A stretch of DNA of 64,000 nucleotides from positions 30,210-94,209 of the IMG/VR virus record IMGVR_UViG_3300031521_000033, one strand, 5' to 3'. Below the pieces are notes generated by a model. That model saw only the letters and a program-made list of their open reading frames with translations, did not search any database and was not told the DNA's origin. A program made the translations under genes and the position numbers. Source of the DNA: a virus. Below are positions 1-64,000 of this stretch, piece by piece. How positions within the stretch are numbered: the first letter of the stretch is position 1; each line of letters starts with the position of its first letter.

Positions 1-316
1 GACATTCTTCAATAATATATACTTTCTTTTTATAATTTAATGGTTTTGTCATTGCATCTTCCACTAATTCTCGCATTGCATCGGCTGATCCGTTATTGGT
101 TGCATCTACAATAATGTATGAATTATCTGTTTGATTGATCTCTTTTGCAAGGATGAATCCTATTGTTGATTTTCCTTGTCCTGCCCCTCCAACAAATAAA
201 TAACATCCGGCTACTTTGTCCTGTTCCAGTTGTGCTTTTAATATGGCTTTTGTCAAGTCCTGTTCAACCACATCATCTAAATTATTTGGTCTATATTTTT
301 GAGCTAAACTAATCAT
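1..316 (-). CDS. dnaX: DNA polymerase III gamma/tau-like clamp loader subunit (N-terminal part, runs off window)
   Basis: Not in ORF track; manual translation from ATG at 316: MISLAQKYRPNNLDDVVEQD...YLFVGGAGQGKST...KVYIIEEC (KYRP motif, Walker A, Walker B-like); ATGA overlap with upstream ORF. Confidence 0.85.
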   Translation of the reverse strand, partial: MISLAQKYRPNNLDDVVEQDLTKAILKAQLEQDKVAGCYLFVGGAGQGKSTIGFILAKEINQTDNSYIIVDATNNGSADAMRELVEDAMTKPLNYKKKVYIIEEC

Positions 317-504
317 AAAAATGCCTTCCAATCATCCCCGCTGTTAATATCCCAAGTATATGGCGTACTATCATTAAGCATACAATTACCCGAAGGTGTA
401 GATATCGGGCAAGTTTTACACCCTATATGTTTAACAGAGCAATTCATACACTCATCTTTTATGACTTGGACTGCTTTAATAATTTCTTCGCTTGTATGAA
501 CCAT
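313..504 (-). CDS. small Cys-rich hypothetical protein
   Basis: ORF with several Cys (C..CKTCP..C); resembles 3922..4101. Confidence 0.6.
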   Translation of the reverse strand: MVHTSEEIIKAVQVIKDECMNCSVKHIGCKTCPISTPSGNCMLNDSTPYTWDINSGDDWKAFL

Positions 505-938
505 TATACAATCACCCCATTGTTTACTTTTTTGATATATTCATCAATTTGTTCCTTTGTAATTCTGTCAGTTCTAAAGCAATTACCAAGTTTGCGTTTC
601 ATTAAATCAAAGTCACACTCTTTATCAAACTCGTCATCAAAAACACACCTATCATCTGTGTTGATAAAATAAAATTTATCCCCCTGCATTGCCCAAAATG
701 GCTCTTGTAATTTTTTTACAATTTCATATTTACCTGACATGATGTCTGCAACACAAAACGTAGGACTATTTTTCCAAACATCTATCTCTTGGTTATCATC
801 AGTTACCTGTATAATATTTCCGCTAATAACTCTACATTTTCCATACATCGTTGTATTATCTGATTTTTTCCTTAATTTAAACTCTTCATAATATGAAATA
901 TCTAATTCACTTTGTGTATATACTATAACCTTATTCAT
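504..938 (-). CDS. hypothetical protein, paralog of 4101..4553
   Basis: GGAGG RBS; shared PFWA..(F/Y)IN..R..LGNCF(R/K)T..IT.EQI motif. Confidence 0.7.
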   Translation of the reverse strand: MNKVIVYTQSELDISYYEEFKLRKKSDNTTMYGKCRVISGNIIQVTDDNQEIDVWKNSPTFCVADIMSGKYEIVKKLQEPFWAMQGDKFYFINTDDRCVFDDEFDKECDFDLMKRKLGNCFRTDRITKEQIDEYIKKVNNGVIV

Positions 939-960
939 TTTTATTTACCCTCCAAATATA

Positions 961-1074
961 TTATAATTTTTTTGTGTGATGCTCTGTTTTTGGTAATGGT
1001 TGTGTAACCTCTGCTGTGATCTTACTTAAAAATATTAAAAACAAGATAATTACAATGGTTAAAATCCATATCAT
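961..1074 (-). CDS. small single-TM membrane protein (37 aa)
   Basis: Manual translation MIWILTIVIILFLIFLSKITAEV...; ATGA-coupled to upstream ORF. Confidence 0.5.
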   Translation of the reverse strand: MIWILTIVIILFLIFLSKITAEVTQPLPKTEHHTKKL

Positions 1075-1319
1075 AATACTACTTCAATTCCACCAATAAC
1101 ATTACCTGATCTATCATATACTGTAAACTCTTCTTGGTTCCACGGTTGCAAGTCCGCATAATATCTTCTCATTTGTTTAATATTGTTGAATGATACAATA
1201 TAAAGCCAATCACTGCTATTGTATCTTAAATACACCACAAAATTAGGTTTATGTTTTGCTGTTTCGTTGTATGTTGTAACTCCACGATATACCCCTATTC
1301 CCTTTTCCCACCAAGTCAT
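1071..1319 (-). CDS. hypothetical protein, first gene after promoter
   Basis: AAAGGGG RBS directly downstream of consensus promoter. Confidence 0.65.
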   Translation of the reverse strand: MTWWEKGIGVYRGVTTYNETAKHKPNFVVYLRYNSSDWLYIVSFNNIKQMRRYYADLQPWNQEEFTVYDRSGNVIGGIEVVL

Positions 1320-1348
1320 GTTAACAATCCCCTTTCTTCAATATATTC

Positions 1349-1377
1349 ATTATATTATTTATAACGAAGGAAGTCAA
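1349..1377 (-). promoter_or_regulatory. sigma-A/70 promoter TTGACT-17-TATAAT inside an inverted repeat
   Basis: Minus strand TTGACT tccttcgttataaataa TATAAT. Confidence 0.8.
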
Positions 1378-1543
1378 GGCTTTTATTTGCCTTTACCAAT
1401 TCACCATGAATTTCATGTAATATGCACATAATAAAGCCGCTTGCACAAAATAAAAGTGGTAAATATGTTATTCCCGAATCTGTGCGATACCCCGTTACTA
1501 AATACACGATTGTCAGAAGTGTTAGTTCTACAAATAATTTCAT
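1355..1543 (-). CDS. small membrane protein
   Basis: Two hydrophobic segments; ATGA coupling. Confidence 0.55.
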   Translation of the reverse strand: MKLFVELTLLTIVYLVTGYRTDSGITYLPLLFCASGFIMCILHEIHGELVKANKSLDFLRYK

Positions 1544-1731
1544 AATGTACCGTCCTCTACATATTTAATAAGATGTTTTACGAGTTTGCCCATTTCATTT
1601 AATTGGCCTACTAGCATATCCAGATTGTGATTCATTGGAAATACATATTGAACAAAATTAGTTGTATTTGTGATGCCCTCCTGTAACTGATCTAAATATT
1701 CTTTATTGTTCATTAGCTTCCACCAACTCAT
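1540..1731 (-). CDS. hypothetical protein
   Basis: ORF in tightly packed minus-strand operon. Confidence 0.55.
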   Translation of the reverse strand: MSWWKLMNNKEYLDQLQEGITNTTNFVQYVFPMNHNLDMLVGQLNEMGKLVKHLIKYVEDGTL

Positions 1732-2209
1732 AGGTTACTTTCATTATCATTGGACTGCCCAACGTGTAGATATCAAGATTTTCAACCCTATCAGGGAACT
1801 TTTTTAAATGCATAATAGCTTCCTGTTCCGTGAATACAAGTGAACTAGTTTCAGTATTACATTGATATGTTCCTTTAATTGTATTAATCATCACATACTG
1901 CTTGTCGGTATTTATAGGCTCTTCCTTTTCTATAAAATCACACATACTAAGTTCTTCTACATCTGGTGAATTAATGATTCCATATGTTTGATATGATAAG
2001 CTACCACCATCTTTTGCCCGGAAAATAGCATAATTAATTGTTCGGTCATCCCAAACATTGGCACTATCTCTCGGTATTCTCCACTTAATACCCAAAGATG
2101 CATAATATGACATCAGTTTATAAAATACATCCGGTGTTGATACATGTAATGCAATTAATCCTTTTAATGCTCTATCTAATCTAGTTTTTGAAAATTCTCC
2201 TAGTGTCAT
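1703..2209 (-). CDS. hypothetical protein
   Basis: ORF with GGAGG RBS, ATGA-coupled. Confidence 0.65.
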   Translation of the reverse strand: MTLGEFSKTRLDRALKGLIALHVSTPDVFYKLMSYYASLGIKWRIPRDSANVWDDRTINYAIFRAKDGGSLSYQTYGIINSPDVEELSMCDFIEKEEPINTDKQYVMINTIKGTYQCNTETSSLVFTEQEAIMHLKKFPDRVENLDIYTLGSPMIMKVTYELVEANEQ

Positions 2210-2553
2210 GGTTCTTCCTCCTCTAATTTATCAATTAATAATTTAAATAGTGTGCTATCAATAATATAATGAATAGGTTCTTTTGGCCCAAAATTAAATG
2301 CAATTGCGCTATAATATTTATTCATTCCTATCATTTCTTGATTCAACGTTGAAAACCATTCTTTTTTAATGCTGATTGAATTTGAACTTGTCATTTTTGT
2401 TTTGGCTTCAATGATAAATTTATCTGTTAAAATATCACCCTTTGAGAATGGTGTTGCACCTGAATTACTTGTACATTTTGCATTGGTTAATGATTTTGCA
2501 ATGCTGTTTTCTTGTTTCTTACTGAAAAATCGTGTTGTTCCAACTTTTGCCAT
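2206..2553 (-). CDS. PD-(D/E)xK nuclease, Holliday junction resolvase-like
   Basis: QE..IA...NSGA...KGD...IIEAKT motif. Confidence 0.7.
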   Translation of the reverse strand: MAKVGTTRFFSKKQENSIAKSLTNAKCTSNSGATPFSKGDILTDKFIIEAKTKMTSSNSISIKKEWFSTLNQEMIGMNKYYSAIAFNFGPKEPIHYIIDSTLFKLLIDKLEEEEP

Positions 2554-2768
2554 TATACCATTAACTCCCTTACAAGAATATCATTTTGACAACTTGAGCA
2601 AAGTCCCCTTAATCTAAATCCACTATAATCACACTGTGTCATGTATAACACATTCCAACCGTTTGATTCAAAAAATTTGGTTGCTCTAGCTACATCTACC
2701 ATACCCTTTGTATTTGTGCATAGCAGATCACCACATTCAGTACATGTAATTGTATAATTATGAGTCAT
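2553..2768 (-). CDS. zinc-ribbon hypothetical protein
   Basis: CTEC ... CSSC. Confidence 0.55.
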   Translation of the reverse strand: MTHNYTITCTECGDLLCTNTKGMVDVARATKFFESNGWNVLYMTQCDYSGFRLRGLCSSCQNDILVRELMV

Positions 2769-3130
2769 TGCTCTGCCACGCTGTAGCTATCTGGATGGTA
2801 TTGTAAGGCCATTTCAATTCTACCCCCAGTTAAGTTATTTCCTTCTTCATCTTCAATATAATGATAAAGTCGATATTCCCAACCACATGTACAATATGCT
2901 GAACCATGCTGCAGTCCCCAACTGTAATCGTTCCCCCCACATAATAAACAAGTATGTGGCTTATCTAACTTCACAAATCTGTTCATGTACTTATCAATAA
3001 TATTAATCTGTGCTGCTGTTGGATTGATTCTACGACTTTTAATTAATGGTTCAATATCATAATAAGACATTCTGGTAAATTCCTGTTTCTGTAGTTCCAC
3101 CAATCTTTCAATAATTTCTTCTTTATTCAT
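2765..3130 (-). CDS. hypothetical protein with Cys pairs
   Basis: CLLC ... CTC; RBS present. Confidence 0.6.
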   Translation of the reverse strand: MNKEEIIERLVELQKQEFTRMSYYDIEPLIKSRRINPTAAQINIIDKYMNRFVKLDKPHTCLLCGGNDYSWGLQHGSAYCTCGWEYRLYHYIEDEEGNNLTGGRIEMALQYHPDSYSVAEQ

Positions 3131-3144
3131 TTTTCATTATCCCC

Positions 3145-3303
3145 TTATAATATATTTGATAGTAAAATTAATATTCCTGTAACTGTGATTGTGTATGCAA
3201 TCCCTGCTGCATTTCCTAAACTTACAAACACTTCTATAATACTGAATGCAATTATACCTGCGACAAATGATCCTAATACCATTAAAAATAATCCTCCTGC
3301 CAT
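3145..3303 (-). CDS. small two-TM membrane protein (52 aa)
   Basis: Manual translation MAGGLFLMVLGSFVAGIIAFSIIEVFVSLGNAAGIAYTITVTGILILLSNIL; AAGGTGG RBS. Confidence 0.6.
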   Translation of the reverse strand: MAGGLFLMVLGSFVAGIIAFSIIEVFVSLGNAAGIAYTITVTGILILLSNIL

Positions 3304-3390
3304 TACCACCTTCTTTCAGCTCCCTTCATTTATTTTATTGAATTAGAAAATATCTCATATTGTTTCCTCCTAAATATTCCCTGTATAATT

Positions 3391-3419
3391 ACTATACTAC
3401 TATTTTGATTAATTGTCAA
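3391..3419 (-). promoter_or_regulatory. sigma-A promoter TTGACA-17-TATAGT
   Basis: Direct sequence; followed by AGGAGG RBS. Confidence 0.75.
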
Positions 3420-3732
3420 GTGCTATTCCTAAATAATTACAAAGATGATATGCTTTACTTATCAGTGCATCGTCGTATTGCAAATTTGCACCACTGTCAC
3501 CTTTCCAATCTTTAAACATTTCATAAAACCTTACCGCCTTACTCTCATTTGGATAATCTATTTGCATTTTTGCCAATTCATGTGCTATTTCTGACCATCT
3601 TGCATCAGATATAATATTTACGTTCTTTTCGTAGTATAAATAACTGTGAAGTAAAATAGATAATCTCATTTGTTTAATCTTTGCCGCTATTGTTTCATCT
3701 AATGTTGAGGGCTTTTTTACTGAGAACAGCAT
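3409..3732 (-). CDS. stand-alone NAD-dependent DNA ligase subdomain Ia-like protein
   Basis: HSYLYYEKNVNIISDARWSEIAHEL resembles LigA Ia motif H..YY....P.ISD.EYD....EL; no KxDG ligase core. Confidence 0.65.
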   Translation of the reverse strand: MLFSVKKPSTLDETIAAKIKQMRLSILLHSYLYYEKNVNIISDARWSEIAHELAKMQIDYPNESKAVRFYEMFKDWKGDSGANLQYDDALISKAYHLCNYLGIALDN

Positions 3733-3733
3733 T

Positions 3734-3925
3734 TTAAAATACTTGCTTCCAATATAATACTACTGCACCCGGATTCCCGTCTTGAGCTAATTTTTCCCTT
3801 ATTTCCCTTAAGAATTTTTCCGGTTCTGTTACTGCACTATACTCAACTGTAGTTGCAATAAAATTACCAAATATGGCCCCTTGCAGATGATCATAACATG
3901 TAAAACTTACAAAATATTTATTCAT
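3734..3925 (-). CDS. hypothetical protein
   Basis: GGGAGG RBS. Confidence 0.6.
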   Translation of the reverse strand: MNKYFVSFTCYDHLQGAIFGNFIATTVEYSAVTEPEKFLREIREKLAQDGNPGAVVLYWKQVF

Positions 3926-4101
3926 TTTTTATCCTCCCATTGGTCTCTAGTTTTAATATAATCTATTACTACATCAATATCAGATTCAAACCGTACTATT
4001 ACGCACGTATTAGGTTCTTCAAATGGGCAGCTATCACATATCTTTGTTATGCAAAGTTCATGTACTGCCTGTTTTGCTCTTAATAAATCATCTACTGTCA
4101 T
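3922..4101 (-). CDS. small Cys-rich protein, paralog of 313..504
   Basis: Manual translation MTVDDLLRAKQAVHELCITKICDSCPFEEPNTC... Confidence 0.55.
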   Translation of the reverse strand: MTVDDLLRAKQAVHELCITKICDSCPFEEPNTCVIVRFESDIDVVIDYIKTRDQWEDKK

Positions 4102-4553
4102 TATACTGTATCCTCATGTTTCTTTGCTTCTTTTACTATATATAATGTATAATCTTCCCTGTTAACTGCTTCTATAAATTTACCAATTTGTTCTGGTGTG
4201 ATTTGTCTTGTTTTAAAACAATTACCCAATCTTCGTCTTACAACATCCCCAAAAGTACCAGTCCATGTTGTACTGCATATTGTCCTATCTGCCATATTGA
4301 TGTAAAAATAGCCCTCATCTTCTTTTGCCCAAAAGGGCTTCTGGTCAATTACAATATCCCATCCACCCGTAATAAATCTACTTGCATCCGCAATATCTGA
4401 TAATGTCCAGCACCCGCTCCCATTCTGCTCAATTTCATTTTTATCATTGAATCGGTAATAATTATTTAACAAAACATTTAAATCTGTCTTAATTCTAAAT
4501 GTATCATATGGATTAATATTTTCCCACATTCTGCTCATTTCTAATTTAATCAT
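4101..4553 (-). CDS. hypothetical protein, paralog of 504..938
   Basis: Shared LGNCF motif region. Confidence 0.7.
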   Translation of the reverse strand: MIKLEMSRMWENINPYDTFRIKTDLNVLLNNYYRFNDKNEIEQNGSGCWTLSDIADASRFITGGWDIVIDQKPFWAKEDEGYFYINMADRTICSTTWTGTFGDVVRRRLGNCFKTRQITPEQIGKFIEAVNREDYTLYIVKEAKKHEDTV

Positions 4554-4819
4554 TGTAATACTCCCTTTTTATAAATATTTGATTTACCATTTACAATTAA
4601 TTCTAAATTATTGTGCTTTGCTATTTTTAATGCACCCGACCATAATTCTATAATATCAATTTCCCTTACTTCTGACAGGTGGTGCGTTTCTCCCTTATAT
4701 CTATAATGTATTTCTGTTTCCCGGTAGTCTTTACCATTTTTACTGTAGTATGTGACTGCTGTTGTTGCGTTATTGTACGGTGTGATGCTGTAACCTAATA
4801 TCATTCTGTTTCCTCCCAA
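4550..4819 (-). CDS. hypothetical protein
   Basis: ORF in operon; true start probably the second Met. Confidence 0.55.
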   Translation of the reverse strand: MGGNRMILGYSITPYNNATTAVTYYSKNGKDYRETEIHYRYKGETHHLSEVREIDIIELWSGALKIAKHNNLELIVNGKSNIYKKGVLQ

Positions 4820-5046
4820 TTCATTGCAGATATTAGCAAATCATGCTGTGCGCTTGTTAAGGCTCCCATTTTTAATAGGTACTCATTTGGTGTGTGCATA
4901 AATTCCCATGTATTATCATTATTTATTACAATTACCATCATTGCTTTTGGAAATTCTTTTCCTTTTCTTACTGCATAATCCACAACTGCTTTTGTGGTTC
5001 CAGCTTTTCCAATATATGCTATTTTTTCTTGGTTATGTGCTCCCAT
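4801..5046 (-). CDS. hypothetical protein
   Basis: ORF in operon. Confidence 0.55.
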   Translation of the reverse strand: MGAHNQEKIAYIGKAGTTKAVVDYAVRKGKEFPKAMMVIVINNDNTWEFMHTPNEYLLKMGALTSAQHDLLISAMNWEETE

Positions 5047-5408
5047 TATAGCCCCATCCCCACTCCGTCATAAACTTGTGCAGCGTGTGTATCACTAAGT
5101 AAATTTAGTAAGATTAATAATTGTTCTTCATTCAGTGTATAAATATTGTCCCCAAATGTGTATTGGGCCGGTAAATCTCCTCCGTATGTTCGAAGCATTC
5201 CCCCATATAATAAATTATCATACACAAATGTCCAATATTTACTATGTGATACTTCCAGTGGATCTGTCTTATTAATTTCTTTGTATATTTCATGTTTCAG
5301 TAGATCTTTATATGAGGTTGATTTTAATATTCGTAATTCGTTTGCATGCCGTGTGTTCAATTCACCATATAACATACTCATAAGTTCTCTTTCATCTTTT
5401 ATCATCAT
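5046..5408 (-). CDS. hypothetical protein, first gene after promoter
   Basis: GAGGAGG RBS. Confidence 0.65.
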   Translation of the reverse strand: MMIKDERELMSMLYGELNTRHANELRILKSTSYKDLLKHEIYKEINKTDPLEVSHSKYWTFVYDNLLYGGMLRTYGGDLPAQYTFGDNIYTLNEEQLLILLNLLSDTHAAQVYDGVGMGL

Positions 5409-5429
5409 TATTTCCTCCTCTTTATATTT

Positions 5430-5458
5430 ATAATAGCATACCTAAAATACATTGTCAA
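5430..5458 (-). promoter_or_regulatory. sigma-A promoter TTGACA-17-TATTAT (extended -10 TG)
   Basis: Direct sequence. Confidence 0.75.
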
Positions 5459-5469
5459 CATTTTTGTAC

Positions 5470-5501
5470 AAAAAAAAAGAGAAAGACTTTTAATCTTCCT
5501 C
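5470..5501 (-). terminator. intrinsic terminator after recA
   Basis: GAGGAAGAT-taaaa-GTCTTTCTC stem followed by T9. Confidence 0.75.
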
Positions 5502-6621
5502 ATTTGATGATTATTTCATTAAGTCCCTCATATAAATCGTTGAAAAATTCAGGATTATCTTTGAAATATTGGACTACATTTGCCTTACCTTGAATTTTAA
5601 GTGGTTTATCCGTTTCATCCTTATATGTTTCACCATTGAAAACAAAGGTATAATATCCTTGCCCTTCTATAAGCCCCATTAATAGCCCTTGTGTAAATGT
5701 GTCATCATACACATCAATACCCGTTTTATATTTTAAGGTATATTTGGCAAGTCTTCTATCTGGCATTGTAACTTTATTCTTAATTACGCTAACCTCTACC
5801 ATATTACCTGCTACATTTTCGGCTGCGTTTGTTAATTCTTTACCAACTTCATCAATAAATCTTCCTTTGTTAAACCTAATACGATATGAGCATAAGAATT
5901 TCCACGCCTTACCACCAACTGTTTTCTTTGCCCCACATGGACTATTCATCACATCACGTTCCTGATTAATTCCAATAAACAGCACATTATTTTTGGCAAT
6001 TTTCTGTGTCATATCTTTTCCAAATCTAGTTAAAGCACTTGAAATTCCAGCCATTGTTTTCTCTTCAACTGTTTTATCCATTTCCTGTTGGCTCAATAGT
6101 ACTCCAATTGAATCTAATACCGCAAGACCAATTCCACCTGAATCTGTAATATCTTCAATCATATGAAATATTTCTTCCGCAGATTGGTTATCAGGTTGTA
6201 TGATAATTAATTCATCAACATTGACACCAAGTTTTTTTGCCCACTTAATATCTAATGTCCACTCAGCATCAACGAATAATACTTTTTGTGGGCCATCTGC
6301 CTGTAAGTCATTTAATCTCGCATCTTGGGTTTTATTTCGTTTTTCCATAGCTTCTAATTCTGCAATTTCATCTAACCACTCTTGCTTAAATAGTTTTTGT
6401 GCATTCCCCACAATATCAAGTGTGGTGCTTGTTTTTCCACCCGACTCAATTCCGTAAAATTCTACCAATCTTCCTCTTGGCAGTCCACCGCGTGTTAAAT
6501 AATTCATACAAGGTGAGCTAAATGGTATCTTTTTGTATGTATGCTCTATCATACCTGTATTTGCAATTTTACTCTTGAACTTTGTATTGATACTTTTTAA
6601 TACTAAATCCAAATTTCCCAT
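5500..6621 (-). CDS. recA: RecA/UvsX-like recombinase
   Basis: GGLPRGRLVEFYGIESGGKT Walker A, FVDAE, VLDSI, INQER, GGKAWKF, KNKV motifs. Confidence 0.93.
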   Translation of the reverse strand: MGNLDLVLKSINTKFKSKIANTGMIEHTYKKIPFSSPCMNYLTRGGLPRGRLVEFYGIESGGKTSTTLDIVGNAQKLFKQEWLDEIAELEAMEKRNKTQDARLNDLQADGPQKVLFVDAEWTLDIKWAKKLGVNVDELIIIQPDNQSAEEIFHMIEDITDSGGIGLAVLDSIGVLLSQQEMDKTVEEKTMAGISSALTRFGKDMTQKIAKNNVLFIGINQERDVMNSPCGAKKTVGGKAWKFLCSYRIRFNKGRFIDEVGKELTNAAENVAGNMVEVSVIKNKVTMPDRRLAKYTLKYKTGIDVYDDTFTQGLLMGLIEGQGYYTFVFNGETYKDETDKPLKIQGKANVVQYFKDNPEFFNDLYEGLNEIIIK

Positions 6622-6684
6622 TTAATTCCTCCTACCCCAATAATCAAACCAGTACTCAATTCAAAAATTTGTAACCAGTCCATA

Positions 6685-7173
6685 TTATTTCCTCCCGTCT
6701 TTCATGCTTAACACCATTTGCTGTATTCTCCCTGTTAACACCTTACGGCAGCTGTCATTGATGCGCTCCGCGTTTGCAATCTTACTTTTGATAATCTTAT
6801 ATGCCCGGCTGTAAATAGCCTCTACAATCTGCTCCTGCTGCGTTTCACTACGTGCTTGTGAAGTCTTAGCCGCTACTGTTCCTTCAATCCGATTAAATAT
6901 ATCATCATACTTATTTTGCTTTACTGAGTCGGCAATATCTTCCCTGATACCAACCCTTTCAAGTTCGGCTGATACGAAGTATAATAATGTTGCAACTGAC
7001 AAGGTTACATCTTCCAATTCCCTGTCCGATATTGGCTGAGTTTCATATTGATCAAGGATGGTCTTAACATAATGAATATAGGTATCAAGTTCACTGGCAA
7101 CTTTGTTTACTTCTATTGTTACTAATTCATCTATGATTTGCGATTGCTTTTCAACTTCTGTTTGCATTTTCAT
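6685..7173 (-). CDS. helical protein, possible UvsY-like recombination mediator
   Basis: All-helical composition, directly upstream of recA; function inferred. Confidence 0.4.
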   Translation of the reverse strand: MKMQTEVEKQSQIIDELVTIEVNKVASELDTYIHYVKTILDQYETQPISDRELEDVTLSVATLLYFVSAELERVGIREDIADSVKQNKYDDIFNRIEGTVAAKTSQARSETQQEQIVEAIYSRAYKIIKSKIANAERINDSCRKVLTGRIQQMVLSMKDGRK

Positions 7174-7411
7174 ACACCACTTCCCTTGCTTCTGCAATTA
7201 CACGAATCAAACCACAATATACTGAACAAGCACCTTTATAATCACCTGCATAAACTACTGTCATAAGAGGTTCATAATGATCTACTTTTACTCTAAATAA
7301 TTTGTCATCTATTCCATCCTGTCCTATGGATACTCTTAAAATATCATCCGTAAATATGCTCACAGGGTAGACACCTGAATCATCCGATCCAAAATCAATT
7401 AATCTATTCAT
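7151..7411 (-). CDS. hypothetical protein
   Basis: ORF in operon. Confidence 0.55.
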   Translation of the reverse strand: MNRLIDFGSDDSGVYPVSIFTDDILRVSIGQDGIDDKLFRVKVDHYEPLMTVVYAGDYKGACSVYCGLIRVIAEAREVVYENANRS

Positions 7412-7607
7412 TGAAATTACCTACCATTTCTTCAATATTGCAACCAAGTACTTCTTCATCACAACACGGGCAGATATAAAAACAATCAATACCATTTTCC
7501 TCAATTGGGTAGTATTCTTCCACAAACCATCTACTTGTAGTATCGTTCCATTCTTCTCTTGTGCTTATAACACCACATTCTGGACATTTATACATTGTAA
7601 CTTCCAT
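7404..7607 (-). CDS. zinc-ribbon protein
   Basis: YKCPECG ... CPCC; start reassigned to MEVTMY after GGAGG RBS. Confidence 0.55.
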   Translation of the reverse strand: MEVTMYKCPECGVISTREEWNDTTSRWFVEEYYPIEENGIDCFYICPCCDEEVLGCNIEEMVGNFNE

Positions 7608-7608
7608 T

Positions 7609-7866
7609 TTATTTTTCCTCCTCTTTCTTATTATATGAAAGTTGGTATGAACCGCCTGTAAAATAAAGTAATGCATTTCCTTTGTCATCTGTACATACAA
7701 AATTAGTCCCATACTCATCTGAGGTATCCCGTATTTCTGCTATAACTCCACCTATGTCACCATGTCCCATAATAACATTTTCGCCAACTTCCCAACTCAC
7801 AGAACCACCTTCATCTCCATTTAACACTAATATACTAGCAATTTCACCATACTGTATGTTTTTCAT
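7609..7866 (-). CDS. hypothetical protein
   Basis: AAGGAG RBS. Confidence 0.6.
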   Translation of the reverse strand: MKNIQYGEIASILVLNGDEGGSVSWEVGENVIMGHGDIGGVIAEIRDTSDEYGTNFVCTDDKGNALLYFTGGSYQLSYNKKEEEK

Positions 7867-7884
7867 TTTTATATCTCCTTTATA

Positions 7885-8688
7885 TTATACTTTGTACCCA
7901 TTTTTAACTATATCATAAAAATCATTATCTGTAAAGACTTTCATTCCCCATTTTTCTTTTACCCCACTTAATTCAACAAAATGTGTTCCCGGGATTAGTG
8001 GTCTGTAGCCGCTTGACTTGCCATAATCAGGGTAGATTTGATAACTTCCTGCAAATATATCATATACAGTTTTTACAATTGGTTTTTTATTCGTTCTGTT
8101 GTGATCAATTATAATTTTTGGAATTACTTTGTTTAAATGGAAATGTTCTCTAAATACTAAATCTGCATGAAGATATTCAAAATAGTTTTCTTGTTTGCTG
8201 CCTTTGTGAATAACCCCACCAACATAGCAGTTTTTATTTACATTGATATAAAATAAGCACATACTTCCCATATACAATTTGGGATTACCAAGAAGTGTTG
8301 CAATAATCATTTCGGTATTGATGAATGTTTCATCTTGTACCCGTTTTGGATGGTTACCTGAGCATATGCCAATTAATCTTCCGGCTTCATACAGAGGTTT
8401 CATATCCTCAACAATTGCATATAACTGCTTATCGCCAGATAACTTTTCCTCTAATACATTACCTTTGGAATTTCGCGTAATTGTGTTTGTTGAGTCCCCG
8501 CCTAGGATAACATATACATTTGGTACTGTTAATATAAATTCAACGGTTTTCTGCAAACTGGTACGATCATTTAATCCCGTATGTACATCACTAAGCACGA
8601 CTAGATATGCTTTATCAGCCTCAACTCTATGCCGGATAATATGACCCATTAATTCCTTTTCAAGTAATTTCTCTTTTTCAATAAGCAT
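7885..8688 (-). CDS. calcineurin-like metallophosphoesterase
   Basis: SDVH, GGD, GNH, H, HFH motifs. Confidence 0.85.
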   Translation of the reverse strand: MLIEKEKLLEKELMGHIIRHRVEADKAYLVVLSDVHTGLNDRTSLQKTVEFILTVPNVYVILGGDSTNTITRNSKGNVLEEKLSGDKQLYAIVEDMKPLYEAGRLIGICSGNHPKRVQDETFINTEMIIATLLGNPKLYMGSMCLFYINVNKNCYVGGVIHKGSKQENYFEYLHADLVFREHFHLNKVIPKIIIDHNRTNKKPIVKTVYDIFAGSYQIYPDYGKSSGYRPLIPGTHFVELSGVKEKWGMKVFTDNDFYDIVKNGYKV

Positions 8689-9144
8689 TTATACACCCCT
8701 TAACAATTCCGTAAAATCATAATCATAATATATCCGTTTCTTTTTTCCTTTAATTACCAATCCAAATTTTATTGCATCCTGTGATGATAATGATTTTTTA
8801 CCCGAGTCTCTTAATTTAACCAATTCCTGTATTGTTATGAATGCTGTAATGTCTTTTTCAACAAACCATACCATTACACCTGCCACAATTCCATTTACTT
8901 TAGATGCTATTTCCAAACCTTCCCATTGATTTTCTCTAATCCCTGATGTAAAATTTAATGTGTTACTATGTATTGTTTTTAATTCTAATAGAAACATATG
9001 TGGATGATTATATACTACAAAATCTGCTGGCGAGTTAATACCCTTGAAACCTGCTGTCTGATCATAGATACGAAAAACCCATGTATGCTTATACTTAGAT
9101 AGTTGCTCTTTTACATTATCCTCAAAATTCTTTGCAAGACTCAT
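8689..9144 (-). CDS. RecU-like Holliday junction resolvase
   Basis: NFE...PADF...LELKT...ENQW PD-(D/E)xK pattern. Confidence 0.75.
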   Translation of the reverse strand: MSLAKNFEDNVKEQLSKYKHTWVFRIYDQTAGFKGINSPADFVVYNHPHMFLLELKTIHSNTLNFTSGIRENQWEGLEIASKVNGIVAGVMVWFVEKDITAFITIQELVKLRDSGKKSLSSQDAIKFGLVIKGKKKRIYYDYDFTELLRGV

Positions 9145-9147
9145 AAG

Positions 9148-9348
9148 CTATTCACATCCTCCCGTTGCTTTATTATCAACTGTCCAATAAGCACCATTCA
9201 TAATAATCAATTCCACAACACAAAACGTATTTTTACGCATGAAATGTCCTAACTGTTTCAATGCATTTGCTTTTGTTTTATACACCTTTATTTGGGTATC
9301 TTTCGATCCATAATATGACCGATCAATCATATTGTAAATTGCATACAT
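9148..9348 (-). CDS. hypothetical protein, tandem paralog
   Basis: MYAIY...KD..IKV.KT shared with next ORF. Confidence 0.6.
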   Translation of the reverse strand: MYAIYNMIDRSYYGSKDTQIKVYKTKANALKQLGHFMRKNTFCVVELIIMNGAYWTVDNKATGGCE

Positions 9349-9352
9349 TTTA

Positions 9353-9541
9353 TCAACCCCTTAATTCATTCGTACCAATTGTTTCATCTAATACAATTTT
9401 AATCTTAACAACTTTAGCTTCATCAGGTCTATAATATCTATCTATTCTTGCCTGTGCCCATTTATAGGTTTTGAATACTTTAATTTCACTGTCTTTTCCC
9501 GCTAGATAAAAACCCATATTTGAAAAATATATTGCATACAT
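9353..9541 (-). CDS. hypothetical protein, tandem paralog
   Basis: MYAIY...KD..IKV.KT; GGAGG RBS. Confidence 0.6.
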   Translation of the reverse strand: MYAIYFSNMGFYLAGKDSEIKVFKTYKWAQARIDRYYRPDEAKVVKIKIVLDETIGTNELRG

Positions 9542-9552
9542 ATTTATTCCTC

Positions 9553-10431
9553 CTATTTTGTTAATCTGATATCAAAATTATCTAATTTACCCTTTGATTT
9601 TAATATTTCCATTATTGTATTATAGCATACTTCTGGTGAATTTGCTTCATGTGAAATATGTGCTAAAAATATGATTCGTTTTTTAGTGTTGTCTAGTTCT
9701 GTTAATATATTTCCAGCTACCTTATTGCATAAATGCCCGGTATTGCTAACAATTCTATCTTTCAACTCTTGTGCATATGAACATTCATCTAACACCACTG
9801 GATCATAATTTGATTCTAATACAATTACTTCCGACATATTTAACGACTCTTGAATTTCTTTTGTAATAAATCCTAAATCTGTAAATACGGACACTGAAAC
9901 ATAATGTGAGCCACTTTCAATAAAATACCCACACGGACTTTCAGCATCGTGGGATGTTGATACCCCATAAAATGTAAGATCTCCTGCAAATCCTACACAT
10001 ATCTGTTTTGAACTATCCTTCATTGATTTTAATTGGCCATATAATGATTCATCAATTTTTTCCTTTACTGCTTCTATTGTTCCCTCTTTTGACCATACGG
10101 GCATTTTATATTTTTTCATTAACACAGGTAATGCTCTAATATGATCAATGTGTTCATGTGTAATTAAAATAGCTTCAATATCTTCAATGTTTACACCGAG
10201 TTCAGCTAATTTCTTTTTAACCTGAATTGTTGTAATCCCAACATCAACAAGGATCTTTGTACCTTCTATTTCGATATATGTGCAATTACCCTTGCTGCCA
10301 CTTGCAAGTACTGCCACCCTTCCCCATTCTGCCTCATACAACTGACTATACGGTGGAACTTCATAATTTAATTTTGGTTTAATTTTTGCTAATCTTTGCT
10401 TTTCACAAATTAACTGTAATAATTTTCTCAT
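9553..10431 (-). CDS. MBL-fold metallohydrolase, YycJ/WalJ-like nuclease
   Basis: LASGSKGN, THEHIDH, SHDA, TDLG, ESNYD, GHL.N, LAHIS..N motifs. Confidence 0.88.
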   Translation of the reverse strand: MRKLLQLICEKQRLAKIKPKLNYEVPPYSQLYEAEWGRVAVLASGSKGNCTYIEIEGTKILVDVGITTIQVKKKLAELGVNIEDIEAILITHEHIDHIRALPVLMKKYKMPVWSKEGTIEAVKEKIDESLYGQLKSMKDSSKQICVGFAGDLTFYGVSTSHDAESPCGYFIESGSHYVSVSVFTDLGFITKEIQESLNMSEVIVLESNYDPVVLDECSYAQELKDRIVSNTGHLCNKVAGNILTELDNTKKRIIFLAHISHEANSPEVCYNTIMEILKSKGKLDNFDIRLTK

Positions 10432-11498
10432 GCTGAATATTCTCCTGTGATAATTTTTACCTCATCATTGCAAAACACAATACTTCCTTTAAGTCCATAT
10501 TCTACAATAACAGTATCAGAAACAATAGTAGAAAGAATTTGCTTAAGCTTATCAATAATGCCGACAAACTTAAAATCGACAGGGTTATTAGACTCAATAT
10601 AATTAATTTTTTCCTCACTCTTACCTTTACCATCTTCTATAACAACTCCACTACAATTAAATTTTAATGTTGCTGTGTTAATATCAAACTTTGACTTAAG
10701 GATCTGCATTCTTCTGATTGCCCCTGACAACTCACTCCTGCTTACTTTGCACATTGATGGGTAACTTATATCCAATACTGGTTTTACATCGTCAAATGGG
10801 AAGTCAGGTGCATACCCTTTGATATATACCATAAATGTATCTGTTGAATATAACAGACTATGGTCTTTTCCATATGCTAATGTGATATCATCCTCTTTAA
10901 ATCCTGTAACCAATCTAACTGTATCAGGTGTTAATGATAATTTGTTATCACATAAATGACTATAGCTAAGTGCAATATTACCACCATCACCTGTTACAAC
11001 AGATCCATACCCTTGATAGTATGAATGTAATTTTCCTTCCCCAATTTGAGGACTTCCGACTGCAATTCCATTATACTTTAACGTCTTATCATACTCAACT
11101 CTTTTAACAACTTCCTTTGATAAAAATCCTTCTTCATACTTAAACATAGGGTATTTAATTGGCTTGCCTGTTTCATCCGGTGGTAATTCAATATTATATT
11201 TACCATTTGCCTTAACTGTTAGTACTAAATTTTCCGCTGTCAGCGTTACTTCATCTGTTGTAACTGTATTGATTAGTTTTTGAATTGTTTCAGTCTGTAC
11301 AACACATTCCAGGCCGTCTTCAATTAATTCTTCCGTCTTTGAAATTACATAATTTGCACCGTCTGATCCCATAATTGATAACTTACCATTGCTTGCCTCC
11401 ATTGCAATTAAAGCTGTTAATGGGTAAAGTTTATCCTGCTTGATTGATTTTGCCACTTGGTTTAACATGTTTCTTAAAATAGATGTCTTAATTTTCAT
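10428..11498 (-). CDS. dnaN: DNA polymerase III beta-like sliding clamp
   Basis: ~356 aa; GSDG and TGDG motifs at DnaN TD/TDG positions; start reassigned to MKIKT. Confidence 0.7.
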   Translation of the reverse strand: MKIKTSILRNMLNQVAKSIKQDKLYPLTALIAMEASNGKLSIMGSDGANYVISKTEELIEDGLECVVQTETIQKLINTVTTDEVTLTAENLVLTVKANGKYNIELPPDETGKPIKYPMFKYEEGFLSKEVVKRVEYDKTLKYNGIAVGSPQIGEGKLHSYYQGYGSVVTGDGGNIALSYSHLCDNKLSLTPDTVRLVTGFKEDDITLAYGKDHSLLYSTDTFMVYIKGYAPDFPFDDVKPVLDISYPSMCKVSRSELSGAIRRMQILKSKFDINTATLKFNCSGVVIEDGKGKSEEKINYIESNNPVDFKFVGIIDKLKQILSTIVSDTVIVEYGLKGSIVFCNDEVKIITGEYSA

Positions 11499-11757
11499 TT
11501 TTATTATCTCCTTTATCATATAATACACAATCTTTTGCTAAAAACTCATACGCATCTTTGAATCCATGCAATTGCGCATGTTGATGTAATACCACATCGA
11601 TGTGTTCCCCACATAATTTACAAATACAATTTTTTGGTAAAAATCTATCATCAAAAGTATACTCAGACTTATCACTATTGTTCGTTTTAATACCCATAAG
11701 ACATTTCTCCCACTCCATTTCTTTTGCCAACTTGGCAGACTCTATTCCTCCACGCAT
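11488..11757 (-). CDS. small C2H2 zinc-finger-like protein
   Basis: CKLC...H...HG. Confidence 0.5.
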   Translation of the reverse strand: MRGGIESAKLAKEMEWEKCLMGIKTNNSDKSEYTFDDRFLPKNCICKLCGEHIDVVLHQHAQLHGFKDAYEFLAKDCVLYDKGDNKNEN

Positions 11758-11761
11758 AATT

Positions 11762-14700
11762 TTAATCCTCTTTTTTCAACTCTATTAATTTTCCACCTTC
11801 ATCAAAAGTGTATTCTTGACCATACCATACGAAGCTATATACTGCATCACAGATCAATTGAGCTTTTAAATCATTACCAGCACTTACCATGCATTCCTCT
11901 AATATCTTACCAACTTCTTGTGCATGCTCAACTGGGCATTCCATAATAATTTCATCATAAATCTGTAATAACATATGTGCATCTAATTCTTTTAACCGCC
12001 GATCTCCAGCTATTGTCCTATTGTATACTGCAATCATAGCCTTTTTTGTTAAATCTGCTGCTGTACCCTGAATCGGCGAGTTGAAACTTTGACGTGTTGC
12101 CTGTGCAATAAACCCACCATTTTGTCTAATATTAACATGCTTTGTTCTTGCTTGCCTAATAATTTCATCTTTTTCTTTGTATGATCTTGTTTGGCTTAAT
12201 GCTGTTAAATATGATGCTTTAATCTCATCTGATACATTTTCACCAAATTCAAAATCAGGTAATTGAATATCAGGAAGTCTACGTTTTCTTCCAAAAAATG
12301 TTTCTACATATCCGTTTAGTTTTGCACTAATTACAACATTTTCTAAATATCTTGAAAGTTCAGGATAAGCTCTTAAAACTGCATCTTGTATTTCTTGTGC
12401 CTTTTTATTATCAACATGTAATTCTTCTGCAATTGCCGGTATTCCTTTTCCATAGATGATGCCAAGGCAAACTTTTTTGGCTTTGTTTCTTCTGTCCTTG
12501 CCTTCTTTATATGTTGTCCCATCTGCATTCTTTTCAACACATTCTTCATACTTAAATCCAAATGCAATACTTGCTACTGCTGAATAAATGTCCTTCTTAT
12601 CTGCAAATGCCTTTAACATTTTATGATCATCTGCAATTGATGCAACTGCCATCATTTCCTGTTGCGAAAAATCACACCCTACAAATATCATTCCATCTGT
12701 TGCTTTAAACATTGTTCTAATTTCTTCATTGTGACTTGGAATATTACTCAGATTTGGTTTTTTACATGTAAACCTTCCTGTATTATGACATATAACAGAA
12801 TTAGCTATAAAGCTGTGCGTATTTGGCACATGAAAATCATATACATCATTTGTTCCAGTCTCAATTTTTGTAACTGGTAAATAAATATAGTTACAATACT
12901 GTAATGGTTTATCCATTTTATTAGTTGACATTGCACATGCCTTTTTTGTTTCAATCACCCCTACTTCCGTTATAAATGTATTGTAGCTAAACCTTGATAT
13001 TGTTATTCTATTATATTTATATTCGTGATATTTACTGTCAGTTCTGTTTATAGCAGATAGTATACCATAATTTAGTAAAGACCCCTGTATAAATTTAGCC
13101 GTTACATCATCTGTTATACTTAATTTTAATCTGTTCCCACATAAAGAGCTATCAAGTGTACACCCCTTAATAAATGCCTTTATAACACTCCATGGGGACA
13201 TTCTAATTTCTTTACATACTTTTTTATTCCTTGCCCCATGTTTAATATAATCATCAAACCATGAAATACCTTTGCTAGATACATATGTTTCCATTGTTGT
13301 ATTTGCCTTTATAGTTTTACCATTTATACCGAATACACTGTTAAATAAGTATTTAACCCTGTTAATTACATCAGGATCATCATTTGATATTCTTATAGTA
13401 TATGATCCATTTGATGTTCTTATACTACCATCTGCATTGTACACACCAAGTAATTCTGCTAATTCTTCTGTCATCACACCTGGTTTACTTTTTGGTATTA
13501 CTTTACTTCGTGTGGTGGGAATATATGATGATTTTGAAAGGTTTACATAGTTAGCTGGGAACTTTTTAAACCCAAATGGTATTTCAACCAAATCACCAAT
13601 TGTTAGATCCTTTAGTAGTCTGAACTTTCCGGTTGTATACAACTTCTTGTCATAATTTATTCCTCGGTTAGTATGTCTATTAGCTAGTGTATACCCCGAC
13701 ACTCTAATAGGATGATGGGGCGTTCCCTCAATTGTAATTCCCATTCTTGTAGTTATTTTAATCGTATCTATACTACTAAATTTTATAACCTTTGATGCTA
13801 CTTCATACTCACAATCCTTATTCACAATTATAGTGTCCGTTGATTTAAAGGTATTATCCTCCACATTGCCAACTATATCCGATATTTCCTCATACCCCTT
13901 AGAGGTAATTACTAGACTTTCCCCCGTAATGCAGTCAGCACCTACCGTATTGTAATTACCATGTATTCGTCCGTCACCTGCTTTAGCATTTTCAATTAGT
14001 GGATCTATATATGTTCCAATTAATTTGCTAATTCCTCTAATATTTAAAATAGCCTTTGCAATTGGTATTTCTGGTATTGTTTCTAATACTTCCACACCCG
14101 TTGGTCTTGTCATTTTCTTTGTCTTTTTATCCCGGACTGGCTTTAATACTTTAAGAACATCATAAAACATTGTAGCCAATTGCTGTGGGCTTGCTGGATT
14201 TGGTGGATATTCAATATTGTTGTGCTTTGTCTGGCATTGATACATTTTAATTTCTGGTTCTAATTCCGCGCAGCATCTTAAATATTCTTCATGGTATTTC
14301 TTACCAATATTATCATATTTAATCTTTAATTCATATGCCCTTGCTAAGTCTAATTCTATCCCTCTGTCCATCATTTCTGCTGTTGGTGTTAATACTGGTA
14401 TTTCAATATTATAGAATATATCACAAACCCTGTCCAGCTTTTGTTTAATACATTCTGGTGTTCCCTTTGTAAGATATGGAAGTTGAAATCCAAATAATTC
14501 AAATGTCATTTCAGCATCATGTGCCGCGTATGGATAGCCTGTTTCAATTGGTAACATTGGAAATGGGATACCATCAAATAATTCGCCAAACTTGAATATG
14601 TCTGCTTTACCATTTAATATATATTTGTTATGTAAAAATTTTAACCCATGTTCATCTTCATTTTCATTTAACAATCTCGATGCAATATATGTATCCCAAT

Positions 14701-15229
14701 AACATGGTAAAATAACTCCTACTTGATGTTTAATTACTCTTCTATCAAACATGTAATTATGCCAAATAATTTTAATATTTAAATCAACAATCATTTGCAT
14801 AGCCTTTTTTATATCTTTAATAGATATTTGATTATCTACTTTTGCTCCTGTAATATATGATACATGATTTATTGGAATATAGCAAGCAACTTGTGAAGGT
14901 GAATATAAACTTATTCCTGCAATAACATCTTTGAATACATCTAATCCGCTTGTTTCTGTATCCATTGCGATTATTTCATCTTTTGTCGCTCTATCTATAT
15001 ATTCAAATAATTCATTTGCATCTCTAATTACATAATACTTTGCTTTATACTCCGCAAGACTGCTTTCTACCATAGCTTTAATTCCGGCTATCTTATCAAT
15101 TAGTGAATTTCCACCCTTTAGTCTTACCTTTGCACCCATACTCTCAATATCTGACGTCTTGCTTAATAGTAAAGAATCCCTACTCGAACTATTGGCTCTT
15201 GTAGGGATCTTAACACTAAATAGACTCAA
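11762..15229 (-). CDS. polA: family A DNA polymerase (3'-5' exonuclease + polymerase, no 5' nuclease), intein-containing
   Basis: DTETSG ExoI, HNY.FD, YAAHDA, TGR..PNLSNIP, DFSQQE motif A, R..AK...LGIIYG motif B, NSPIQGTAAD, QIYDE motif C. Confidence 0.95.
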   Translation of the reverse strand: MSLFSVKIPTRANSSSRDSLLLSKTSDIESMGAKVRLKGGNSLIDKIAGIKAMVESSLAEYKAKYYVIRDANELFEYIDRATKDEIIAMDTETSGLDVFKDVIAGISLYSPSQVACYIPINHVSYITGAKVDNQISIKDIKKAMQMIVDLNIKIIWHNYMFDRRVIKHQVGVILPCYWDTYIASRLLNENEDEHGLKFLHNKYILNGKADIFKFGELFDGIPFPMLPIETGYPYAAHDAEMTFELFGFQLPYLTKGTPECIKQKLDRVCDIFYNIEIPVLTPTAEMMDRGIELDLARAYELKIKYDNIGKKYHEEYLRCCAELEPEIKMYQCQTKHNNIEYPPNPASPQQLATMFYDVLKVLKPVRDKKTKKMTRPTGVEVLETIPEIPIAKAILNIRGISKLIGTYIDPLIENAKAGDGRIHGNYNTVGADCITGESLVITSKGYEEISDIVGNVEDNTFKSTDTIIVNKDCEYEVASKVIKFSSIDTIKITTRMGITIEGTPHHPIRVSGYTLANRHTNRGINYDKKLYTTGKFRLLKDLTIGDLVEIPFGFKKFPANYVNLSKSSYIPTTRSKVIPKSKPGVMTEELAELLGVYNADGSIRTSNGSYTIRISNDDPDVINRVKYLFNSVFGINGKTIKANTTMETYVSSKGISWFDDYIKHGARNKKVCKEIRMSPWSVIKAFIKGCTLDSSLCGNRLKLSITDDVTAKFIQGSLLNYGILSAINRTDSKYHEYKYNRITISRFSYNTFITEVGVIETKKACAMSTNKMDKPLQYCNYIYLPVTKIETGTNDVYDFHVPNTHSFIANSVICHNTGRFTCKKPNLSNIPSHNEEIRTMFKATDGMIFVGCDFSQQEMMAVASIADDHKMLKAFADKKDIYSAVASIAFGFKYEECVEKNADGTTYKEGKDRRNKAKKVCLGIIYGKGIPAIAEELHVDNKKAQEIQDAVLRAYPELSRYLENVVISAKLNGYVETFFGRKRRLPDIQLPDFEFGENVSDEIKASYLTALSQTRSYKEKDEIIRQARTKHVNIRQNGGFIAQATRQSFNSPIQGTAADLTKKAMIAVYNRTIAGDRRLKELDAHMLLQIYDEIIMECPVEHAQEVGKILEECMVSAGNDLKAQLICDAVYSFVWYGQEYTFDEGGKLIELKKED
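12782..13933 (-). mobile_element. intein with LAGLIDADG homing endonuclease in PolA (384 aa)
   Basis: Starts CITGESLV, ends VYDFHVPNTHSFIANSVICHN, +1 Thr of TGRF; LLGVYNADG block; removal restores NTVGAD-TGRF. Confidence 0.93.
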
Positions 15230-15232
15230 ACT

Positions 15233-16093
15233 TTAAAAGTCTACCTTTGGAGTTGGTCTGTGTCTTGGTTGTACTTTTGTTTGTACAGGCGGTTGTTCAG
15301 GTGCTTTAGATGGAGGTTCAACTGCCGTTGCTGGTGGTGTTGCTGCAATTGGTTGTTTGGTCGGTTCTGATTTAACTTCTGTACTCGGTGCTACTGTTGC
15401 AGACGGAATTGAATTAAATGGCAAAAATCCCTGCTCGATATAACAATTCATTTGGTCTGCACTTGCATCCATCAATGTTGTTCCTAAAATTTCAGGTACT
15501 TCATATTGTACTAAAAGTGCTTCAATATCTTCTTTTGTTACCGGTGGGTAAGGTGTTCCATTTTCATCTGAATCACATGCATATAATTTGTATGTAGTCT
15601 GCAAATCAGATCCAATACGTTCAATTTCAATTACTTTACCATATAAAGGTAAATTACGTTTTGCATATGGACTTAATTCATCTTTTACCCAACCCATACC
15701 GCGTTCAAAATACTCATACTGATTGGTATTAATATTAACTAATTTTAAGAATACCTTTGCGTGTCTATGTCGACTATCCGATTTTCCATCTTCGCCTTTA
15801 AGGTGATTATATTCTTTACAAAATGGGCAATCATCGACGTGTCTGCCGTCCTCATTTAGACAATTTACTTCTTTCCAATATTTAACACCTTTTTTGTTCT
15901 CACATGGCACTTTATGAATGAAATATGCATCAACATCATCCACTGTAGCAGATAATAATCTAACTCGTGCGGTTTCATTTGATTTTTTTAGTGAAAAATA
16001 TGGATAAAACTTAACTGGTGTACGTTCTGCACCGTCGTTTGCTTCTCTTGCTTCTTGATATGCCTGATATTGTCCAATATTAATTCTAGCCAT
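15233..16093 (-). CDS. single-stranded DNA-binding protein (gp32-like)
   Basis: Upstream of polA; FSLK..ETARVR, H..C..CPFC, ERIGS..TTY; Pro-rich tail ending DF. Confidence 0.7.
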   Translation of the reverse strand: MARINIGQYQAYQEAREANDGAERTPVKFYPYFSLKKSNETARVRLLSATVDDVDAYFIHKVPCENKKGVKYWKEVNCLNEDGRHVDDCPFCKEYNHLKGEDGKSDSRHRHAKVFLKLVNINTNQYEYFERGMGWVKDELSPYAKRNLPLYGKVIEIERIGSDLQTTYKLYACDSDENGTPYPPVTKEDIEALLVQYEVPEILGTTLMDASADQMNCYIEQGFLPFNSIPSATVAPSTEVKSEPTKQPIAATPPATAVEPPSKAPEQPPVQTKVQPRHRPTPKVDF

Positions 16094-16192
16094 TATTATT
16101 TATCCCCTTTTCTGTGCGCTGGTGCTTTCAGCCGTTTCATTCTGTTTTCTTTTGCCATTTTTGCGAATACCTGTTTGATCATTACGTATGGT

Positions 16193-16435
16193 TTATTTAC
16201 CATTGTTTTCATTTTCATCATCCTTTTTCTTTTTATCATATGAGTTAATTAATGATTTCTTAATGTAGTTAATGCAATTGCTCATCGCATCTTAATATCC
16301 GGCCCTATATGCTTTGCGATTTTTAAGATTTGGCTGATTAAAAATTTTAATCTGATGTTCTTCTAAGTCCTTAATCTGCGATTCTGCAACTAGATTTAAT
16401 GTCTTTTGTAGCTCTAATGCTTCTGCTTCTTTCAT
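16193..16435 (-). pseudogene. small ORF interrupted by in-frame TAA at 16292-16294
   Basis: MKEAEALEL...KAYRAGY*DAMSNCINYIKK... stays in frame for 81 codons. Confidence 0.45.
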
Positions 16436-16611
16436 ATGTTATTTTACCTCTTCCACTTCATCTATGCTAAATTCTGTAACAACACCTGCTCTGTCCATGA
16501 TATCATCTGCACACATACTATTAAACTTATCTTCTGCATCATCTTCTGACTCTGCATCAATTTCAACACTTTCCCATGAACTTTCCATTTCAAAATAAAC
16601 TTTAAATGTTT

Positions 16612-16905
16612 TCAATGTTTTACCACCTTTTCATATTTTTCTTTGAATTTTTCCGCTGGTACTACTGAAATATTTCCTTCATTATCTTTTACAATATAAT
16701 CATTCACTGCCACATGATATAATCCGTTACTATTTTCAAAAAATAGCTCACATGGTTCTCTTCCATCTGTACCTTTATCATAATATAATTGTCCTAATTC
16801 ATGCAGTTGAACTGCCCAATCAGGTACATAATACCCATTCTTACCACGTAGATCACCATCATACTGGAATGTACTTACAAGTTCCTCTTTACGTTTATAG
16901 ATCAT
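16612..16905 (-). CDS. conserved phage protein (GDYIV..G...F...YE type)
   Basis: VNDYIVKDNEG...KFKEKYE; AGGAGG RBS. Confidence 0.65.
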   Translation of the reverse strand: MIYKRKEELVSTFQYDGDLRGKNGYYVPDWAVQLHELGQLYYDKGTDGREPCELFFENSNGLYHVAVNDYIVKDNEGNISVVPAEKFKEKYEKVVKH

Positions 16906-16933
16906 TTTATTTCCTCCTTTTCTCTACTCTTAT

Positions 16934-16962
16934 ATAATACCATTTTAAAACTACTTTGTCAA
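16934..16962 (-). promoter_or_regulatory. sigma-A promoter TTGACA-17-TATTAT (extended -10)
   Basis: Direct sequence. Confidence 0.75.
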
Positions 16963-16968
16963 CTGTTT

Positions 16969-17982
16969 TTATGAATCTTTATATTTTAATAAAAACTCAG
17001 GATTGATTGCCTTGAAACTGATTCGATCATACCGATTATTAGCACAGGTGTAGGTAATAGGTCTAATTACAAGTCCTTCACGTTGAATATCACGTAATGC
17101 TGATTTTCCTGTTGCCATTTTCACAATACTGTCAATATCATTTGATAGTAAATACTGATCCTCTAAAATAGGCACTGTCCTTAATCTAAGTTTATCCATA
17201 AGTGATACAAATTGTTGATACTGCAGGTATTCTTGTGTGTCAATATTAAATACGTTGAAGAATCTGATGCTATACCCTTTAACATCATATTTATTTTTTT
17301 GAATGCCCTCCCCAATTAATTCCCCCTGCAGCATAATATTTGGTAATACATCATGTACACTCCATAATTTATCTTCGAAATCAAGTAATCTCGCGATATT
17401 CCAGTATAAATTATTTTCTGTTTCTTTTAAATCAATATTTCTACTGCATACTCCAAATACACCATCTTTAAGATAACATGTAAAACTTGTTCCATCTAAT
17501 TTTTCGGTAACATAACATCTTACACCCTTGTTATCATTTAATAGTCGCTGCAAATTTTGTACTCGGGTTTCATCACTTTTTGGAATCCATTCTGGAAATA
17601 ACCCTTTTGCTTCGCCTCTTAAATTAGCAGGTAATTTTGGTTCATATTTTGTTGCACCAATTATTTCAGTTACATCTTGATCTTCCATATATTCCCCCGG
17701 CGGTAGAATACTGTCTGGAAACACAATCCCTTGACTAATTTGTTTCCGAAGTCTAATTGTTCTAATCCTTTGCATATTGCCTTGGCTGTTCTTTAAAAAC
17801 TCAAACTCTGGTTTGTCTGGCATAATTGTATCTACTTCTGCATATACAACATCATCACCCACTTTGAATTGATCTTTTAATACAACTACATGCCAACCAA
17901 GAATTGTTGCCACTTCAATTTTATCTGCCCCTTCAATTGGCTGAATATCTAGTACTCTTTGAATGCTCACTAAATTTCTCAT
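16969..17982 (-). CDS. ATP-dependent RNA ligase (DRB0094/Rnl2-like with N-terminal OB module)
   Basis: IEGADKIE N-domain, TEKLDGTS motif I, QGELIG, FFNV, REGLV, SFKAI. Confidence 0.88.
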   Translation of the reverse strand: MRNLVSIQRVLDIQPIEGADKIEVATILGWHVVVLKDQFKVGDDVVYAEVDTIMPDKPEFEFLKNSQGNMQRIRTIRLRKQISQGIVFPDSILPPGEYMEDQDVTEIIGATKYEPKLPANLRGEAKGLFPEWIPKSDETRVQNLQRLLNDNKGVRCYVTEKLDGTSFTCYLKDGVFGVCSRNIDLKETENNLYWNIARLLDFEDKLWSVHDVLPNIMLQGELIGEGIQKNKYDVKGYSIRFFNVFNIDTQEYLQYQQFVSLMDKLRLRTVPILEDQYLLSNDIDSIVKMATGKSALRDIQREGLVIRPITYTCANNRYDRISFKAINPEFLLKYKDS

Positions 17983-18441
17983 TTATTCATCCTCCCATTC
18001 CACGTCTGGATACTTGTTTTTAAGAAATTCAATATTGCTTCGCATATTTTTATACCACTGAATATCATAATCTTTCTGTTTTAATTCCTTATTACTACGT
18101 ACTTTTTCTAATTCTTCACGTACTAAAATTTTGTACTCATCTTCACAAAAACCTGTAATTGCCATAAATGCCTTTTTTGCATCCCTGTTAGTCAAAGACT
18201 GTAGAAATTCATCTCTATCAACTGGTTCATTTTCTATGTCGTTATCATCTTCTGAATGGTCTATTGTAATGTACATTGGATAAATACATACATTTTTTTC
18301 ATTGTCCTCTACCACAATATATGAAATTGAATTTCCTTCCGGCAATCCAGAATATGTATCATAAATATGTGGAAAATGTACACCAATAAGCGTTTTTCCC
18401 TTTAGAGAACAATCACTACTCAATATAATAAGTTCTTTCAT
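17983..18441 (-). CDS. hypothetical protein
   Basis: GGAGG RBS. Confidence 0.6.
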   Translation of the reverse strand: MKELIILSSDCSLKGKTLIGVHFPHIYDTYSGLPEGNSISYIVVEDNEKNVCIYPMYITIDHSEDDNDIENEPVDRDEFLQSLTNRDAKKAFMAITGFCEDEYKILVREELEKVRSNKELKQKDYDIQWYKNMRSNIEFLKNKYPDVEWEDE

Positions 18442-18695
18442 TAATATCTACCTCCAATTTTAAAATGTTGTTGTATGCTATCCCTAATTAGCCTTTTAAT
18501 TTCATCCTCGTTATCGTCAACGTATTCTTCAATATATACTGATAGCGGACCAAAATCAATTGCATTCCTAACTTGTTCTCTAAGTTCATCTTTAATTATT
18601 GATCTTATTGTATCATCATCAATCTCATTTGCAATCTTACTAAATCTTTCTGCAAGTGGTTTTAAAACAATATATTTTTCTGTTTGATTATTCAT
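18441..18695 (-). CDS. hypothetical protein
   Basis: AAGGAG RBS. Confidence 0.6.
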   Translation of the reverse strand: MNNQTEKYIVLKPLAERFSKIANEIDDDTIRSIIKDELREQVRNAIDFGPLSVYIEEYVDDNEDEIKRLIRDSIQQHFKIGGRY

Positions 18696-19063
18696 TTTCT
18701 AATCTCCTTATACGTATTAATTGAAAGTGCAACACACGATTTCCATGGATATTTACAAATAATCTGTTCACATCTTGTTATTTCTTTGGCTTGTTCATCT
18801 TCATCAAGCTTATCAAAATTATCAATATCCCATATAAGACTATCTAATAATTCATCCCAATCATCGTGCCTAAAATAAATTGTCCCATCCTTTGTAAAAT
18901 ACTTATCTATATATACTGCTGCTATTTCTCCTCTGAGTTCCCCATGGGAGTCTTGTTCACTTGGAAACATTGGTATTACTTCAAGTTCTGGATACTCTTT
19001 ATTTAATTGTGCTAACTTTTCAATTAACACCTTCTGGTCCATAAGTTTATTCAATTTATTCAT
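18692..19063 (-). CDS. hypothetical protein, first gene after promoter
   Basis: Start reassigned to MNKLNKL after AAGGAG RBS. Confidence 0.6.
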   Translation of the reverse strand: MNKLNKLMDQKVLIEKLAQLNKEYPELEVIPMFPSEQDSHGELRGEIAAVYIDKYFTKDGTIYFRHDDWDELLDSLIWDIDNFDKLDEDEQAKEITRCEQIICKYPWKSCVALSINTYKEIRK

Positions 19064-19089
19064 TTTTATTATCTCCTTCCTTTTGTTAT

Positions 19090-19118
19090 ATAATATCACG
19101 ATACACAACAAAAGTCAA
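19090..19118 (-). promoter_or_regulatory. sigma-A promoter TTGACT-17-TATTAT inside an inverted repeat; -35 contains the primase TGA stop
   Basis: Direct sequence. Confidence 0.75.
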
Positions 19119-20128
19119 CAAAAATATTTAATTAATTTTTCAAACTCTTCTTTTTCTAAATCATTTATATCTCTACCTTCGGGAACACTAACATAATTTA
19201 TCAACTTACAGTTTATCAATGCTTTTGTAATTCTGTCTTTTCCTTTATGTCCTGCTGTGTCATTATCTAATGCTATAATATATTTCCTTACAGGTAGTTG
19301 TTTTAATTGTTCACACTGTGCTTTATTGCCTGTTCCATTTAATGCTACTGCATATTTACCATAACTCCAAATTGTCAATGCATTTATAATACTTTCACAA
19401 ATATAAACCTCATTTGGATATTCCTCTAATTGACTCAATTCATAAATTCCATATAATGGTTTTTCTACCCCAACTGGATAATTAAACATCTTTTTATCAA
19501 TTGCTCTTCTTGCAATAAATAATACCTTTCCAGTTTTATCTCGGACAGGAAATGTTATGCATTCAATTTCGTTCCCATCTTCAACTAATTTGAATGATTT
19601 ATCATACCCAACATCAAATCTTTCAATGGTTTCATCATTTAACCTTCTTTCATACATATATGGATGTGTAAAACGGTATGAATCCAATTCTACCTCACTC
19701 ACGCTGTCTGTACTAGTTTTTTCTACATTGCGTGATAGATTGCATAAGTCTATAGGCTTTCTATCGTCTACGGCAATTGTGAGGAACGTTTCTAAAAGCC
19801 ACTTCTTACCAAACATTCCCATATCGTCATAGCCAAAACAATTGGATACTAATTCTTCAAAACTCTTTGTTGTCTTACATGTTTGACAATTAAATGTTCC
19901 AGCTAATACGGGTTCATTACTTCTCATGATATCCCTTGTTAAAATTCCCGCACTTGGATGACGCTCTTGACCATTTTTGTGGTAAGGGCAAGTTACCATG
20001 ATGTTATCCCCACTTGATTTTATATCTCTAAATAATAGTAAGGGGTTATCCATATTAACTTGCCGCTTCAACTCTTTTATAATTGTCATTTCTGATTCAA
20101 GCAATGGATGGTTTGATACCTTGATCAT
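19115..20128 (-). CDS. DnaG-type primase
   Basis: CPYH...C..C zinc finger; TOPRIM CES, ALDND.AG, DIND. Confidence 0.9.
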   Translation of the reverse strand: MIKVSNHPLLESEMTIIKELKRQVNMDNPLLLFRDIKSSGDNIMVTCPYHKNGQERHPSAGILTRDIMRSNEPVLAGTFNCQTCKTTKSFEELVSNCFGYDDMGMFGKKWLLETFLTIAVDDRKPIDLCNLSRNVEKTSTDSVSEVELDSYRFTHPYMYERRLNDETIERFDVGYDKSFKLVEDGNEIECITFPVRDKTGKVLFIARRAIDKKMFNYPVGVEKPLYGIYELSQLEEYPNEVYICESIINALTIWSYGKYAVALNGTGNKAQCEQLKQLPVRKYIIALDNDTAGHKGKDRITKALINCKLINYVSVPEGRDINDLEKEEFEKLIKYFC

Positions 20129-20288
20129 TTAATCTCTTCCCATTTAATTTTAACCATTCCCAATACTGCTTCCTCTGCACTCATTTGGACAGCATGGTCA
20201 AAATACCCTCTGCCCTGATTCTCTAATTCCGGTACGTTCATTTCAAATTCAATTGGTTCATTTAATGATATGATTACTTTAACTAGCA

Positions 20289-20549
20289 TTAAAACATCTC
20301 CTTGTATGGTATAAATTTTCTAAAATTTGCTACCAATCCACTACGAGGTAATTCAATATAATCATTTCCATTTTGCAATCGCAGTAATCCTGATATATCT
20401 TCCTTACCGGTGTACCCACAATATTCCCAAATTGAACCTCTTAAGATGGTGTACCACATATATTCTTCATACCTTGGCATCCTAAACTGTCTTATACATT
20501 TGTAAAACATATCTAATCCCCCTTTATATGTACGTTTGTATACCCACAA
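20289..20549 (-). CDS. hypothetical protein
   Basis: ORF in operon; start uncertain. Confidence 0.5.
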   Translation of the reverse strand: MWVYKRTYKGGLDMFYKCIRQFRMPRYEEYMWYTILRGSIWEYCGYTGKEDISGLLRLQNGNDYIELPRSGLVANFRKFIPYKEMF

Positions 20550-20842
20550 TCATCACATCTTGTTACAATTATATCCTCAATTTTACCTCTGTACACATCT
20601 TCCTTGCCATAAAAGGCTACCGCATCACAGCAACCCTCAATGATATTTTCCGATTTGCAGAATGGGCATTTTATGAATCTTGTATCGCTTACACCTTCTA
20701 AAAATTCCTTTAATTGCTTAAACTTTGCAACTTCTTCAATCTCTTCATCAAATACTGCGACTTCATTTTTAGTGTTGTAGCTTTTAACTGCAAATTCTAA
20801 CATCCTTCTTCTCCGTGTTAACCATGGTTTATGTTTTCCCAT
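20513..20842 (-). CDS. zinc-ribbon hypothetical protein
   Basis: CPFC ... CDDC. Confidence 0.55.
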   Translation of the reverse strand: MGKHKPWLTRRRRMLEFAVKSYNTKNEVAVFDEEIEEVAKFKQLKEFLEGVSDTRFIKCPFCKSENIIEGCCDAVAFYGKEDVYRGKIEDIIVTRCDDCGYTNVHIKGD

Positions 20843-20852
20843 TTACTCACCC

Positions 20853-21101
20853 TTAAAAATGTGCCTTTACATATTCACAACTTTTGCAATAACTAAAATA
20901 TATATTGTCTACAATGCTTCCATAGTTTGCACTCCACTCTGCTGACATCTCACCATTACATATCGGGCATCTTTCTACATCATACACCAATGAATTCAAT
21001 AATGCAATAGCTAATGTTAAACTCTTTACTTCTTCACTGTTTGTACACCTTTTCATGGCTGCATATAAATCATGAGATGCTTTTGTTACATCTGTTGTCA
21101 T
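20853..21101 (-). CDS. zinc-ribbon hypothetical protein
   Basis: CPIC ... CKSC. Confidence 0.55.
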   Translation of the reverse strand: MTTDVTKASHDLYAAMKRCTNSEEVKSLTLAIALLNSLVYDVERCPICNGEMSAEWSANYGSIVDNIYFSYCKSCEYVKAHF

Positions 21102-21573
21102 TAATTTTCCCCCTCATCATATCTGTTACTATGTTACTTTTAATCCTTTCTGGATGTAAAATATACTTATTTGAATGAATAAATTTTATTTTTTCCTCTA
21201 CCGTTAGACATATTTTACTATATTTAAATAGTTTATACATATCAACCCTTCCTAAATAAATAAATTTAGTTGGAGTAATAAACCAATGTTCACTATTTTC
21301 TCGAAAATCCGAACAGTTTGGAGGTATATATGGAACTTCCTCTGTAAAATACAAATAAGGGTTTTCGTGAAAATACTTCTTAAAATCATCCATTGCTGGT
21401 TTTTCTATTCCCATAATACCTCTCAAGCAATTAAGTACTGTATCCGACACACATATTCTAGGAATATCACCCTCTTCTGATCTACACCAATTATACTCTT
21501 CGGCCGCCTTTGGTATTGATGGTTTTATAGTTGGTTTCTTACCTGTAAACTCTCTTCTGACGTGATACCACAT
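21070..21573 (-). CDS. conserved phage protein, possible ADP-ribosyltransferase-like fold
   Basis: WYH ... PRICVS....CL ... EHW pattern; function speculative. Confidence 0.4.
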   Translation of the reverse strand: MWYHVRREFTGKKPTIKPSIPKAAEEYNWCRSEEGDIPRICVSDTVLNCLRGIMGIEKPAMDDFKKYFHENPYLYFTEEVPYIPPNCSDFRENSEHWFITPTKFIYLGRVDMYKLFKYSKICLTVEEKIKFIHSNKYILHPERIKSNIVTDMMRGKINDNRCNKSIS

Positions 21574-21587
21574 CCCTATTTCCTCCC

Positions 21588-22859
21588 CTAAAATACACTT
21601 CCAAAGTTTTCTTTTTGAATTTCCTTTACTTCCTGATCCGGTATTTCTTCAATTGTTGGTATCCATGTAAAAATAGCATGATCAATATCCCATGTATATA
21701 ATACTTTTGATCCTGATTTACCGTATCTGTTTTTCTGTAGTCCTAATTCTAATGCCGGACCACACTGACGAATTGAAATAACCCTTGTTGCACTATATGC
21801 AATACCATCTGAATCTCTGATATTTTCAAGTGTTACTTCCCCAACTACTCCATCTTTCTGCTTTGTTCCATTACGATTTGACTGCACAACTGTCAATATA
21901 GGAATTTTAAATTCTAACGACAGATTAAATAAATCTCTACTGATATTTGCTAGTGTTGTTGATTTATTATCTCCTCTTGCATATCTTTCATCTTCCAAAT
22001 ATGAAATACCATCAATACATAAAAATGTCAAATGGTGAGTTATTATATACTGCCTCAATTTGCTTACTGTTATGGTATCGCCAAAATCATTTGGTATTGC
22101 TACATTAAATTCCTTTTCACTAATCTTTGTTACATTTTTAAGGTAATCTTCATACCCCTCTACCTCTGTACCTGTAATTAAAGCTGTATTTGAAAAACTT
22201 CCAACAACTGTATCAAATCTATACCCAATTGAATTAGCTGACATTTCTGGACTAATAAATCCAACGGTTTCCCCATTCTGCCATGCGGTTACAGCTGTTT
22301 TTACTAATATTTGAGATTTACCTACGCCACTTCTAGCAAGCAGCACAATTAGTTCTTCACCTTTTAACCAACCATATGTCAATTTATCTAATTCAGGAAA
22401 CCCACTTGCAACTGACCAAATTTCACCATTATGTTTTGCTTTCCATGAATCAAGCCTAGATTGGTTGTGGTGAGCAATATCTATTCCTGTAATAGAATAT
22501 GCAGGTGTTAATGTTTTAGCAGTTTGTAGAAGGTATGACACAGCCTCATTTGCATTTGTAGTCAACAGATTTGCTGATTGCTGAATGACCTGTACTGTTT
22601 CTGTGTATAAATGTTCCTCTCGTAGCCTATCAATTAATGCGACATCTGGTTCTCTCACATCAATAAACTTCCAATTTGGAAACTTATCAATGAATGTTTC
22701 TTTATCCATTACAACTTTATACTGCTTATAATGACTTATAATACTGTTAAACTCAGTTTCGTACCCAATCATATATTCTGACGTAATTGCATTGTCAATA
22801 ATCATATTGATATTTTTTGATAATAGTACTTTATTTATAAACTGTACTGATGAGATCAC
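21588..22859 (-). CDS. dnaB: replicative DnaB-like helicase
   Basis: SGFPELD, ARSGVGKS, SPEM, IDGISY, QSNR, SDGI, KNRYG. Confidence 0.92.
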   Translation of the reverse strand: MISSVQFINKVLLSKNINMIIDNAITSEYMIGYETEFNSIISHYKQYKVVMDKETFIDKFPNWKFIDVREPDVALIDRLREEHLYTETVQVIQQSANLLTTNANEAVSYLLQTAKTLTPAYSITGIDIAHHNQSRLDSWKAKHNGEIWSVASGFPELDKLTYGWLKGEELIVLLARSGVGKSQILVKTAVTAWQNGETVGFISPEMSANSIGYRFDTVVGSFSNTALITGTEVEGYEDYLKNVTKISEKEFNVAIPNDFGDTITVSKLRQYIITHHLTFLCIDGISYLEDERYARGDNKSTTLANISRDLFNLSLEFKIPILTVVQSNRNGTKQKDGVVGEVTLENIRDSDGIAYSATRVISIRQCGPALELGLQKNRYGKSGSKVLYTWDIDHAIFTWIPTIEEIPDQEVKEIQKENFGSVF

Positions 22860-23554
22860 GTTGCACCACCTGCCTTATAAACTGATCCCTTGCCACGCAT
22901 GCCAACACCCTTTAATTCTAATACATAACCACTTTGTACACGATCGCTTACCCTGACATCTATTTTACTATCTAATATATCTGGTGGCAGATTTCCTGTA
23001 AAGATTGTACTTAAACCATTTGAATATCTGTGATCCACAATACTTGATATTCCTGTATCATCATATTTTGACTGCTCACACGCACCAATATCATCTAACA
23101 CAACAAGTTCTCTTTCTCTTAAATTTGTCATGATCTCTTGTTTCTTTTCTACATTATAAAAATCCTTTAATGATAATAGTAATGTTGGTACATATTCAAA
23201 CCACGCCCTTGACTTAAATCCATTTCCATAATGACAACATGCCAAATATGCTTGCATTAACTTTATACTCCAAACCGACTTCCCCGAACCAACGTTCTCC
23301 CCATATAAATATAAAAAGTTACCATTTGATACAAAATTTACAATATCTTTTTTTATATTGGCGAGTTGCACAAATGCATCATAATCACAATCCATTGGTG
23401 TTAACTTATTTACACCTTGTCGTGCTTTAGGTATATTTGATGTCTTCATAAGATAATCTATCTCCATATATCTTGTGCATGTAAATGTGCAGTTATCTTT
23501 GCAATTTCCATAAAATGGACAACCCTTATCTATATACTTAAATTCATATTCCAA
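22856..23554 (-). CDS. DnaC/IstB-like helicase loader ATPase
   Basis: GENVGSGKS Walker A, VLDDIG Walker B, TIFTGN, DR. Confidence 0.85.
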   Translation of the reverse strand: MEYEFKYIDKGCPFYGNCKDNCTFTCTRYMEIDYLMKTSNIPKARQGVNKLTPMDCDYDAFVQLANIKKDIVNFVSNGNFLYLYGENVGSGKSVWSIKLMQAYLACCHYGNGFKSRAWFEYVPTLLLSLKDFYNVEKKQEIMTNLRERELVVLDDIGACEQSKYDDTGISSIVDHRYSNGLSTIFTGNLPPDILDSKIDVRVSDRVQSGYVLELKGVGMRGKGSVYKAGGAT

Positions 23555-23566
23555 TTCATCACCTGC

Positions 23567-23866
23567 TCATAACTGTTTTAACTGTTCTTCAACATTCTGC
23601 AATCTTCTTTTAAATATTTCTAATAATATGGGACGAATAGCTTCGTTGCATTCTTCATCAAGTTCTACAGTTGTGTGTATTTCATTAAATACGGCATGCT
23701 TATACTTGTCTACTTTAAACTCATCATATAAAACCTGACATTTTATTACATTTTTTATCTCATTACTAAGTGGTTTAATAATATCTTTCCACGCGTTAAA
23801 TTGCCTAGTCAATTCTTCTACTTTATCTACATTATTAATATCCATTTTCTCACCTAAAATCGTCAA
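23567..23866 (-). CDS. hypothetical protein
   Basis: ORF in operon. Confidence 0.55.
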   Translation of the reverse strand: MTILGEKMDINNVDKVEELTRQFNAWKDIIKPLSNEIKNVIKCQVLYDEFKVDKYKHAVFNEIHTTVELDEECNEAIRPILLEIFKRRLQNVEEQLKQL

Positions 23867-25478
23867 ATAATATTGGAATACTTTCTTGGCATTGCCCTAA
23901 CAGATCCTTTGCAATAATCTGCATATCTGGATGTGCATGCGAATCGGTTCTTAGTTTAAAGAAATGTTGCCACTCTCTTACATTGCCTGTTACAAATATT
24001 TCCGTTGCTAAACATGTTGGTAATACTGATCTTGCAATATCTGTACTCATTCCGCTTTCCAATAATTCCATATATGCATTTTCTGACTGTCTCATTGCAA
24101 ATTCCCATGCTTTATTTGCAAGATACAAGTTTAAATCCTGTGCTACATCTGAATCTTCTGGTGACTTTAATCCTGATGGTTTAATAACTGTAATCTCACT
24201 TCCAAATTTACCTTTTGAATAATTACAATATCTTGTGCTGCTCTGTGCAAATGAGAATAGTCTGTGCCTTACAATTTCATGTGAAATGCCACGATCACAC
24301 ACAATATCTGCTGAAAATACGGCATGTTCAATCATTGCACAATTTCCGCATAAAGATGGTATTTTGTTTTTACCCCTAACAATAATTATACCAGTGGATA
24401 CTTGTACACAATAAACTGGCAGGTTATCTACATTAATTATTACTACTTTACTATCTGGTTTCCGCGTGTCATTTACAATTATAGAATTATTGGCTTTTAT
24501 TCTTACTCTATAAAGTGGTTTCCAATGAATATTGTCTAGTTTAGTCACATCCCCTATATATAAAGTATATCCTGCTAAACTACCATGATTAACTAACCAC
24601 TCAGCAACATAAGAAGAAGTTGTTCCTATATTTTTGCTCCAATTAGACTTGTTACCATCAGCATTGAATAATCCCTTAATGATCGATTTAATTTTAATTG
24701 GGTCCTCCATATGTGGTAAGAATTTCTCTTTATCCCTTACATACCTACTATTAAATTCATTACCAATATTTTTCATAGTCAAAGTTATTCTGTTACCTTT
24801 TTTAATGCTATAGATAATTCCTAAATTGGTGGCTAAATTAATCAGATAATCTATTTTACGTTTCTTTTTTAAATGAAATTCTAATCTATTCCCATTCAGA
24901 CGACTACCGTCTCCTATCCAAAATCCCACTAATTCCCACCAACAATCTATATCTTCCGGTATTCTACAGGCTGTAGGTGTATAGAACTTTCGTTCACCAT
25001 TCGTTAATTTATTCCCATTATCTTGTTTATATTCAATCTCATCATTTTTAAATAATTTGTAGTTATAATTTGTTGCGTCACTAGAGATACTTCTAACTGT
25101 TCCAAACATATTATGACCTGCTGTTGTCATATAACCCAATGAACCAGAATAGTCATACATCTTACCAGTATAATTGTAACCTATCAGATTATTTGGCATT
25201 TCAAACCCATTAAATGACCCATTTTGATTAACTGTTGCAACCTTATACTGTCCTTTATAGTCACTAAATTTAATAAATCCCTGCTCAGTCAGTATCTCTG
25301 TATCTCCATCATAACAGTGTCCGCTTTTAATTAATCCTCTGACCATCTTTTCAGCACTGCCCTCTTGAATCTTATCTTCTGATTTATAACAAAGTCTTGC
25401 TGCACGTTCAATCTTTTCTAACATTTCCTTACCACTCATATCCAGTAATAACTTTGCTGACGGTTCAATAATATTCAT
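23850..25478 (-). CDS. thyX: flavin-dependent thymidylate synthase, intein-containing
   Basis: ARLCY, GH..EH, RHRLFSFAQSSTRY (RHRX7S), ARSVLP, N.REW.HF..LR...AHP. Confidence 0.95.
   Translation of the reverse strand: MNIIEPSAKLLLDMSGKEMLEKIERAARLCYKSEDKIQEGSAEKMVRGLIKSGHCYDGDTEILTEQGFIKFSDYKGQYKVATVNQNGSFNGFEMPNNLIGYNYTGKMYDYSGSLGYMTTAGHNMFGTVRSISSDATNYNYKLFKNDEIEYKQDNGNKLTNGERKFYTPTACRIPEDIDCWWELVGFWIGDGSRLNGNRLEFHLKKKRKIDYLINLATNLGIIYSIKKGNRITLTMKNIGNEFNSRYVRDKEKFLPHMEDPIKIKSIIKGLFNADGNKSNWSKNIGTTSSYVAEWLVNHGSLAGYTLYIGDVTKLDNIHWKPLYRVRIKANNSIIVNDTRKPDSKVVIINVDNLPVYCVQVSTGIIIVRGKNKIPSLCGNCAMIEHAVFSADIVCDRGISHEIVRHRLFSFAQSSTRYCNYSKGKFGSEITVIKPSGLKSPEDSDVAQDLNLYLANKAWEFAMRQSENAYMELLESGMSTDIARSVLPTCLATEIFVTGNVREWQHFFKLRTDSHAHPDMQIIAKDLLGQCQESIPILFDDFR
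24342..25316 (-). mobile_element. intein with LAGLIDADG endonuclease in ThyX (325 aa)
   Basis: Starts CYDGDTEILT after GH, ends VYCVQV...LCGN, +1 Cys; LVGFWIGDG and GLFNADG blocks. Confidence 0.92.
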
Positions 25479-25563
25479 TAATCGATACTCCCTACTAATC
25501 TATATTTTAATCTTGCATAATTATGGATGATAAAAGAATTATACATTATCATTTCTATCGACA

Positions 25564-25926
25564 TTATTTTGCCACCTCTAAATATTTAATTCCTATATTC
25601 TTTCCTCTTTTTATATACATCCATACACCTGTAATTGATCCCTCATCTATTACTGCCCTTTTTAGCATATGTTGTAGATCTGGTAAAGCCATGCTATATT
25701 CTAGGTTATTAGTATCAGTTAGTAAAGCAGTTTCTGGTGTACACCCCCTTGCGATCCATTTAATCTTCATTGTGTCTTCCCATAGTTTATTTTCTTTATA
25801 CACAGGTAATACTTGATAATCACATTCTGTATAATCTTCAAAACACTTATTGCCCCATTTACCATCTGTTGCTCTTATATACCATAATACCTTTTTATCT
25901 GCTGTCAGTGTTTGGTTTAATACCAT
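25564..25926 (-). CDS. hypothetical protein, first gene after promoter
   Basis: Start reassigned to MVLNQ after GAGGGGGG RBS. Confidence 0.65.
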   Translation of the reverse strand: MVLNQTLTADKKVLWYIRATDGKWGNKCFEDYTECDYQVLPVYKENKLWEDTMKIKWIARGCTPETALLTDTNNLEYSMALPDLQHMLKRAVIDEGSITGVWMYIKRGKNIGIKYLEVAK

Positions 25927-25953
25927 TTTCGTTCCCCCCTCATCTATAATATC

Positions 25954-25982
25954 AGTATACCACCGTCTGCAATATATGTCAA
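25954..25982 (-). promoter_or_regulatory. sigma-A promoter TTGACA-17-TATACT (extended -10)
   Basis: Direct sequence. Confidence 0.78.
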
Positions 25983-25987
25983 TATAT

Positions 25988-26024
25988 AAAAATAAAAAGA
26001 TGAAGAAATTAATCCCCATCTTTT
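25988..26024 (-). terminator. intrinsic terminator after nrd cluster
   Basis: AAAAGATGGGGA / TCTTCATCTTTT stem with T-rich tail. Confidence 0.65.
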
Positions 26025-26028
26025 AAAT

Positions 26029-26226
26029 TTATCTTACATATAATCCGCATCTGCATGCTTGCAATTCCCTCATATATCTACAAGGGCAAATAGTATCTTC
26101 ATTCCTATTTGGCAAGCAGGGACAAAATCCATCATTCTTATTTAATTTGTCAATGATCACTTGCACATGATTAATATCTGGATTTGTTTTCATATTATAT
26201 TTAGTTGCAATTGTTTCTAACGTCAA
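26029..26226 (-). CDS. ferredoxin:thioredoxin reductase catalytic-subunit-like FeS protein
   Basis: GFCPC ... ICPC ... CRCGLY, the CPC/CPC/CHC signature of FTR (His replaced by Arg). Confidence 0.8.
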   Translation of the reverse strand: MTLETIATKYNMKTNPDINHVQVIIDKLNKNDGFCPCLPNRNEDTICPCRYMRELQACRCGLYVR

Positions 26227-28019
26227 ATATAAAACCTTCTCTCAGCCTCACGCTGTCTCGCTTCACTGAAATTCTTGATTCGTTTCAAATACCCAATTAC
26301 ACGTGTTGCATAATCAATATCATCACTACCACATTTTATGCAGTATTTTTCAGTATTTGAATCAATATAACCACATTTGTTACATACACTAAATTTAACA
26401 TTTATGGTCCAATATGGTACGCCATTAACTCGGCATAGTTCAAATAGATCTTTTGCTTGCTTATATGAAATTGTCTGACCTAATGCTAAATGTAATGCTG
26501 ATCCACCATCCAAGTATTGTGTAATCTCATTACCATGTAATTTAATCTTATCTAATATACTGGTATTTTCATCCTCTGATAAATAGAAGTATGAATTATA
26601 ACAATCTCTATTTACCTTTAATCCATCTGCTTTATCCCAATTTGCATTTTTAACCCCTAATGCTTCTGCCGGAACTTGTTCACAATTGAATCTACACCCC
26701 GTTTCTTCCAGTGCTTTCTTATTATTCATTGACAATTGGTTTAAAACCTTACCTGCCCAAGTTTTGTATGTATCATTGTTTGATATTGTCATTCCTAAGT
26801 ATTCAGCCGCCTCAACAAATCCATTAATACCAATTGTCAAAAACTGCTTGTCAATATCCATAAATCCTGCCGTAAATGATGGTAACAATCCATTTTTAAT
26901 ATATTCTACATATAATGCTTTATGTGCTAATAAATACTTATGCACACGGCTCTGAATTTCATCTAAGTCAACATTTGTCTGAACAATCCTATTCATATTT
27001 AATGTAATTACCTGTGCTGAACCCGTTACAACACCACCTGCACCTAATGTATAACTAAACGTATTATCTGCTAATTTGTTCTGTAATCGGCAGCATGAAC
27101 TCAAGCTATCAACACTATCTGACATATATACAAAGAATGAATTTCCTAGGCTCATTTCACTACTGCAAAATTCCATAAACTTTGTATCAACAAATCCTGA
27201 ATCACTAGTTAACATACTAGCTGTAACTACTGGAAATGTCAATAGTTCTTTTTCGCGCTCATGCCTAAACCAGCTCATGAATACCTCTTGTAGGTCTCTT
27301 GTACTTTCTAAATTTACGGTTGTTCCATCTGGATAAAAGAATCCTTTAAACATTTCTGCCATATATGGTTTATCAAATATTGATATGTTCCAGAAGCAAG
27401 ATTGATTACCTCTTGCACTTGCGGGCTGATTTAACGCGTACACCACGCCCTGTAACTCTTGAATTACTTCGCTACGGTGCTCTGTTAGATACCGTTCCCC
27501 ATATTCCTTACGTGCAAAATAATCAAAGTAATGTAAAAATTCTACTGTTGCAATTGCTCCGGCATAATCTGATGTTACTTGATAAATAAGATTTACAAAT
27601 GATCCGCAAAAACTTTGTAAATTTTTTGGTGCTTTTGATACTCCACCAAGACATTTTGTTCCTTCTAATAAAAATGGATATAATGTAATTGAGGCACAAT
27701 ATGGTCTTAATGAACTTGCATCATGCGCATAAATTACATGTGATTCTAAATCTTTTATATACTGATTTGCCAATTCAGTCCCATACATTTCTGATATCTT
27801 ATCACACACAAGTCTCATATTAACCTGTGTCATATCAACTTTATACAATTCTGATTCAATTGTTGCAATGGTCTTATTAATTATATTAGAATTAGCATCA
27901 ATCTCACTACCTGTTGCAGCATTTGTAGCCTTAATATAGCTTGAAATGAATTGACACTTTTCATTAATTTGCTTATCTGTTAATTTATACAATTTATCCC
28001 CTAACCCCTCTGTAAACAC
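26223..28019 (-). CDS. nrdD: anaerobic (class III) ribonucleotide reductase, no ATP cone
   Basis: PYC, TFPV, SSCCRL finger loop, EQVPAE, C-terminal CxxC/CxxC and TRVIGY glycyl-radical motif. Confidence 0.95.
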   Translation of the reverse strand: MFTEGLGDKLYKLTDKQINEKCQFISSYIKATNAATGSEIDANSNIINKTIATIESELYKVDMTQVNMRLVCDKISEMYGTELANQYIKDLESHVIYAHDASSLRPYCASITLYPFLLEGTKCLGGVSKAPKNLQSFCGSFVNLIYQVTSDYAGAIATVEFLHYFDYFARKEYGERYLTEHRSEVIQELQGVVYALNQPASARGNQSCFWNISIFDKPYMAEMFKGFFYPDGTTVNLESTRDLQEVFMSWFRHEREKELLTFPVVTASMLTSDSGFVDTKFMEFCSSEMSLGNSFFVYMSDSVDSLSSCCRLQNKLADNTFSYTLGAGGVVTGSAQVITLNMNRIVQTNVDLDEIQSRVHKYLLAHKALYVEYIKNGLLPSFTAGFMDIDKQFLTIGINGFVEAAEYLGMTISNNDTYKTWAGKVLNQLSMNNKKALEETGCRFNCEQVPAEALGVKNANWDKADGLKVNRDCYNSYFYLSEDENTSILDKIKLHGNEITQYLDGGSALHLALGQTISYKQAKDLFELCRVNGVPYWTINVKFSVCNKCGYIDSNTEKYCIKCGSDDIDYATRVIGYLKRIKNFSEARQREAERRFYI

Positions 28020-28489
28020 CCTGTAATATCTTCAAGTTTACCTTCTGTAATTTTATATAGTATCTGATTTGTACCTTTTGTTGCAAGACCACCTATATCC
28101 TCTTTATAACTTCCAATTTTCAGATAATCTAAGTATGGTATATACATTTTGTGATCTTCTAATTTGTCTAATCCACTGTATAGCCCAACACAACAACATG
28201 TTTCTTTTACACTTTTTAATAACGCAACTAAAGTTGTTTCTGTAATTCCACCATTATTTGTACCACCCATAATAATAACTGCATTAGCACCTTTATATAT
28301 TTCGTTATGGACCGTATATACTATGCTTTGTAAACTTGTTTTATCCGCCACACCACACCTTAAATGGTCTGAATGACATCCTTTACAGTTATTATAACAT
28401 TGTCCCATCTCAATAAATAGTGAAATTTTGTCCGGTAATTCTGTCAGTGTTACTCCCGTTGTCACAACCGGATATGTATAATTAATCAT
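28001..28489 (-). CDS. nrdG: class III RNR activase (radical SAM)
   Basis: CYNNCKGC, MGG, LYSG, DYLKIGSY...GGL...TNQ. Confidence 0.9.
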   Translation of the reverse strand: MINYTYPVVTTGVTLTELPDKISLFIEMGQCYNNCKGCHSDHLRCGVADKTSLQSIVYTVHNEIYKGANAVIIMGGTNNGGITETTLVALLKSVKETCCCVGLYSGLDKLEDHKMYIPYLDYLKIGSYKEDIGGLATKGTNQILYKITEGKLEDITGCLQRG

Positions 28490-28890
28490 ACCCTTAATAT
28501 CTTTCCATAATCTTTACATAATGCACATTGACTTATATTCTTATGAAATTCTTTCTTGCACGGTAATGAATCCAATAAGCATTCTCTACTTTTGCATTCT
28601 CTAATATACTCATAGCTAAACTTCAAACTTTCTTTATCAATTTTATACGATTCCGCTTTTGCATTATTTTTCATTTCAATACAAATATAATTTGACTTTG
28701 GATTATTGCCTTTAATAATCTCATTTACTGAATTATCTACATCAATTAATTCTAATTCAACTAATTTTGTAAATACTTTTGGTACTTCTTTTTCATAACT
28801 GAATACATAACACATTTTACCTGTGTTTATATTTTTATATATTTCCATGTTATTCCTTTCTGTTAATGCTTGCTTCTTCACTAAATCCAT
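28486..28890 (-). CDS. hypothetical protein
   Basis: ORF in operon; likely start MEIYK. Confidence 0.5.
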   Translation of the reverse strand: MDLVKKQALTERNNMEIYKNINTGKMCYVFSYEKEVPKVFTKLVELELIDVDNSVNEIIKGNNPKSNYICIEMKNNAKAESYKIDKESLKFSYEYIRECKSRECLLDSLPCKKEFHKNISQCALCKDYGKILRV

Positions 28891-29161
28891 CTGGGTAACG
28901 TTTTTTTAATTTATCAATATTTATCTGAGCAATCTCATTAAAGTCAATCCCTAATATTTCACATGTTAGTGCGGCATACCAGCAACAATCACCAATTTCT
29001 TTCTTGATTGCATCTACATCTAATTTATGTCCGTGATATAAATGCTTTTTAATTATATCTGCAACTTCTCCTGCTTCCCCCGTTAAGCCTAAACCTGCGC
29101 ATGCAAGATCTGCTTTACCTGCTGTTCTCATTGCTAATTTTTGATATTCGTTAAAATCCAT
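28850..29161 (-). CDS. MazG-like nucleotide pyrophosphohydrolase
   Basis: FNEYQ, GLTGEAGEVAD..KK, EIGD..WY, N..KL..RYP. Confidence 0.9.
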   Translation of the reverse strand: MDFNEYQKLAMRTAGKADLACAGLGLTGEAGEVADIIKKHLYHGHKLDVDAIKKEIGDCCWYAALTCEILGIDFNEIAQINIDKLKKRYPDGFSEEASINRKE

Positions 29162-29164
29162 ATA

Positions 29165-29377
29165 CTATTTTACCACCCTCGCTGAGTCCATTTTGTTTGC
29201 ATACTGTTTCAATATTTCTTTTGCATTATCTCCGGCAGTCAACCCCATAATCTTAATTCTGCCAGTCTGTCTATTTTCTCTAATATATGGGTTTGTAAAG
29301 TATACTGTCCGGTCTGAAATAAACACCCTGTTGTTTGTTTCACTGTCAAATACTTCATCTTCACCAATAATAACCAT
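29165..29377 (-). CDS. hypothetical protein
   Basis: ORF in operon. Confidence 0.55.
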   Translation of the reverse strand: MVIIGEDEVFDSETNNRVFISDRTVYFTNPYIRENRQTGRIKIMGLTAGDNAKEILKQYANKMDSARVVK

Positions 29378-29739
29378 TAAAATTCCTCATTTCTTTTCAT
29401 TTCTGATAATGCAACTTCTTTGGACTTCTTTGTTGATCTCTTTACTACATTATTATCAATTTTCATATCCTCAAATGCAACTGCTCTCCAACCATGTAAT
29501 ATTGCCTTATTTACTTGTAATACCATTTGTTCCTCTGTTGGTAACTTCTTTAATAGATCTAAATTCTTCTGCCATGATATCTTACTTGGCATGTTACGTT
29601 GTTCTTTTCTGTTTTTCAAATATTCATCTAATGCTGATTGAAGAGCTAAACTTTCTGGAAATGCTACTTGATTCATATCATATAATGATAAAACCTTATA
29701 ATACTTTTTTATATTGGCTTCCTTACCAAATAGTGCCAT
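29377..29739 (-). CDS. possible replication initiator/replisome-organizer C-terminal-like protein
   Basis: Y...RK...L..L..L....NKAILHGW pattern; start reassigned to MALFG after GAGGAGG. Confidence 0.45.
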   Translation of the reverse strand: MALFGKEANIKKYYKVLSLYDMNQVAFPESLALQSALDEYLKNRKEQRNMPSKISWQKNLDLLKKLPTEEQMVLQVNKAILHGWRAVAFEDMKIDNNVVKRSTKKSKEVALSEMKRNEEF

Positions 29740-29767
29740 ATATTGTTGTACCTCCTCTGTATATATA

Positions 29768-29800
29768 ATTATACCACAATATCTTGTATTTGTCAAGATA
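29768..29800 (-). promoter_or_regulatory. sigma-A promoter TTGACA-17-TATAAT with TATCTTG-N7-CAAGATA inverted repeat over -35
   Basis: Direct sequence; -35 contains TGA stop of upstream ORF. Confidence 0.8.
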
Positions 29801-30221
29801 AAATTTTATACGATTTACTCCTAATTCCATCTAATTCCAAATTAATATTATTTAATTCTGATTGTAGAGTTTGAATTTTATCCATTACTGCCATTTGGTT
29901 TGATTTTACACAATCATAATTGCTTAATATATCCTTTAGATAAAGTATTTCAATATCTTCTTTTGGTTTAAGTGGAACTACTACAACCCACTCAGCACAA
30001 AAAGTATATGAATCCACCGACAAAAACCTATCCGTTGCTTTCAAACTAAATCTTTTCAGACCATTTGTGTGCCAAACTTCATCTATTTTAAAGGTATGTC
30101 CGCAATATTCAAACATTTCATCTATCCATTTTAAGGCCAATGGATCATCATCATTGTCTTCCACTATTTCTGCCATTAACGATCTTGATTTAACAATTAC
30201 ATAATCTCCCACTTCATACAT
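29793..30221 (-). CDS. hypothetical protein (KOW/SH3-like N-terminus plus coiled coil)
   Basis: YEVGDYV.VK start; heptad C-terminus. Confidence 0.55.
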   Translation of the reverse strand: MYEVGDYVIVKSRSLMAEIVEDNDDDPLALKWIDEMFEYCGHTFKIDEVWHTNGLKRFSLKATDRFLSVDSYTFCAEWVVVVPLKPKEDIEILYLKDILSNYDCVKSNQMAVMDKIQTLQSELNNINLELDGIRSKSYKILS

Positions 30222-30529
30222 TATTTTTCATCCCCAATTGGTACATAATCAATCACGGTAATTGTTTTCTTAGTTTCAACTTTTTTAATTTCAATCGGCT
30301 GATCACAATAAAATGATTCACATTGTTCTGTTAATCCTTGACTCCATATCAAACTAAATAATCTTCCATCACATTCAATAATTGATTCCACATCTTGTGT
30401 CCATCTGTGTTGCTCACCATCAATATCCTCCATTGAATAACTTTGAAAATCCTCTAGTTCATTATCTGTTAAATCAACTCCACTGTCTATTTTTTTAATA
30501 TAACCATCTAATTCTTTAAAATCACTCAC
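30221..30529 (-). CDS. hypothetical protein
   Basis: ORF in operon. Confidence 0.6.
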   Translation of the reverse strand: MSDFKELDGYIKKIDSGVDLTDNELEDFQSYSMEDIDGEQHRWTQDVESIIECDGRLFSLIWSQGLTEQCESFYCDQPIEIKKVETKKTITVIDYVPIGDEK

Positions 30530-30750
30530 TTTTCTGCCTCTCCTTCTGGTGGATTATTTACCATTTCAACTGCATCATTCACCTGTTCATCAACTGTAAG
30601 ATTTGTTCTTTCCCACAGTTTTGCTTTTTCCTCTTCTACATTATCCTTTGCGGTGAGGCTTATTTCTTCCTGTGCTTCAAATGTAAACCATTTCTTGCCA
30701 ATTTCTAAACTCATACGGCTGCATGCTCGTAATAATGTTGTTTTTGCCAT
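30526..30750 (-). CDS. hypothetical protein
   Basis: ORF with RBS. Confidence 0.6.
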   Translation of the reverse strand: MAKTTLLRACSRMSLEIGKKWFTFEAQEEISLTAKDNVEEEKAKLWERTNLTVDEQVNDAVEMVNNPPEGEAEK

Positions 30751-30751
30751 T

Positions 30752-30955
30752 TTAATATTCCCCCTCTCTTTCTATTAATTCAAACTGATTTAATGATTCC
30801 TGAAAATAATATTCTTCATTTTCAACTAAAAGTTCTAAATTGCCGCCGGGATAACTTTTAATATCAACTACTGTAAGAACTTCATCCTTTAAATCATCAT
30901 ATTCATAATCATCTTTATCAATAAATTTTACTTTATCTCCTGTACTAAATTCCAT
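30752..30955 (-). CDS. small SH3-like hypothetical protein
   Basis: F..GDKVK pattern. Confidence 0.55.
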   Translation of the reverse strand: MEFSTGDKVKFIDKDDYEYDDLKDEVLTVVDIKSYPGGNLELLVENEEYYFQESLNQFELIEREGEY

Positions 30956-30957
30956 AT

Positions 30958-31581
30958 TTATTCCCCTCTTCTTATAATTGCTTTTGTTGTATGATTAACT
31001 TTTCTGAATAAATTTGGGGGCAAATCCCCCCTCCTAATTCTTGCATGTAGCACATTCACAGCTATTCCCAAATATCTTGCCCATTCCGCGATAGTTAAAT
31101 GTAATCCATTAAAATCAATATATATGTTAGTTCTTCGGTTATTTGCCTGTTCTTTTGGGGTTGCCCACTTGCAATTTTCCGGTGAATAATCACCATTTAC
31201 ATCTATTCTATCAATAGAATATTTTTTTGACGGTTTACTCCCTAAATCAGTATAGAAGTTCTCAAATGAATGTAGCCACCTGTCACATACTTTTATTCCT
31301 CTACCCCCATAGCTATTATACGATGGGTTATTTTTGTTACTGCACCTATCCTTTAATCCCTGCCATGTTTTATATTCTGGTGTTTTCCGCATACCATGCT
31401 TATACCCTGTCATTCTCCCTAGGCAACCACATGACTTTGTGTGCTTCGATATTAAACTAGTTCCACGCACACTCTTAATACTTCCACATGAGCACCTACA
31501 TACCCAATGGTATAGTCTATCATTATCAATATGCTGTACGGTTAATTCACCAAAAACCATATTACTTAAATCTTGTCCCAA
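30958..31581 (-). CDS. free-standing HNH homing endonuclease
   Basis: W.C.C.CG..KSCGC, RC.N....YGGRGI.VC.RW, SIDRIDVNGDYSPENCKWAT..QANN; probable TTG start after AGGGG. Confidence 0.9.
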   Translation of the reverse strand: MGQDLSNMVFGELTVQHIDNDRLYHWVCRCSCGSIKSVRGTSLISKHTKSCGCLGRMTGYKHGMRKTPEYKTWQGLKDRCSNKNNPSYNSYGGRGIKVCDRWLHSFENFYTDLGSKPSKKYSIDRIDVNGDYSPENCKWATPKEQANNRRTNIYIDFNGLHLTIAEWARYLGIAVNVLHARIRRGDLPPNLFRKVNHTTKAIIRRGE

Positions 31582-31591
31582 TATTATCCCC

Positions 31592-32149
31592 CTATTGTAA
31601 AATATACACTGTCTTATGCTGAATACCCCGTGAAAATGCCTCCTCGGTTGTTCCAACTAATACATCAATTTTATCATCATTTATATAATTACCCCTATCC
31701 TGAACAATAAAAATATGCCCATCAATCCTAACTTTAGTCCCGAATGGAATGTTATTGCCCATTGCTACCGTTGTCCCGACAGTAGCAATTTCTCCACTTG
31801 CGGTAACCCCCCTGCTGTTCCCACATTCTTCTGTGGATGCGGTATAGTATGATACCAACATTTCCCTTCTATCCCACGTTTGATTACTATCCATTTCCAA
31901 TTTTCCTCTGCTGACTTCATCCAATCTTTCCTTTGTTGTAATAATTTCATTATTTAATTCCATATATTTATTATAAACTTCTTTACCATTATTGTCAAGT
32001 TCTTTTTGGTCCTTATATATGCACTCAATCGTCTCAGATTGCGTTTTAAGCACTATTTCTACATGTAACATATAAGTAACCATACCAGTCAATAAAATAC
32101 CCACTACAAGCGTTGTGATAAATAAATATAATCTATTCATCTGTGTCAT
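31592..32149 (-). CDS. membrane-anchored 3D-domain (MltA-like) cell wall protein
   Basis: N-terminal TM, coiled coil, then YYT..G.TASG..VA...IPFGT.V.I...VQDRG...IDV. Confidence 0.85.
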   Translation of the reverse strand: MTQMNRLYLFITTLVVGILLTGMVTYMLHVEIVLKTQSETIECIYKDQKELDNNGKEVYNKYMELNNEIITTKERLDEVSRGKLEMDSNQTWDRREMLVSYYTASTEECGNSRGVTASGEIATVGTTVAMGNNIPFGTKVRIDGHIFIVQDRGNYINDDKIDVLVGTTEEAFSRGIQHKTVYILQ

Positions 32150-32177
32150 TCACATTCCTCATTTCTTTTAATATTAA

Positions 32178-32366
32178 TTATTTATACTTCGTAAGCATAT
32201 ATTCCGGGTAAAGTGGTGGTCTATAGTTTGCAATACCGTACATAAAAAGCTGTGAATCTTCATCATAATATACATCTGTAACTGTTGCACCAATTATTTC
32301 ACCTGTAATATCTTTGACATTTACATGGCTCCCAATATCAAACTTTGATTCTTTTACAATTTTCAT
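32178..32366 (-). CDS. small hypothetical protein
   Basis: KFDIG..V pattern; AGGAG RBS. Confidence 0.55.
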   Translation of the reverse strand: MKIVKESKFDIGSHVNVKDITGEIIGATVTDVYYDEDSQLFMYGIANYRPPLYPEYMLTKYK

Positions 32367-32725
32367 TTTAACAACTCCTTCCTAATTTTCGTCCAGTTTA
32401 ATTCTGTGTTTCCCTTATCGTCAATGTACATATCTGCATATGGTTTTGGACTAGTTGATGAATCTGGATGGGCCTTTAACCACTCTTTTAAATGATCGGG
32501 ATCATTTCTATTCACAGCATCAAATTGTAGGCCGTGTTCATAACAAAAGTTTATTGCATCTAGTAAATATTGGTCTGTTCTGCAAGTCCATAATATAACC
32601 TTACCGCCGTTCTTCCTAAATTTTATCATGGTGTATAATGCTACATAATTCGGTGTTCCAATTTCCGGGAATGTCTCTTCACATAAAGTGCCATCAAAGT
32701 CTACTGCTACAATCTTATATTTCAT
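32363..32725 (-). CDS. HAD-superfamily phosphatase (minimal, capless)
   Basis: AVDFDGT, WTCR, K.YADMYIDD. Confidence 0.85.
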   Translation of the reverse strand: MKYKIVAVDFDGTLCEETFPEIGTPNYVALYTMIKFRKNGGKVILWTCRTDQYLLDAINFCYEHGLQFDAVNRNDPDHLKEWLKAHPDSSTSPKPYADMYIDDKGNTELNWTKIRKELLK

Positions 32726-32931
32726 TTTTATTATTCTCCTTTTATTTGTCTATAACTTCTTTAAATATTTTAAGATCCTCTATTTTTAGGCGCGTCCGAG
32801 ATTTCCGTCTTGATTCTTTCTTTGTTTTGCTATCATAAGCCTCAAGAAAGCATGTACAATTTCTTACCCCACATTTTACATAGTCATAACTATTATATCT
32901 ATGAAATAAATCCATATTATTACTCCTTTAC

Positions 32932-33213
32932 TTATCTTAATGTTGGATTTGGATAATTATTAAAATATTTAATCCCCTTTGCAAGACCTTTATCGACCAT
33001 TTTTATTAGCAATTCCTCTGGAATACCTAAATTGTACATTGCCTCCTGTAATATATGATATTTTGATTGACTGTCAAGCATCTGATTCTTATAATAAATC
33101 TCTTTTGAGTCATTAATTCCCTTAAAGTTGTATCTTACCAACTGGTATAATTTAAATTTTGCCGTCTCTTGTATAAGCATATTTTCTAATATTTTCCTAT
33201 CTGACCTATTCAT
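32932..33213 (-). CDS. hypothetical protein
   Basis: GGGGA RBS. Confidence 0.55.
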   Translation of the reverse strand: MNRSDRKILENMLIQETAKFKLYQLVRYNFKGINDSKEIYYKNQMLDSQSKYHILQEAMYNLGIPEELLIKMVDKGLAKGIKYFNNYPNPTLR

Positions 33214-33225
33214 TATTTTATCCCC

Positions 33226-34899
33226 CTAACTTAATAAATATTTTAATACTTCTTTACTGTTTATATCATGTTCTTTATCAACTATTGTATCTGACATATA
33301 TTTCTTCTTTAATACTAATTCTTGTATTCTCTCATCAATTGAATTTCTGCATACTAGTGAAATAATATAACAAGTTGATTTAGTTCCTATTCTATGTATT
33401 CTATCCGCTGCTTGACTATAACTTGCATATGTATATGGTAAATCTAAAAATATTATGGTGCTTGCTGCTGTCAATGTTAACCCAACTCCCATACAATCGG
33501 TAGTTCCAATTAATACCTTACATTTTGAATCAGTCATAAACCGATTTTTTTGCTCCATTCTGTTTTTTACTTTACCCGTAATTACTGCGGGGTTCCATCT
33601 TTTAAATCGTCTTTCTGCAATATCTGTAATTGTGGTCCAGTTTGAAACAATAATTACTTTTTCACCATTTGCAACCAATTCTTCTATTATTTCCTCTGCT
33701 CTATCAAACTTTGGTGCTTCCTTAATTGTTGATGATAATATTGATGTATCTGCTGTAACCTGTCTTAATCTAATTAGCATTGTAAGTGGATTTGGATTTA
33801 GTTCTATTTTATCTATATTTGCCATTACCTCATCCATAACATCTGCATATAACTTCTTTTGCGGACCTGTCATTTCCACATATTCTGTTTTCTCAATCCT
33901 AGGCGGTAAATTTAATACCTTGGATTTGAGTCGTCTTAACTGCACTGAATCTAACTTTTTCTGCAGTAGATCCATATTCTTATATCTAATTACAGAATGC
34001 CCACCGTAACCACCCCAATCTGCATACTCTCTTTTAAAGTCCCCATAATTTCCTGTCTCTGCCCCAACCCACTTTAATATCAGGTATAATGATAATGGGG
34101 AGTTCATTAATGGTGTTCCTGTTACTGGTACTGCATACATTGGTGATAATCTAAGTAATGCCCTTGCTGATAACGATGTTGGACTTGATAACTTGTGTAT
34201 CTCATCAAATATTACCATACCAATTATATCTTTGTCAATCATTTTCTTTAACTGTTCCACAAGCGGTTTATTTTGTAGCGTATCGACATTTGTGATTAAA
34301 AAGTATTTATCTGCAATCTTTAAATCATCTAATTTATCCTTATTGCCCTTGATATTCCATATGCCTTTTCGGTTCTTCCTTGATCCAAGTACCGTTGATT
34401 TAATGCCTGTATGATCTTTTATTTCATTATACCAGTTCCACATCAATGAGCCTATACCACATATTATTAGGCAATGTTTAAATTCTTGCTGCCTTGCTAA
34501 CGCTATCGCGATCAGCTGTAGACTTTTTCCCAAACCGGGTTGATCTGCCAGTAAAAACTTTGCATGTGTCATCCCATGATTAAACCCATCAACCTGATAA
34601 TCATATAACTTGGTTTTTATCTCACTTGGCATTGCTGCTAATACTTCTTTAACTACTTTTACTTTTTTCTTGCGCGATTTTCTCTCTTTCCCAACGATCT
34701 TAAATTCAATATTTGGCAATTCATCTTGTAACCACTTTAATTTACTAGCATCAATTTCCCATTCTTTTTTAATGGTATTATAATATCTATTCTGTATTCT
34801 TCGGATTACCTCTACAATTTTGATATTATATGGGAATAATAGGTAAACACTTTGAATTGATTCTAGTTTAACTGGTTTACCATATTTTGCTGTAATCAT
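33226..34899 (-). CDS. SNF2-family helicase with N-terminal HARP-like domain
   Basis: FPY....I..I..R.Y....K.W N-domain; DQPGLGKS, DEIH, TGTP..N, G.GLTL, QA.DRIHRIG. Confidence 0.92.
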   Translation of the reverse strand: MITAKYGKPVKLESIQSVYLLFPYNIKIVEVIRRIQNRYYNTIKKEWEIDASKLKWLQDELPNIEFKIVGKERKSRKKKVKVVKEVLAAMPSEIKTKLYDYQVDGFNHGMTHAKFLLADQPGLGKSLQLIAIALARQQEFKHCLIICGIGSLMWNWYNEIKDHTGIKSTVLGSRKNRKGIWNIKGNKDKLDDLKIADKYFLITNVDTLQNKPLVEQLKKMIDKDIIGMVIFDEIHKLSSPTSLSARALLRLSPMYAVPVTGTPLMNSPLSLYLILKWVGAETGNYGDFKREYADWGGYGGHSVIRYKNMDLLQKKLDSVQLRRLKSKVLNLPPRIEKTEYVEMTGPQKKLYADVMDEVMANIDKIELNPNPLTMLIRLRQVTADTSILSSTIKEAPKFDRAEEIIEELVANGEKVIIVSNWTTITDIAERRFKRWNPAVITGKVKNRMEQKNRFMTDSKCKVLIGTTDCMGVGLTLTAASTIIFLDLPYTYASYSQAADRIHRIGTKSTCYIISLVCRNSIDERIQELVLKKKYMSDTIVDKEHDINSKEVLKYLLS

Positions 34900-34918
34900 T
34901 TAATTCCTCCCTAATATC

Positions 34919-34947
34919 ATTATAATATAAATATATAAAAATGTCAA
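34919..34947 (-). promoter_or_regulatory. consensus sigma-A promoter TTGACA-17-TATAAT at late/early boundary
   Basis: Direct sequence; GGGAGG RBS follows. Confidence 0.85.
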
Positions 34948-34949
34948 AT

Positions 34950-34978
34950 AAAAAAGGAAGTAGATTTCTCTACCTCCC
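34950..34978 (-). terminator. intrinsic terminator ending late (lysis) operon
   Basis: GGAGGTAGA-gaaa-TCTACTTCC followed by T6. Confidence 0.85.
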
Positions 34979-34983
34979 GGATC

Positions 34984-35208
34984 TTACGAAACCCAACTGT
35001 TAATCTTATTAAGTAATGCATCATTAGCAAAACCTAACAGTACAATATAACCTTTATCTCTAATCTTTACCCATGTACTTTTTGTTGCAGCAATTTCAGC
35101 GTTCAATGTCGCTGTAAGATCGTCTTTCTTCTGTGATACTGTCATTGTTGCCCAACTTAATGCAACCGCTTCTACTGCTTGCTTAACTTGATCTGTTTCT
35201 GTACTCAT
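34984..35208 (-). CDS. small helical protein, last gene of lysis cassette
   Basis: ORF with GAGG RBS; no lipobox seen. Confidence 0.6.
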   Translation of the reverse strand: MSTETDQVKQAVEAVALSWATMTVSQKKDDLTATLNAEIAATKSTWVKIRDKGYIVLLGFANDALLNKINSWVS

Positions 35209-35742
35209 TTATGCATCTTCCTCTTTTGTATATTCTTCGGTAATATCTATACCACCAAAGTTATTTATTAATTCTCTATATAAAACTATTGGTGCAATCT
35301 GGTCTGGTTCTAAATCACTACAAACATTTAACCCACCAGCTCTACACATTAGTGCTATTGTTTCTGCACACATTACCGTTTTCATGCCATCAATTAATAT
35401 ATTTTCGCCCGTTAATATCTTTATCGCGGTTGAAACACAATCTGTAAATCCATAAAATCTTCCATCTAATTCTTCATATGCCAGACTATCATACGCATCT
35501 GCATCAGGTATTTCTACTTTAATATATTTTATTTCTGGAACATTATCATACTTATGTATGGGTTTAAACCACGCCCCTGGATACGGTTTATTGTCTTTAT
35601 TGGTTCCCATTGCTTCAAATGGTCGGCCATCAACAATGGTAAATACATGGGTAACATCTTCCCCAATTGCACCACTAACATACTGAATTGCCTTATCTAA
35701 TAATGTTGTACCACCTGAAAATCCTATAATCCTTTCACTCAT
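35209..35742 (-). CDS. permuted papain-like NlpC/P60 (YaeF/YiiX-like) protein
   Basis: His before Cys: THVF...EA...G..Y...MCAE.IA...AG....AP..L. Confidence 0.7.
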   Translation of the reverse strand: MSERIIGFSGGTTLLDKAIQYVSGAIGEDVTHVFTIVDGRPFEAMGTNKDNKPYPGAWFKPIHKYDNVPEIKYIKVEIPDADAYDSLAYEELDGRFYGFTDCVSTAIKILTGENILIDGMKTVMCAETIALMCRAGGLNVCSDLEPDQIAPIVLYRELINNFGGIDITEEYTKEEDA

Positions 35743-35745
35743 TTA

Positions 35746-35937
35746 TTATACCACATCCTTATCTGGTTTGTCAACAGGTTTATTTACATTTGTATGTTTT
35801 GCTCCAAGGTATCCCAAAAGTCCTGAAATTATAACATTTGCAGTACTGCCATCACCGACGTATAAAGTAATAATAAGCGATGCTACTAAACCAACTACAA
35901 CAATCAAATCAATTATACTAATGTCATCAAATTTCAT
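35746..35937 (-). CDS. putative holin (2 TM, charged tail)
   Basis: Two hydrophobic helices, GLLGYLG, adjacent to amidase. Confidence 0.6.
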   Translation of the reverse strand: MKFDDISIIDLIVVVGLVASLIITLYVGDGSTANVIISGLLGYLGAKHTNVNKPVDKPDKDVV

Positions 35938-36466
35938 AATCTGTTACTCCTCTTGCTATTGCTCTTGCAAAATCATCTTGCTTATTTATTAAAAGTTGAG
36001 CATCTTTATCATTAGATATAAAAGCAGTTTCTACCAAACATGCAATCATATTTGTATGTGTTAATACATACAACCCATTTACCCCGGGTATAGCTTTTTT
36101 AACCCCTCTATCAGTTGTATTTAAGGCAGTTACAATCTGTGTATCAATAGCTTGTGCTATCTTATGACTTTGTTCTGACATAGCATATGCCCACACTTCT
36201 GTGCCATTTGCTTCTTTTGAATCTGCACTATTGCAATGGATAGATATAAATAAATCTGCTCCCCAATAATTTGCTGTATCACATATTTCTTGTAAACTAT
36301 CGGATTGTATCAGATTTATTTCATACCCGACATTTTGTAGATACTTTTTAACAAGATAACTTATACTTAATGAAATATCTGATTCTCTTACTCCTAACGA
36401 TTCATTACATGCCCCCGGATCTGGATTACCATCAGGTGCATGCCCGGCATTAATACAAATTTTCAT
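35927..36466 (-). CDS. endolysin, N-acetylmuramoyl-L-alanine amidase (Amidase_3), no binding domain
   Basis: INAGH, E, ADLFISIHCN, GTE, LVETAFISN; start reassigned to MKICI. Confidence 0.93.
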   Translation of the reverse strand: MKICINAGHAPDGNPDPGACNESLGVRESDISLSISYLVKKYLQNVGYEINLIQSDSLQEICDTANYWGADLFISIHCNSADSKEANGTEVWAYAMSEQSHKIAQAIDTQIVTALNTTDRGVKKAIPGVNGLYVLTHTNMIACLVETAFISNDKDAQLLINKQDDFARAIARGVTDYEI

Positions 36467-36470
36467 ACCA

Positions 36471-36875
36471 TCAATCCTCCACTGTAAATGGTACTCCATT
36501 ACCATCTTCTATAATAAGTCTACTTAATTCTTCCCCATCAACATTCTGCATACGAAGACACCCATATGTGGGCCGCCAACCTTGTTTTGGTGCAAATGGA
36601 TCTGCACAACCTGAACCACCACCATGAACAACTCTACCTCTTGGATCACCCGTATCAATATAGAATGTTCCATATGCCCTAGAATTTTCTGCCGGATAAG
36701 GTTCTGCTGTTGCTGTATATTCCCCGTTGGGCAATGTAGCCCTTGGTTCACCATTTTCATTTTCTCCTGCTACAAAATCATGGTGACAAGGGTAGGGATA
36801 ATTACTCCCATCATCCCTGTAATATGTAATAACGTCATTGTCTCTGCTATAAACTAACTTACTCATGCTTTTCAT
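36471..36875 (-). CDS. L,D-transpeptidase (YkuD/Tlde1)-like protein
   Basis: TLPNGEY...VHGGG...TYGCLRM.N.D catalytic His/Cys motif. Confidence 0.75.
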   Translation of the reverse strand: MKSMSKLVYSRDNDVITYYRDDGSNYPYPCHHDFVAGENENGEPRATLPNGEYTATAEPYPAENSRAYGTFYIDTGDPRGRVVHGGGSGCADPFAPKQGWRPTYGCLRMQNVDGEELSRLIIEDGNGVPFTVED

Positions 36876-37167
36876 GCTCCCTTTCTATCTGGTGTACCCT
36901 ATGTGTTAATGCTTCTATTTTTTCGTCACTCCTTGTCTGCCTAACTAGCAAATCCTTTTGCATTTCCCTTATACCATCTACGCTATCCGTTAATTTTGAT
37001 ATTGTCAAAACTAATGAATTTATAGATTGGTCTAGTTTATTTGTAAGTCCTTGCAATATAATATTGAATGGTCTTACTATCCATGCTTTTGCATAGGCAA
37101 GGGCAACTGCAACAATTGCCCCTACTATTGTTATTAATTGTACCAGTAATGTTACATCTATTACCAA
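36859..37167 (-). CDS. single-TM plus coiled-coil protein, holin/hemolysin-like
   Basis: N-terminal TM, heptad repeats, ends HRVHQIE; first gene of lysis cassette. Confidence 0.55.
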   Translation of the reverse strand: MVIDVTLLVQLITIVGAIVAVALAYAKAWIVRPFNIILQGLTNKLDQSINSLVLTISKLTDSVDGIREMQKDLLVRQTRSDEKIEALTHRVHQIEREHEKHE

Positions 37168-37187
37168 TTTAATCTCACCACCTATGC

Positions 37188-39830
37188 TTAGTTTGACTTG
37201 CCAGAATTATAATTTATCTTGAATGATCCTGCTGTTACTAGTGTTACACTCAAGACATTATTATTAGTATAACCATATGTATAATCGGTAACATGTATTG
37301 CCTTTGACCAATTACCTTTCATATTAACTGTTAGTGCTAATGTATCTAATAAACATTGATCTGCTGAATAATTTTCTGATAATAAAAACCCTATTCCTAC
37401 TCCTGCTGCTGTACCTATAAAACTATTCCACTGTGCCTCGGTTATTGTTGATAATAATGATGCTGATATTCCATTTGTTTTTACTGCGGTTAAATCTGTT
37501 GGATCTATTGTTTCCCATGCTAGAGTTGTAAAATTAAATGTCTTATAGTTTATTAAATCTAATGATAATATCATCTTTATTGCTGCCCGAAGTGGATAAT
37601 TATCTGTATATACCGCTGTTGGTATTGTGAAATTAGACGTATGTAGACACTGACCTTCTAACACTAAAATCTCATCAAAATAACCTGTTTGATAAGGAGT
37701 AGAACCGCCTCGGAATCCTATAGCACTGCCTCCAAAATTACCATAATATATTCTTGCCGGAAGTATCCATGAATTAACTAAAACTCCATTTTTAAATATA
37801 TAAAGAGTTTTAGTTGCATCTTTATAATCTATTTCCCAATTAACCAATATATTTAATATAGATGCAATTGTACATATATTATATGAATTTATCATATCCC
37901 ATGCAGTTGTTGATGCAACACTAGAAACAAATAATTTAAAATTAGTACTATCACTATATCCAAAAAGTATTCCAGCATCATACGCATAAGATCCATTTAA
38001 ACTAAGCATTCCACTTCCTGATGGGCATGATGTTAATAATGTGTTTAAAGATATTGTAAAATCTTTTGTCGTATCCAATGTATAGTTAGGTAAACTTAAA
38101 TATGAACTACCATCTAAATACATTGCATTACCAAATTTACTATTAGCATCTGTAAGCCCTGCAATAAATGTTTTATTAACTACTGTTGAACTAATTGCAT
38201 CTGGTGTATAAGCTGTTGTATGAGTACATGTTCCTTTTATAAAATCAAAATCTGCAATCATACCTTGTATAGTACCTGGAGCAGACCAAGCATTAAATTC
38301 AGAACCACCAGCAGGATTATAATATATTCCAACTGAAAGTGTCCATGTGTTTAACAAAATACCTTCTCTAAATAGATATAGTTTTTTTGTAGTAACATCA
38401 TAGTCTATTTCCCATCGAACCCATACATTTAATGTTGTTGGTATTATTGCACTAACTTCATTCCAAGCTGTTCCACTATTAGATACATCTAAATATCTAT
38501 TTCCATTAGCATCTTTATATCCAAATAATAATCCACACCATTGTACTGGATTAGAATTTATAAAAAGTACTGCAGCTCCAGTTGTTCCAGCTCCTGTTAA
38601 ATACTCAGAAATTTTTAATGTAAAACTACCGGTTGTATCAGTTTTAGTACAATCATTTATTAGTATTGATTTGTTTGTTATGCTAAAGGTCTTGTTTTTG
38701 ACACCAGTAATATCTTTAACTGGAACGACACTATTCGTTCCAGTTATTAAAGTTGTTCCAGTTGGGATTATATCTTTTGTAGAATCTAATACTGCTGTAT
38801 CATTATCAAAATGTAATAATACTGCTGTTTTATTATGATCTGATATTGTAGTTGTCGCACTAGCAGATACTATATCATTAAATGTGTACATGCTTATTAA
38901 ATTTTTAGGTACTGCAATTTTATCCTGCGGAACTGTTGTTAATTGTATTGTTGGTCGTGTTTCCCCTGCTGTATCTTGCCAACATACTCTTTTTGGTCTA
39001 TTCACCCCCGTTGCAATTGCTTCTAAACTTGATTGTTTTGGTGGATAATATGTGCCGCTTGCTTGCATTAATGCTATTAATGCTGTATCATCCGCAGGTA
39101 TCCCTAAATCTACCCACGCACCACTTTTTATTGATTGATAATTTCCTGCTGTTAACTTAGCTAAAAAATATTTTTCATACGAATATGCTAAAGTTGGTGG
39201 TGTGAAAGCAGCAGCCCATCGTGCTACCCCTTTTGATATTCTAAATTCATCAATGTAGCCTGCAAATCCTTGAGTGAATGACGAGGTTGACACCATTAGA
39301 CCACCTAGAGTTGCCGTTCCAATAGAACTTGCTATCGCTGATGATGAAGCAGTAGTACTTTTTAATACCCCATTTTGATAGGACTTTATTGATGTTCCTG
39401 AACGAACAAGTGCATAATGTGTCCAGGCATTTAAAATTATTGTTCCCATTGTTACGCCATTGGCTATATCCCAACTTGAATTATTACTTGATAAATAATA
39501 AATCACATTTGAACCATTTGATTGCCCCACATAAAAAGGGTAGCCAGCGGATGTAATTGAGCTGTTAGCAAATACACCTTTGGTGCCTGAATCTGTTCTA
39601 TACTCCCACCAGTCTATTGTAAAATCCGCTGTGCCGAAGTCAAATCCAGTAAAAGATGGAGTTGCTAAATACTGACTAGTGCCATTAAGCAATAGTGATT
39701 TTCCTCCAAATTTACTCTGTGCGGTTGAGACGGTTGGAGTTCCTACACCTGTCCAAATTATACTACTTTCATCCGTAAAATCTGTATCAAAATGTAACAT
39801 TGTTCTTACATATTTATCTATTCCTGACAT
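37188..39830 (-). CDS. tail fibre/receptor-binding protein with repeated LamG/ConA-like domains
   Basis: LHFD...SKFGG...DFTID.W...W.H.A.VR...GYIDEFRISKG.AR; two further degenerate copies. Confidence 0.8.
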   Translation of the reverse strand: MSGIDKYVRTMLHFDTDFTDESSIIWTGVGTPTVSTAQSKFGGKSLLLNGTSQYLATPSFTGFDFGTADFTIDWWEYRTDSGTKGVFANSSITSAGYPFYVGQSNGSNVIYYLSSNNSSWDIANGVTMGTIILNAWTHYALVRSGTSIKSYQNGVLKSTTASSSAIASSIGTATLGGLMVSTSSFTQGFAGYIDEFRISKGVARWAAAFTPPTLAYSYEKYFLAKLTAGNYQSIKSGAWVDLGIPADDTALIALMQASGTYYPPKQSSLEAIATGVNRPKRVCWQDTAGETRPTIQLTTVPQDKIAVPKNLISMYTFNDIVSASATTTISDHNKTAVLLHFDNDTAVLDSTKDIIPTGTTLITGTNSVVPVKDITGVKNKTFSITNKSILINDCTKTDTTGSFTLKISEYLTGAGTTGAAVLFINSNPVQWCGLLFGYKDANGNRYLDVSNSGTAWNEVSAIIPTTLNVWVRWEIDYDVTTKKLYLFREGILLNTWTLSVGIYYNPAGGSEFNAWSAPGTIQGMIADFDFIKGTCTHTTAYTPDAISSTVVNKTFIAGLTDANSKFGNAMYLDGSSYLSLPNYTLDTTKDFTISLNTLLTSCPSGSGMLSLNGSYAYDAGILFGYSDSTNFKLFVSSVASTTAWDMINSYNICTIASILNILVNWEIDYKDATKTLYIFKNGVLVNSWILPARIYYGNFGGSAIGFRGGSTPYQTGYFDEILVLEGQCLHTSNFTIPTAVYTDNYPLRAAIKMILSLDLINYKTFNFTTLAWETIDPTDLTAVKTNGISASLLSTITEAQWNSFIGTAAGVGIGFLLSENYSADQCLLDTLALTVNMKGNWSKAIHVTDYTYGYTNNNVLSVTLVTAGSFKINYNSGKSN

Positions 39831-42119
39831 CTATATCTCAACTCCTACTTCAACCCTTTTAAATATTGTATCATCAATGTTACTGTCTATACTACATTGT
39901 CCCGTTCCTGTCCATGCTGAATTTAAAACCATTTGATAATTATAGATATTATTTAGGTGTGCTGTACCATCAAATGTAACATACGGGGATGTTTCACCAC
40001 TTACCCCATCAACTGTAAAACTTGCTCCATCTCCGGCAACAAATGTAAATTCTGTAACAACCTGTCCTTGTGCTCCTGCAATATATTTTAGTACTTCAAC
40101 TGGTGGTGATATAAATGTCAATGTATTATTTACAGTTATATTTACTAATGTTCCTGCTGCAATATTTGTTTCTGTTACTTGTTTCCAATCTCCAACTGTT
40201 GTTGATGTATTTATTGTCCTCCATTTTTCTGAACCAATGACCATATCTCCAACAAATGTTGATCCACTAATATGTGTTGAATTAGCTAAATATATAACAT
40301 CATTATAAATTACTGCCTCGTCTTTTGAATAACTCGTATTTGGTTGCCATAATGCAACAATTGCTCCTCGACTTGCAATGACATTCCAATATGCTGATTC
40401 TGTAATGTCATATGATGTTCCACTTGTATGTGCTATCATACATCTTATAATACTATTTCCATTTATTGTTATTTCATATTGACTATAATATCTTGTTGGT
40501 TGCCAATTTCCGATATACCCGATTGTTAATTCTTGCCAATCTGATAATGTAAATGTAGTTCCACTTGTATGTGCTGTTGTGCATTTATATAATTTATTAT
40601 CGTATGTAACCAGTTGATATAAAACATATGGTGTATTTATTGCCCACGTCGATGCTCCACCAACTATTGTTTTATTATCATATGTAAGATTACCATTTGT
40701 ATCTTCCCCAATTTTGTCTAATTCAGTTTTATTTGCATGAGTATGTTTATCTGCCCCAACTTCTTGTAGAGCATCTTCAACATTTGTTCCTGCAAAATAA
40801 CTTCCTGCATCTGTAATTGTTATATCATTTGCAGTATCTACCCCACCATTTGGGAATGCAATATCAAATGCACTCTGTACTTTATAGGCTGTTGTCGCCC
40901 CATTTAGCACAATTATTCGTCCAATTAATAATGCTTGAGATGATATTAACGATGGTAATACATTTGGCGGTATTGATGATTCTGCTTGTGCTTTTGTATA
41001 TTCTGCACTTCCTAATACAAGATAAATCTGATCTGTTCCAATATCTCGATAAATCCAATTTACATTGTACTTACCAGCATCTAATGTTGCCAGTGCTGTT
41101 CCATTATCGTATTGAGTATTATTATACTGCGTTACCGCTGTATACACCCAATTTGAACTTGAATGATAAAACTGCCATGTTGGTGCTGTCGATGATAGTA
41201 ATTCAGCTAAACTTATTGGTGTTAATGCAAACCATACAACTCCCAAACCAATCTGTATTAATCTTCCTGTAACTTCTGATATACCCAATCCACTTTCACG
41301 AGAAAATCTATCTGTGTCAGTTAATCTCTTTAATTCTTTTGATGCTGTCCCTTTTGCCGTATCATTCCAAGGTAATTTGCTTATAAAGTTACCCTGCCTA
41401 AATATTGATAATACAGGGATAATATCTTGATAAGTTATATCAACTTTATTAGCTAAATAATATTCCATTACTATATTAGGTGTTGTTCCAGTTAATCTTG
41501 CACATATGTAGTTAGTTGAATTATTAACTGGTGTTACTGTCTGTGCTACTCCTGTATAGCTTGCCAACGGTAATGCGGCTTCACCATCCGCATAAAAATT
41601 AAATACTCCCCCTGCAAATGTTATTGTTCCATTTCCATTATCTGTAACCGTTGGATAGGTTATAATTCCTGATTCTGTATAGTCATCTTTCCCAATTGTA
41701 TTTGCTAATGCTACATCTAATCCTGTGATGGCAGAAGTAGGGTGTGTATCAGCTGCACCCCTACCCTGTAAATCATTATGTATTCTAATTGCATCTGCAC
41801 CAACTGCTGAAAGTTTCCATACCACTGTTCCATCTGTAAATGTTGTTCCTTCAATTGATCCTGTTGGTTCAACAGTTCCACTTGTACCTGCTGTTGTACA
41901 TCTCCATACTCCCCAAAGTGGTATTGCAGTTGTTCTTACAATATCTTTTAGTGAATATGAAGTACCTGATTGCCACAATTTAAAATGTGCATTTGTTGAT
42001 GCATGTGCTACTGGTAATGCATTTGTATCGATATCATCCATCATTGTATTTAACTTTTCTCTGAGCGTTAAATCGGACGATTCTAATAACGTTAAACCTA
42101 AATTTGGTGTTGTTGTCAA
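39831..42119 (-). CDS. tail fibre protein with CBM5/12-like repeats
   Basis: TPNLGL N-terminus; four W...T.Y...V....C..AH.SG..W repeats. Confidence 0.75.
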   Translation of the reverse strand: MTTTPNLGLTLLESSDLTLREKLNTMMDDIDTNALPVAHASTNAHFKLWQSGTSYSLKDIVRTTAIPLWGVWRCTTAGTSGTVEPTGSIEGTTFTDGTVVWKLSAVGADAIRIHNDLQGRGAADTHPTSAITGLDVALANTIGKDDYTESGIITYPTVTDNGNGTITFAGGVFNFYADGEAALPLASYTGVAQTVTPVNNSTNYICARLTGTTPNIVMEYYLANKVDITYQDIIPVLSIFRQGNFISKLPWNDTAKGTASKELKRLTDTDRFSRESGLGISEVTGRLIQIGLGVVWFALTPISLAELLSSTAPTWQFYHSSSNWVYTAVTQYNNTQYDNGTALATLDAGKYNVNWIYRDIGTDQIYLVLGSAEYTKAQAESSIPPNVLPSLISSQALLIGRIIVLNGATTAYKVQSAFDIAFPNGGVDTANDITITDAGSYFAGTNVEDALQEVGADKHTHANKTELDKIGEDTNGNLTYDNKTIVGGASTWAINTPYVLYQLVTYDNKLYKCTTAHTSGTTFTLSDWQELTIGYIGNWQPTRYYSQYEITINGNSIIRCMIAHTSGTSYDITESAYWNVIASRGAIVALWQPNTSYSKDEAVIYNDVIYLANSTHISGSTFVGDMVIGSEKWRTINTSTTVGDWKQVTETNIAAGTLVNITVNNTLTFISPPVEVLKYIAGAQGQVVTEFTFVAGDGASFTVDGVSGETSPYVTFDGTAHLNNIYNYQMVLNSAWTGTGQCSIDSNIDDTIFKRVEVGVEI

Positions 42120-42134
42120 TTAATTCACTCCTTA

Positions 42135-45100
42135 TTACGGTAATACTGTACCAATGCTCTGCATACCACCATTAACTATTTTATAGTAAACCGTTATTTT
42201 ACTTTTATCTGGATTAAAATATGACTGCAAAATAGTTCCATTTGGTAATGACAATTCAACTAAATCCGTATGCACCGCATTTACATCTATTATTCGATTT
42301 GATATAAAATATCTCTGTGGTATCCACGAGTTACCGTCTTTATCCATAATAGAATTAGCAGTATGATCCACAACTCTGCTACCGATAATAAACATTGGTT
42401 CATCTGAATAATTTACTAATATTTCAGATGATGAATAATCACCAGGGGGTAAAAATAACTTATCCGCAGTTCCGTATGAATTTATATATGTTGATATATT
42501 ACCTGCCTGATATTCTTCCTCCGTAAATATTCCAACAATGGATGGTGGTTGCATTTTTATATTTGTTTCTTGTGCGAATAATGATATAATACCATTTCTA
42601 TTTGTGTATACTTTGATATTAATTGGTTCATCCATTGCTGTTGGAAAATCGGAACATCTCTGTGTCCATGTATAGCTAAATGCCTGATAGCTTTTAATTG
42701 GGTAGTTATCATTTACAGTATTATATGTCATTCGTGTACTATTGTTTATTTTCAAACTATCCGGCAAAACTTGAAATGATTTCATATTATTTAAAATGTC
42801 CCTAGTTATATTATACCCTATATCTGTGTAAAAGTCAAGTGTTTTATTACTAGTTGACAATCTAACTAAATAATTACAGCCACTTTCAATTTCCTGATTT
42901 GATTCTTTTGCATACTGTTCAGTAAATTTATCCTGTGCCTCCATTACCAATACAAATCCATATGTAGATCCTCTTGAAACATTTTCATATAGCCCACCAG
43001 TATATCCATAATCTACAACATCTAAATAAGGTGAATATGTAGTATAATCATCTGATATTGTTGAATCGTCTTCTCCAACTCCTGTTAATCCATCTGCAAC
43101 TAGGGTTTTTGTCTGTACTATTGCATATGAACTAGGATATGCTTTTATTAGCAATGTTTTTGGTGGACTTGGTCTATTTGATCTATCGGTAGTTTCAATT
43201 GTAACAATTTTTGTATTGTCAAAATCCTCTGTTTCGTTTACACTTGCAGTCGTTATATTATACTGTTCAGTTGTGTATAATCCATTTTTACATACATATG
43301 TTTCTCCTGTAACATTTCTCATATAATCAGATCTCAAGAAAAATACTAAAGAATTTTTATTATGAGATGTTTTTACAGTATCGCATGCTCCTCTGATAAT
43401 GGAATATAATTTATAATTACCATTTGGTAGAATACTAATACCACGACATAACATTATTTCATCATCAATTTGAACCAATGTAGAAAATGCATAAATATCC
43501 TCTGAATTAACATAATTTGCAGGATCTAAATAATCATATGCATTAATTAATCTTTCAATTACATTACCATTTCCCATTTCAGTTACTTCTAATACTGTAT
43601 CAGCTAGTCCACTTGGAACAGGACTTGCTGCATTAGTTCTTAGGAAATAATTTGGTGCATGATCAGATACATCTACTTGCAATTCTGCTATTGCTGACCA
43701 TACAGATGTTTGATTAGTTGTAGTAAATTCAGTCCAACCTTGTGCTTTTCTCCATACATTCCACAATGTAGTAATTGCAGTTGGTCTTGAAGCTAATGCT
43801 GATACATACGTATTTCGACTCTTTGTTAATTCATATGGTAATTCTTTAAATCCATATATAGAGACTCCTGTAGGGTATAATATTATTTCATTCCACCCAC
43901 TACCTGTTGCTGTTGTGTATGATTGTGTGTTAAACCCAAATACATCCTCAATTGCAGATATCTTTATTGAATTTGCATTTAATTCCCCCAACTCAACTGA
44001 TGTTGTCCTCATAACCATATTAGCTACTCCATATATATCCCAATTGAGTAAAAATGGTGATCCAATTCTAAGGTAACTTAATGTTCGATTTGCTTCTATA
44101 TTTACAGATGCAAGTGGATACCCATTTGATGTCTGTTCTCTTACTGCCGCCGCAACAACATTTTTAACAACTGTAAAGAACGGATATTCATAACTCTTTG
44201 TTGAAACCGTATCCGTTATTTTAATATTAGCTGGATCATTATACGGAATAGTGCTATTTTCATAGTCATTTGTTGAATCTGTAAATTGTATGGAAGTTGT
44301 TGATACTGTTTCAGACCAATCCAACCTTGTAAATTCGCACGAAACACAATTTGAAGTATTTGCAACGGGTAAACTTTTTACATCATAGTCATTTCTAATG
44401 AGTTTAAATGTTAGTTTTCCTGTAGTTGGTTCTACGTATTTTACTCCATTTATATGTGTCATTATCTTATCAATTAAATCTGCCGATTTTATTACATCAT
44501 TTATTTGACCAGATATTCCCAATTCCTCATCTTTGCATGTTTGCCCAAGAGCCATCAATGAATCAATATCTAAATCATTTGTATCTTCATTTAATGCCCA
44601 ATCTGCATTTGTATAAATATCATATAATACTTCTGCCGGATTTGCCTCTAACCCAATTGCTTCAAATCCTAATTTATTTGGGATATTTACAACTTCAACC
44701 CACGTCTCTGGTATGGATGACTGTTTCCCTATATATGCTTTTGGTACAACTATTGTAAGAAATTTTCTATATAGTGGAGTTAGTCCCCGTAATGACGTTT
44801 GAATTGAACTTGCATTCATCTGTGATATCATCCACGGATCGGCTGTTTGATACTCATCACCAAAATATATACGCATATCACCAACAAATCCACCACCTTC
44901 ATCAACTCCACCAAACAGATCTGGTTTGTTAATGTGGGCAACTACACCCCCGTGATTATTTGGCTTTGTAGCAACGCTGCTGGACCATATTGCCGCCATA
45001 TCTGATTCTTCTGTGACAGTACTATATGCATTCATCCATATACTTTTAATGCCAATATTATCTCCTGTCCAGCATACCATAAACTGATAACCTAGATAAT

Positions 45101-45578
45101 ATTTAAATCCTTTTTGAATTGTTGTTTTCAGCATCCTTCCATTTATGAGCCATGATAATAACCATGTAAACAATGCATTGATTAATGGACCTGTCAAATC
45201 ATCTTTAACTGTTCCCGGACCCGATGTTGACCCTACCCCTCCAGTAGTGGATACAGGTTGACCAGGATTTGAATGTCCAGTTATTACACTTGAAATATAT
45301 GAAATTATTAAGGAAAAAACTAAAGCTTTAGCATTAAAGGAAGAATGTGCTGAATATTCTTCGGTGTACGCCCTTGATGAGAAGTCCCCAAAGTAGGCTA
45401 CAAGAGGACTTTTTATCATTGCCCTACCAAATACTACTGGAACACTATTTCCTATCTTTGTTGCCCCTTCTGTAACGTTTAAATCAGATGGATCTTCACT
45501 GCTTGCTGTTGATCTCTTATTTACAAATGCCATTGCAAGTGTGGATAAAGACCATCCAAGTAGATTATTTATATTCAA
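42135..45578 (-). CDS. central tail tip/host-specificity protein
   Basis: VPVVFG, GFKYYLG, LFGG..EGG..G, ANPA..Y...W, G....KLIR.DY, RG..DT...H motifs of D3112/chi-type tail tip proteins. Confidence 0.8.
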   Translation of the reverse strand: MNINNLLGWSLSTLAMAFVNKRSTASSEDPSDLNVTEGATKIGNSVPVVFGRAMIKSPLVAYFGDFSSRAYTEEYSAHSSFNAKALVFSLIISYISSVITGHSNPGQPVSTTGGVGSTSGPGTVKDDLTGPLINALFTWLLSWLINGRMLKTTIQKGFKYYLGYQFMVCWTGDNIGIKSIWMNAYSTVTEESDMAAIWSSSVATKPNNHGGVVAHINKPDLFGGVDEGGGFVGDMRIYFGDEYQTADPWMISQMNASSIQTSLRGLTPLYRKFLTIVVPKAYIGKQSSIPETWVEVVNIPNKLGFEAIGLEANPAEVLYDIYTNADWALNEDTNDLDIDSLMALGQTCKDEELGISGQINDVIKSADLIDKIMTHINGVKYVEPTTGKLTFKLIRNDYDVKSLPVANTSNCVSCEFTRLDWSETVSTTSIQFTDSTNDYENSTIPYNDPANIKITDTVSTKSYEYPFFTVVKNVVAAAVREQTSNGYPLASVNIEANRTLSYLRIGSPFLLNWDIYGVANMVMRTTSVELGELNANSIKISAIEDVFGFNTQSYTTATGSGWNEIILYPTGVSIYGFKELPYELTKSRNTYVSALASRPTAITTLWNVWRKAQGWTEFTTTNQTSVWSAIAELQVDVSDHAPNYFLRTNAASPVPSGLADTVLEVTEMGNGNVIERLINAYDYLDPANYVNSEDIYAFSTLVQIDDEIMLCRGISILPNGNYKLYSIIRGACDTVKTSHNKNSLVFFLRSDYMRNVTGETYVCKNGLYTTEQYNITTASVNETEDFDNTKIVTIETTDRSNRPSPPKTLLIKAYPSSYAIVQTKTLVADGLTGVGEDDSTISDDYTTYSPYLDVVDYGYTGGLYENVSRGSTYGFVLVMEAQDKFTEQYAKESNQEIESGCNYLVRLSTSNKTLDFYTDIGYNITRDILNNMKSFQVLPDSLKINNSTRMTYNTVNDNYPIKSYQAFSYTWTQRCSDFPTAMDEPINIKVYTNRNGIISLFAQETNIKMQPPSIVGIFTEEEYQAGNISTYINSYGTADKLFLPPGDYSSSEILVNYSDEPMFIIGSRVVDHTANSIMDKDGNSWIPQRYFISNRIIDVNAVHTDLVELSLPNGTILQSYFNPDKSKITVYYKIVNGGMQSIGTVLP

Positions 45579-45603
45579 GTATTATCACTTCCTTATATTT
45601 ACA

Positions 45604-46482
45604 TTAAAGGCTAATTTTCCCAACTGCACAATCTGTATCTCTAATTACCATTGAGTTGTCGATCCAGTACTGTCCCCCACCTAGTTTATTCTTAACGCTG
45701 TCAGTAGGAGGGCAATAACATACACCCGTAAAATTATCTGTATTATGAAACTTTTCCGCACACATTGTAAATAGACCATTACATCCCAATGATACTGTAA
45801 ATATACCTGTTATTGCTGATGTTGCAAAAGGATACTTAACTGTAACTGATCCAACTTTCTTGCTTGCCGTCACACATCTTATGTTAGAATCAAGCCTCAA
45901 TATTCCACCAATAAGATAATCATCATCAAATTGTTTAAGGTCATCTGAATATAATGTTAATCCTTTTATATCTGATATTCTGCAAGTTGTTGTAAAATTA
46001 CTTTCTGTTAATCCACATATATGATCATAAATAACATTATTACAATAATATTGTAACTTACCACGAGGAACTTCTTTTTCCAGATAGTTTTCAATTGTAA
46101 CTGTTATTTCTGCCTGTACCGCACTAAACTTTACCTGACTTACTCTACCTCGCATAATTGTATCAATATCTGACGTATCTGACCCATGTATTCTAAATAT
46201 CGATAATTTTACTTTTCCCTGTTCCGGCGGCGCACCATGATATAAAATTGCAACGTTATTATTTAGTTCTGTATATACCGTTATCGTTTCCATCCCGGTT
46301 GGCTTTATTGACGACCGCTGAATAAACTGTGAATAGAATACCTCTTGTTCTCCATCTACTGATAATGTTATATCATGATCTGCTGATGTATAATTATAAT
46401 TTATACCATTGTAACTAAATCTGTAACACTCAAATGGGTTTCCATCATACTCCGAATACTCATATGTTTGCAAATTACTCAT
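45604..46482 (-). CDS. DUF2163 / BR0599-family tail tip protein
   Basis: E.S...G.P.E.Y.F, YTSAD, C...YD..CG, GC.....C..KF.N..NF.G. Confidence 0.85.
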   Translation of the reverse strand: MSNLQTYEYSEYDGNPFECYRFSYNGINYNYTSADHDITLSVDGEQEVFYSQFIQRSSIKPTGMETITVYTELNNNVAILYHGAPPEQGKVKLSIFRIHGSDTSDIDTIMRGRVSQVKFSAVQAEITVTIENYLEKEVPRGKLQYYCNNVIYDHICGLTESNFTTTCRISDIKGLTLYSDDLKQFDDDYLIGGILRLDSNIRCVTASKKVGSVTVKYPFATSAITGIFTVSLGCNGLFTMCAEKFHNTDNFTGVCYCPPTDSVKNKLGGGQYWIDNSMVIRDTDCAVGKISL

Positions 46483-46485
46483 TGA

Positions 46486-47709
46486 TCATATCTCCTTCAT
46501 TGCCAAAGTTACATTTGCAATTGTTGTTGTACTATACTTTACTTCAAGTTCATCTGATGTCAATCTGTAACGACATAAATATGAAACCATTTTTATATTA
46601 TTAATATTTATACTTTCATCTAATCCTGACATCAATAATTTTCCATGCACCACGCCATCTATATCTGTATATGTTGTATATGCTGTAATATTATATATTC
46701 TTGTTGTATAATCTTCTAAAAATATTATAATTGTCTTTCTGTTTTTATTTGATGCGTAATATAAATAATACTGACTGAACTCAACCGATATGTAAGAAGA
46801 ACCATTTACAATGTCTTTATCTATATTTAGATCATTAAGCCATGTTGGTGCATAAAACGGAATTAATTGCCCCTTAACCCTAAAAAAGAATCTTTCTATA
46901 TTATCTGCTTCCTCTAACTGTGTTGTCATAATATCCATACTTCGATGTTCAGATATTATGGTACTTTTTACATAGTATGAAAATGGACCTGTTTCATTAT
47001 CCAGTTTGTCTGCATTTTTTGTATGCCCTAAAGATATGTCATCCCCCCATGTTGGTTCAATATTCAATATCTCTAAGGCATTATATTTTTCATCCATCGT
47101 ATAGGTCGGCCTATCCGGTGTATATGATATATTAGTAGTATAATCATAGAAAGCAGGTATTGATGGAAATGTAGGATCAACAATTATCTCAAAATTCATT
47201 GTCATATTTGTATCATTTGAAAACATCGCCGCCATACTGTCTTCTGGCTGTACAACTGCCTGCATAACGGGAAGTACCATATTTCCGGCCTCTTTAACAG
47301 AAGATATATATTTCTTAACCCTAATACTGCCGTCTTGGTTATATGCTAATATATCATAGTATGCCCCTGATGAAGCACTACTGTCCCCATAATAAAACCA
47401 ACATGAACTTGATCCTCTAAATCCCCATAACCTTTTTGGTGGTACTTTTAAATAGAACGCCCCCACCGCAATATCTTCGCGTAGTTCAGTTGCCCTGTGC
47501 CACATTGGTATATACATAACGCTATTTTGCTGATTTGATGTGAGCATTCTCAAATACTGTGCTTCCCACGCAGCGGTACTTGTATACTTATATGACAGAT
47601 ATCGTCTTGGTATGGATCGTAATGCACTACGTTGCTCACTACCATCAAAGGCTGTTATAATGTCCGTCTTAAACTGAAATTTCTCAACTATCTGATCTTC
47701 ATCTGCCAT
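46486..47709 (-). CDS. tail (distal tail-like) structural protein
   Basis: E....TD....DG.EQR..LR..PRR; G....FY.PTW; RL.SD. Confidence 0.7.
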   Translation of the reverse strand: MADEDQIVEKFQFKTDIITAFDGSEQRSALRSIPRRYLSYKYTSTAAWEAQYLRMLTSNQQNSVMYIPMWHRATELREDIAVGAFYLKVPPKRLWGFRGSSSCWFYYGDSSASSGAYYDILAYNQDGSIRVKKYISSVKEAGNMVLPVMQAVVQPEDSMAAMFSNDTNMTMNFEIIVDPTFPSIPAFYDYTTNISYTPDRPTYTMDEKYNALEILNIEPTWGDDISLGHTKNADKLDNETGPFSYYVKSTIISEHRSMDIMTTQLEEADNIERFFFRVKGQLIPFYAPTWLNDLNIDKDIVNGSSYISVEFSQYYLYYASNKNRKTIIIFLEDYTTRIYNITAYTTYTDIDGVVHGKLLMSGLDESININNIKMVSYLCRYRLTSDELEVKYSTTTIANVTLAMKEI

Positions 47710-47719
47710 TTTATACCTC

Positions 47720-48682
47720 CTACCAACTTGGACTCAGTGAAAATACATACGGGTTATTGTCCGCATCTGGTTGCGGTCCTACTGGTGGATCTCCACCGTT
47801 TGCAGGTATATTATATATTAATAAATTTAATATATACATTATCATCCATGGTTCATATACTGGTCTATTATTTATAGTTTCACCAGTTGCTTGCATTGGT
47901 AATAATGCTGGATATAATAAATTTGTCACTAATGCTAATAATATACCATATGAAAATTCTATAATTTCTCCCTTTAGATCATCTGCAATGGTTTCCACTA
48001 TTTTAGTAGTATCATAATACAGTATATTAGGATATAATGTTGAATACACAATTCTAGTAACATCATTTATAAGTGTATTAAATATATCATCAAAGGTAAC
48101 TGTACCTGTAATTGGTAATGTTTGTTCTGCGATCTCTTCACCATAATACGCGCCACTCGGCAACACCCAATGAAATATACTATTTATATAACTATCAAAC
48201 TGTCCCCACATAATACCCTGAGTGTAGCTTGGATAAGTCTCATATCTCATCAGAGCATACATGAAAATTGTTCTATATGTATGTGCTCCGGTTAACACCA
48301 TTATAAACTGATGAGATTCATATATACCAAATTCTATATCTAAATCTCCCCATGTTAGTATATTCTCTGCTGTTGTTATATTTCCTAAGTTATCTGTAAC
48401 CACGAACTGCTTTTCAACTATATTAAACACATATGTATATCCTGTTGTTAGTGCCAATGGAGATGAGGGAGATTTTATACTCCCCAAAGGTACTTCTAAT
48501 CCATCCCGTTCTGCTAATGTTACGGTGTCCCCATAGTAAGTTATTGGCAAATAATAACCGAGTGAATCTGCAGTCAATATTCTTGTTCCGGTTACGGTGT
48601 CCATATTGTCAGCTACAAATGATTTTGAGTCTATAATATTCATAGTGGGCATTAATAAAACTCCGTCATATGATACTGTCAT
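47720..48682 (-). CDS. virion structural protein
   Basis: Position in tail module. Confidence 0.55.
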   Translation of the reverse strand: MTVSYDGVLLMPTMNIIDSKSFVADNMDTVTGTRILTADSLGYYLPITYYGDTVTLAERDGLEVPLGSIKSPSSPLALTTGYTYVFNIVEKQFVVTDNLGNITTAENILTWGDLDIEFGIYESHQFIMVLTGAHTYRTIFMYALMRYETYPSYTQGIMWGQFDSYINSIFHWVLPSGAYYGEEIAEQTLPITGTVTFDDIFNTLINDVTRIVYSTLYPNILYYDTTKIVETIADDLKGEIIEFSYGILLALVTNLLYPALLPMQATGETINNRPVYEPWMIMYILNLLIYNIPANGGDPPVGPQPDADNNPYVFSLSPSW

Positions 48683-48695
48683 CCTACTTTGCCCC

Positions 48696-49892
48696 CTATT
48701 CCTGCTTTACTCCTAAACCGTCATATCCAAATATTCCCCCTCGGCGTGTCATAGGTAATGCCTGGTGTATTTCCCCGGAAACAGGATAATTTATTGTATA
48801 TGCTTTAGCTGGTGCTATATTATATGTTGATATAAAATATATATCTGGAATAACACCAACCGGACTAAATACACGCAATCCGTCTGGATCTCTTATTACA
48901 CTAAGCATCAATGATAGATCAACTGTAACACAGTTAAGTGTATTGGCATTCCGTCCCTGATCAGATGATGTCTGTGATTGAAAATTTCCCCAATGAGGAA
49001 CTTTTGGAACCCATGTTCCAGTTAACCCGACGGTTCTTAATGGCATACCCATTTGTTTACCTGTATAGCATATAGCATTTCCTGATACAATTGCACCACT
49101 AGATGCCCAAATAATATAACCTCTACTAGGCGCATCATCCATATCAATTCTTAAAAATGTTGATGCATTTGATGTTGTACTAAATATTGGAATTAATTCT
49201 GGTTCTAAACTTAAGGCTTTCTGGATATCCGTTCCAGTAGTCAGTGTTGCTGGTGTCATTGTGTAGGAATTAGCTGTCGCACTTAAAAATGCCCCTCCAG
49301 TCCATACTCCTGATTTTTTAACATTACCAAATGCCATATGTTGAAACACACCATTTGTAACAATTGATACTAAAATTACTGGATTTGTGCTTGTTGTAAT
49401 CGCATTTAAATAAACATCATGGGACAGCCCACTAATCATAGCTAATCCAACACCAACTGGATCTCCTGTATTATCCGTTGTCTTGTACTTTGGAACATCT
49501 GCCTGTGCAAACCAATTATCCGCACCAGATGAATATGCACTTGATGCAGTACACCCAACTCCAAATATCCTATTATCTGCCGTTGGTAGAGCATTTACAT
49601 AATTACCATTACCATCTAAATGTGCTGGCATGGTGTACCAAGTTGACAAGTCTACTCCTAGTTTCTGTCTTTTGAATATCTGATACCCATTTGCACTACG
49701 TAAATTAATATGTGTAGATCCATTTGGGGAAACAATGCAACATTTATTCCCGTCTGATGTCTGTTTATTAATAATATCTAAATCAGCTACTGGTGCTTGA
49801 GCTGATGTCCATGCATTCGCTAATGCAAAATCATATATCTTCTGCATTAAATCATTTGAGGTTGTTACCCCTGTATATTTAACAACTGCCAC
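48696..49892 (-). CDS. virion structural (tail) protein
   Basis: Y.G.....L...FA..N.W; FQH..FG...K.G.WTGG.F; P.G..PD. Confidence 0.65.
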   Translation of the reverse strand: MAVVKYTGVTTSNDLMQKIYDFALANAWTSAQAPVADLDIINKQTSDGNKCCIVSPNGSTHINLRSANGYQIFKRQKLGVDLSTWYTMPAHLDGNGNYVNALPTADNRIFGVGCTASSAYSSGADNWFAQADVPKYKTTDNTGDPVGVGLAMISGLSHDVYLNAITTSTNPVILVSIVTNGVFQHMAFGNVKKSGVWTGGAFLSATANSYTMTPATLTTGTDIQKALSLEPELIPIFSTTSNASTFLRIDMDDAPSRGYIIWASSGAIVSGNAICYTGKQMGMPLRTVGLTGTWVPKVPHWGNFQSQTSSDQGRNANTLNCVTVDLSLMLSVIRDPDGLRVFSPVGVIPDIYFISTYNIAPAKAYTINYPVSGEIHQALPMTRRGGIFGYDGLGVKQE

Positions 49893-51491
49893 TTATATAT
49901 CCCCCTCTAATTTTATTGCCATACGATGTCTATTACCATATGTATAAGTCATATTTTCATAACTGGTTTTTAATACCTCTCTGGCCCAAAAATCATATGG
50001 TATTGTTGCTCCATCAGTATTTAAATAATATTTATACCATGAAAGTCTACCTTGCCAAACATTTGGAATTACAAGAACTTTACCCTCTTCTGTATCTATT
50101 TCACCAAACTGTATTGGTTCAGTATTTGTATAAAACATTCTTGGTATATAACTAGATACTGATGTAATCTTATCCGGTGATCCACCATCTTCTCCTACTG
50201 TTAAGTTTTGGTTTAGCATCACCTTAGTTAATTCTCTTGAGTAGTCATATACCCCTCGCATTGGAAATGTATCAGAGTGTGGTGTTATATCAGAATAGTT
50301 TCTTCCGTTTTCATACTCTGATAGATCAATATCCGTTGGGTATAATCTGGCCTCATCTGGACTATATAATTCTGGTGGATATAATGGGTAAGCAAAAACA
50401 GGGTTGTTACCAGACATCCGAAATCTGAATATATTTGCAGGTTGTGCAAAATTACCATGAAATTGCCATATTCCGTCAGGATTCATTATGGCACATTGAG
50501 TTGGGCAAAATTTTGACTTCACACCCCTAGTAGGAAATATAGGTAAAGAATTACAAAAACTTGCATCGTCATCTGACAAATCCAACGATATACCTACTGT
50601 CGGATCTGGATCACCACTTGTCGGTGAATTTACCCCATTCGCTGTTAGGCCCAAACTGCCCACTTGCATTGCAGGAAACGGGTATGTTCCTTCTCCATAA
50701 CAAGGTAACATCCCAACACATATTGTTCGCCAATACTTACCATTCTTAACGATTACATTAATACTATATTTATCTTTTACTATCCAATATTTTGATACCG
50801 GGTAATCAAACACACCATTTACATTACTTGTATATAGTAATGGATAACCTATCCCCGGCATTGTTGGCGGCGTTATTGCCATTTTCTGATTTAAATTTCC
50901 ACTAAGTAATCTAAAAAAATTCATCATTGGTATAGGATGTTTTATATAATTTAATGCCCCACCTTGTTCATCCCAATTTAAATTTTCATCAAATTGTTTA
51001 AATACTCCAAATGATAATATTTTTCCATACTCTCTACCATCATCATACTCTTTTACAATAGACATATTAGCTGTACATTTTGTATCTACTATCTTGTGAT
51101 AAACTGGCTCTTGTGTCCATACATATGGATAGTAGTGTCCAGGATTGCTGATTACTTGCTTATTCCATGTGTATATATTATTATTTGTGTTTGTACAAAC
51201 AACATCGTCGGTAATTCCTAATATATTATTTGCAACCTTATCCCGCATTACTGTTCCTGAATATAACCAGTTTTTATATGTATCACTAGTTATCTCATTA
51301 TACATCATTCCTATATAAAAATGATCATCTTCATTTATACCTTTTACTTTAAAATAAGTCCCTTTTGGAAACCCATTATCTGCAACTAATTCCCACGCAT
51401 CATCACCGTGGATTGTTGTATTTGTTAAATATGATATTAATACTGCTTTTAAATCCAATATTCCAGTGAATGATCCTGATGTATATGCCAC
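49893..51491 (-). CDS. virion structural (tail) protein
   Basis: MAYTSG start; W..Q.G and YPFP motifs shared with 51496..52548. Confidence 0.6.
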   Translation of the reverse strand: MAYTSGSFTGILDLKAVLISYLTNTTIHGDDAWELVADNGFPKGTYFKVKGINEDDHFYIGMMYNEITSDTYKNWLYSGTVMRDKVANNILGITDDVVCTNTNNNIYTWNKQVISNPGHYYPYVWTQEPVYHKIVDTKCTANMSIVKEYDDGREYGKILSFGVFKQFDENLNWDEQGGALNYIKHPIPMMNFFRLLSGNLNQKMAITPPTMPGIGYPLLYTSNVNGVFDYPVSKYWIVKDKYSINVIVKNGKYWRTICVGMLPCYGEGTYPFPAMQVGSLGLTANGVNSPTSGDPDPTVGISLDLSDDDASFCNSLPIFPTRGVKSKFCPTQCAIMNPDGIWQFHGNFAQPANIFRFRMSGNNPVFAYPLYPPELYSPDEARLYPTDIDLSEYENGRNYSDITPHSDTFPMRGVYDYSRELTKVMLNQNLTVGEDGGSPDKITSVSSYIPRMFYTNTEPIQFGEIDTEEGKVLVIPNVWQGRLSWYKYYLNTDGATIPYDFWAREVLKTSYENMTYTYGNRHRMAIKLEGDI

Positions 51492-51495
51492 ATTA

Positions 51496-52548
51496 TCACG
51501 CCCATTCTACTGCATAATAATCATTACCACCACGAGCTAGAATATTGGCAAATATAATATAATCGGTATCATTTATTGTTACTACATTTTCTGATGCAAT
51601 ATCCTTTGCACCGCCTATCCAGAAAATACCATCTAATTTTCCTAATAAGTTCTGTGGGTAATTTGATGATAAGAAAAAGTCAATTAGTAAATGACTGTCT
51701 TTTGTTACACCAGAATCTATTGAATTGTAGCACGTATATAACTCTGTTGATTCTGTATTGGTGGGCCACACATTTAGTTCACCAAATTTACTTGCACCAT
51801 TGTTATTGTATCCGGCCCCCCATGTGCCGTCTACCTTCCGGTATCTCATTGATGTCTTAAGTGAAGCTGATGTTACTGATGGTATAGTAGTAGAAAAACT
51901 ACCCCCCGCATTATATCCAGCTGATATCGGATCTGTTACTGAAGACACATTTCCACTATCCCATGACACGGTATTATCATATGTTGTTCCTGCTAAAACT
52001 AATGGATATGGAAATTGTTTTTCTACCGCAACAGGAGTAAAAAACCCGAAATACCCCGTCATATATTGTGTCGCTAATTTGGTAACAACAATAAATCGTT
52101 TTGTTGTTGCTGTTATCCAGTATGTAAATGTCGTGTTATTTGCAATTGGGTAGGATGGTAATCCAGTGTTTAATGGGAATTTGCTAATCGCACCCGGTTG
52201 ATCTGTCCAACTGTTTAAATCCGCATCAAACCCCGCATATCCATTGAACTCCAGTGTTCCCCATGTTGCATCAATAGCTGACATAATAATTCGCATTCCA
52301 ATGTATATCTTATCAGCCCCGTCACCAACACCCATATATATAACTTCGGACATTTGTGCTGAATCAACAACACTAATGGTTGTAGTTACTCCGTCTACTG
52401 TCTCGGTTATATTTCCATTTTTAGTATATACGCGTGTCCACCGATTGGCCAAAGCAAACTTATCCCCGGTTAATAGTGCATCTATAGCATTGAAAAGTTC
52501 AGTCACCTTTGTTGCACTTGCTGAACTTGAAACAATTGTGTCACTCAA
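51496..52548 (-). CDS. virion structural (tail) protein
   Basis: G.G...IYIG, DQPG, YW......R..VV.K....Y...Y.G, QFPYPL..AG, G.LDG..W..G....SEN. Confidence 0.7.
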   Translation of the reverse strand: MSDTIVSSSASATKVTELFNAIDALLTGDKFALANRWTRVYTKNGNITETVDGVTTTISVVDSAQMSEVIYMGVGDGADKIYIGMRIIMSAIDATWGTLEFNGYAGFDADLNSWTDQPGAISKFPLNTGLPSYPIANNTTFTYWITATTKRFIVVTKLATQYMTGYFGFFTPVAVEKQFPYPLVLAGTTYDNTVSWDSGNVSSVTDPISAGYNAGGSFSTTIPSVTSASLKTSMRYRKVDGTWGAGYNNNGASKFGELNVWPTNTESTELYTCYNSIDSGVTKDSHLLIDFFLSSNYPQNLLGKLDGIFWIGGAKDIASENVVTINDTDYIIFANILARGGNDYYAVEWA

Positions 52549-52552
52549 ACTA

Positions 52553-52768
52553 TCACCCCCTCATTTTCTTTATATCTTCCATACTCATTGAAGATACTGT
52601 TTGTAAAACTCCCTCAGCTAGATTCTGAACTTTTTTATACATTTCAACCCGTTCGGATAATTCAATATATTTGATCATATCTAATACTTCTTTTAGGTCA
52701 AGTTGTTCCAATTCATCTTGTTCATAATCCTTTGATATTTCATTTGTAAAATATTCTTTTATTGTCAT
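52553..52768 (-). CDS. moron-like small protein within tail operon
   Basis: Own consensus promoter and GGAGGG RBS between tape measure and tail genes. Confidence 0.65.
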   Translation of the reverse strand: MTIKEYFTNEISKDYEQDELEQLDLKEVLDMIKYIELSERVEMYKKVQNLAEGVLQTVSSMSMEDIKKMRG

Positions 52769-52798
52769 TTTTAATACCCTCCATTTCCCCTTATCTAT

Positions 52799-52827
52799 AT
52801 TATACTACAAATAAGGGGATTTGTCAA
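52799..52827 (-). promoter_or_regulatory. consensus sigma-A promoter TTGACA-17-TATAAT inside a 14-bp inverted repeat
   Basis: Direct sequence. Confidence 0.85.
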
Positions 52828-52829
52828 CA

Positions 52830-55800
52830 TTATCTAATTAACCTATTTACTACACCTTTATTATTTCTCGTTATATCTACCACTACTTTTTGACCAGGGC
52901 CACTTCGCATGAAATGCTCTATTGCTTCATCCTGATTTTTTACAAGTGCAATATTAAGATTTGCATTTGTCGTTACATTACTCCCAATATTTTTTGCAAA
53001 GGAAGTAATACCTTTTGCAGTAGTCTGTGAAGCTGTTTCCCCAACTATTCCTCCAGTTGCAAAATGTGCTCTTGGAATATGCATATTATATAAATCACCA
53101 TTATTTAAAGCGTTTAAATAACCCAACCCCATTTTTTTAACTGAGGCCGCTTTGACAACAAACTCCCCATGAGATAACATCGAAGGAACACTATCTGATG
53201 TACCTGTTCCAGCTCCGCTTATAAATCCTCCTGTGGCCGCATGCAATAAGTCTGCATTTGAAAATGTATAAGATGTTCCACTGTTTGTTGTACTACTGTT
53301 TGCAGTTGTTCCTATTTGACTTGTTGCAGAACTTACAGTTGCTAATGCACTTGATATTCCCTGCATTATTGTATCCATGGCGCTTGATACCGAAGTGTTT
53401 AATGATTGCATAACAGTTGTTGCCTGTGTTGCTGATGTGTCTAAATTTCCTGATGTATTGTTAAAGTCCGTATTATTTGTGCTAGAAATTGGGTTATAAT
53501 CAGTTATATTTGTTTTTGGAGTTGTTAGTCCCTCCATTACATTTGCAGTACCAAAGATTGTGTTATCAGAAGTTGTTTTTGATTTATCATCCACCGCATT
53601 TGTTTTCTTTGTTGGGAATAACATATTCATCCAGTCTTTTGTTAATTGATCTGCAAATACTTTCTGAATACTTTTAAGTATTGATATTATCATACTGTTA
53701 AATGCCTCGCTAAGACTCGTGGCATTATTTACTCCGTCGGTAAGAAATGAATTTAACCCATCCTCAAATGCTTGTTTTGATGATTGACGAACCTGTTCTA
53801 ATATTGTTGGCAAATACCCAAGTAGTTGATTCATTCTAATTAATTTTTCGGTTGGGAATATATCATTAAACAATATTTTCATTTTTTCAATGGATGTGTT
53901 TGCCCTGTCAAATGATTTGTAATAATCTACAAGCCTGGATTTATCCATATCTGCTAATGTATTATATTTTGTAGAATCTGTTTGTTTTTTTGATTCCGTT
54001 TTTTGCCCTGTTGTCATACTATATGTGTTTTCTGTTACATTGTTCTGATAATCAGCATTATCTGTTACAGCCTTTTTGAAATTAGTTACAATAGCATCTA
54101 ATGCATCTTTAGATTCTTTTATTGCTTTTACAGCTTTCCAGTATTGGTCTAGTTGACCATTTTGCTGTGCAACATCTCTTATTTTTTCTTGTGTTGCTAT
54201 CTGCTGCTTTAAATCAAATCCATAGTTACCCTTACTAAAATAATCAGAATACTTCTTAACGGCATCACTTGCAGAATATACACCTGCACCAATCTTGTTC
54301 ATCATATCCGTTGCGCTATCATTTATTGTTTGTAACGATAGTTCAACATATTTTTGTGATTGCGATAATGATAAATCTCTTTGTTTATAATCTAAAACCT
54401 TTAATGACTCAGATGCTAACTCTGGTCTATTCTGTGATGTAAATAGTTGAACTGATTTTCTGGCCGCTTCAACTGCTTGTTTCTTTTCAATGGAACTGAC
54501 ATCGCCAAACATATCTCCGTAACTCTTCATCATATCGTCACTTGATTTTTCAAGTTCTTCAATACGTTTCTTTATGGCCTGTTCTTCCTTAGTTTTCGCA
54601 ACTGGTAAATTTAATGCTGGAATTGAACTGGCTGCGCCTGTTGCCTGAGTTAATTTATTAAGTGATATATAACCAGAAACATCCGGCCATGACTGTTGAT
54701 AATTATTACCGTAATCAGCAGGAGTTGAACCGCCATCACGCCCTGATGAATGAACATATCCCAATCCACCTGTCGACATTGCTACGTGATGTTCATCCTT
54801 ACCAATTACAATTGCATCACCCTTTGATGGTTGATAACCTGAACCAGCACTTTCATATGCTCCAAGATTTTTAGCTGTCTGAACTAAATCAGGGACCCGT
54901 GTTTTCCAATTTCCAGTTTCTTGCCCTGATGCGTTTATTGCCTTAGTTAACTGTAATCCATCATCCCAACTTTGAGTTACAAATTCAGCACATTTAATCT
55001 GATCGTATGTTACACCCTGCTGAACCATTGCATCTGCCGCTTTTGTTACTGCCTCTCCAGTATCAACTACCGGAACATTTACTTTTTCCTTCATTAATGG
55101 AGACTGTAATAATTTAGTTGATATATCATTTGCTTCTGTTAAATGAGCTAATACTGCTGTTTCATAACTTTGATTACCACCGTTTGGTGTATTATACTTT
55201 GCAATTGCCATACCCCAATCAGGCGTTGTTAATGATTCATATTGTTTTTTAAGGTACATTGCTGTTGCCAATAAATTATCATATACATCATTTATATTAC
55301 CATTTGGTAACATTGACTGAAACTCACCTGCACCAATTTGACCTGCACCAAAATGCGCTTGGTCAGATGATGTTGTTAGTTCCCCATTCGATTGATATTG
55401 CTGCATACCAGATTCTTGCAGTGCTACTGCAATCAACTTATCTAATGGAACTCCCGTTATTTGTGATGCATTGTATGCGGCCGCTTCTTCTGGTGTTGAT
55501 CCTGTTGGTATCTGTCTTCCGGTTTCTACCATACCAGTTTTATTTGGTGCATTCATGGAATCTTTAACTTCCGCAACGTGATCTGAATATGCTTTCATCA
55601 TTGATGCAACGCCTTCTTGAGCTGTTGTTGCATCTTGTAATGCTACGGTATATTTTGCAAGATCGGCATTTAGATTTCTAATTGCTTCATCTTTTTGATC
55701 CGGGTTTGTATATAATGTTTTTGATACTAGATCTAATTGTGCATTTGTACTAGCAATTCTAGCTTGCGATTCTGCAACTGTTATTTCAGATTGTTTTGAT

Positions 55801-58475
55801 GCATAGTCTTGTAATGATATATCATGTTCTGAATATCTTATATCTAATGCTTCTAATGATCTTTTATATGCGTCTAACTGTGCTGCTAGATTATCTTTGA
55901 GCATTGCCAATCCTTCTTTTAATGCTCTTTGAGAATCTTTTATTTCTTGTTTCTTTTGTTTTGAATCATCTGGTGGAAACCTACTTGTGATGTCATTCGG
56001 ATTAATGGATGATTTCTTCGTTGTGCCGCCTTTTGATGCATTTATGTCAGCCATTATTGCTTTGAACTGGCCCGCCATACCGCCACTAGTATATTTACCA
56101 TTCAATAAATCATTATTGGTATTATTACGATAACCATTCTTAGCTAAATTTGCTGCTTTGTCCATACTTGTATTGGCTGAATCTAATAAGTTATTTTTAC
56201 CTTCTGTATTACCATTAAGTGCATCCCAAAATGCATGAGTGTAGTCAATACAGGCACTAATTGTATGACCTAATGATTCAAACATCGCAATCGGTGCTAA
56301 TATAACATCTGCTATAGTTGAAAATACTTTATAACAACCAATTCCAAATGTTACCATTGAAGTTGATGCTAGAACAACAAACCCAATCATATCTTCAATT
56401 AAATTAACAACTGCGTCTAAAGGATCTTCTGTCCCCGTAATACTTTGTGCATATGCTGTTAAATAATCTATACAACTTGCAAGATATAATCCTATTCTTT
56501 CTAATGCATCAATAAACTGTAACATGCCCTCACTTGGAACAAATGTATCTTTTCCATCAACCTGTTGAATTGAGCCTAGTAATAATGACACATAATGTAT
56601 TCCCATAACAATAGCCGGCATAAACTGTTCTGTTATGGATGCTGATGCTTGCGTAAAATAACCCTGAAATTGGGACCATGCACCTGCTAGGGTATTAGGA
56701 AGATTCTTGTTTGATTCTGCATACCCGCTTAATCTGTCTTCTAGAAATGCAAACAGCCCACCTGCCGATGCTTTAGCTGCTGCAATATCTGCATCTGTTA
56801 TTCCTAACTGTTTACCAAGTTTTGTTCTTCCTGCGTTCTGTCCCATTATAATATCAGATGCATCTCTTGTCAAGGTCGCGCCATTTAAGCCCATTTCCTT
56901 ACCAACGGATGTTAATACAGACGACATCTGACGTGTCTGATCTATATTCATACCGGACTGTAAAGCTGGTTCGATTATGCTTCTAAATGTTCCGGTTAAT
57001 TCCTCCGGTTTTACCCCTATTTTTAATGCATCTAATGCAAGTTGTCTAACAAGACCATCTGATATTAGTAATGCATCATTAAATGCTACTTGCTTATCTC
57101 CTACCTGTCCTATTGATGCTAATGCCCCTGCAAGACCGTTTGTAAGCAGTTCTACATTTGCATTATATTCAAGTCCTGGTTTAACTACTTCCCATGCAAG
57201 TTGTCCAATTGTACCTAGCCATCCTGCAACGGTTTCAATAGCACTTACTACACCATATACTGCAAGACCAACAATTGCAAATCCTGCTGCAAATGTCCCT
57301 GCCGCTGTTGCTGCTTCTCCAATAACCCCTGGCATTTTATCTAAATCAAATAATGTTCTACCAATTACTTCTCCTGTTGATCCTAAACCTTTTGTCATTC
57401 TTGATATGTTTGCAAATATATTAGCTGGATTACTTAGTTTGTCAAGCATTGACTGTGTCTTATCTACCCCCGAACCGGAACCAGACTTTGATGATGAACT
57501 CGTTGTTTTCGGCTTTGTTGGGTTTATCAGATTGTTCAATTTTTCTTGTGACGTTCTAGCCTGATTAATTTTATTTAATAATACACCGTAGGATTGACCA
57601 CTCTGGTTAATACTTGGAACCATGCTTGCAAACATGTTCTTTTCTGCCCCGAATGAAAATGATCCTGATGCACGTTTAAAATTAACTAGTGCATCTAATG
57701 CAGCGTTTAATTTATTTCGAGCTATATCAATTCCTGTACCACTTTTAAATGCTTCATCTAAAGTATTGGCCGCTGAAACTGCTTCCGTCTTTAATCCATT
57801 AAATACAGTACCCATTGAAGGTACTTTTACTTTTGGTGCAATCTCTGCTACACTCGAAGTCTTTGAACTACTAATTGTTGGTATTTTAGTAAGTTTATTA
57901 AATTCAGCTTGTTCTTTATTTAAATCTCTTACCTTGTCAATTAATGAATCATAAGATGGTCCATTTGATGAAACAGATCTAGCTAATCCTGCATATGTCC
58001 CACGTTCTGAACCTATTGATAAATTACCTAAAGCCCTTTTAAATATTATTAATTCATTTGTAGCCGCTTCAAATTGAGCCTTTGCACCTTTAAATCCAGA
58101 ACCATCTTGCCATGCTTTGTCTGCGGCGGTTGCCGCTGCAATTACATCTGATTTTAATGATTTATATTTTTCACTTATTTCTTTTGTATTATTAGATACT
58201 TTAGGTGTTTTGATACTTGCATTTCCTAATGTACTTAGTTCACCTAATACATTTTTTGCATTTGTTGATATATTTATCTTATAATTTTTTGATGTTAAAT
58301 TCGATAATGATGATCTTATTGATGCAATTTCACCTAATACTTCTTTAAAATTAGTTGATATTTTAATGGTGGCATTATTTTTGGACATCTCATCAACTTT
58401 AATACCTACTTTATCTAATTCAGCAATTAAGCTTTTTGAATCAGCTTTAATTTTGACATTAAGTTCTTCTGCCAT
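52830..58475 (-). CDS. tape measure protein with lytic transglycosylase and NlpC/P60-like domains
   Basis: 1881 aa helical; QESG..GAGQ..N...A.YL..A.AKYN (SLT); CAEFV..GD...HVA..HSS; C-terminal ATGG..G.GTGTSDS.P.MLS.GEFV. Confidence 0.92.
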   Translation of the reverse strand: MAEELNVKIKADSKSLIAELDKVGIKVDEMSKNNATIKISTNFKEVLGEIASIRSSLSNLTSKNYKINISTNAKNVLGELSTLGNASIKTPKVSNNTKEISEKYKSLKSDVIAAATAADKAWQDGSGFKGAKAQFEAATNELIIFKRALGNLSIGSERGTYAGLARSVSSNGPSYDSLIDKVRDLNKEQAEFNKLTKIPTISSSKTSSVAEIAPKVKVPSMGTVFNGLKTEAVSAANTLDEAFKSGTGIDIARNKLNAALDALVNFKRASGSFSFGAEKNMFASMVPSINQSGQSYGVLLNKINQARTSQEKLNNLINPTKPKTTSSSSKSGSGSGVDKTQSMLDKLSNPANIFANISRMTKGLGSTGEVIGRTLFDLDKMPGVIGEAATAAGTFAAGFAIVGLAVYGVVSAIETVAGWLGTIGQLAWEVVKPGLEYNANVELLTNGLAGALASIGQVGDKQVAFNDALLISDGLVRQLALDALKIGVKPEELTGTFRSIIEPALQSGMNIDQTRQMSSVLTSVGKEMGLNGATLTRDASDIIMGQNAGRTKLGKQLGITDADIAAAKASAGGLFAFLEDRLSGYAESNKNLPNTLAGAWSQFQGYFTQASASITEQFMPAIVMGIHYVSLLLGSIQQVDGKDTFVPSEGMLQFIDALERIGLYLASCIDYLTAYAQSITGTEDPLDAVVNLIEDMIGFVVLASTSMVTFGIGCYKVFSTIADVILAPIAMFESLGHTISACIDYTHAFWDALNGNTEGKNNLLDSANTSMDKAANLAKNGYRNNTNNDLLNGKYTSGGMAGQFKAIMADINASKGGTTKKSSINPNDITSRFPPDDSKQKKQEIKDSQRALKEGLAMLKDNLAAQLDAYKRSLEALDIRYSEHDISLQDYASKQSEITVAESQARIASTNAQLDLVSKTLYTNPDQKDEAIRNLNADLAKYTVALQDATTAQEGVASMMKAYSDHVAEVKDSMNAPNKTGMVETGRQIPTGSTPEEAAAYNASQITGVPLDKLIAVALQESGMQQYQSNGELTTSSDQAHFGAGQIGAGEFQSMLPNGNINDVYDNLLATAMYLKKQYESLTTPDWGMAIAKYNTPNGGNQSYETAVLAHLTEANDISTKLLQSPLMKEKVNVPVVDTGEAVTKAADAMVQQGVTYDQIKCAEFVTQSWDDGLQLTKAINASGQETGNWKTRVPDLVQTAKNLGAYESAGSGYQPSKGDAIVIGKDEHHVAMSTGGLGYVHSSGRDGGSTPADYGNNYQQSWPDVSGYISLNKLTQATGAASSIPALNLPVAKTKEEQAIKKRIEELEKSSDDMMKSYGDMFGDVSSIEKKQAVEAARKSVQLFTSQNRPELASESLKVLDYKQRDLSLSQSQKYVELSLQTINDSATDMMNKIGAGVYSASDAVKKYSDYFSKGNYGFDLKQQIATQEKIRDVAQQNGQLDQYWKAVKAIKESKDALDAIVTNFKKAVTDNADYQNNVTENTYSMTTGQKTESKKQTDSTKYNTLADMDKSRLVDYYKSFDRANTSIEKMKILFNDIFPTEKLIRMNQLLGYLPTILEQVRQSSKQAFEDGLNSFLTDGVNNATSLSEAFNSMIISILKSIQKVFADQLTKDWMNMLFPTKKTNAVDDKSKTTSDNTIFGTANVMEGLTTPKTNITDYNPISSTNNTDFNNTSGNLDTSATQATTVMQSLNTSVSSAMDTIMQGISSALATVSSATSQIGTTANSSTTNSGTSYTFSNADLLHAATGGFISGAGTGTSDSVPSMLSHGEFVVKAASVKKMGLGYLNALNNGDLYNMHIPRAHFATGGIVGETASQTTAKGITSFAKNIGSNVTTNANLNIALVKNQDEAIEHFMRSGPGQKVVVDITRNNKGVVNRLIR

Positions 58476-58491
58476 TTATACTACCACCCCT

Positions 58492-59192
58492 TTATTCTCT
58501 CATTTTATCTGTAAGTTTTTTAATTTCTTTTCCTCCACCAAATGCACCGCCAATACCTGCCATAACATTTTCAATGAAATTTGCATCTCGTCTAGTATCT
58601 CCTTTGACACATTTTTCATATAATATTCTTATTTCTTCCGAAGTATAATCATTTAACACGCTTTCCTTTGTATGACCATGGTCAATTAATACCTGCAATA
58701 TTTCATATGGTGTTAATACTATTTCTTCTTTTTTTCGGTTTGTTTCGGTGGGTTCTTCATCAAACTTCCGAAACGTTTCATGAAAAAACTTTTATTTACC
58801 TCATATATTTTTTTAGCTAAATCAAATCCGTCATCCATACTTAAATTTTCAATTGTTTCAATATCAAGTCCACTACCAAGTGACATAATCTTATCAATAC
58901 AATCAATTAATTCTTCATCTAGTAAATCAAGTGACTTAGCAATTACTACAAATTGAGCTGTTTTTGTTTGGGCTTCATTGAAGTTATTTATAAGTAATGC
59001 AATCGTTTCTGCACTATCTGTAACCTTTATTGCAATTTTACCAAGTTCCTTTAAAGCTATTGCTGATTTCTTCCAGGAGAATTGTTTAATCTCAATATTT
59101 TCTCCATTTATTTTTAATTCTTCTATTTCCGCAAATAATAAATCTGCTTCTTTAACACTATTATCATTATCTTTTACACTTTTTACTACCAT
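58492..59192 (-). CDS. tail assembly chaperone GT, -1 programmed frameshift product
   Basis: -1 frame is open from T_TTT_TTC (58782-58788) through A_AAA_AAG (58728-58734) into 58492..58698. Confidence 0.8.
58719..59192 (-). CDS. tail assembly chaperone G
   Basis: Between major tail and tape measure genes; ends ..EVN.SFF.. Confidence 0.8.
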   Translation of the reverse strand: MVVKSVKDNDNSVKEADLLFAEIEELKINGENIEIKQFSWKKSAIALKELGKIAIKVTDSAETIALLINNFNEAQTKTAQFVVIAKSLDLLDEELIDCIDKIMSLGSGLDIETIENLSMDDGFDLAKKIYEVNKSFFMKRFGSLMKNPPKQTEKKKK

Positions 59193-59221
59193 TTATTTTA
59201 TCAACCTCTCATATTTTAATT

Positions 59222-59254
59222 AAAAAATAAAGCCCCCCTCAATTGGAGGAGGGC
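59222..59254 (-). terminator. intrinsic terminator after major tail gene
   Basis: GCCCTCCTC-caatt-GAGGGGGGC then TTTATTTTTT. Confidence 0.8.
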
Positions 59255-59259
59255 ATTTA

Positions 59260-60423
59260 TTAACGATTATCTACTGTTTTGTAGTATGGGAATGCACGAT
59301 GATGTTTTTTGTCATCAAGCAACGTTCCTTTGATCTTGTAAGTACCAAAATCTGTACCAATGAATCCACTTGTATCACCATCTGGAACTAATTTAACCCT
59401 CCAGAACTCTCCGCTGAGAGACGGACCAACATTTGGATCACCGACGAATCTCATATATCCTTCAATTTCGCCTGCGCTGCCACCACTAATTGCTGGATAT
59501 GCACCTGCTGGAACTGTGAATGATATTGTAACTGGAGTATCGGCGGCGGTGGCTGATGTACTTAATATTCTTATCATACCAGCCCTTGCATCCTGCTCAT
59601 CGCATTCATAGTCTGTATCCAGAACATACGCCTGTGCGGACTGTGCTGGTGTTGCTGTAGCCTGATATATTTCATTTATAATAAAGGTTTGACCTGTTGT
59701 AACTGCAAATGTGAATGTAACACCTTCGGCCAACGTAAACGCATGTGACGTGGCTGTTGCACTAACTACCCCTGCGGAAGTCCACGGGCCAATTGAACTT
59801 AGACCATATTCAACTTCAAGACCATTTAGATCACCTGCGGCCGTTGGTGCAACTTTTACTTGTGCGTAATATGTTTTAGATGTCGTTCCTGTGTAAGTTC
59901 CGCTAGATGTAACTGTACCTGTCGATGCTAACGCCGTTTCTTTTGTGGAAACTCCAATAGATGCTGGAGTACCACCAGAATTAGGTGTAATAGTAATACC
60001 TGCTATGTTATAGTATGCATCACCATTAGCATCACGCAACTCAATTACTGTATCTGGTGAAACAACCATTGACTTAGTCAATGTACCCGCTACCTGAGTA
60101 TGGATTGCTTCTTCACCATATAAACCAAGTGCCAAATTTGTTGCATCATATTCTGTAAGTGTTGCGTTTACTACTACTTCTGTACCTGTGTTAACACTAT
60201 TCATGGTAACACGTTCTTTATTCATAGAACTTTTCTTTTGTACAGTTGTAACAGTTGTTGTTACCGTCATATCATCTGCATTGCCCATAAAATGAGTTTT
60301 ACCTGTATCATATACTCCATCAATAAATCGTTTGAAGTATAATTTACCAGCACCCATCATCTGGTCAGGTGCAGACGACTCAGTTGCGGTCGCAAATATC
60401 TGTAAACCAAATTTAAAATCCAT
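59260..60423 (-). CDS. major tail tube protein with inserted beta-rich domain
   Basis: G.GKLYF...GN...NLAL.L.G ... G..RF.G.P..G ... V.L.P.G motifs; followed by terminator and chaperone. Confidence 0.85.
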   Translation of the reverse strand: MDFKFGLQIFATATESSAPDQMMGAGKLYFKRFIDGVYDTGKTHFMGNADDMTVTTTVTTVQKKSSMNKERVTMNSVNTGTEVVVNATLTEYDATNLALGLYGEEAIHTQVAGTLTKSMVVSPDTVIELRDANGDAYYNIAGITITPNSGGTPASIGVSTKETALASTGTVTSSGTYTGTTSKTYYAQVKVAPTAAGDLNGLEVEYGLSSIGPWTSAGVVSATATSHAFTLAEGVTFTFAVTTGQTFIINEIYQATATPAQSAQAYVLDTDYECDEQDARAGMIRILSTSATAADTPVTISFTVPAGAYPAISGGSAGEIEGYMRFVGDPNVGPSLSGEFWRVKLVPDGDTSGFIGTDFGTYKIKGTLLDDKKHHRAFPYYKTVDNR

Positions 60424-60436
60424 CAATTTATTCCCC

Positions 60437-60913
60437 CTATATTCTACTCTTTTTCCAATGTATCTCTAGTACAACCCGTATTTGAAATACTGGTCTTGCA
60501 GTATCCCCGTCAGATAATACCCCGGTAATGGCAACACTTGAGGCTATTTTCTCATCTATTACTAATTTCCTAGGCCATACCAACGTTAACTTTGCTAAAT
60601 CATTTACCATTTGATATGCTTGTATGTAATTATCTTCTGGTGAATCACTACCTGTATTTGTATAAAAATCTAGCCAAAGTGATGTTATACCTTCATTTTC
60701 TTTCTGTGGATCATCCTTTGTTTCATTATCAAATAATATTTCCATACATGGGTATGTTCTTGCATCTCCCAAACTTCCAATCCTCGCTGTAAATAAACTG
60801 TAATCTGATATTTCTTCAAATACATGTTTACCTTGTTTGTCAGTATATGTTGTGATATAATTTAATAAATGCTGAGATAACGGAAGCCACATTAGTATAG
60901 GAACTCTATTCAA
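60437..60913 (-). CDS. putative tail terminator/completion protein
   Basis: Synteny; YP.. motif. Confidence 0.5.
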   Translation of the reverse strand: MNRVPILMWLPLSQHLLNYITTYTDKQGKHVFEEISDYSLFTARIGSLGDARTYPCMEILFDNETKDDPQKENEGITSLWLDFYTNTGSDSPEDNYIQAYQMVNDLAKLTLVWPRKLVIDEKIASSVAITGVLSDGDTARPVFQIRVVLEIHWKKSRI

Positions 60914-60917
60914 TAAA

Positions 60918-61298
60918 TCATCTCCTATACATTCTTACAGTCATTGGAAACTGTCTTTTTGGCGATGCAATTCCTGTTGTATATGTAGTTGCGGTAAGAG
61001 ACTGTTCAAACTGATCTAATTGTGTCTGATACATCTTGTACTTTAACGCAAATGCATCCTCAGAATTATCTTTACCCGTACTAAACATTGTCTTTTTCAT
61101 AGCGGCTGTCATATAAGCAAATAATTCTGCTTGCCTTGATACCTTGTATGGTGTCGGTTCTACAATTTGATTAGCGGGTACTCCAAGGCTTTCAGCAAAT
61201 GACTCAACATACTCACTACTTTCTTCAATTATTTTTTGTGTAACCCATTTTGATAATAAACTATCATCTAGGGTTGACACATCAAAATATATCCTCAT
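60918..61298 (-). CDS. putative head-tail connector protein
   Basis: Synteny and size. Confidence 0.5.
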   Translation of the reverse strand: MRIYFDVSTLDDSLLSKWVTQKIIEESSEYVESFAESLGVPANQIVEPTPYKVSRQAELFAYMTAAMKKTMFSTGKDNSEDAFALKYKMYQTQLDQFEQSLTATTYTTGIASPKRQFPMTVRMYRR

Positions 61299-61789
61299 TT
61301 GCTTTCCCCCCTAATTAATTCATGTAGTCCCTCTTTAAATATATCATCAATGTTTTTAATGTTGTCCTCTAGCGCATTATATAAGAATTGATCATCGTCA
61401 CTTCCTGGATGCATAACCTTTTTAGAAAAAACAAAACTTCCCTGTCTTTCCCAAAAGAATGCTAACCATTTTGCGTTTCTTGGTTCAATTGAATACCTTG
61501 CACCTTTCGGACCATATATACCAGTTCCCTCATGAACATATATACCATAAGGTGCTTCTTTCTTATCTATTCTAATAATACCAGTTTGTAACTGACTTAT
61601 TACTTTATACTTTATTGCTCTTTCAAGCGTTCCAGTACGACTCTTAAAGAAATGATTTTTCTTTGCTTCTGATTTAATTAACTTACAAGAGGCAACTAGG
61701 CACTTTTTTATATATGTATCTAGCTGACTTTTCATAAGAGTTATATCTGACTTTAGTCCTGTTGTATCAACCGCTACAGTATATTCCAT
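61295..61789 (-). CDS. HK97 gp10-like neck protein
   Basis: EAK...RTG.L..AI...APYG.YVHEGTG...HPG....FL..A. Confidence 0.8.
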   Translation of the reverse strand: MEYTVAVDTTGLKSDITLMKSQLDTYIKKCLVASCKLIKSEAKKNHFFKSRTGTLERAIKYKVISQLQTGIIRIDKKEAPYGIYVHEGTGIYGPKGARYSIEPRNAKWLAFFWERQGSFVFSKKVMHPGSDDDQFLYNALEDNIKNIDDIFKEGLHELIRGESK

Positions 61790-61800
61790 AGCTAACTACT

Positions 61801-62850
61801 TTACTGTATAGTTGCAATCAGGATGTTACCACCACCAACATTGAAAGATGGTAATACAATCTGTGATACTCTTGTTTCAACGTTAACTGGTAAACTGATT
61901 ACTTCTGTAACTACTGCTACACCAGTATTAACAATTGATACGTTTGCATTAGTCTGGTGTGTCATAAGATCCATTTCTTCTGGTGTAGTACCGTAAATGC
62001 AATTACCTAATGTTCCAGAAACAATAAATGTTACAACGCCATCTGGATAAAATTTATGCCCCACGCCACCAGGTTCTAGCGCATATAATTCACGGTATTC
62101 TTGTACAGCTACCCCAAGTTTTAATTGGAATATTTGTTTTATATCAGAATCAGAAATAAGTAATCCTTCTGTTGTTGTTGCATCTGGATATAAATTACGG
62201 GCAATCGACAAATTAGATTTTAGTATTGCAAATGTCCCAAGAGACATAACAGCACGAGTAAGTCTTACACCATATCTAACTTCAAATTTCTTAAGCCAGC
62301 CATCTACGTCCTGTAATGGTTTAGAATCTGCCTCTGCCCAAGGAATTTTTGCCGTAACTTTTTGTGGTTTTTCTAAAGCATAATCGAAACTAAGTGGAAC
62401 ACCCGAAGATTCTATATCAATTCTACCCGAAGCCAAAAGTTGCATTACCATACGTTCTTTTACAACGTCCGCGCCCTTAATAAGATTTGCCGTATCATCC
62501 ATGATATGTGCAATATAAGGTTTAAGTAAATCTGCATTGCCTGCCGCTGCAAACATCATCAATTTCTGGCGTAATTCTTCATCAATTTTCATACGTTCAC
62601 GGAAGAACGGCATTTTTGTTTTGCTTGTTTTTAGGCTGATGCGTTCTCTGTAGGCAGGTAATGCATCAAACTGACTTGCTTTTAGCATAACTGGTAAACC
62701 CGCTCTACCAGTAATCATATTAATTTCTAACCCAATTTGTTTATCAGGTGGAAACAATGCCGCACCAAGATATCTGGACTGATCCGCATTGGTATCATTC
62801 CAATACCCTACAATTCTTTCTGGTGTTATTAATTGATCTAAATTTAACAC
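61801..62850 (-). CDS. major capsid protein (lambda gpE family)
   Basis: YLG..LFP, P.F.E...I.E, E.M..Q.L..G, W.....P..D, YG.TPEE, LPSF. Confidence 0.88.
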   Translation of the reverse strand: MLNLDQLITPERIVGYWNDTNADQSRYLGAALFPPDKQIGLEINMITGRAGLPVMLKASQFDALPAYRERISLKTSKTKMPFFRERMKIDEELRQKLMMFAAAGNADLLKPYIAHIMDDTANLIKGADVVKERMVMQLLASGRIDIESSGVPLSFDYALEKPQKVTAKIPWAEADSKPLQDVDGWLKKFEVRYGVRLTRAVMSLGTFAILKSNLSIARNLYPDATTTEGLLISDSDIKQIFQLKLGVAVQEYRELYALEPGGVGHKFYPDGVVTFIVSGTLGNCIYGTTPEEMDLMTHQTNANVSIVNTGVAVVTEVISLPVNVETRVSQIVLPSFNVGGGNILIATIQ

Positions 62851-62864
62851 TATTTAATTCCCCC

Positions 62865-63926
62865 TTATTCGTTTCTCAAAAATGTAATTGCAGGTAATTT
62901 AGCTCTAATATTAACATCCGGTTCAACTGGAATTTTATCAAGATTTATGAACCCTGCAATAACCAATACCCCTGCTTCATCACCATATGTAACATTAACA
63001 TCATGTAATAAAATACCATCAACACTGGCTGTTTCAGAACTAGCGGAACCACCTGTAGTTGCAACTCGTACTGTACCACTTGCATATGCTCTGAATGTAT
63101 ATATTTCATTTATAGTAAATACTTGACCTGTTGTTACTGCAAATGTAACCGTTGCCCCTGATGGTAAAGTTATTGTCTGAGTTGTTTGGGAAGTAGATAC
63201 TGTTAACGCTGTTGTATATGTACCGCCCTGAGTTGCTGATACACCAACAACTAATCCATTTAAATTACCTGCGGCCGTTGGTGCAGTTGTAACTTTAACA
63301 AAGTAATCTTGGTTTGTAGTACCTGTATATGTACCTGCAGCAGTTACTGTACCTGTTGAACCAAGTGCTGTTGCCATAGATGCGGAACCAACTACTGCGG
63401 CAGAACTTACAACTAAAACTGTATCTGCTGTAGTTTCATCAGAAAGTGTTGCAACAACTAAATTATTTGCATCCTCATCATTGTTTATAACACTCACTAA
63501 TCTACCACGAGTCGTTAAAATATCTGTTCCATCATATGCCAAAACAACATTAATTGTTAATCCACTGACACTGATTTCTGTGTCATATGAAGCTTCGATT
63601 GGTTTGTATAAGTTAATCGTAATTGCTCTATCTGTTGCCTTTTTATCAGTTATTACTACCGTATTGGCGATAGTAATTGTGCCATTAACACCAGTTTGTA
63701 CAACTTGATTTGCCACCTGGTTGGAATTTTCAAGTAACGACATATTCTGTCCATATAAAAACGTCCCTTTCGGTATTACATATCTACCAAATTCATCTGC
63801 TGTTAACCCCGCGATAGTGGACTGACTTACTTTAACAGGTTTGCCAACCATGTTTTCACGGTACATTAAGATAGATTCTTCAAATCCTTCATAATGTCGT
63901 TCAGTTTGCTTAAAATCCATTGTCAT
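62865..63926 (-). CDS. head decoration protein with large inserted domains
   Basis: G...IP.GT N-part and GILLHDVNVT.G...G....GFIN...P......LP.ITF C-part flank a ~230 aa insert; directly upstream of capsid gene. Confidence 0.75.
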   Translation of the reverse strand: MTMDFKQTERHYEGFEESILMYRENMVGKPVKVSQSTIAGLTADEFGRYVIPKGTFLYGQNMSLLENSNQVANQVVQTGVNGTITIANTVVITDKKATDRAITINLYKPIEASYDTEISVSGLTINVVLAYDGTDILTTRGRLVSVINNDEDANNLVVATLSDETTADTVLVVSSAAVVGSASMATALGSTGTVTAAGTYTGTTNQDYFVKVTTAPTAAGNLNGLVVGVSATQGGTYTTALTVSTSQTTQTITLPSGATVTFAVTTGQVFTINEIYTFRAYASGTVRVATTGGSASSETASVDGILLHDVNVTYGDEAGVLVIAGFINLDKIPVEPDVNIRAKLPAITFLRNE

Positions 63927-63944
63927 TAATTATTTTCCCCCTTA

Positions 63945-64000
63945 TTAATTAAAAAAATTCTTTAGAGCATCAGTATTACCTTTTGACGCTTTTTTACTGG
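63945..64000 (-). CDS. C-terminal end of probable scaffold protein
   Basis: Open frame ..SKKASKGNTDALKNFFN*; synteny only. Confidence 0.4.
   Translation of the reverse strand, partial: SKKASKGNTDALKNFFN

Follow-up and report, generated by a model that had tools for sequence, protein, structure and literature searches.

The window analysed here, a stretch of 64,000 nucleotides, is the final 64 kb of the record of an uncultivated phage (94,209 bp in total, with direct terminal repeats, 32.8% G+C and a completeness estimate of 100%). All of the window genes are on the minus strand, and the sites described below are therefore read on that strand. No close relatives were found among GenBank phages by megablast or blastn. 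At the protein level, the best kin are Clostridium and Streptococcus phages, at less than 40% identity, and the DNA polymerase is at most 40% identical to theirs. Near-consensus sigma-A-type promoters are found genome-wide, the virion module included, and each is followed by a Shine-Dalgarno sequence and a start codon. A search with two Pfam models found no phage sigma factor, so that promoter classes, including temporal ones, are not assignable. Rfam 15 yielded no match at the gathering score across the whole window. Start sites referred to below are predicted ones, placed 7 nt past the -10 box.

Promoters and hairpins at two gene boundaries

Two internal promoters of this phage overlap an inverted repeat. 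The first directly follows the DNA primase gene (19115-20128) and has the following features.

19113-19118, minus strand: -35 box TTGACT of the internal promoter, with the primase TGA stop (19117-19115) inside the box
19102-19114, minus strand: 5' arm CTTTTGTTGTGTA, the promoter spacer, upstream of the predicted start site
19090-19095, minus strand: -10 box TATTAT, preceded by TG at 19098-19097; split equally between the loop and the 3' arm
19080-19092, minus strand: 3' arm TATATAACAAAAG, ending 1 nt before the Shine-Dalgarno core AAGGAG (19078-19073)

The promoter can be written TTGACT-17-TATTAT, with the TG at -15/-14, and the gene downstream is a 123-aa ORF with its ATG at 19063-19061 on the minus strand. 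The stem CTTTTGTTGTGTA/TATATAACAAAAG consists of 13 bp, including two G-U and two G-C pairs, around a 9-nt loop, with a predicted dG of -10.9. This agrees with the initial annotation of 19080-19118, which had described a 13-bp stem whose two non-Watson-Crick positions are both G-U on the sense RNA. The TGA stop of an upstream gene lies embedded in a -35 hexamer (TTGACA or TTGACT) at two junctions of the window, 29791-29796 and 19113-19118.

The second promoter lies in the tail module, between two tail genes, and follows the gene of a 1881-aa tape measure protein.

52822-52827, minus strand: -35 box TTGACA, 2 nt downstream of the tape measure TAA stop (52832-52830)
52806-52819, minus strand: 5' arm TCCCCTTATTTGTA, the promoter spacer
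52799-52804, minus strand: -10 box TATAAT, within the 6-nt loop except for its final T, the first base of the 3' arm
52786-52799, minus strand: 3' arm TATAGATAAGGGGA, containing a Shine-Dalgarno-like AAGGGGA that is too distant from the AUG to serve
52782-52777, minus strand: working ribosome site GGAGGG, 3 nt past the end of the stem
52768-52766, minus strand: ATG of a 71-aa ORF, the gene downstream of 52827

This promoter, TTGACA-17-TATAAT, is enclosed by a stem TCCCCTTATTTGTA/TATAGATAAGGGGA of 14 bp, two of them G-U and four G-C, with a 6-nt loop and a dG of -18.6. No other ungapped hairpin on either strand of the entire 94-kb genome is as strong as that at 52819-52786. The second and third strongest are both in coding sequence: a perfect 12-bp palindrome, TAACTGGAACGA...TCGTTCCAGTTA, at window 38717-38746 within an 880-aa ORF, and a hairpin of -17.9 kcal/mol at window 37097-37125, located 40 nt into a small ORF next to that 880-aa ORF.

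At both sites the 5' arm is the promoter spacer (19114-19102 and 52819-52806) and is thus upstream of any plausible start site, so that the stem can form only on RNA arriving from upstream, as the initial annotation had reasoned from the position of the left arm. Such RNA is to be expected at 19118, because no minus-strand terminators are predicted between promoter 25982 and this site; upstream of 52827, no terminator-like stem was found in a screen limited to stems of at least 10 ungapped pairs. Among intergenic stems on the coding strand with at least 10 ungapped pairs and energies of -10.9 kcal/mol or lower, those at 19118 and 52827 are the only two that are not terminator-like. We consider it very probable that these are two sense-RNA hairpins, 19118 less securely so, specific to read-through RNA and nested over internal promoters that abut the upstream gene.

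Relatives of the second junction were gathered by means of the 350-aa protein encoded downstream of 52827 and the C terminus of the tape measure protein. The nearest relatives of the 350-aa protein, P0002 and P0003, are 64 and 58% identical to it, and one metagenome scan and scans of GTDB added only distant relatives (32-39%), all of them without the junction element. In one IMG/VR contig (L013/L038, hereafter L013), the gene order matches that of this phage: the tape measure stop is followed by a promoter, a small ORF and the 350-aa protein. The two are only distantly related, with 42-46% identity at the tape measure C terminus, 38% in the 350-aa protein and 27% over 30 residues in the small ORFs. 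The L013 promoter (TTGATT-17-TATACT) nevertheless has a 14-pair stem in the same register as that at 52827, with a 34-nt element that is 79% identical (counted on the aligned sequences) against the 27-46% of the flanking proteins. Between 52827 and L013, 14 of 14 pairs are kept by way of two double changes (C-G to U-A and U-A to C-G) and two wobble changes, and sliding the partner strand out of register brings pairing down to 43-61%. The distance from stem to Shine-Dalgarno sequence in L013 is 12 nt. The initial annotation had looked to covariation in relatives, and the tape-measure hairpin is indeed retained through two double compensatory changes in a distant relative, albeit with L013 as the one comparator; at n = 1, a shuffle control on the covariation carries no information. 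A templated quasi-palindrome mutation could mimic the compensation seen in L013 at the DNA level.

No comparator is available for the 19118 junction, as the 123-aa protein downstream of it has no homologue in IMG/VR. Relatives of the primase, at about 50% identity, were considered for this purpose and set aside: a promoter is kept after the primase, but the hairpin in these contigs lies past the start site. In L001-L007 and L011 the promoter comes right after the primase and is followed by a 5'-leader hairpin some 40-110 nt past the primase stop. This leader hairpin, which covaries between contigs (GATAAG/CTTATC vs GCAAGG/CCTTGC) and precedes a conserved AAACTAAAAAAC leader, may be a 5' stabiliser.

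Access to the ribosome site and masking hairpins

The published hairpins closest in layout are those of T4 genes e, soc, 49 and I-TevI, and also of mobE of Aeh1, which sequester the ribosome site and have a promoter nested in the 5' strand (PMC3014915). In T4 the 3' strand includes the Shine-Dalgarno sequence and/or the AUG, and translation is cut about 100-fold (PMC3014915). The sites at 19118 and 52827 share with T4 a promoter located in the DNA segment specifying the helix's 5' strand, which lies upstream of the start of the nested promoter; RNA from upstream folds, and promoter-started RNA does not. They differ in that the 3' strand contains neither the Shine-Dalgarno sequence nor the start codon at either site, the stems ending 1-3 nt (12 nt in L013) before the Shine-Dalgarno sequence and leaving the ribosome site predicted to be open. 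Furthermore, the T4 arrangement sets a phage late promoter against early read-through, whereas the promoters here are of the host sigma-A type and one of them is within the tail module.

Ensemble opening costs were calculated for the region from the Shine-Dalgarno sequence through +13, on long RNA (100 nt upstream) and on promoter-started RNA. Long and short RNAs gave 3.0 and 1.3 kcal/mol at 52827, 2.6 and 0.6 kcal/mol at 19118, and 2.6 and 1.2 kcal/mol in L013. On long RNA, 20 control promoters mostly required 3.6-8.5 kcal/mol, and all three junctions are lower than most of these. At 19118, the best long-RNA fold also covers the AUG with a weak outer helix of AU and GU pairs, of which far less remains in a 77-nt fold. 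Given stems that end 1-3 nt before the Shine-Dalgarno sequence and a ribosome site that is open, we infer that the hairpin is not a translational mask. The proposal of the initial annotation, an inverted version of the T4 device that silences early genes on late read-through transcripts, fits poorly with these predictions and with the position of 52827, which is in the tail module and does not precede an early gene. Processing or attenuation, which the initial annotation listed as well, may still apply.

A weakened form of T4-type control is one of the two main alternatives. On read-through RNA the stem would remove the single-stranded standby region by the ribosome site, together with AAGGGGA at 52827, and translation would come mainly from promoter-started mRNA. 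The geometry is that of T4 e, soc, 49 and I-TevI (PMC3014915), and if opening must also include the 8 nt on the 5' side of the Shine-Dalgarno sequence, long RNA requires 15.6 kcal/mol at 52827 and 9.8 kcal/mol at 19118, compared with 1.3 and 0.6 kcal/mol on short RNA. A stem only 1-3 nt from the Shine-Dalgarno sequence could also hinder docking of the ribosome beyond what is scored by folding. By analogy with the full masks described below, the pair in the window could be weakened forms of translational masks. Against this, both the Shine-Dalgarno sequence and the AUG are predicted to be open on the long RNA. In L013 the same extended opening costs only 3.7 kcal/mol and the stem is 12 nt away, making it unlikely that the function common to the two relatives is translational. 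Neither is there an obvious reason for silencing a tail-module gene on a tail-operon transcript. On balance, we regard this weakened control as rather unlikely.

Full masks do exist in this phage and elsewhere, and they lend the idea of translational control some support. A duplex test split at the assumed start site, which under-scores both window hairpins because half of the 3' arm is upstream of the start site, revealed a helix at genome position 23706, outside the window (genome 23624-23731, equivalent to L051:125-232 on the minus strand). Here the -35 box of the promoter TTGACA-17-TATACT and its preceding bases, GTTGACATTA, pair with UAAUGUCAAC at the start codon in a 17-pair interrupted helix; written as GTTGACATTA/TAATGTCAAC, the pairing takes in the start codon and first codons of the promoter's own gene and extends to about 17 pairs. 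The helix has a z-score of -3.9 and a duplex-shuffle p<0.0005, and it also stood out in the calculation of opening costs, at 19.1 kcal/mol on long RNA vs 6.8 kcal/mol on short RNA. As modelled, it is a true T4-type case in the early region of the phage: only read-through RNA is predicted to have its start codon buried.

Three tandem promoter cassettes (2862-2921, 3626-3685 and 4222-4287) are found in L042, a phage whose tape measure protein is related to that of the present one; in each, the spacer is complementary to the cassette's own Shine-Dalgarno sequence (p=0.000, 0.007 and 0.04). Each precedes a small protein, the first two of which start with a signal-peptide-like sequence. Between cassettes a and b there is one compensatory change, C-G to T-A, which weakens the Shine-Dalgarno sequence (GGAGGA to GGAGAA). 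As at genome 23706, the Shine-Dalgarno sequence and/or start codon falls within the 3' strand in cassettes a and b.

A GTDB search pattern in which only the promoter boxes and the outer TCCCYY/RRGGGA bases were fixed, the inner arms being free, gave 11 matches, 5 of which (L085, at 4899, and L087-L090) have fully or nearly fully complementary inner arms. These are hairpins of 12-14 bp with TCCC.../...GGGA arms around sigma-A-type promoters, in Clostridia-type and other MAGs. Four of the five have the Shine-Dalgarno sequence as their 3' arm, and the fifth, L088, has a separate one like the window sites. Also in four of the five, the -35 box comes 2-20 nt after the stop of a long same-strand ORF of 113-866 codons. 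Matches to a core pattern, TATTTGTRGTATAMTATARATA, were discarded as evidence, as they are mostly unrelated promoters in which the inner palindrome is forced by the pattern. A highly conserved promoter-like element, CCTCCTTGATTTCTCCCYYTGGAGGCGATATACTGTATCCAAAGGGATTGTTCGTGG, occurs in about 27 IMG/VR contigs (L052-L079), many of them from sample 3300045988; an imperfect stem of 10 bp surrounds its -10 box, and it is not followed by an obvious ribosome site.

The window sites thus resemble genome 23706, L042, L085, L087, L089 and L090 in having a sigma-A-type promoter right next to the stop codon of a long same-strand gene, with the spacer as 5' arm. They differ from the masking cases in what the 3' arm covers: there it is the Shine-Dalgarno sequence itself or extends over the AUG, whereas the window sites, L013 and L088 have a separate, free Shine-Dalgarno sequence. 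A literature search for precedents of promoter-nested hairpins outside T4 returned nothing useful. With the masking form present at sigma-A-type promoters of this phage, a related phage and several Clostridia-type genomes, the nested-promoter hairpin looks to be a general design rather than one specific to T4.

Terminators, chance and DNA elements

A second alternative is that of an intrinsic terminator overlapping the promoter. This would be active on tape measure RNA in L013 and passed by promoter-started RNA, and in the present phage it would have lost its U-tract and become a relic or a weak pause. In L013, TTATTTAT, a U-tract of the kind expected of an intrinsic terminator, comes directly after the hairpin, and the terminator scan flags that site as terminator-like. 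Rho-independent terminator-promoter cassettes are used by this phage at other gene boundaries (34978, 26024, 5501, genome 29031 and genome 24427), and the hairpins stand where a terminator would be expected. Like those cassettes, they come right after a stop codon and have G-C pairs in a stable stem (four at 52819-52786, while 19114-19080 is weaker with two), and L013 has the U-rich tail. They differ from them in lacking a U-tract in this phage and in a stem that encloses the -10 box instead of lying ahead of the -35 box. The tails that follow the window stems are AAAUGGAGGG and GAAGGAGA, without a U-tract; directly after the stem they read AAATGGAGGG and GAAGGAGATA, and neither site is listed as terminator-like. 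Two unrelated stems in one genome have the same U-less geometry, and a relic would not be expected to remain the strongest hairpin of the genome. A terminator origin is in our view improbable. Two of the terminator-promoter cassettes, at window 25995-26024 and genome 28998-29031, have a common loop, GATTAATTTCTT, and different stems, and from their sequences look like related terminator copies.

A chance pairing would concern mainly 19118, where an AU-rich spacer might happen to pair with an A-rich leader. The relevant test set comprised 24 promoters, taken genome-wide, with a ribosome site and an ORF within 55 nt downstream. In the spacer test only the 17-nt spacer was permuted, and the score was the best fold with pairing across the -10 box. 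This gave E = -20.4 against a null of -7.9 at 52827 (p<0.001) and -12.7 against -5.3 at 19118 (p=0.002). These two stand out among the 24; 29796 is marginal (p=0.04), and the remaining p-values are evenly spread. The folding of promoter regions against shuffled controls, to which the initial annotation had pointed, is thus favourable to both hairpins. At window 29796, a 7-bp arm (ATATTGT/ACAATAT, p about 0.04-0.05) abuts the AUG.

Dinucleotide shuffling of the full intergenic RNA gave z=-4.07 at 52827 and -3.40 at 19118, with none of 200 shuffles equally good at either. An energy of -18 kcal/mol was reached in none of five shuffled genomes. The hairpin at 52827 is secure against chance: it is far outside the null and conserved with compensation. 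That at 19118 is above chance but only moderately secure, since its p of 0.002 is drawn from 24 tests and the genome has 21 hairpins of -10.9 kcal/mol or lower, against 4-16 per shuffled genome. The lack of a relative with the 19118 junction and the primase relatives' hairpin past the start site also leave room for chance, whereas the detailed geometry shared with 52827 and the z-score speak against it. A non-functional by-product is accordingly judged quite improbable, and then for 19118 above all.

The same geometry had been claimed at two further sites. The claim stands for 52786-52819, with its 14 bp and two G-U pairs, and falls for 1332-1373 on the minus strand (promoter 1377-1349), where there is imperfect composite pairing only and the best fold is a different, composite structure. 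The spacer shuffle there gave p=0.42, the duplex test p=0.37 and the intergenic shuffle z=-1.66, with 13 of 200 shuffles as good; this site is indistinguishable from chance and has been left out of the feature. With 2 of 24 promoters affected and the third cited site at the level of chance, the term 'recurrent', used in the initial annotation, overstates the case. The accompanying remark that stems are missing at three promoters insulated by an upstream terminator, and not clear at 16934 and 3391, is by contrast well founded: the terminator-preceded promoters 34947, 25982 and 5458 gave spacer-shuffle p-values of 0.96, 0.73 and 0.77, promoter 16962 gave p=1.0, and promoter 3419 (3391 in that annotation), which lay outside the shuffle test set, has no stem by eye.

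Strand asymmetry points to RNA rather than DNA as the level at which the elements act. Four non-Watson-Crick positions occur at the window sites and two in L013, one of the latter being common to L013 and 52827; each is G-U when read on the sense strand and would be A-C on the antisense strand. Sense and antisense dG values are -18.6 and -10.4 at 52827, -10.9 and -3.1 at 19118, and -21.3 and -13.9 in L013, the sense fold being about 7.5 kcal/mol better. The argument from G-U-compatible mismatches to selection on RNA, made in the initial annotation, gains from both observations. A DNA element that would switch the promoter, be it a palindromic operator bound by a dimeric regulator or a cruciform driven by supercoiling, can draw on a dyad symmetry centred on the -10 box, on the high conservation of primary sequence between this phage and L013, and on symmetric changes that would also be expected of an operator co-evolving with its protein, but is very improbable in view of mismatches that break the DNA symmetry and yet are all G-U on one strand. 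Moreover, the two palindromes are mutually unrelated and no further copies of either arm were found in the genome at up to 2 mismatches, which argues against a shared operator, and the neighbouring small downstream proteins gave no matches to HTH/RHH or other DNA-binding domains; the palindromic operator was rejected on the grounds that neither arm recurs and that no such domain is encoded nearby.

A proposed role on read-through RNA

Since the ribosome site is predicted to be open in this phage as in L013, and the stems here are not followed by a U-tract, a role in RNA processing, end protection or insulation is judged most likely. To the reading that the hairpins are intercistronic elements with such a role, present only on read-through RNA, we assign a probability of about 0.4. 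By sequence and predicted folding, each hairpin straddles a host-type, sigma-A-like internal promoter that immediately adjoins the preceding same-strand gene, no terminator intervening. Transcripts initiated at that promoter have no 5' arm and remain unstructured, whereas those that continue from the primase gene or the tape measure gene fold. The hairpin might then be both signal and barrier for host ribonucleases acting on the polycistronic transcript, dividing read-through RNA at the place where the internal promoter starts its own mRNA. It could shield the upstream message at its 3' end, the downstream message at its 5' end, or both, and it might keep upstream coding RNA from pairing with the downstream ribosome site.

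Several known systems offer partial parallels. In the cip-cel operon of Ruminiclostridium, intergenic stem-loops direct cleavage and stabilise both processed ends (PMC10311766), and in saePQRS a downstream double-stranded element guides RNase Y to an intergenic cut 6 nt upstream (PMC5449607). The elements described here resemble these Firmicutes stem-loops in being stable, in occupying a short intergenic region of a polycistronic unit, on a transcript that continues from an upstream gene whose stop abuts the -35 box, and in adjoining AU-rich single-stranded RNA with no U-tract. No promoter overlap has been reported for the Firmicutes elements, which are thus on every transcript, whereas the overlap in the present case would restrict the element, and any cleavage there, to read-through RNA. 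In T7, an internal promoter and an RNA processing site occur together at a gene boundary (phi3.8/R3.8 and phi6.5/R6.5; PMC6938266). Those pairs have the same placement of promoter and processing site, with the difference that T7 has longer RNase III helices and its own RNA polymerase. The stems of 13 and 14 bp fall below the approximately two turns (around 20 bp) of dsRNA associated with RNase III, and this shortness counts against processing by RNase III.

In a further, rather unlikely extension of this reading, promoter-nested hairpins with a free ribosome site would form a class apart from the T4 masks, as processing or insulation sites specific for the origin of the transcript. Polycistronic read-through RNA would be cut or capped by host ribonucleases precisely where the internal promoter lies. 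The downstream gene would then have processed and primary mRNAs with nearly the same leader, while a 3' hairpin would come to protect the upstream message. Such an arrangement would be the equivalent, with host RNases, of the T7 promoter/RNase III pairs, in a phage relying on the host sigma-A polymerase throughout. A nested-promoter hairpin could in addition be reused as a compact part for operon engineering.

Phages that depend on host polymerase pack internal promoters against upstream genes, and as a consequence have two kinds of RNA for a single gene. The T4 masks represent one use of a hairpin that is confined to one of these. The same nesting with the ribosome site left open, retained through compensatory changes in a distant relative, suggests that the layout also has another use, be it in the processing, the stability or the insulation of RNA.

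Follow-up and report, generated by a model that had tools for sequence, protein, structure and literature searches.

The complete 94,209-bp genome of this gut-type phage carries the genes of a class III ribonucleotide reductase (RNR) together with a gene for a 65-aa protein with the cysteine pattern CPC/CPC/CRC, which by its sequence and predicted fold is a core-only member of the family formed by the catalytic subunit of ferredoxin:thioredoxin reductase (FTR) and ferredoxin:disulfide reductase (FDR). Through the predicted activity of this mini-FTR, low-potential electrons of the host probably pay for the DNA building blocks of the phage.

Within the 64,000-nt window (the whole stretch of DNA first described), the three co-directional ORFs lie on the minus strand in the order nrdG-nrdD-FTR. 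The first gene, nrdG (28001..28489, 162 aa), encodes the class III RNR activase, a radical SAM protein with the CxxxCxxC motif (TIGR02826, phrog_626), and its end overlaps the GTG start of nrdD by 19 nt. nrdD (26223..28019, 598 aa; PF13597, TIGR02827) encodes a class III RNR of the thiol-using, Thermotoga-like type (NrdD2/NrdDh) without ATP cone and overlaps in turn the mini-FTR gene (26029..26226; CPC-9-CPC-8-CRC; PF02943, phrog_38239). An overlap at this position had been part of the preliminary description, but it was given there as ATGA, whereas the sequence at the mini-FTR start and the nrdD stop reads ATTTGA and forms a TTGA overlap with a TTG start codon. We preferred this TTG over an ATG start, as the first ATG would leave only 54 aa and because residues 1-11 are homologous to those of the relatives and form a confident helix in the predicted fold. 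A Shine-Dalgarno-like AGAAGG is located 7 nt upstream of the TTG. The terminator previously placed behind the small gene was recovered as an intrinsic terminator-like hairpin with a 12-bp stem plus T-run (25995..26024, minus strand; fold z-score -2.15), which is the sole terminator-like site within 25400-29400 and closes the nrd transcription unit. Adjacent to it, a sigma-70-like promoter (25954..25982, minus strand; TTGACA-17-TATACT with TG), a consensus match only that has 11/12 consensus positions and is the best in the region, may serve the next unit with a small ORF and thyX. Based on the TTGA overlap followed by the terminator, NrdG, NrdD and the mini-FTR are made from one transcription unit.

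For the mini-FTR itself, the PF02943 match of 22.6 bits (gathering cutoff 22, E 1.2e-4) is marginal for a single sequence, and it is the only match to this family in the whole phage genome. A profile built from the mini-FTR family detects 4TPU (E 1.6e-7) and 1DJ7 (E 8.6e-7) with all six cysteines aligned, and these residues (C35, C37, C47, C49, C58 and C60) do not vary among 38 relatives. The AF2 model reaches a pLDDT of 95.5, and the 11 PDB matches listed by Foldseek are all FTR catalytic subunits, FDR or Grx-FDR structures (TM normalized to the query 0.65-0.77, prob 1.00), with E-values no better than 6e-3 to 3e-2, the chain being short. The initial assignment of the small gene as miniature FTR-like is in line with these data, which identify a true homologue. 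Judging from its homologues, one [4Fe-4S] cluster should be bound by C35, C47, C49 and C58, adjoining a redox-active disulfide C37-C60. In the third motif, Arg takes the place of the His in the CHC motif, a residue that is important in FTR; across the mini-FTR relatives the middle position of this CxC is occupied by R, K, H, Y, C or I. The variable subunit of FTR (PF02941) gave no match in the complete phage genome, and the Synechococcus control was matched. Having neither the His nor the variable subunit, the protein was rejected as a member of the canonical plant/cyanobacterial FTRs. It ends 5 residues past the third motif and therefore has no rubredoxin domain. The family comprises 1783 clusters at 50% identity (E <= 1e-3), and a length of 55-100 aa applies to most of the best 150 of them.

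The co-transcribed NrdD matches PF13597 (E 5e-100) and TIGR02827 (789.7 bits, cutoff 568.3), and its best PDB match is the T. maritima NrdD 4COI (E 1e-67), whose ASCCRL and EQVPAE align with SSCCRL and EQVPAE of the phage enzyme. At the same places T4 NrdD has GCR and YSTPAE, i.e. a Tyr where the phage has Glu, and a domain search of the phage NrdD yielded no match to an ATP cone. The vicinal cysteines, the Glu and the missing cone had all been noticed before and taken as marks of a thioredoxin-dependent enzyme, a classification that the alignment with T. maritima and the published definition of NrdD2 by a third Cys plus Glu both uphold (PMC4493059). In this group, the N. bacilliformis NrdD uses thioredoxin and the T. 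maritima NrdD requires a protein factor (PMC4493059). By its signature, the phage NrdD is of the thiol-using NrdD2/NrdDh type, with turnover predicted to depend on a protein dithiol. C309-C310, E447-x2-P-A-E and the glycyl-radical motif RVIGY are invariant across the NrdD alignment, and CC and ExxPAE are kept by all aligned NrdDs. The four C-terminal Zn-ribbon cysteines are conserved together with RVIGY, and nrdG is located directly upstream. Membership in the M. barkeri-type NrdD3, which has the third Cys without the Glu (PMC4493059), was ruled out by the presence and invariance of Glu447 and the lack of an NrdH. The activase matches TIGR02826 (nrdG3) with E 1.1e-24, its 87 bits being under the cutoff of 151.7.

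A survey of FTR-like genes near nrdD, proposed earlier as a check, revealed a recurrent linkage in at least five gene orders in phages and Clostridia. Besides the arrangement described here, these include i) nrdD-FTR-nrdG with overlapping starts and stops in phage L151, ii) redoxin-nrdD-nrdG-FTR in phage L008, iii) nrdD-Grx-nrdG-FTR flanked by cellular genes in 21 Clostridia MAG chromosomes, iv) nrdG-nrdD-polA-(thyX)-FTR in PolA phages of ~40 kb (about 100 loci, with some contigs counted twice) and v) in L148, a class II RNR gene with an FTR-core ORF immediately behind it. Judged by gene order, the recurrence in independent arrangements makes a functional link of the mini-FTR to RNR well supported, although many linked phage loci have a common ancestry and thus represent few independent events.

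No gene for a thioredoxin, glutaredoxin, ferredoxin or flavodoxin was detectable in the whole genome: PF00085 and PF00462 found no match, nor did a profile HMM made from the Grx-like proteins of the operons (best E 0.15), and a search of the small ORFs for a thioredoxin-like CxxC protein returned only unrelated Cys-rich ORFs. The lack of thioredoxin and NrdH, first stated for the window, consequently extends to all 94,209 bp. Since the phage encodes neither a redoxin nor a ferredoxin, two of the three partners in the following chain must be supplied by the host. Reduced ferredoxin of the host, or another low-potential carrier, would donate electrons to the mini-FTR, which would pass them on to the disulfide of a small redoxin from the host, be it a thioredoxin, a glutaredoxin or an NrdH-like protein; the redoxin would then reduce the active-site Cys pair of the thiol-type phage NrdD, so that the enzyme would be restored from one turnover to the next with neither formate nor NADPH. 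We regard this predicted chain as rather probable, and we infer each of its elements, i.e. cluster binding, the roles of ferredoxin as donor and of a redoxin as intermediate, and an influence on turnover. It has precedents in Methanosarcina: FDR reduces a thioredoxin of this genus (PMC6262447), and a paper by Wei et al. (2015, Biochemistry 54:7019), cited in PMC9176816, announces in its title that the M. barkeri FDR delivers electrons to the class III RNR. A host redoxin as intermediate is likelier than a direct reduction of NrdD because the redoxin gene, where present, sits in the operon, and a Grx/NrdH-like redoxin stands beside the mini-FTR in 21/21 cellular operons and in phage L008. The Trx+FTR fusion P0052, the Grx/FDR fusion 7PWE and one Bacteroidales copy adjoining a thioredoxin-dependent PAPS reductase also speak for a redoxin as the usual partner.

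A two-component chain, already suggested in the preliminary description, in which the mini-FTR would bind NrdD and itself reduce the active-site disulfide without any thioredoxin-like carrier, is an unlikely alternative. It would suit the complete genome without Trx, Grx or NrdH-like gene and the examined parts of the L151 and PolA phages, where likewise none was found, and the TTGA coupling here as well as the two-sided overlaps in L151 would be appropriate for subunits of a complex. In addition, fusions of the FTR domain with NrdD (two clusters only, P0039 and P0206) and, more commonly, with NrdG are known. However, a dedicated redoxin is kept between the same partners in the cellular operons and L008, the FTR/FDR domain is naturally fused to Trx (P0052) or Grx, and thioredoxins are always supplied by hosts. 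Moreover, both NrdD+FTR fusions carry the FTR in place of the glycyl-radical domain and may be broken genes, and we discarded them as Rosetta-stone evidence. Somewhat less likely still is an extended version, namely a portable, redoxin-free two-protein chain that would likewise support class II RNRs and form part of the phage complexes for dNTP synthesis, which would account for the fusions of the FTR domain with DHFR, ThyX, thymidine kinase and dUTPase. If true, it would be the smallest known reductant system for RNR.

The mini-FTR is not obligately tied to NrdD. In another reading, it would be a general thiol-redox auxiliary that uses ferredoxin to maintain the thioredoxins of the host in reduced form for a range of targets, with the adjacency to nrdD reflecting mere module bookkeeping. 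In this respect, gp5 of crAss001 and its relatives lie within a tRNA array at a great distance from all RNR genes, and gp5 was called an auxiliary metabolic gene by the authors (PMC6235969). The copies in Bacteroidales and Riflebacteria are likewise found away from RNR genes in unrelated contexts, and the sheer size of the family (1783 clusters) would also suit a general role. We nonetheless consider it improbable: the linkage to RNR recurs in at least five gene orders including an insertion between nrdD and nrdG, in the present phage the mini-FTR gene shares bases with nrdD and a terminator follows it, and the tested carriers without NrdD, such as the crAss001-like phages, still encode a thiol-dependent RNR, as a class I/II enzyme (PF02867) was present in 5/5 such phage genomes tested.

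A role as electron donor to the activase, in which the mini-FTR would reduce the radical-SAM cluster of NrdG in place of a flavodoxin rather than NrdD, could draw on an NrdG(Fer4_12)+FTR fusion cluster with 21 members and on the overlap of the L151 mini-FTR gene with the nrdG start. This is very doubtful, as neither of the two disulfide cysteines varies within the family, the mini-FTR also occurs beside a class II RNR, a class without activase, and in phages without NrdD, and every linked NrdD that was checked belongs to the thiol type. Besides, a cluster of the FTR type is not known to act as a simple carrier of low-potential electrons.

The fusions of the FTR domain to DHFR (at least 15 clusters at 90% identity, including one from a 380-kb DTR phage), ThyX, thymidine kinase and dUTPase are left unexplained by disulfide chemistry. 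Together with the position of the mini-FTR after thyX in the PolA phages, they would be compatible with a non-catalytic, Cys-rich (zinc or Fe-S) adaptor tethering the enzymes of a phage dNTP-synthesis complex, but this is the least credible explanation of all, since the exact FTR/FDR pattern of cluster and disulfide cysteines and the fold are conserved, Trx and Grx partner the FTR domain elsewhere, and the fusions may merely join neighbours within one module.

We found no publication on a mini-FTR/RNR module in the literature searched, in which the module is thus a previously undescribed variant of the Methanosarcina FDR-NrdH-NrdD system. To our knowledge, the re-reduction of thiol-type class III RNRs in strict anaerobes is understood for two or three enzymes only, and a ferredoxin-driven route to RNR is documented for a single methanogen. 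If the chain via a host redoxin holds true, many gut phages and uncultured Clostridia would draw the electrons for their DNA precursors from the ferredoxin pool, which is filled by enzymes such as pyruvate:ferredoxin oxidoreductase, instead of from formate or NADPH, and the coupling enzyme would travel with phages. The 65-aa protein would then also be a minimal model for FTR chemistry, without the partner subunit or the supposedly important His.

Compared with known systems, the phage protein shares the CPC...CPC...CxC core, the fold and PF02943 with the catalytic subunit of FTR (Synechocystis 1DJ7/2PU9, chloroplast 7BZK/7C2B), but it has 7 residues fewer between the two CPC motifs, lacks the terminal helices and contains Arg instead of His; in addition, a gene for the variable subunit is lacking and the organism is not photosynthetic. 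The Grx/FDR fusion of Desulfotalea psychrophila (7PWE) has a similar core fold (TM 0.74; profile E 2.1e-6) and demonstrates a natural partnership of the FTR/FDR domain with a Grx-type redoxin; in contrast to the phage protein, it is a cellular fusion protein of 196 aa, for which we know of no link to RNR. Among PDB sequences, the family profile matches the M. acetivorans FDR 4TPU best (Foldseek TM 0.66), and its third motif (CYC) lacks the His as well, whereas it is 173 aa long with a rubredoxin domain C-terminal to the FTR-like part, and the phage protein has an Arg in this motif. On the side of the reductase, the T. maritima and N. bacilliformis NrdDs (4COI, 4U3E) have SCCR, EQVPAE, the Zn ribbon and the glycyl-radical motif in common with the phage enzyme, but are fed by NADPH, thioredoxin reductase and thioredoxin, and we are not aware of an FTR-like partner for them.

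Among phages, the 'putative ferredoxin-thioredoxin reductase' gp5 of crAss001, which was regarded as an auxiliary gene with no relation to replication, has the same length of 65 aa, is ~42% identical and shares the 5-residue deletion before the first CPC (PMC6235969). Unlike the mini-FTR studied here, gp5 carries a CHC motif and resides in the tRNA array of a genome that has a PF02867 RNR and no NrdD. The M. barkeri class III RNR system of Wei and colleagues reportedly consists of ferredoxin, FDR, an NrdH-like redoxin and NrdD. Both systems combine a class III RNR gene cluster with a member of the FTR catalytic family of Fe-S disulfide reductases and an NrdD with an extra active-site Cys, and in both, as we propose for the phage, low-potential electrons would replace formate. 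In contrast to M. barkeri, the phage has no NrdH-like gene, its NrdD keeps the Glu and is NrdD2-like instead of NrdD3, its reductase is a single domain of 65 aa, and the module is found in a phage with related operons in Clostridia, not in methanogens.

The small gene of the window, which encodes a 65-aa CPC/CPC/CRC relative of the catalytic chain of ferredoxin:thioredoxin reductase (mini-FTR), recurs together with thiol-type ribonucleotide reductase (RNR) genes. Among about 150 retrieved loci encoding mini-FTR relatives, whose neighbouring genes were scored, we found at least five different gene arrangements: i) nrdG-nrdD-FTR in the window, ii) nrdD-FTR-nrdG with overlapping starts and stops (locus L151, whose nrdD is 41% identical with an N-terminal extension that we read as a putative ATP cone), iii) redoxin (CPNC)-nrdD-nrdG-FTR (locus L008, nrdD 27% identical; rearranged in locus L139), iv) nrdD-Grx-like-nrdG-FTR in 21 species-level Clostridia/Eubacteriales MAGs, flanked by cellular genes on contigs of up to 766 kb, with a weak ATP-cone match in nrdD and a glutaredoxin (Grx)-like protein matching PF00462 (E 7e-11), and v) nrdG-nrdD-polA-(thyX)-FTR-ligase in about 100 retrieved loci from PolA phages of ~40 kb, among which certain contigs appear twice. 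In locus L148, an FTR core begins the ORF immediately 3' of a class II RNR. NrdD lies within 6 kb for 16 of the 24 small-protein clusters (75% identity), but many of these clusters share ancestry, so that the tally of five arrangements is the fairer measure. The neighbourhood survey proposed in the preliminary description reveals recurrent linkage.

Some of these loci show peculiarities of their own. An intein sits exactly at the catalytic CC motif of the L139 nrdD (L139:1905-7116; RSM / C...HN / CCRL), and the C-terminal part with the glycyl-radical motif forms a 59-aa ORF of its own 2.8 kb downstream, beyond a 460-aa ORF on the reverse strand that matches no Pfam family, an XRE-like ORF, mini-FTR and thymidylate kinase. 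The L008 nrdD is divided into two ORFs that encode 123 and 487 aa and lie 156 nt apart (L008:2470-4461), which may reflect an intron, a frameshift or a misassembly. In the 182-kb phage with L148 (3604-6669), a class II (B12-type) RNR with ATP cone is followed 3 nt later by a 238-aa ORF, comprising the N-terminal FTR core (CCC type) and about 170 aa without Pfam match, and then by dUTPase. A 467,580-bp contig of a Phascolarctobacterium MAG (L074, 331199-343393) also contains the nrdD-polA-thyX-FTR module seen in the ~40-kb phages, which suggests an integrated relative or a binning/assembly chimera and hints at Negativicutes as hosts of this phage group.

The window belongs to a virus record that is a complete genome (94,209 bp, direct terminal repeats, 32.8% G+C). 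Its products include tail, baseplate and tape-measure proteins as well as the DNA polymerase, helicases and primase of a replication module. Its RNR genes sit within a long minus-strand array running from MazG (28850-29161) through a 134-aa ORF, nrdG (28001-28489) and nrdD (26223-28019) to mini-FTR (26029-26226). Mini-FTR starts at a TTG, the last two bases of which overlap the nrdD stop (ATTTGA), so that the overlap reads TTGA and not ATGA as described before; AGAAGG precedes this start by 7 nt. An ATG start (public gene call P0001, 54 aa) was rejected, as residues 1-11 have counterparts in relatives and form a confidently predicted helix. The terminator noted earlier corresponds to a 12-bp hairpin with T-run directly after mini-FTR (26024-25995, minus strand), followed on the same strand by the site that most resembles a promoter in this region (25982-25954), a small ORF and thyX (23850-25478). 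The latter is interrupted between residues 54 and 378 by about 323 aa that begin with CYDGDTEIL and give a weak LAGLIDADG_3 match (E 7e-4, under cutoff); the ThyX of a relative aligns only to residues 1-54 and 378-541, and the insertion is probably an intein with homing endonuclease. The whole genome (G000) also has a set of small ORFs of 59-71 aa with a helical N-terminus and CxxC-rich motifs (e.g. G000:15617-17453, 26663-26878, 30522-30713, 34131-34310), which may form a paralogous family and are not thioredoxin-like.

The NrdD of the window reaches 790 bits on TIGR02827 (trusted cutoff 568) and matches Thermotoga maritima NrdD with E 1e-67, the paired motifs being SSCCRL/ASCCRL, EQVPAE/EQVPAE and RVIGY/RIVGY. 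Profile alignment places GCR and YSTPAE of T4 NrdD at the first two positions, in agreement with the residue comparison in the preliminary description, and no ATP cone was found in the window enzyme, again as noted there. According to PMC4493059, which recounts the classes of Wei et al., a third Cys plus Glu defines NrdD2 and the Cys without Glu NrdD3; judged by these residues, the window enzyme therefore bears the NrdD2 signature, in line with the proposed thioredoxin-type rather than formate-type features. The Neisseria bacilliformis NrdD uses thioredoxin, and that of T. maritima requires a protein factor >10 kDa, not formate (PMC4493059). CC and ExxPAE are kept in all eight aligned NrdDs (arrangements i, iii, iv and v) and, by eye, in that of L151.

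Mini-FTR itself barely passes PF02943 (22.6 bits versus 22), but its family profile matches Methanosarcina acetivorans ferredoxin:disulfide reductase (FDR; 4TPU, 1.6e-7) and the Synechocystis FTR catalytic chain (1DJ7, 8.6e-7), each with all six cysteines aligned. The AlphaFold2 model (pLDDT 95.5) has as top Foldseek PDB matches only FTR catalytic chains, FDR or the Desulfotalea psychrophila Grx/FDR fusion 7PWE (TM 0.65-0.77). By homology to 1DJ7, C35, C47, C49 and C58 are presumably the cluster ligands and C37-C60 the redox-active disulfide. Compared to FTR, the protein carries Arg where FTR has the His of CHC, its spacer is shorter and the terminal helices are missing, and the phage genome has no FTR variable subunit; compared to FDR, the rubredoxin domain is absent. 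The family comprises 1783 clusters (50% identity, E <= 1e-3), and among the top 150 the lengths mostly fall within 55-100 aa. Relatives at 55-61% identity share CPC-9-CPC-8-CRC, and only six Cys, two Pro and one Arg are invariant among 38 aligned sequences. In two alignments (A2, A4) and the locus survey, the middle residue of the third motif tracks gene context: CHC copies (crAss-like phages, Bacteroidales, a jumbo phage) never lie within 6 kb of nrdD, whereas CRC, CKC, CCC, CYC and CIC copies mostly do; exceptions are three Bacteroidales CRC copies, the CCC copies of Riflebacteria and L148, and a number of truncated loci.

In crAss001-like phages, which have no NrdD, a 65-aa CHC-type copy lies within a tRNA array, and the crAss001 authors regarded the FTR-like gene as auxiliary and unrelated to replication (PMC6235969). 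NrdD is also absent from three further near-complete phage genomes with mini-FTR. All five of these NrdD-less phage genomes encode a PF02867 class I/II RNR, which we take as supportive only, since RNRs are frequent in large phages. Bacteroidales and Riflebacteria copies have unrelated chromosomal contexts; in Paludibacteraceae MAGs (L091:5902-7083), mini-FTR lies immediately upstream of PAPS reductase (PF01507), a thioredoxin-dependent enzyme. Besides, mini-FTR domains are fused to thioredoxin, NrdG, DHFR, ThyX, thymidine kinase or dUTPase (e.g. P0025, P0028, P0033, P0016, P0043, P0041, P0052; L152:494-1228), DHFR fusions alone accounting for at least 15 clusters (90% identity), among them a protein of 244 aa from a DTR phage of 380 kb. 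Judging by the thioredoxin fusion and 7PWE, the acceptor would usually be a redoxin. The remaining fusions, for which disulfide chemistry gives no account, suggest physical membership of a dNTP-synthesis module, and the non-redox partners may mark a phage dNTP-synthesis complex.

The absence of thioredoxin and NrdH described for the window extends to the complete genome: profile searches gave no thioredoxin, glutaredoxin, flavodoxin, Fer4_7 or Fer2 match, and an HMM of the Grx-like proteins from mini-FTR operons reached at best E 0.15. Therefore, the host must provide the electron donor and, if one takes part, the redoxin. We consider it rather likely that host ferredoxin would serve as electron source for mini-FTR, which would reduce a host redoxin that in turn passes the electrons to the NrdD cysteine pair. 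The main rival is direct reduction of NrdD by mini-FTR. Since cells and the one phage lineage with the full set always keep a redoxin gene, we regard this route as doubtful and rank it lower than the preliminary description implied. A service to NrdG is unlikely, as the small gene also accompanies class II RNR, is present in NrdD-less phages and keeps its disulfide cysteines invariant.

In the literature searched, we found no description of phage or bacterial RNR genes with a linked mini-FTR. The nearest known system is the FDR-NrdH-NrdD chain of Methanosarcina barkeri, in which, going by a paper title cited in PMC9176816, FDR delivers electrons to class III RNR; reduction of a Methanosarcina thioredoxin by FDR is also described (PMC6262447). 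In contrast to this chain, the NrdD of the window has the Glu, NrdH is absent and the reductase is single-domain, and for these reasons we place the locus outside the M. barkeri system. It probably works like that chain.
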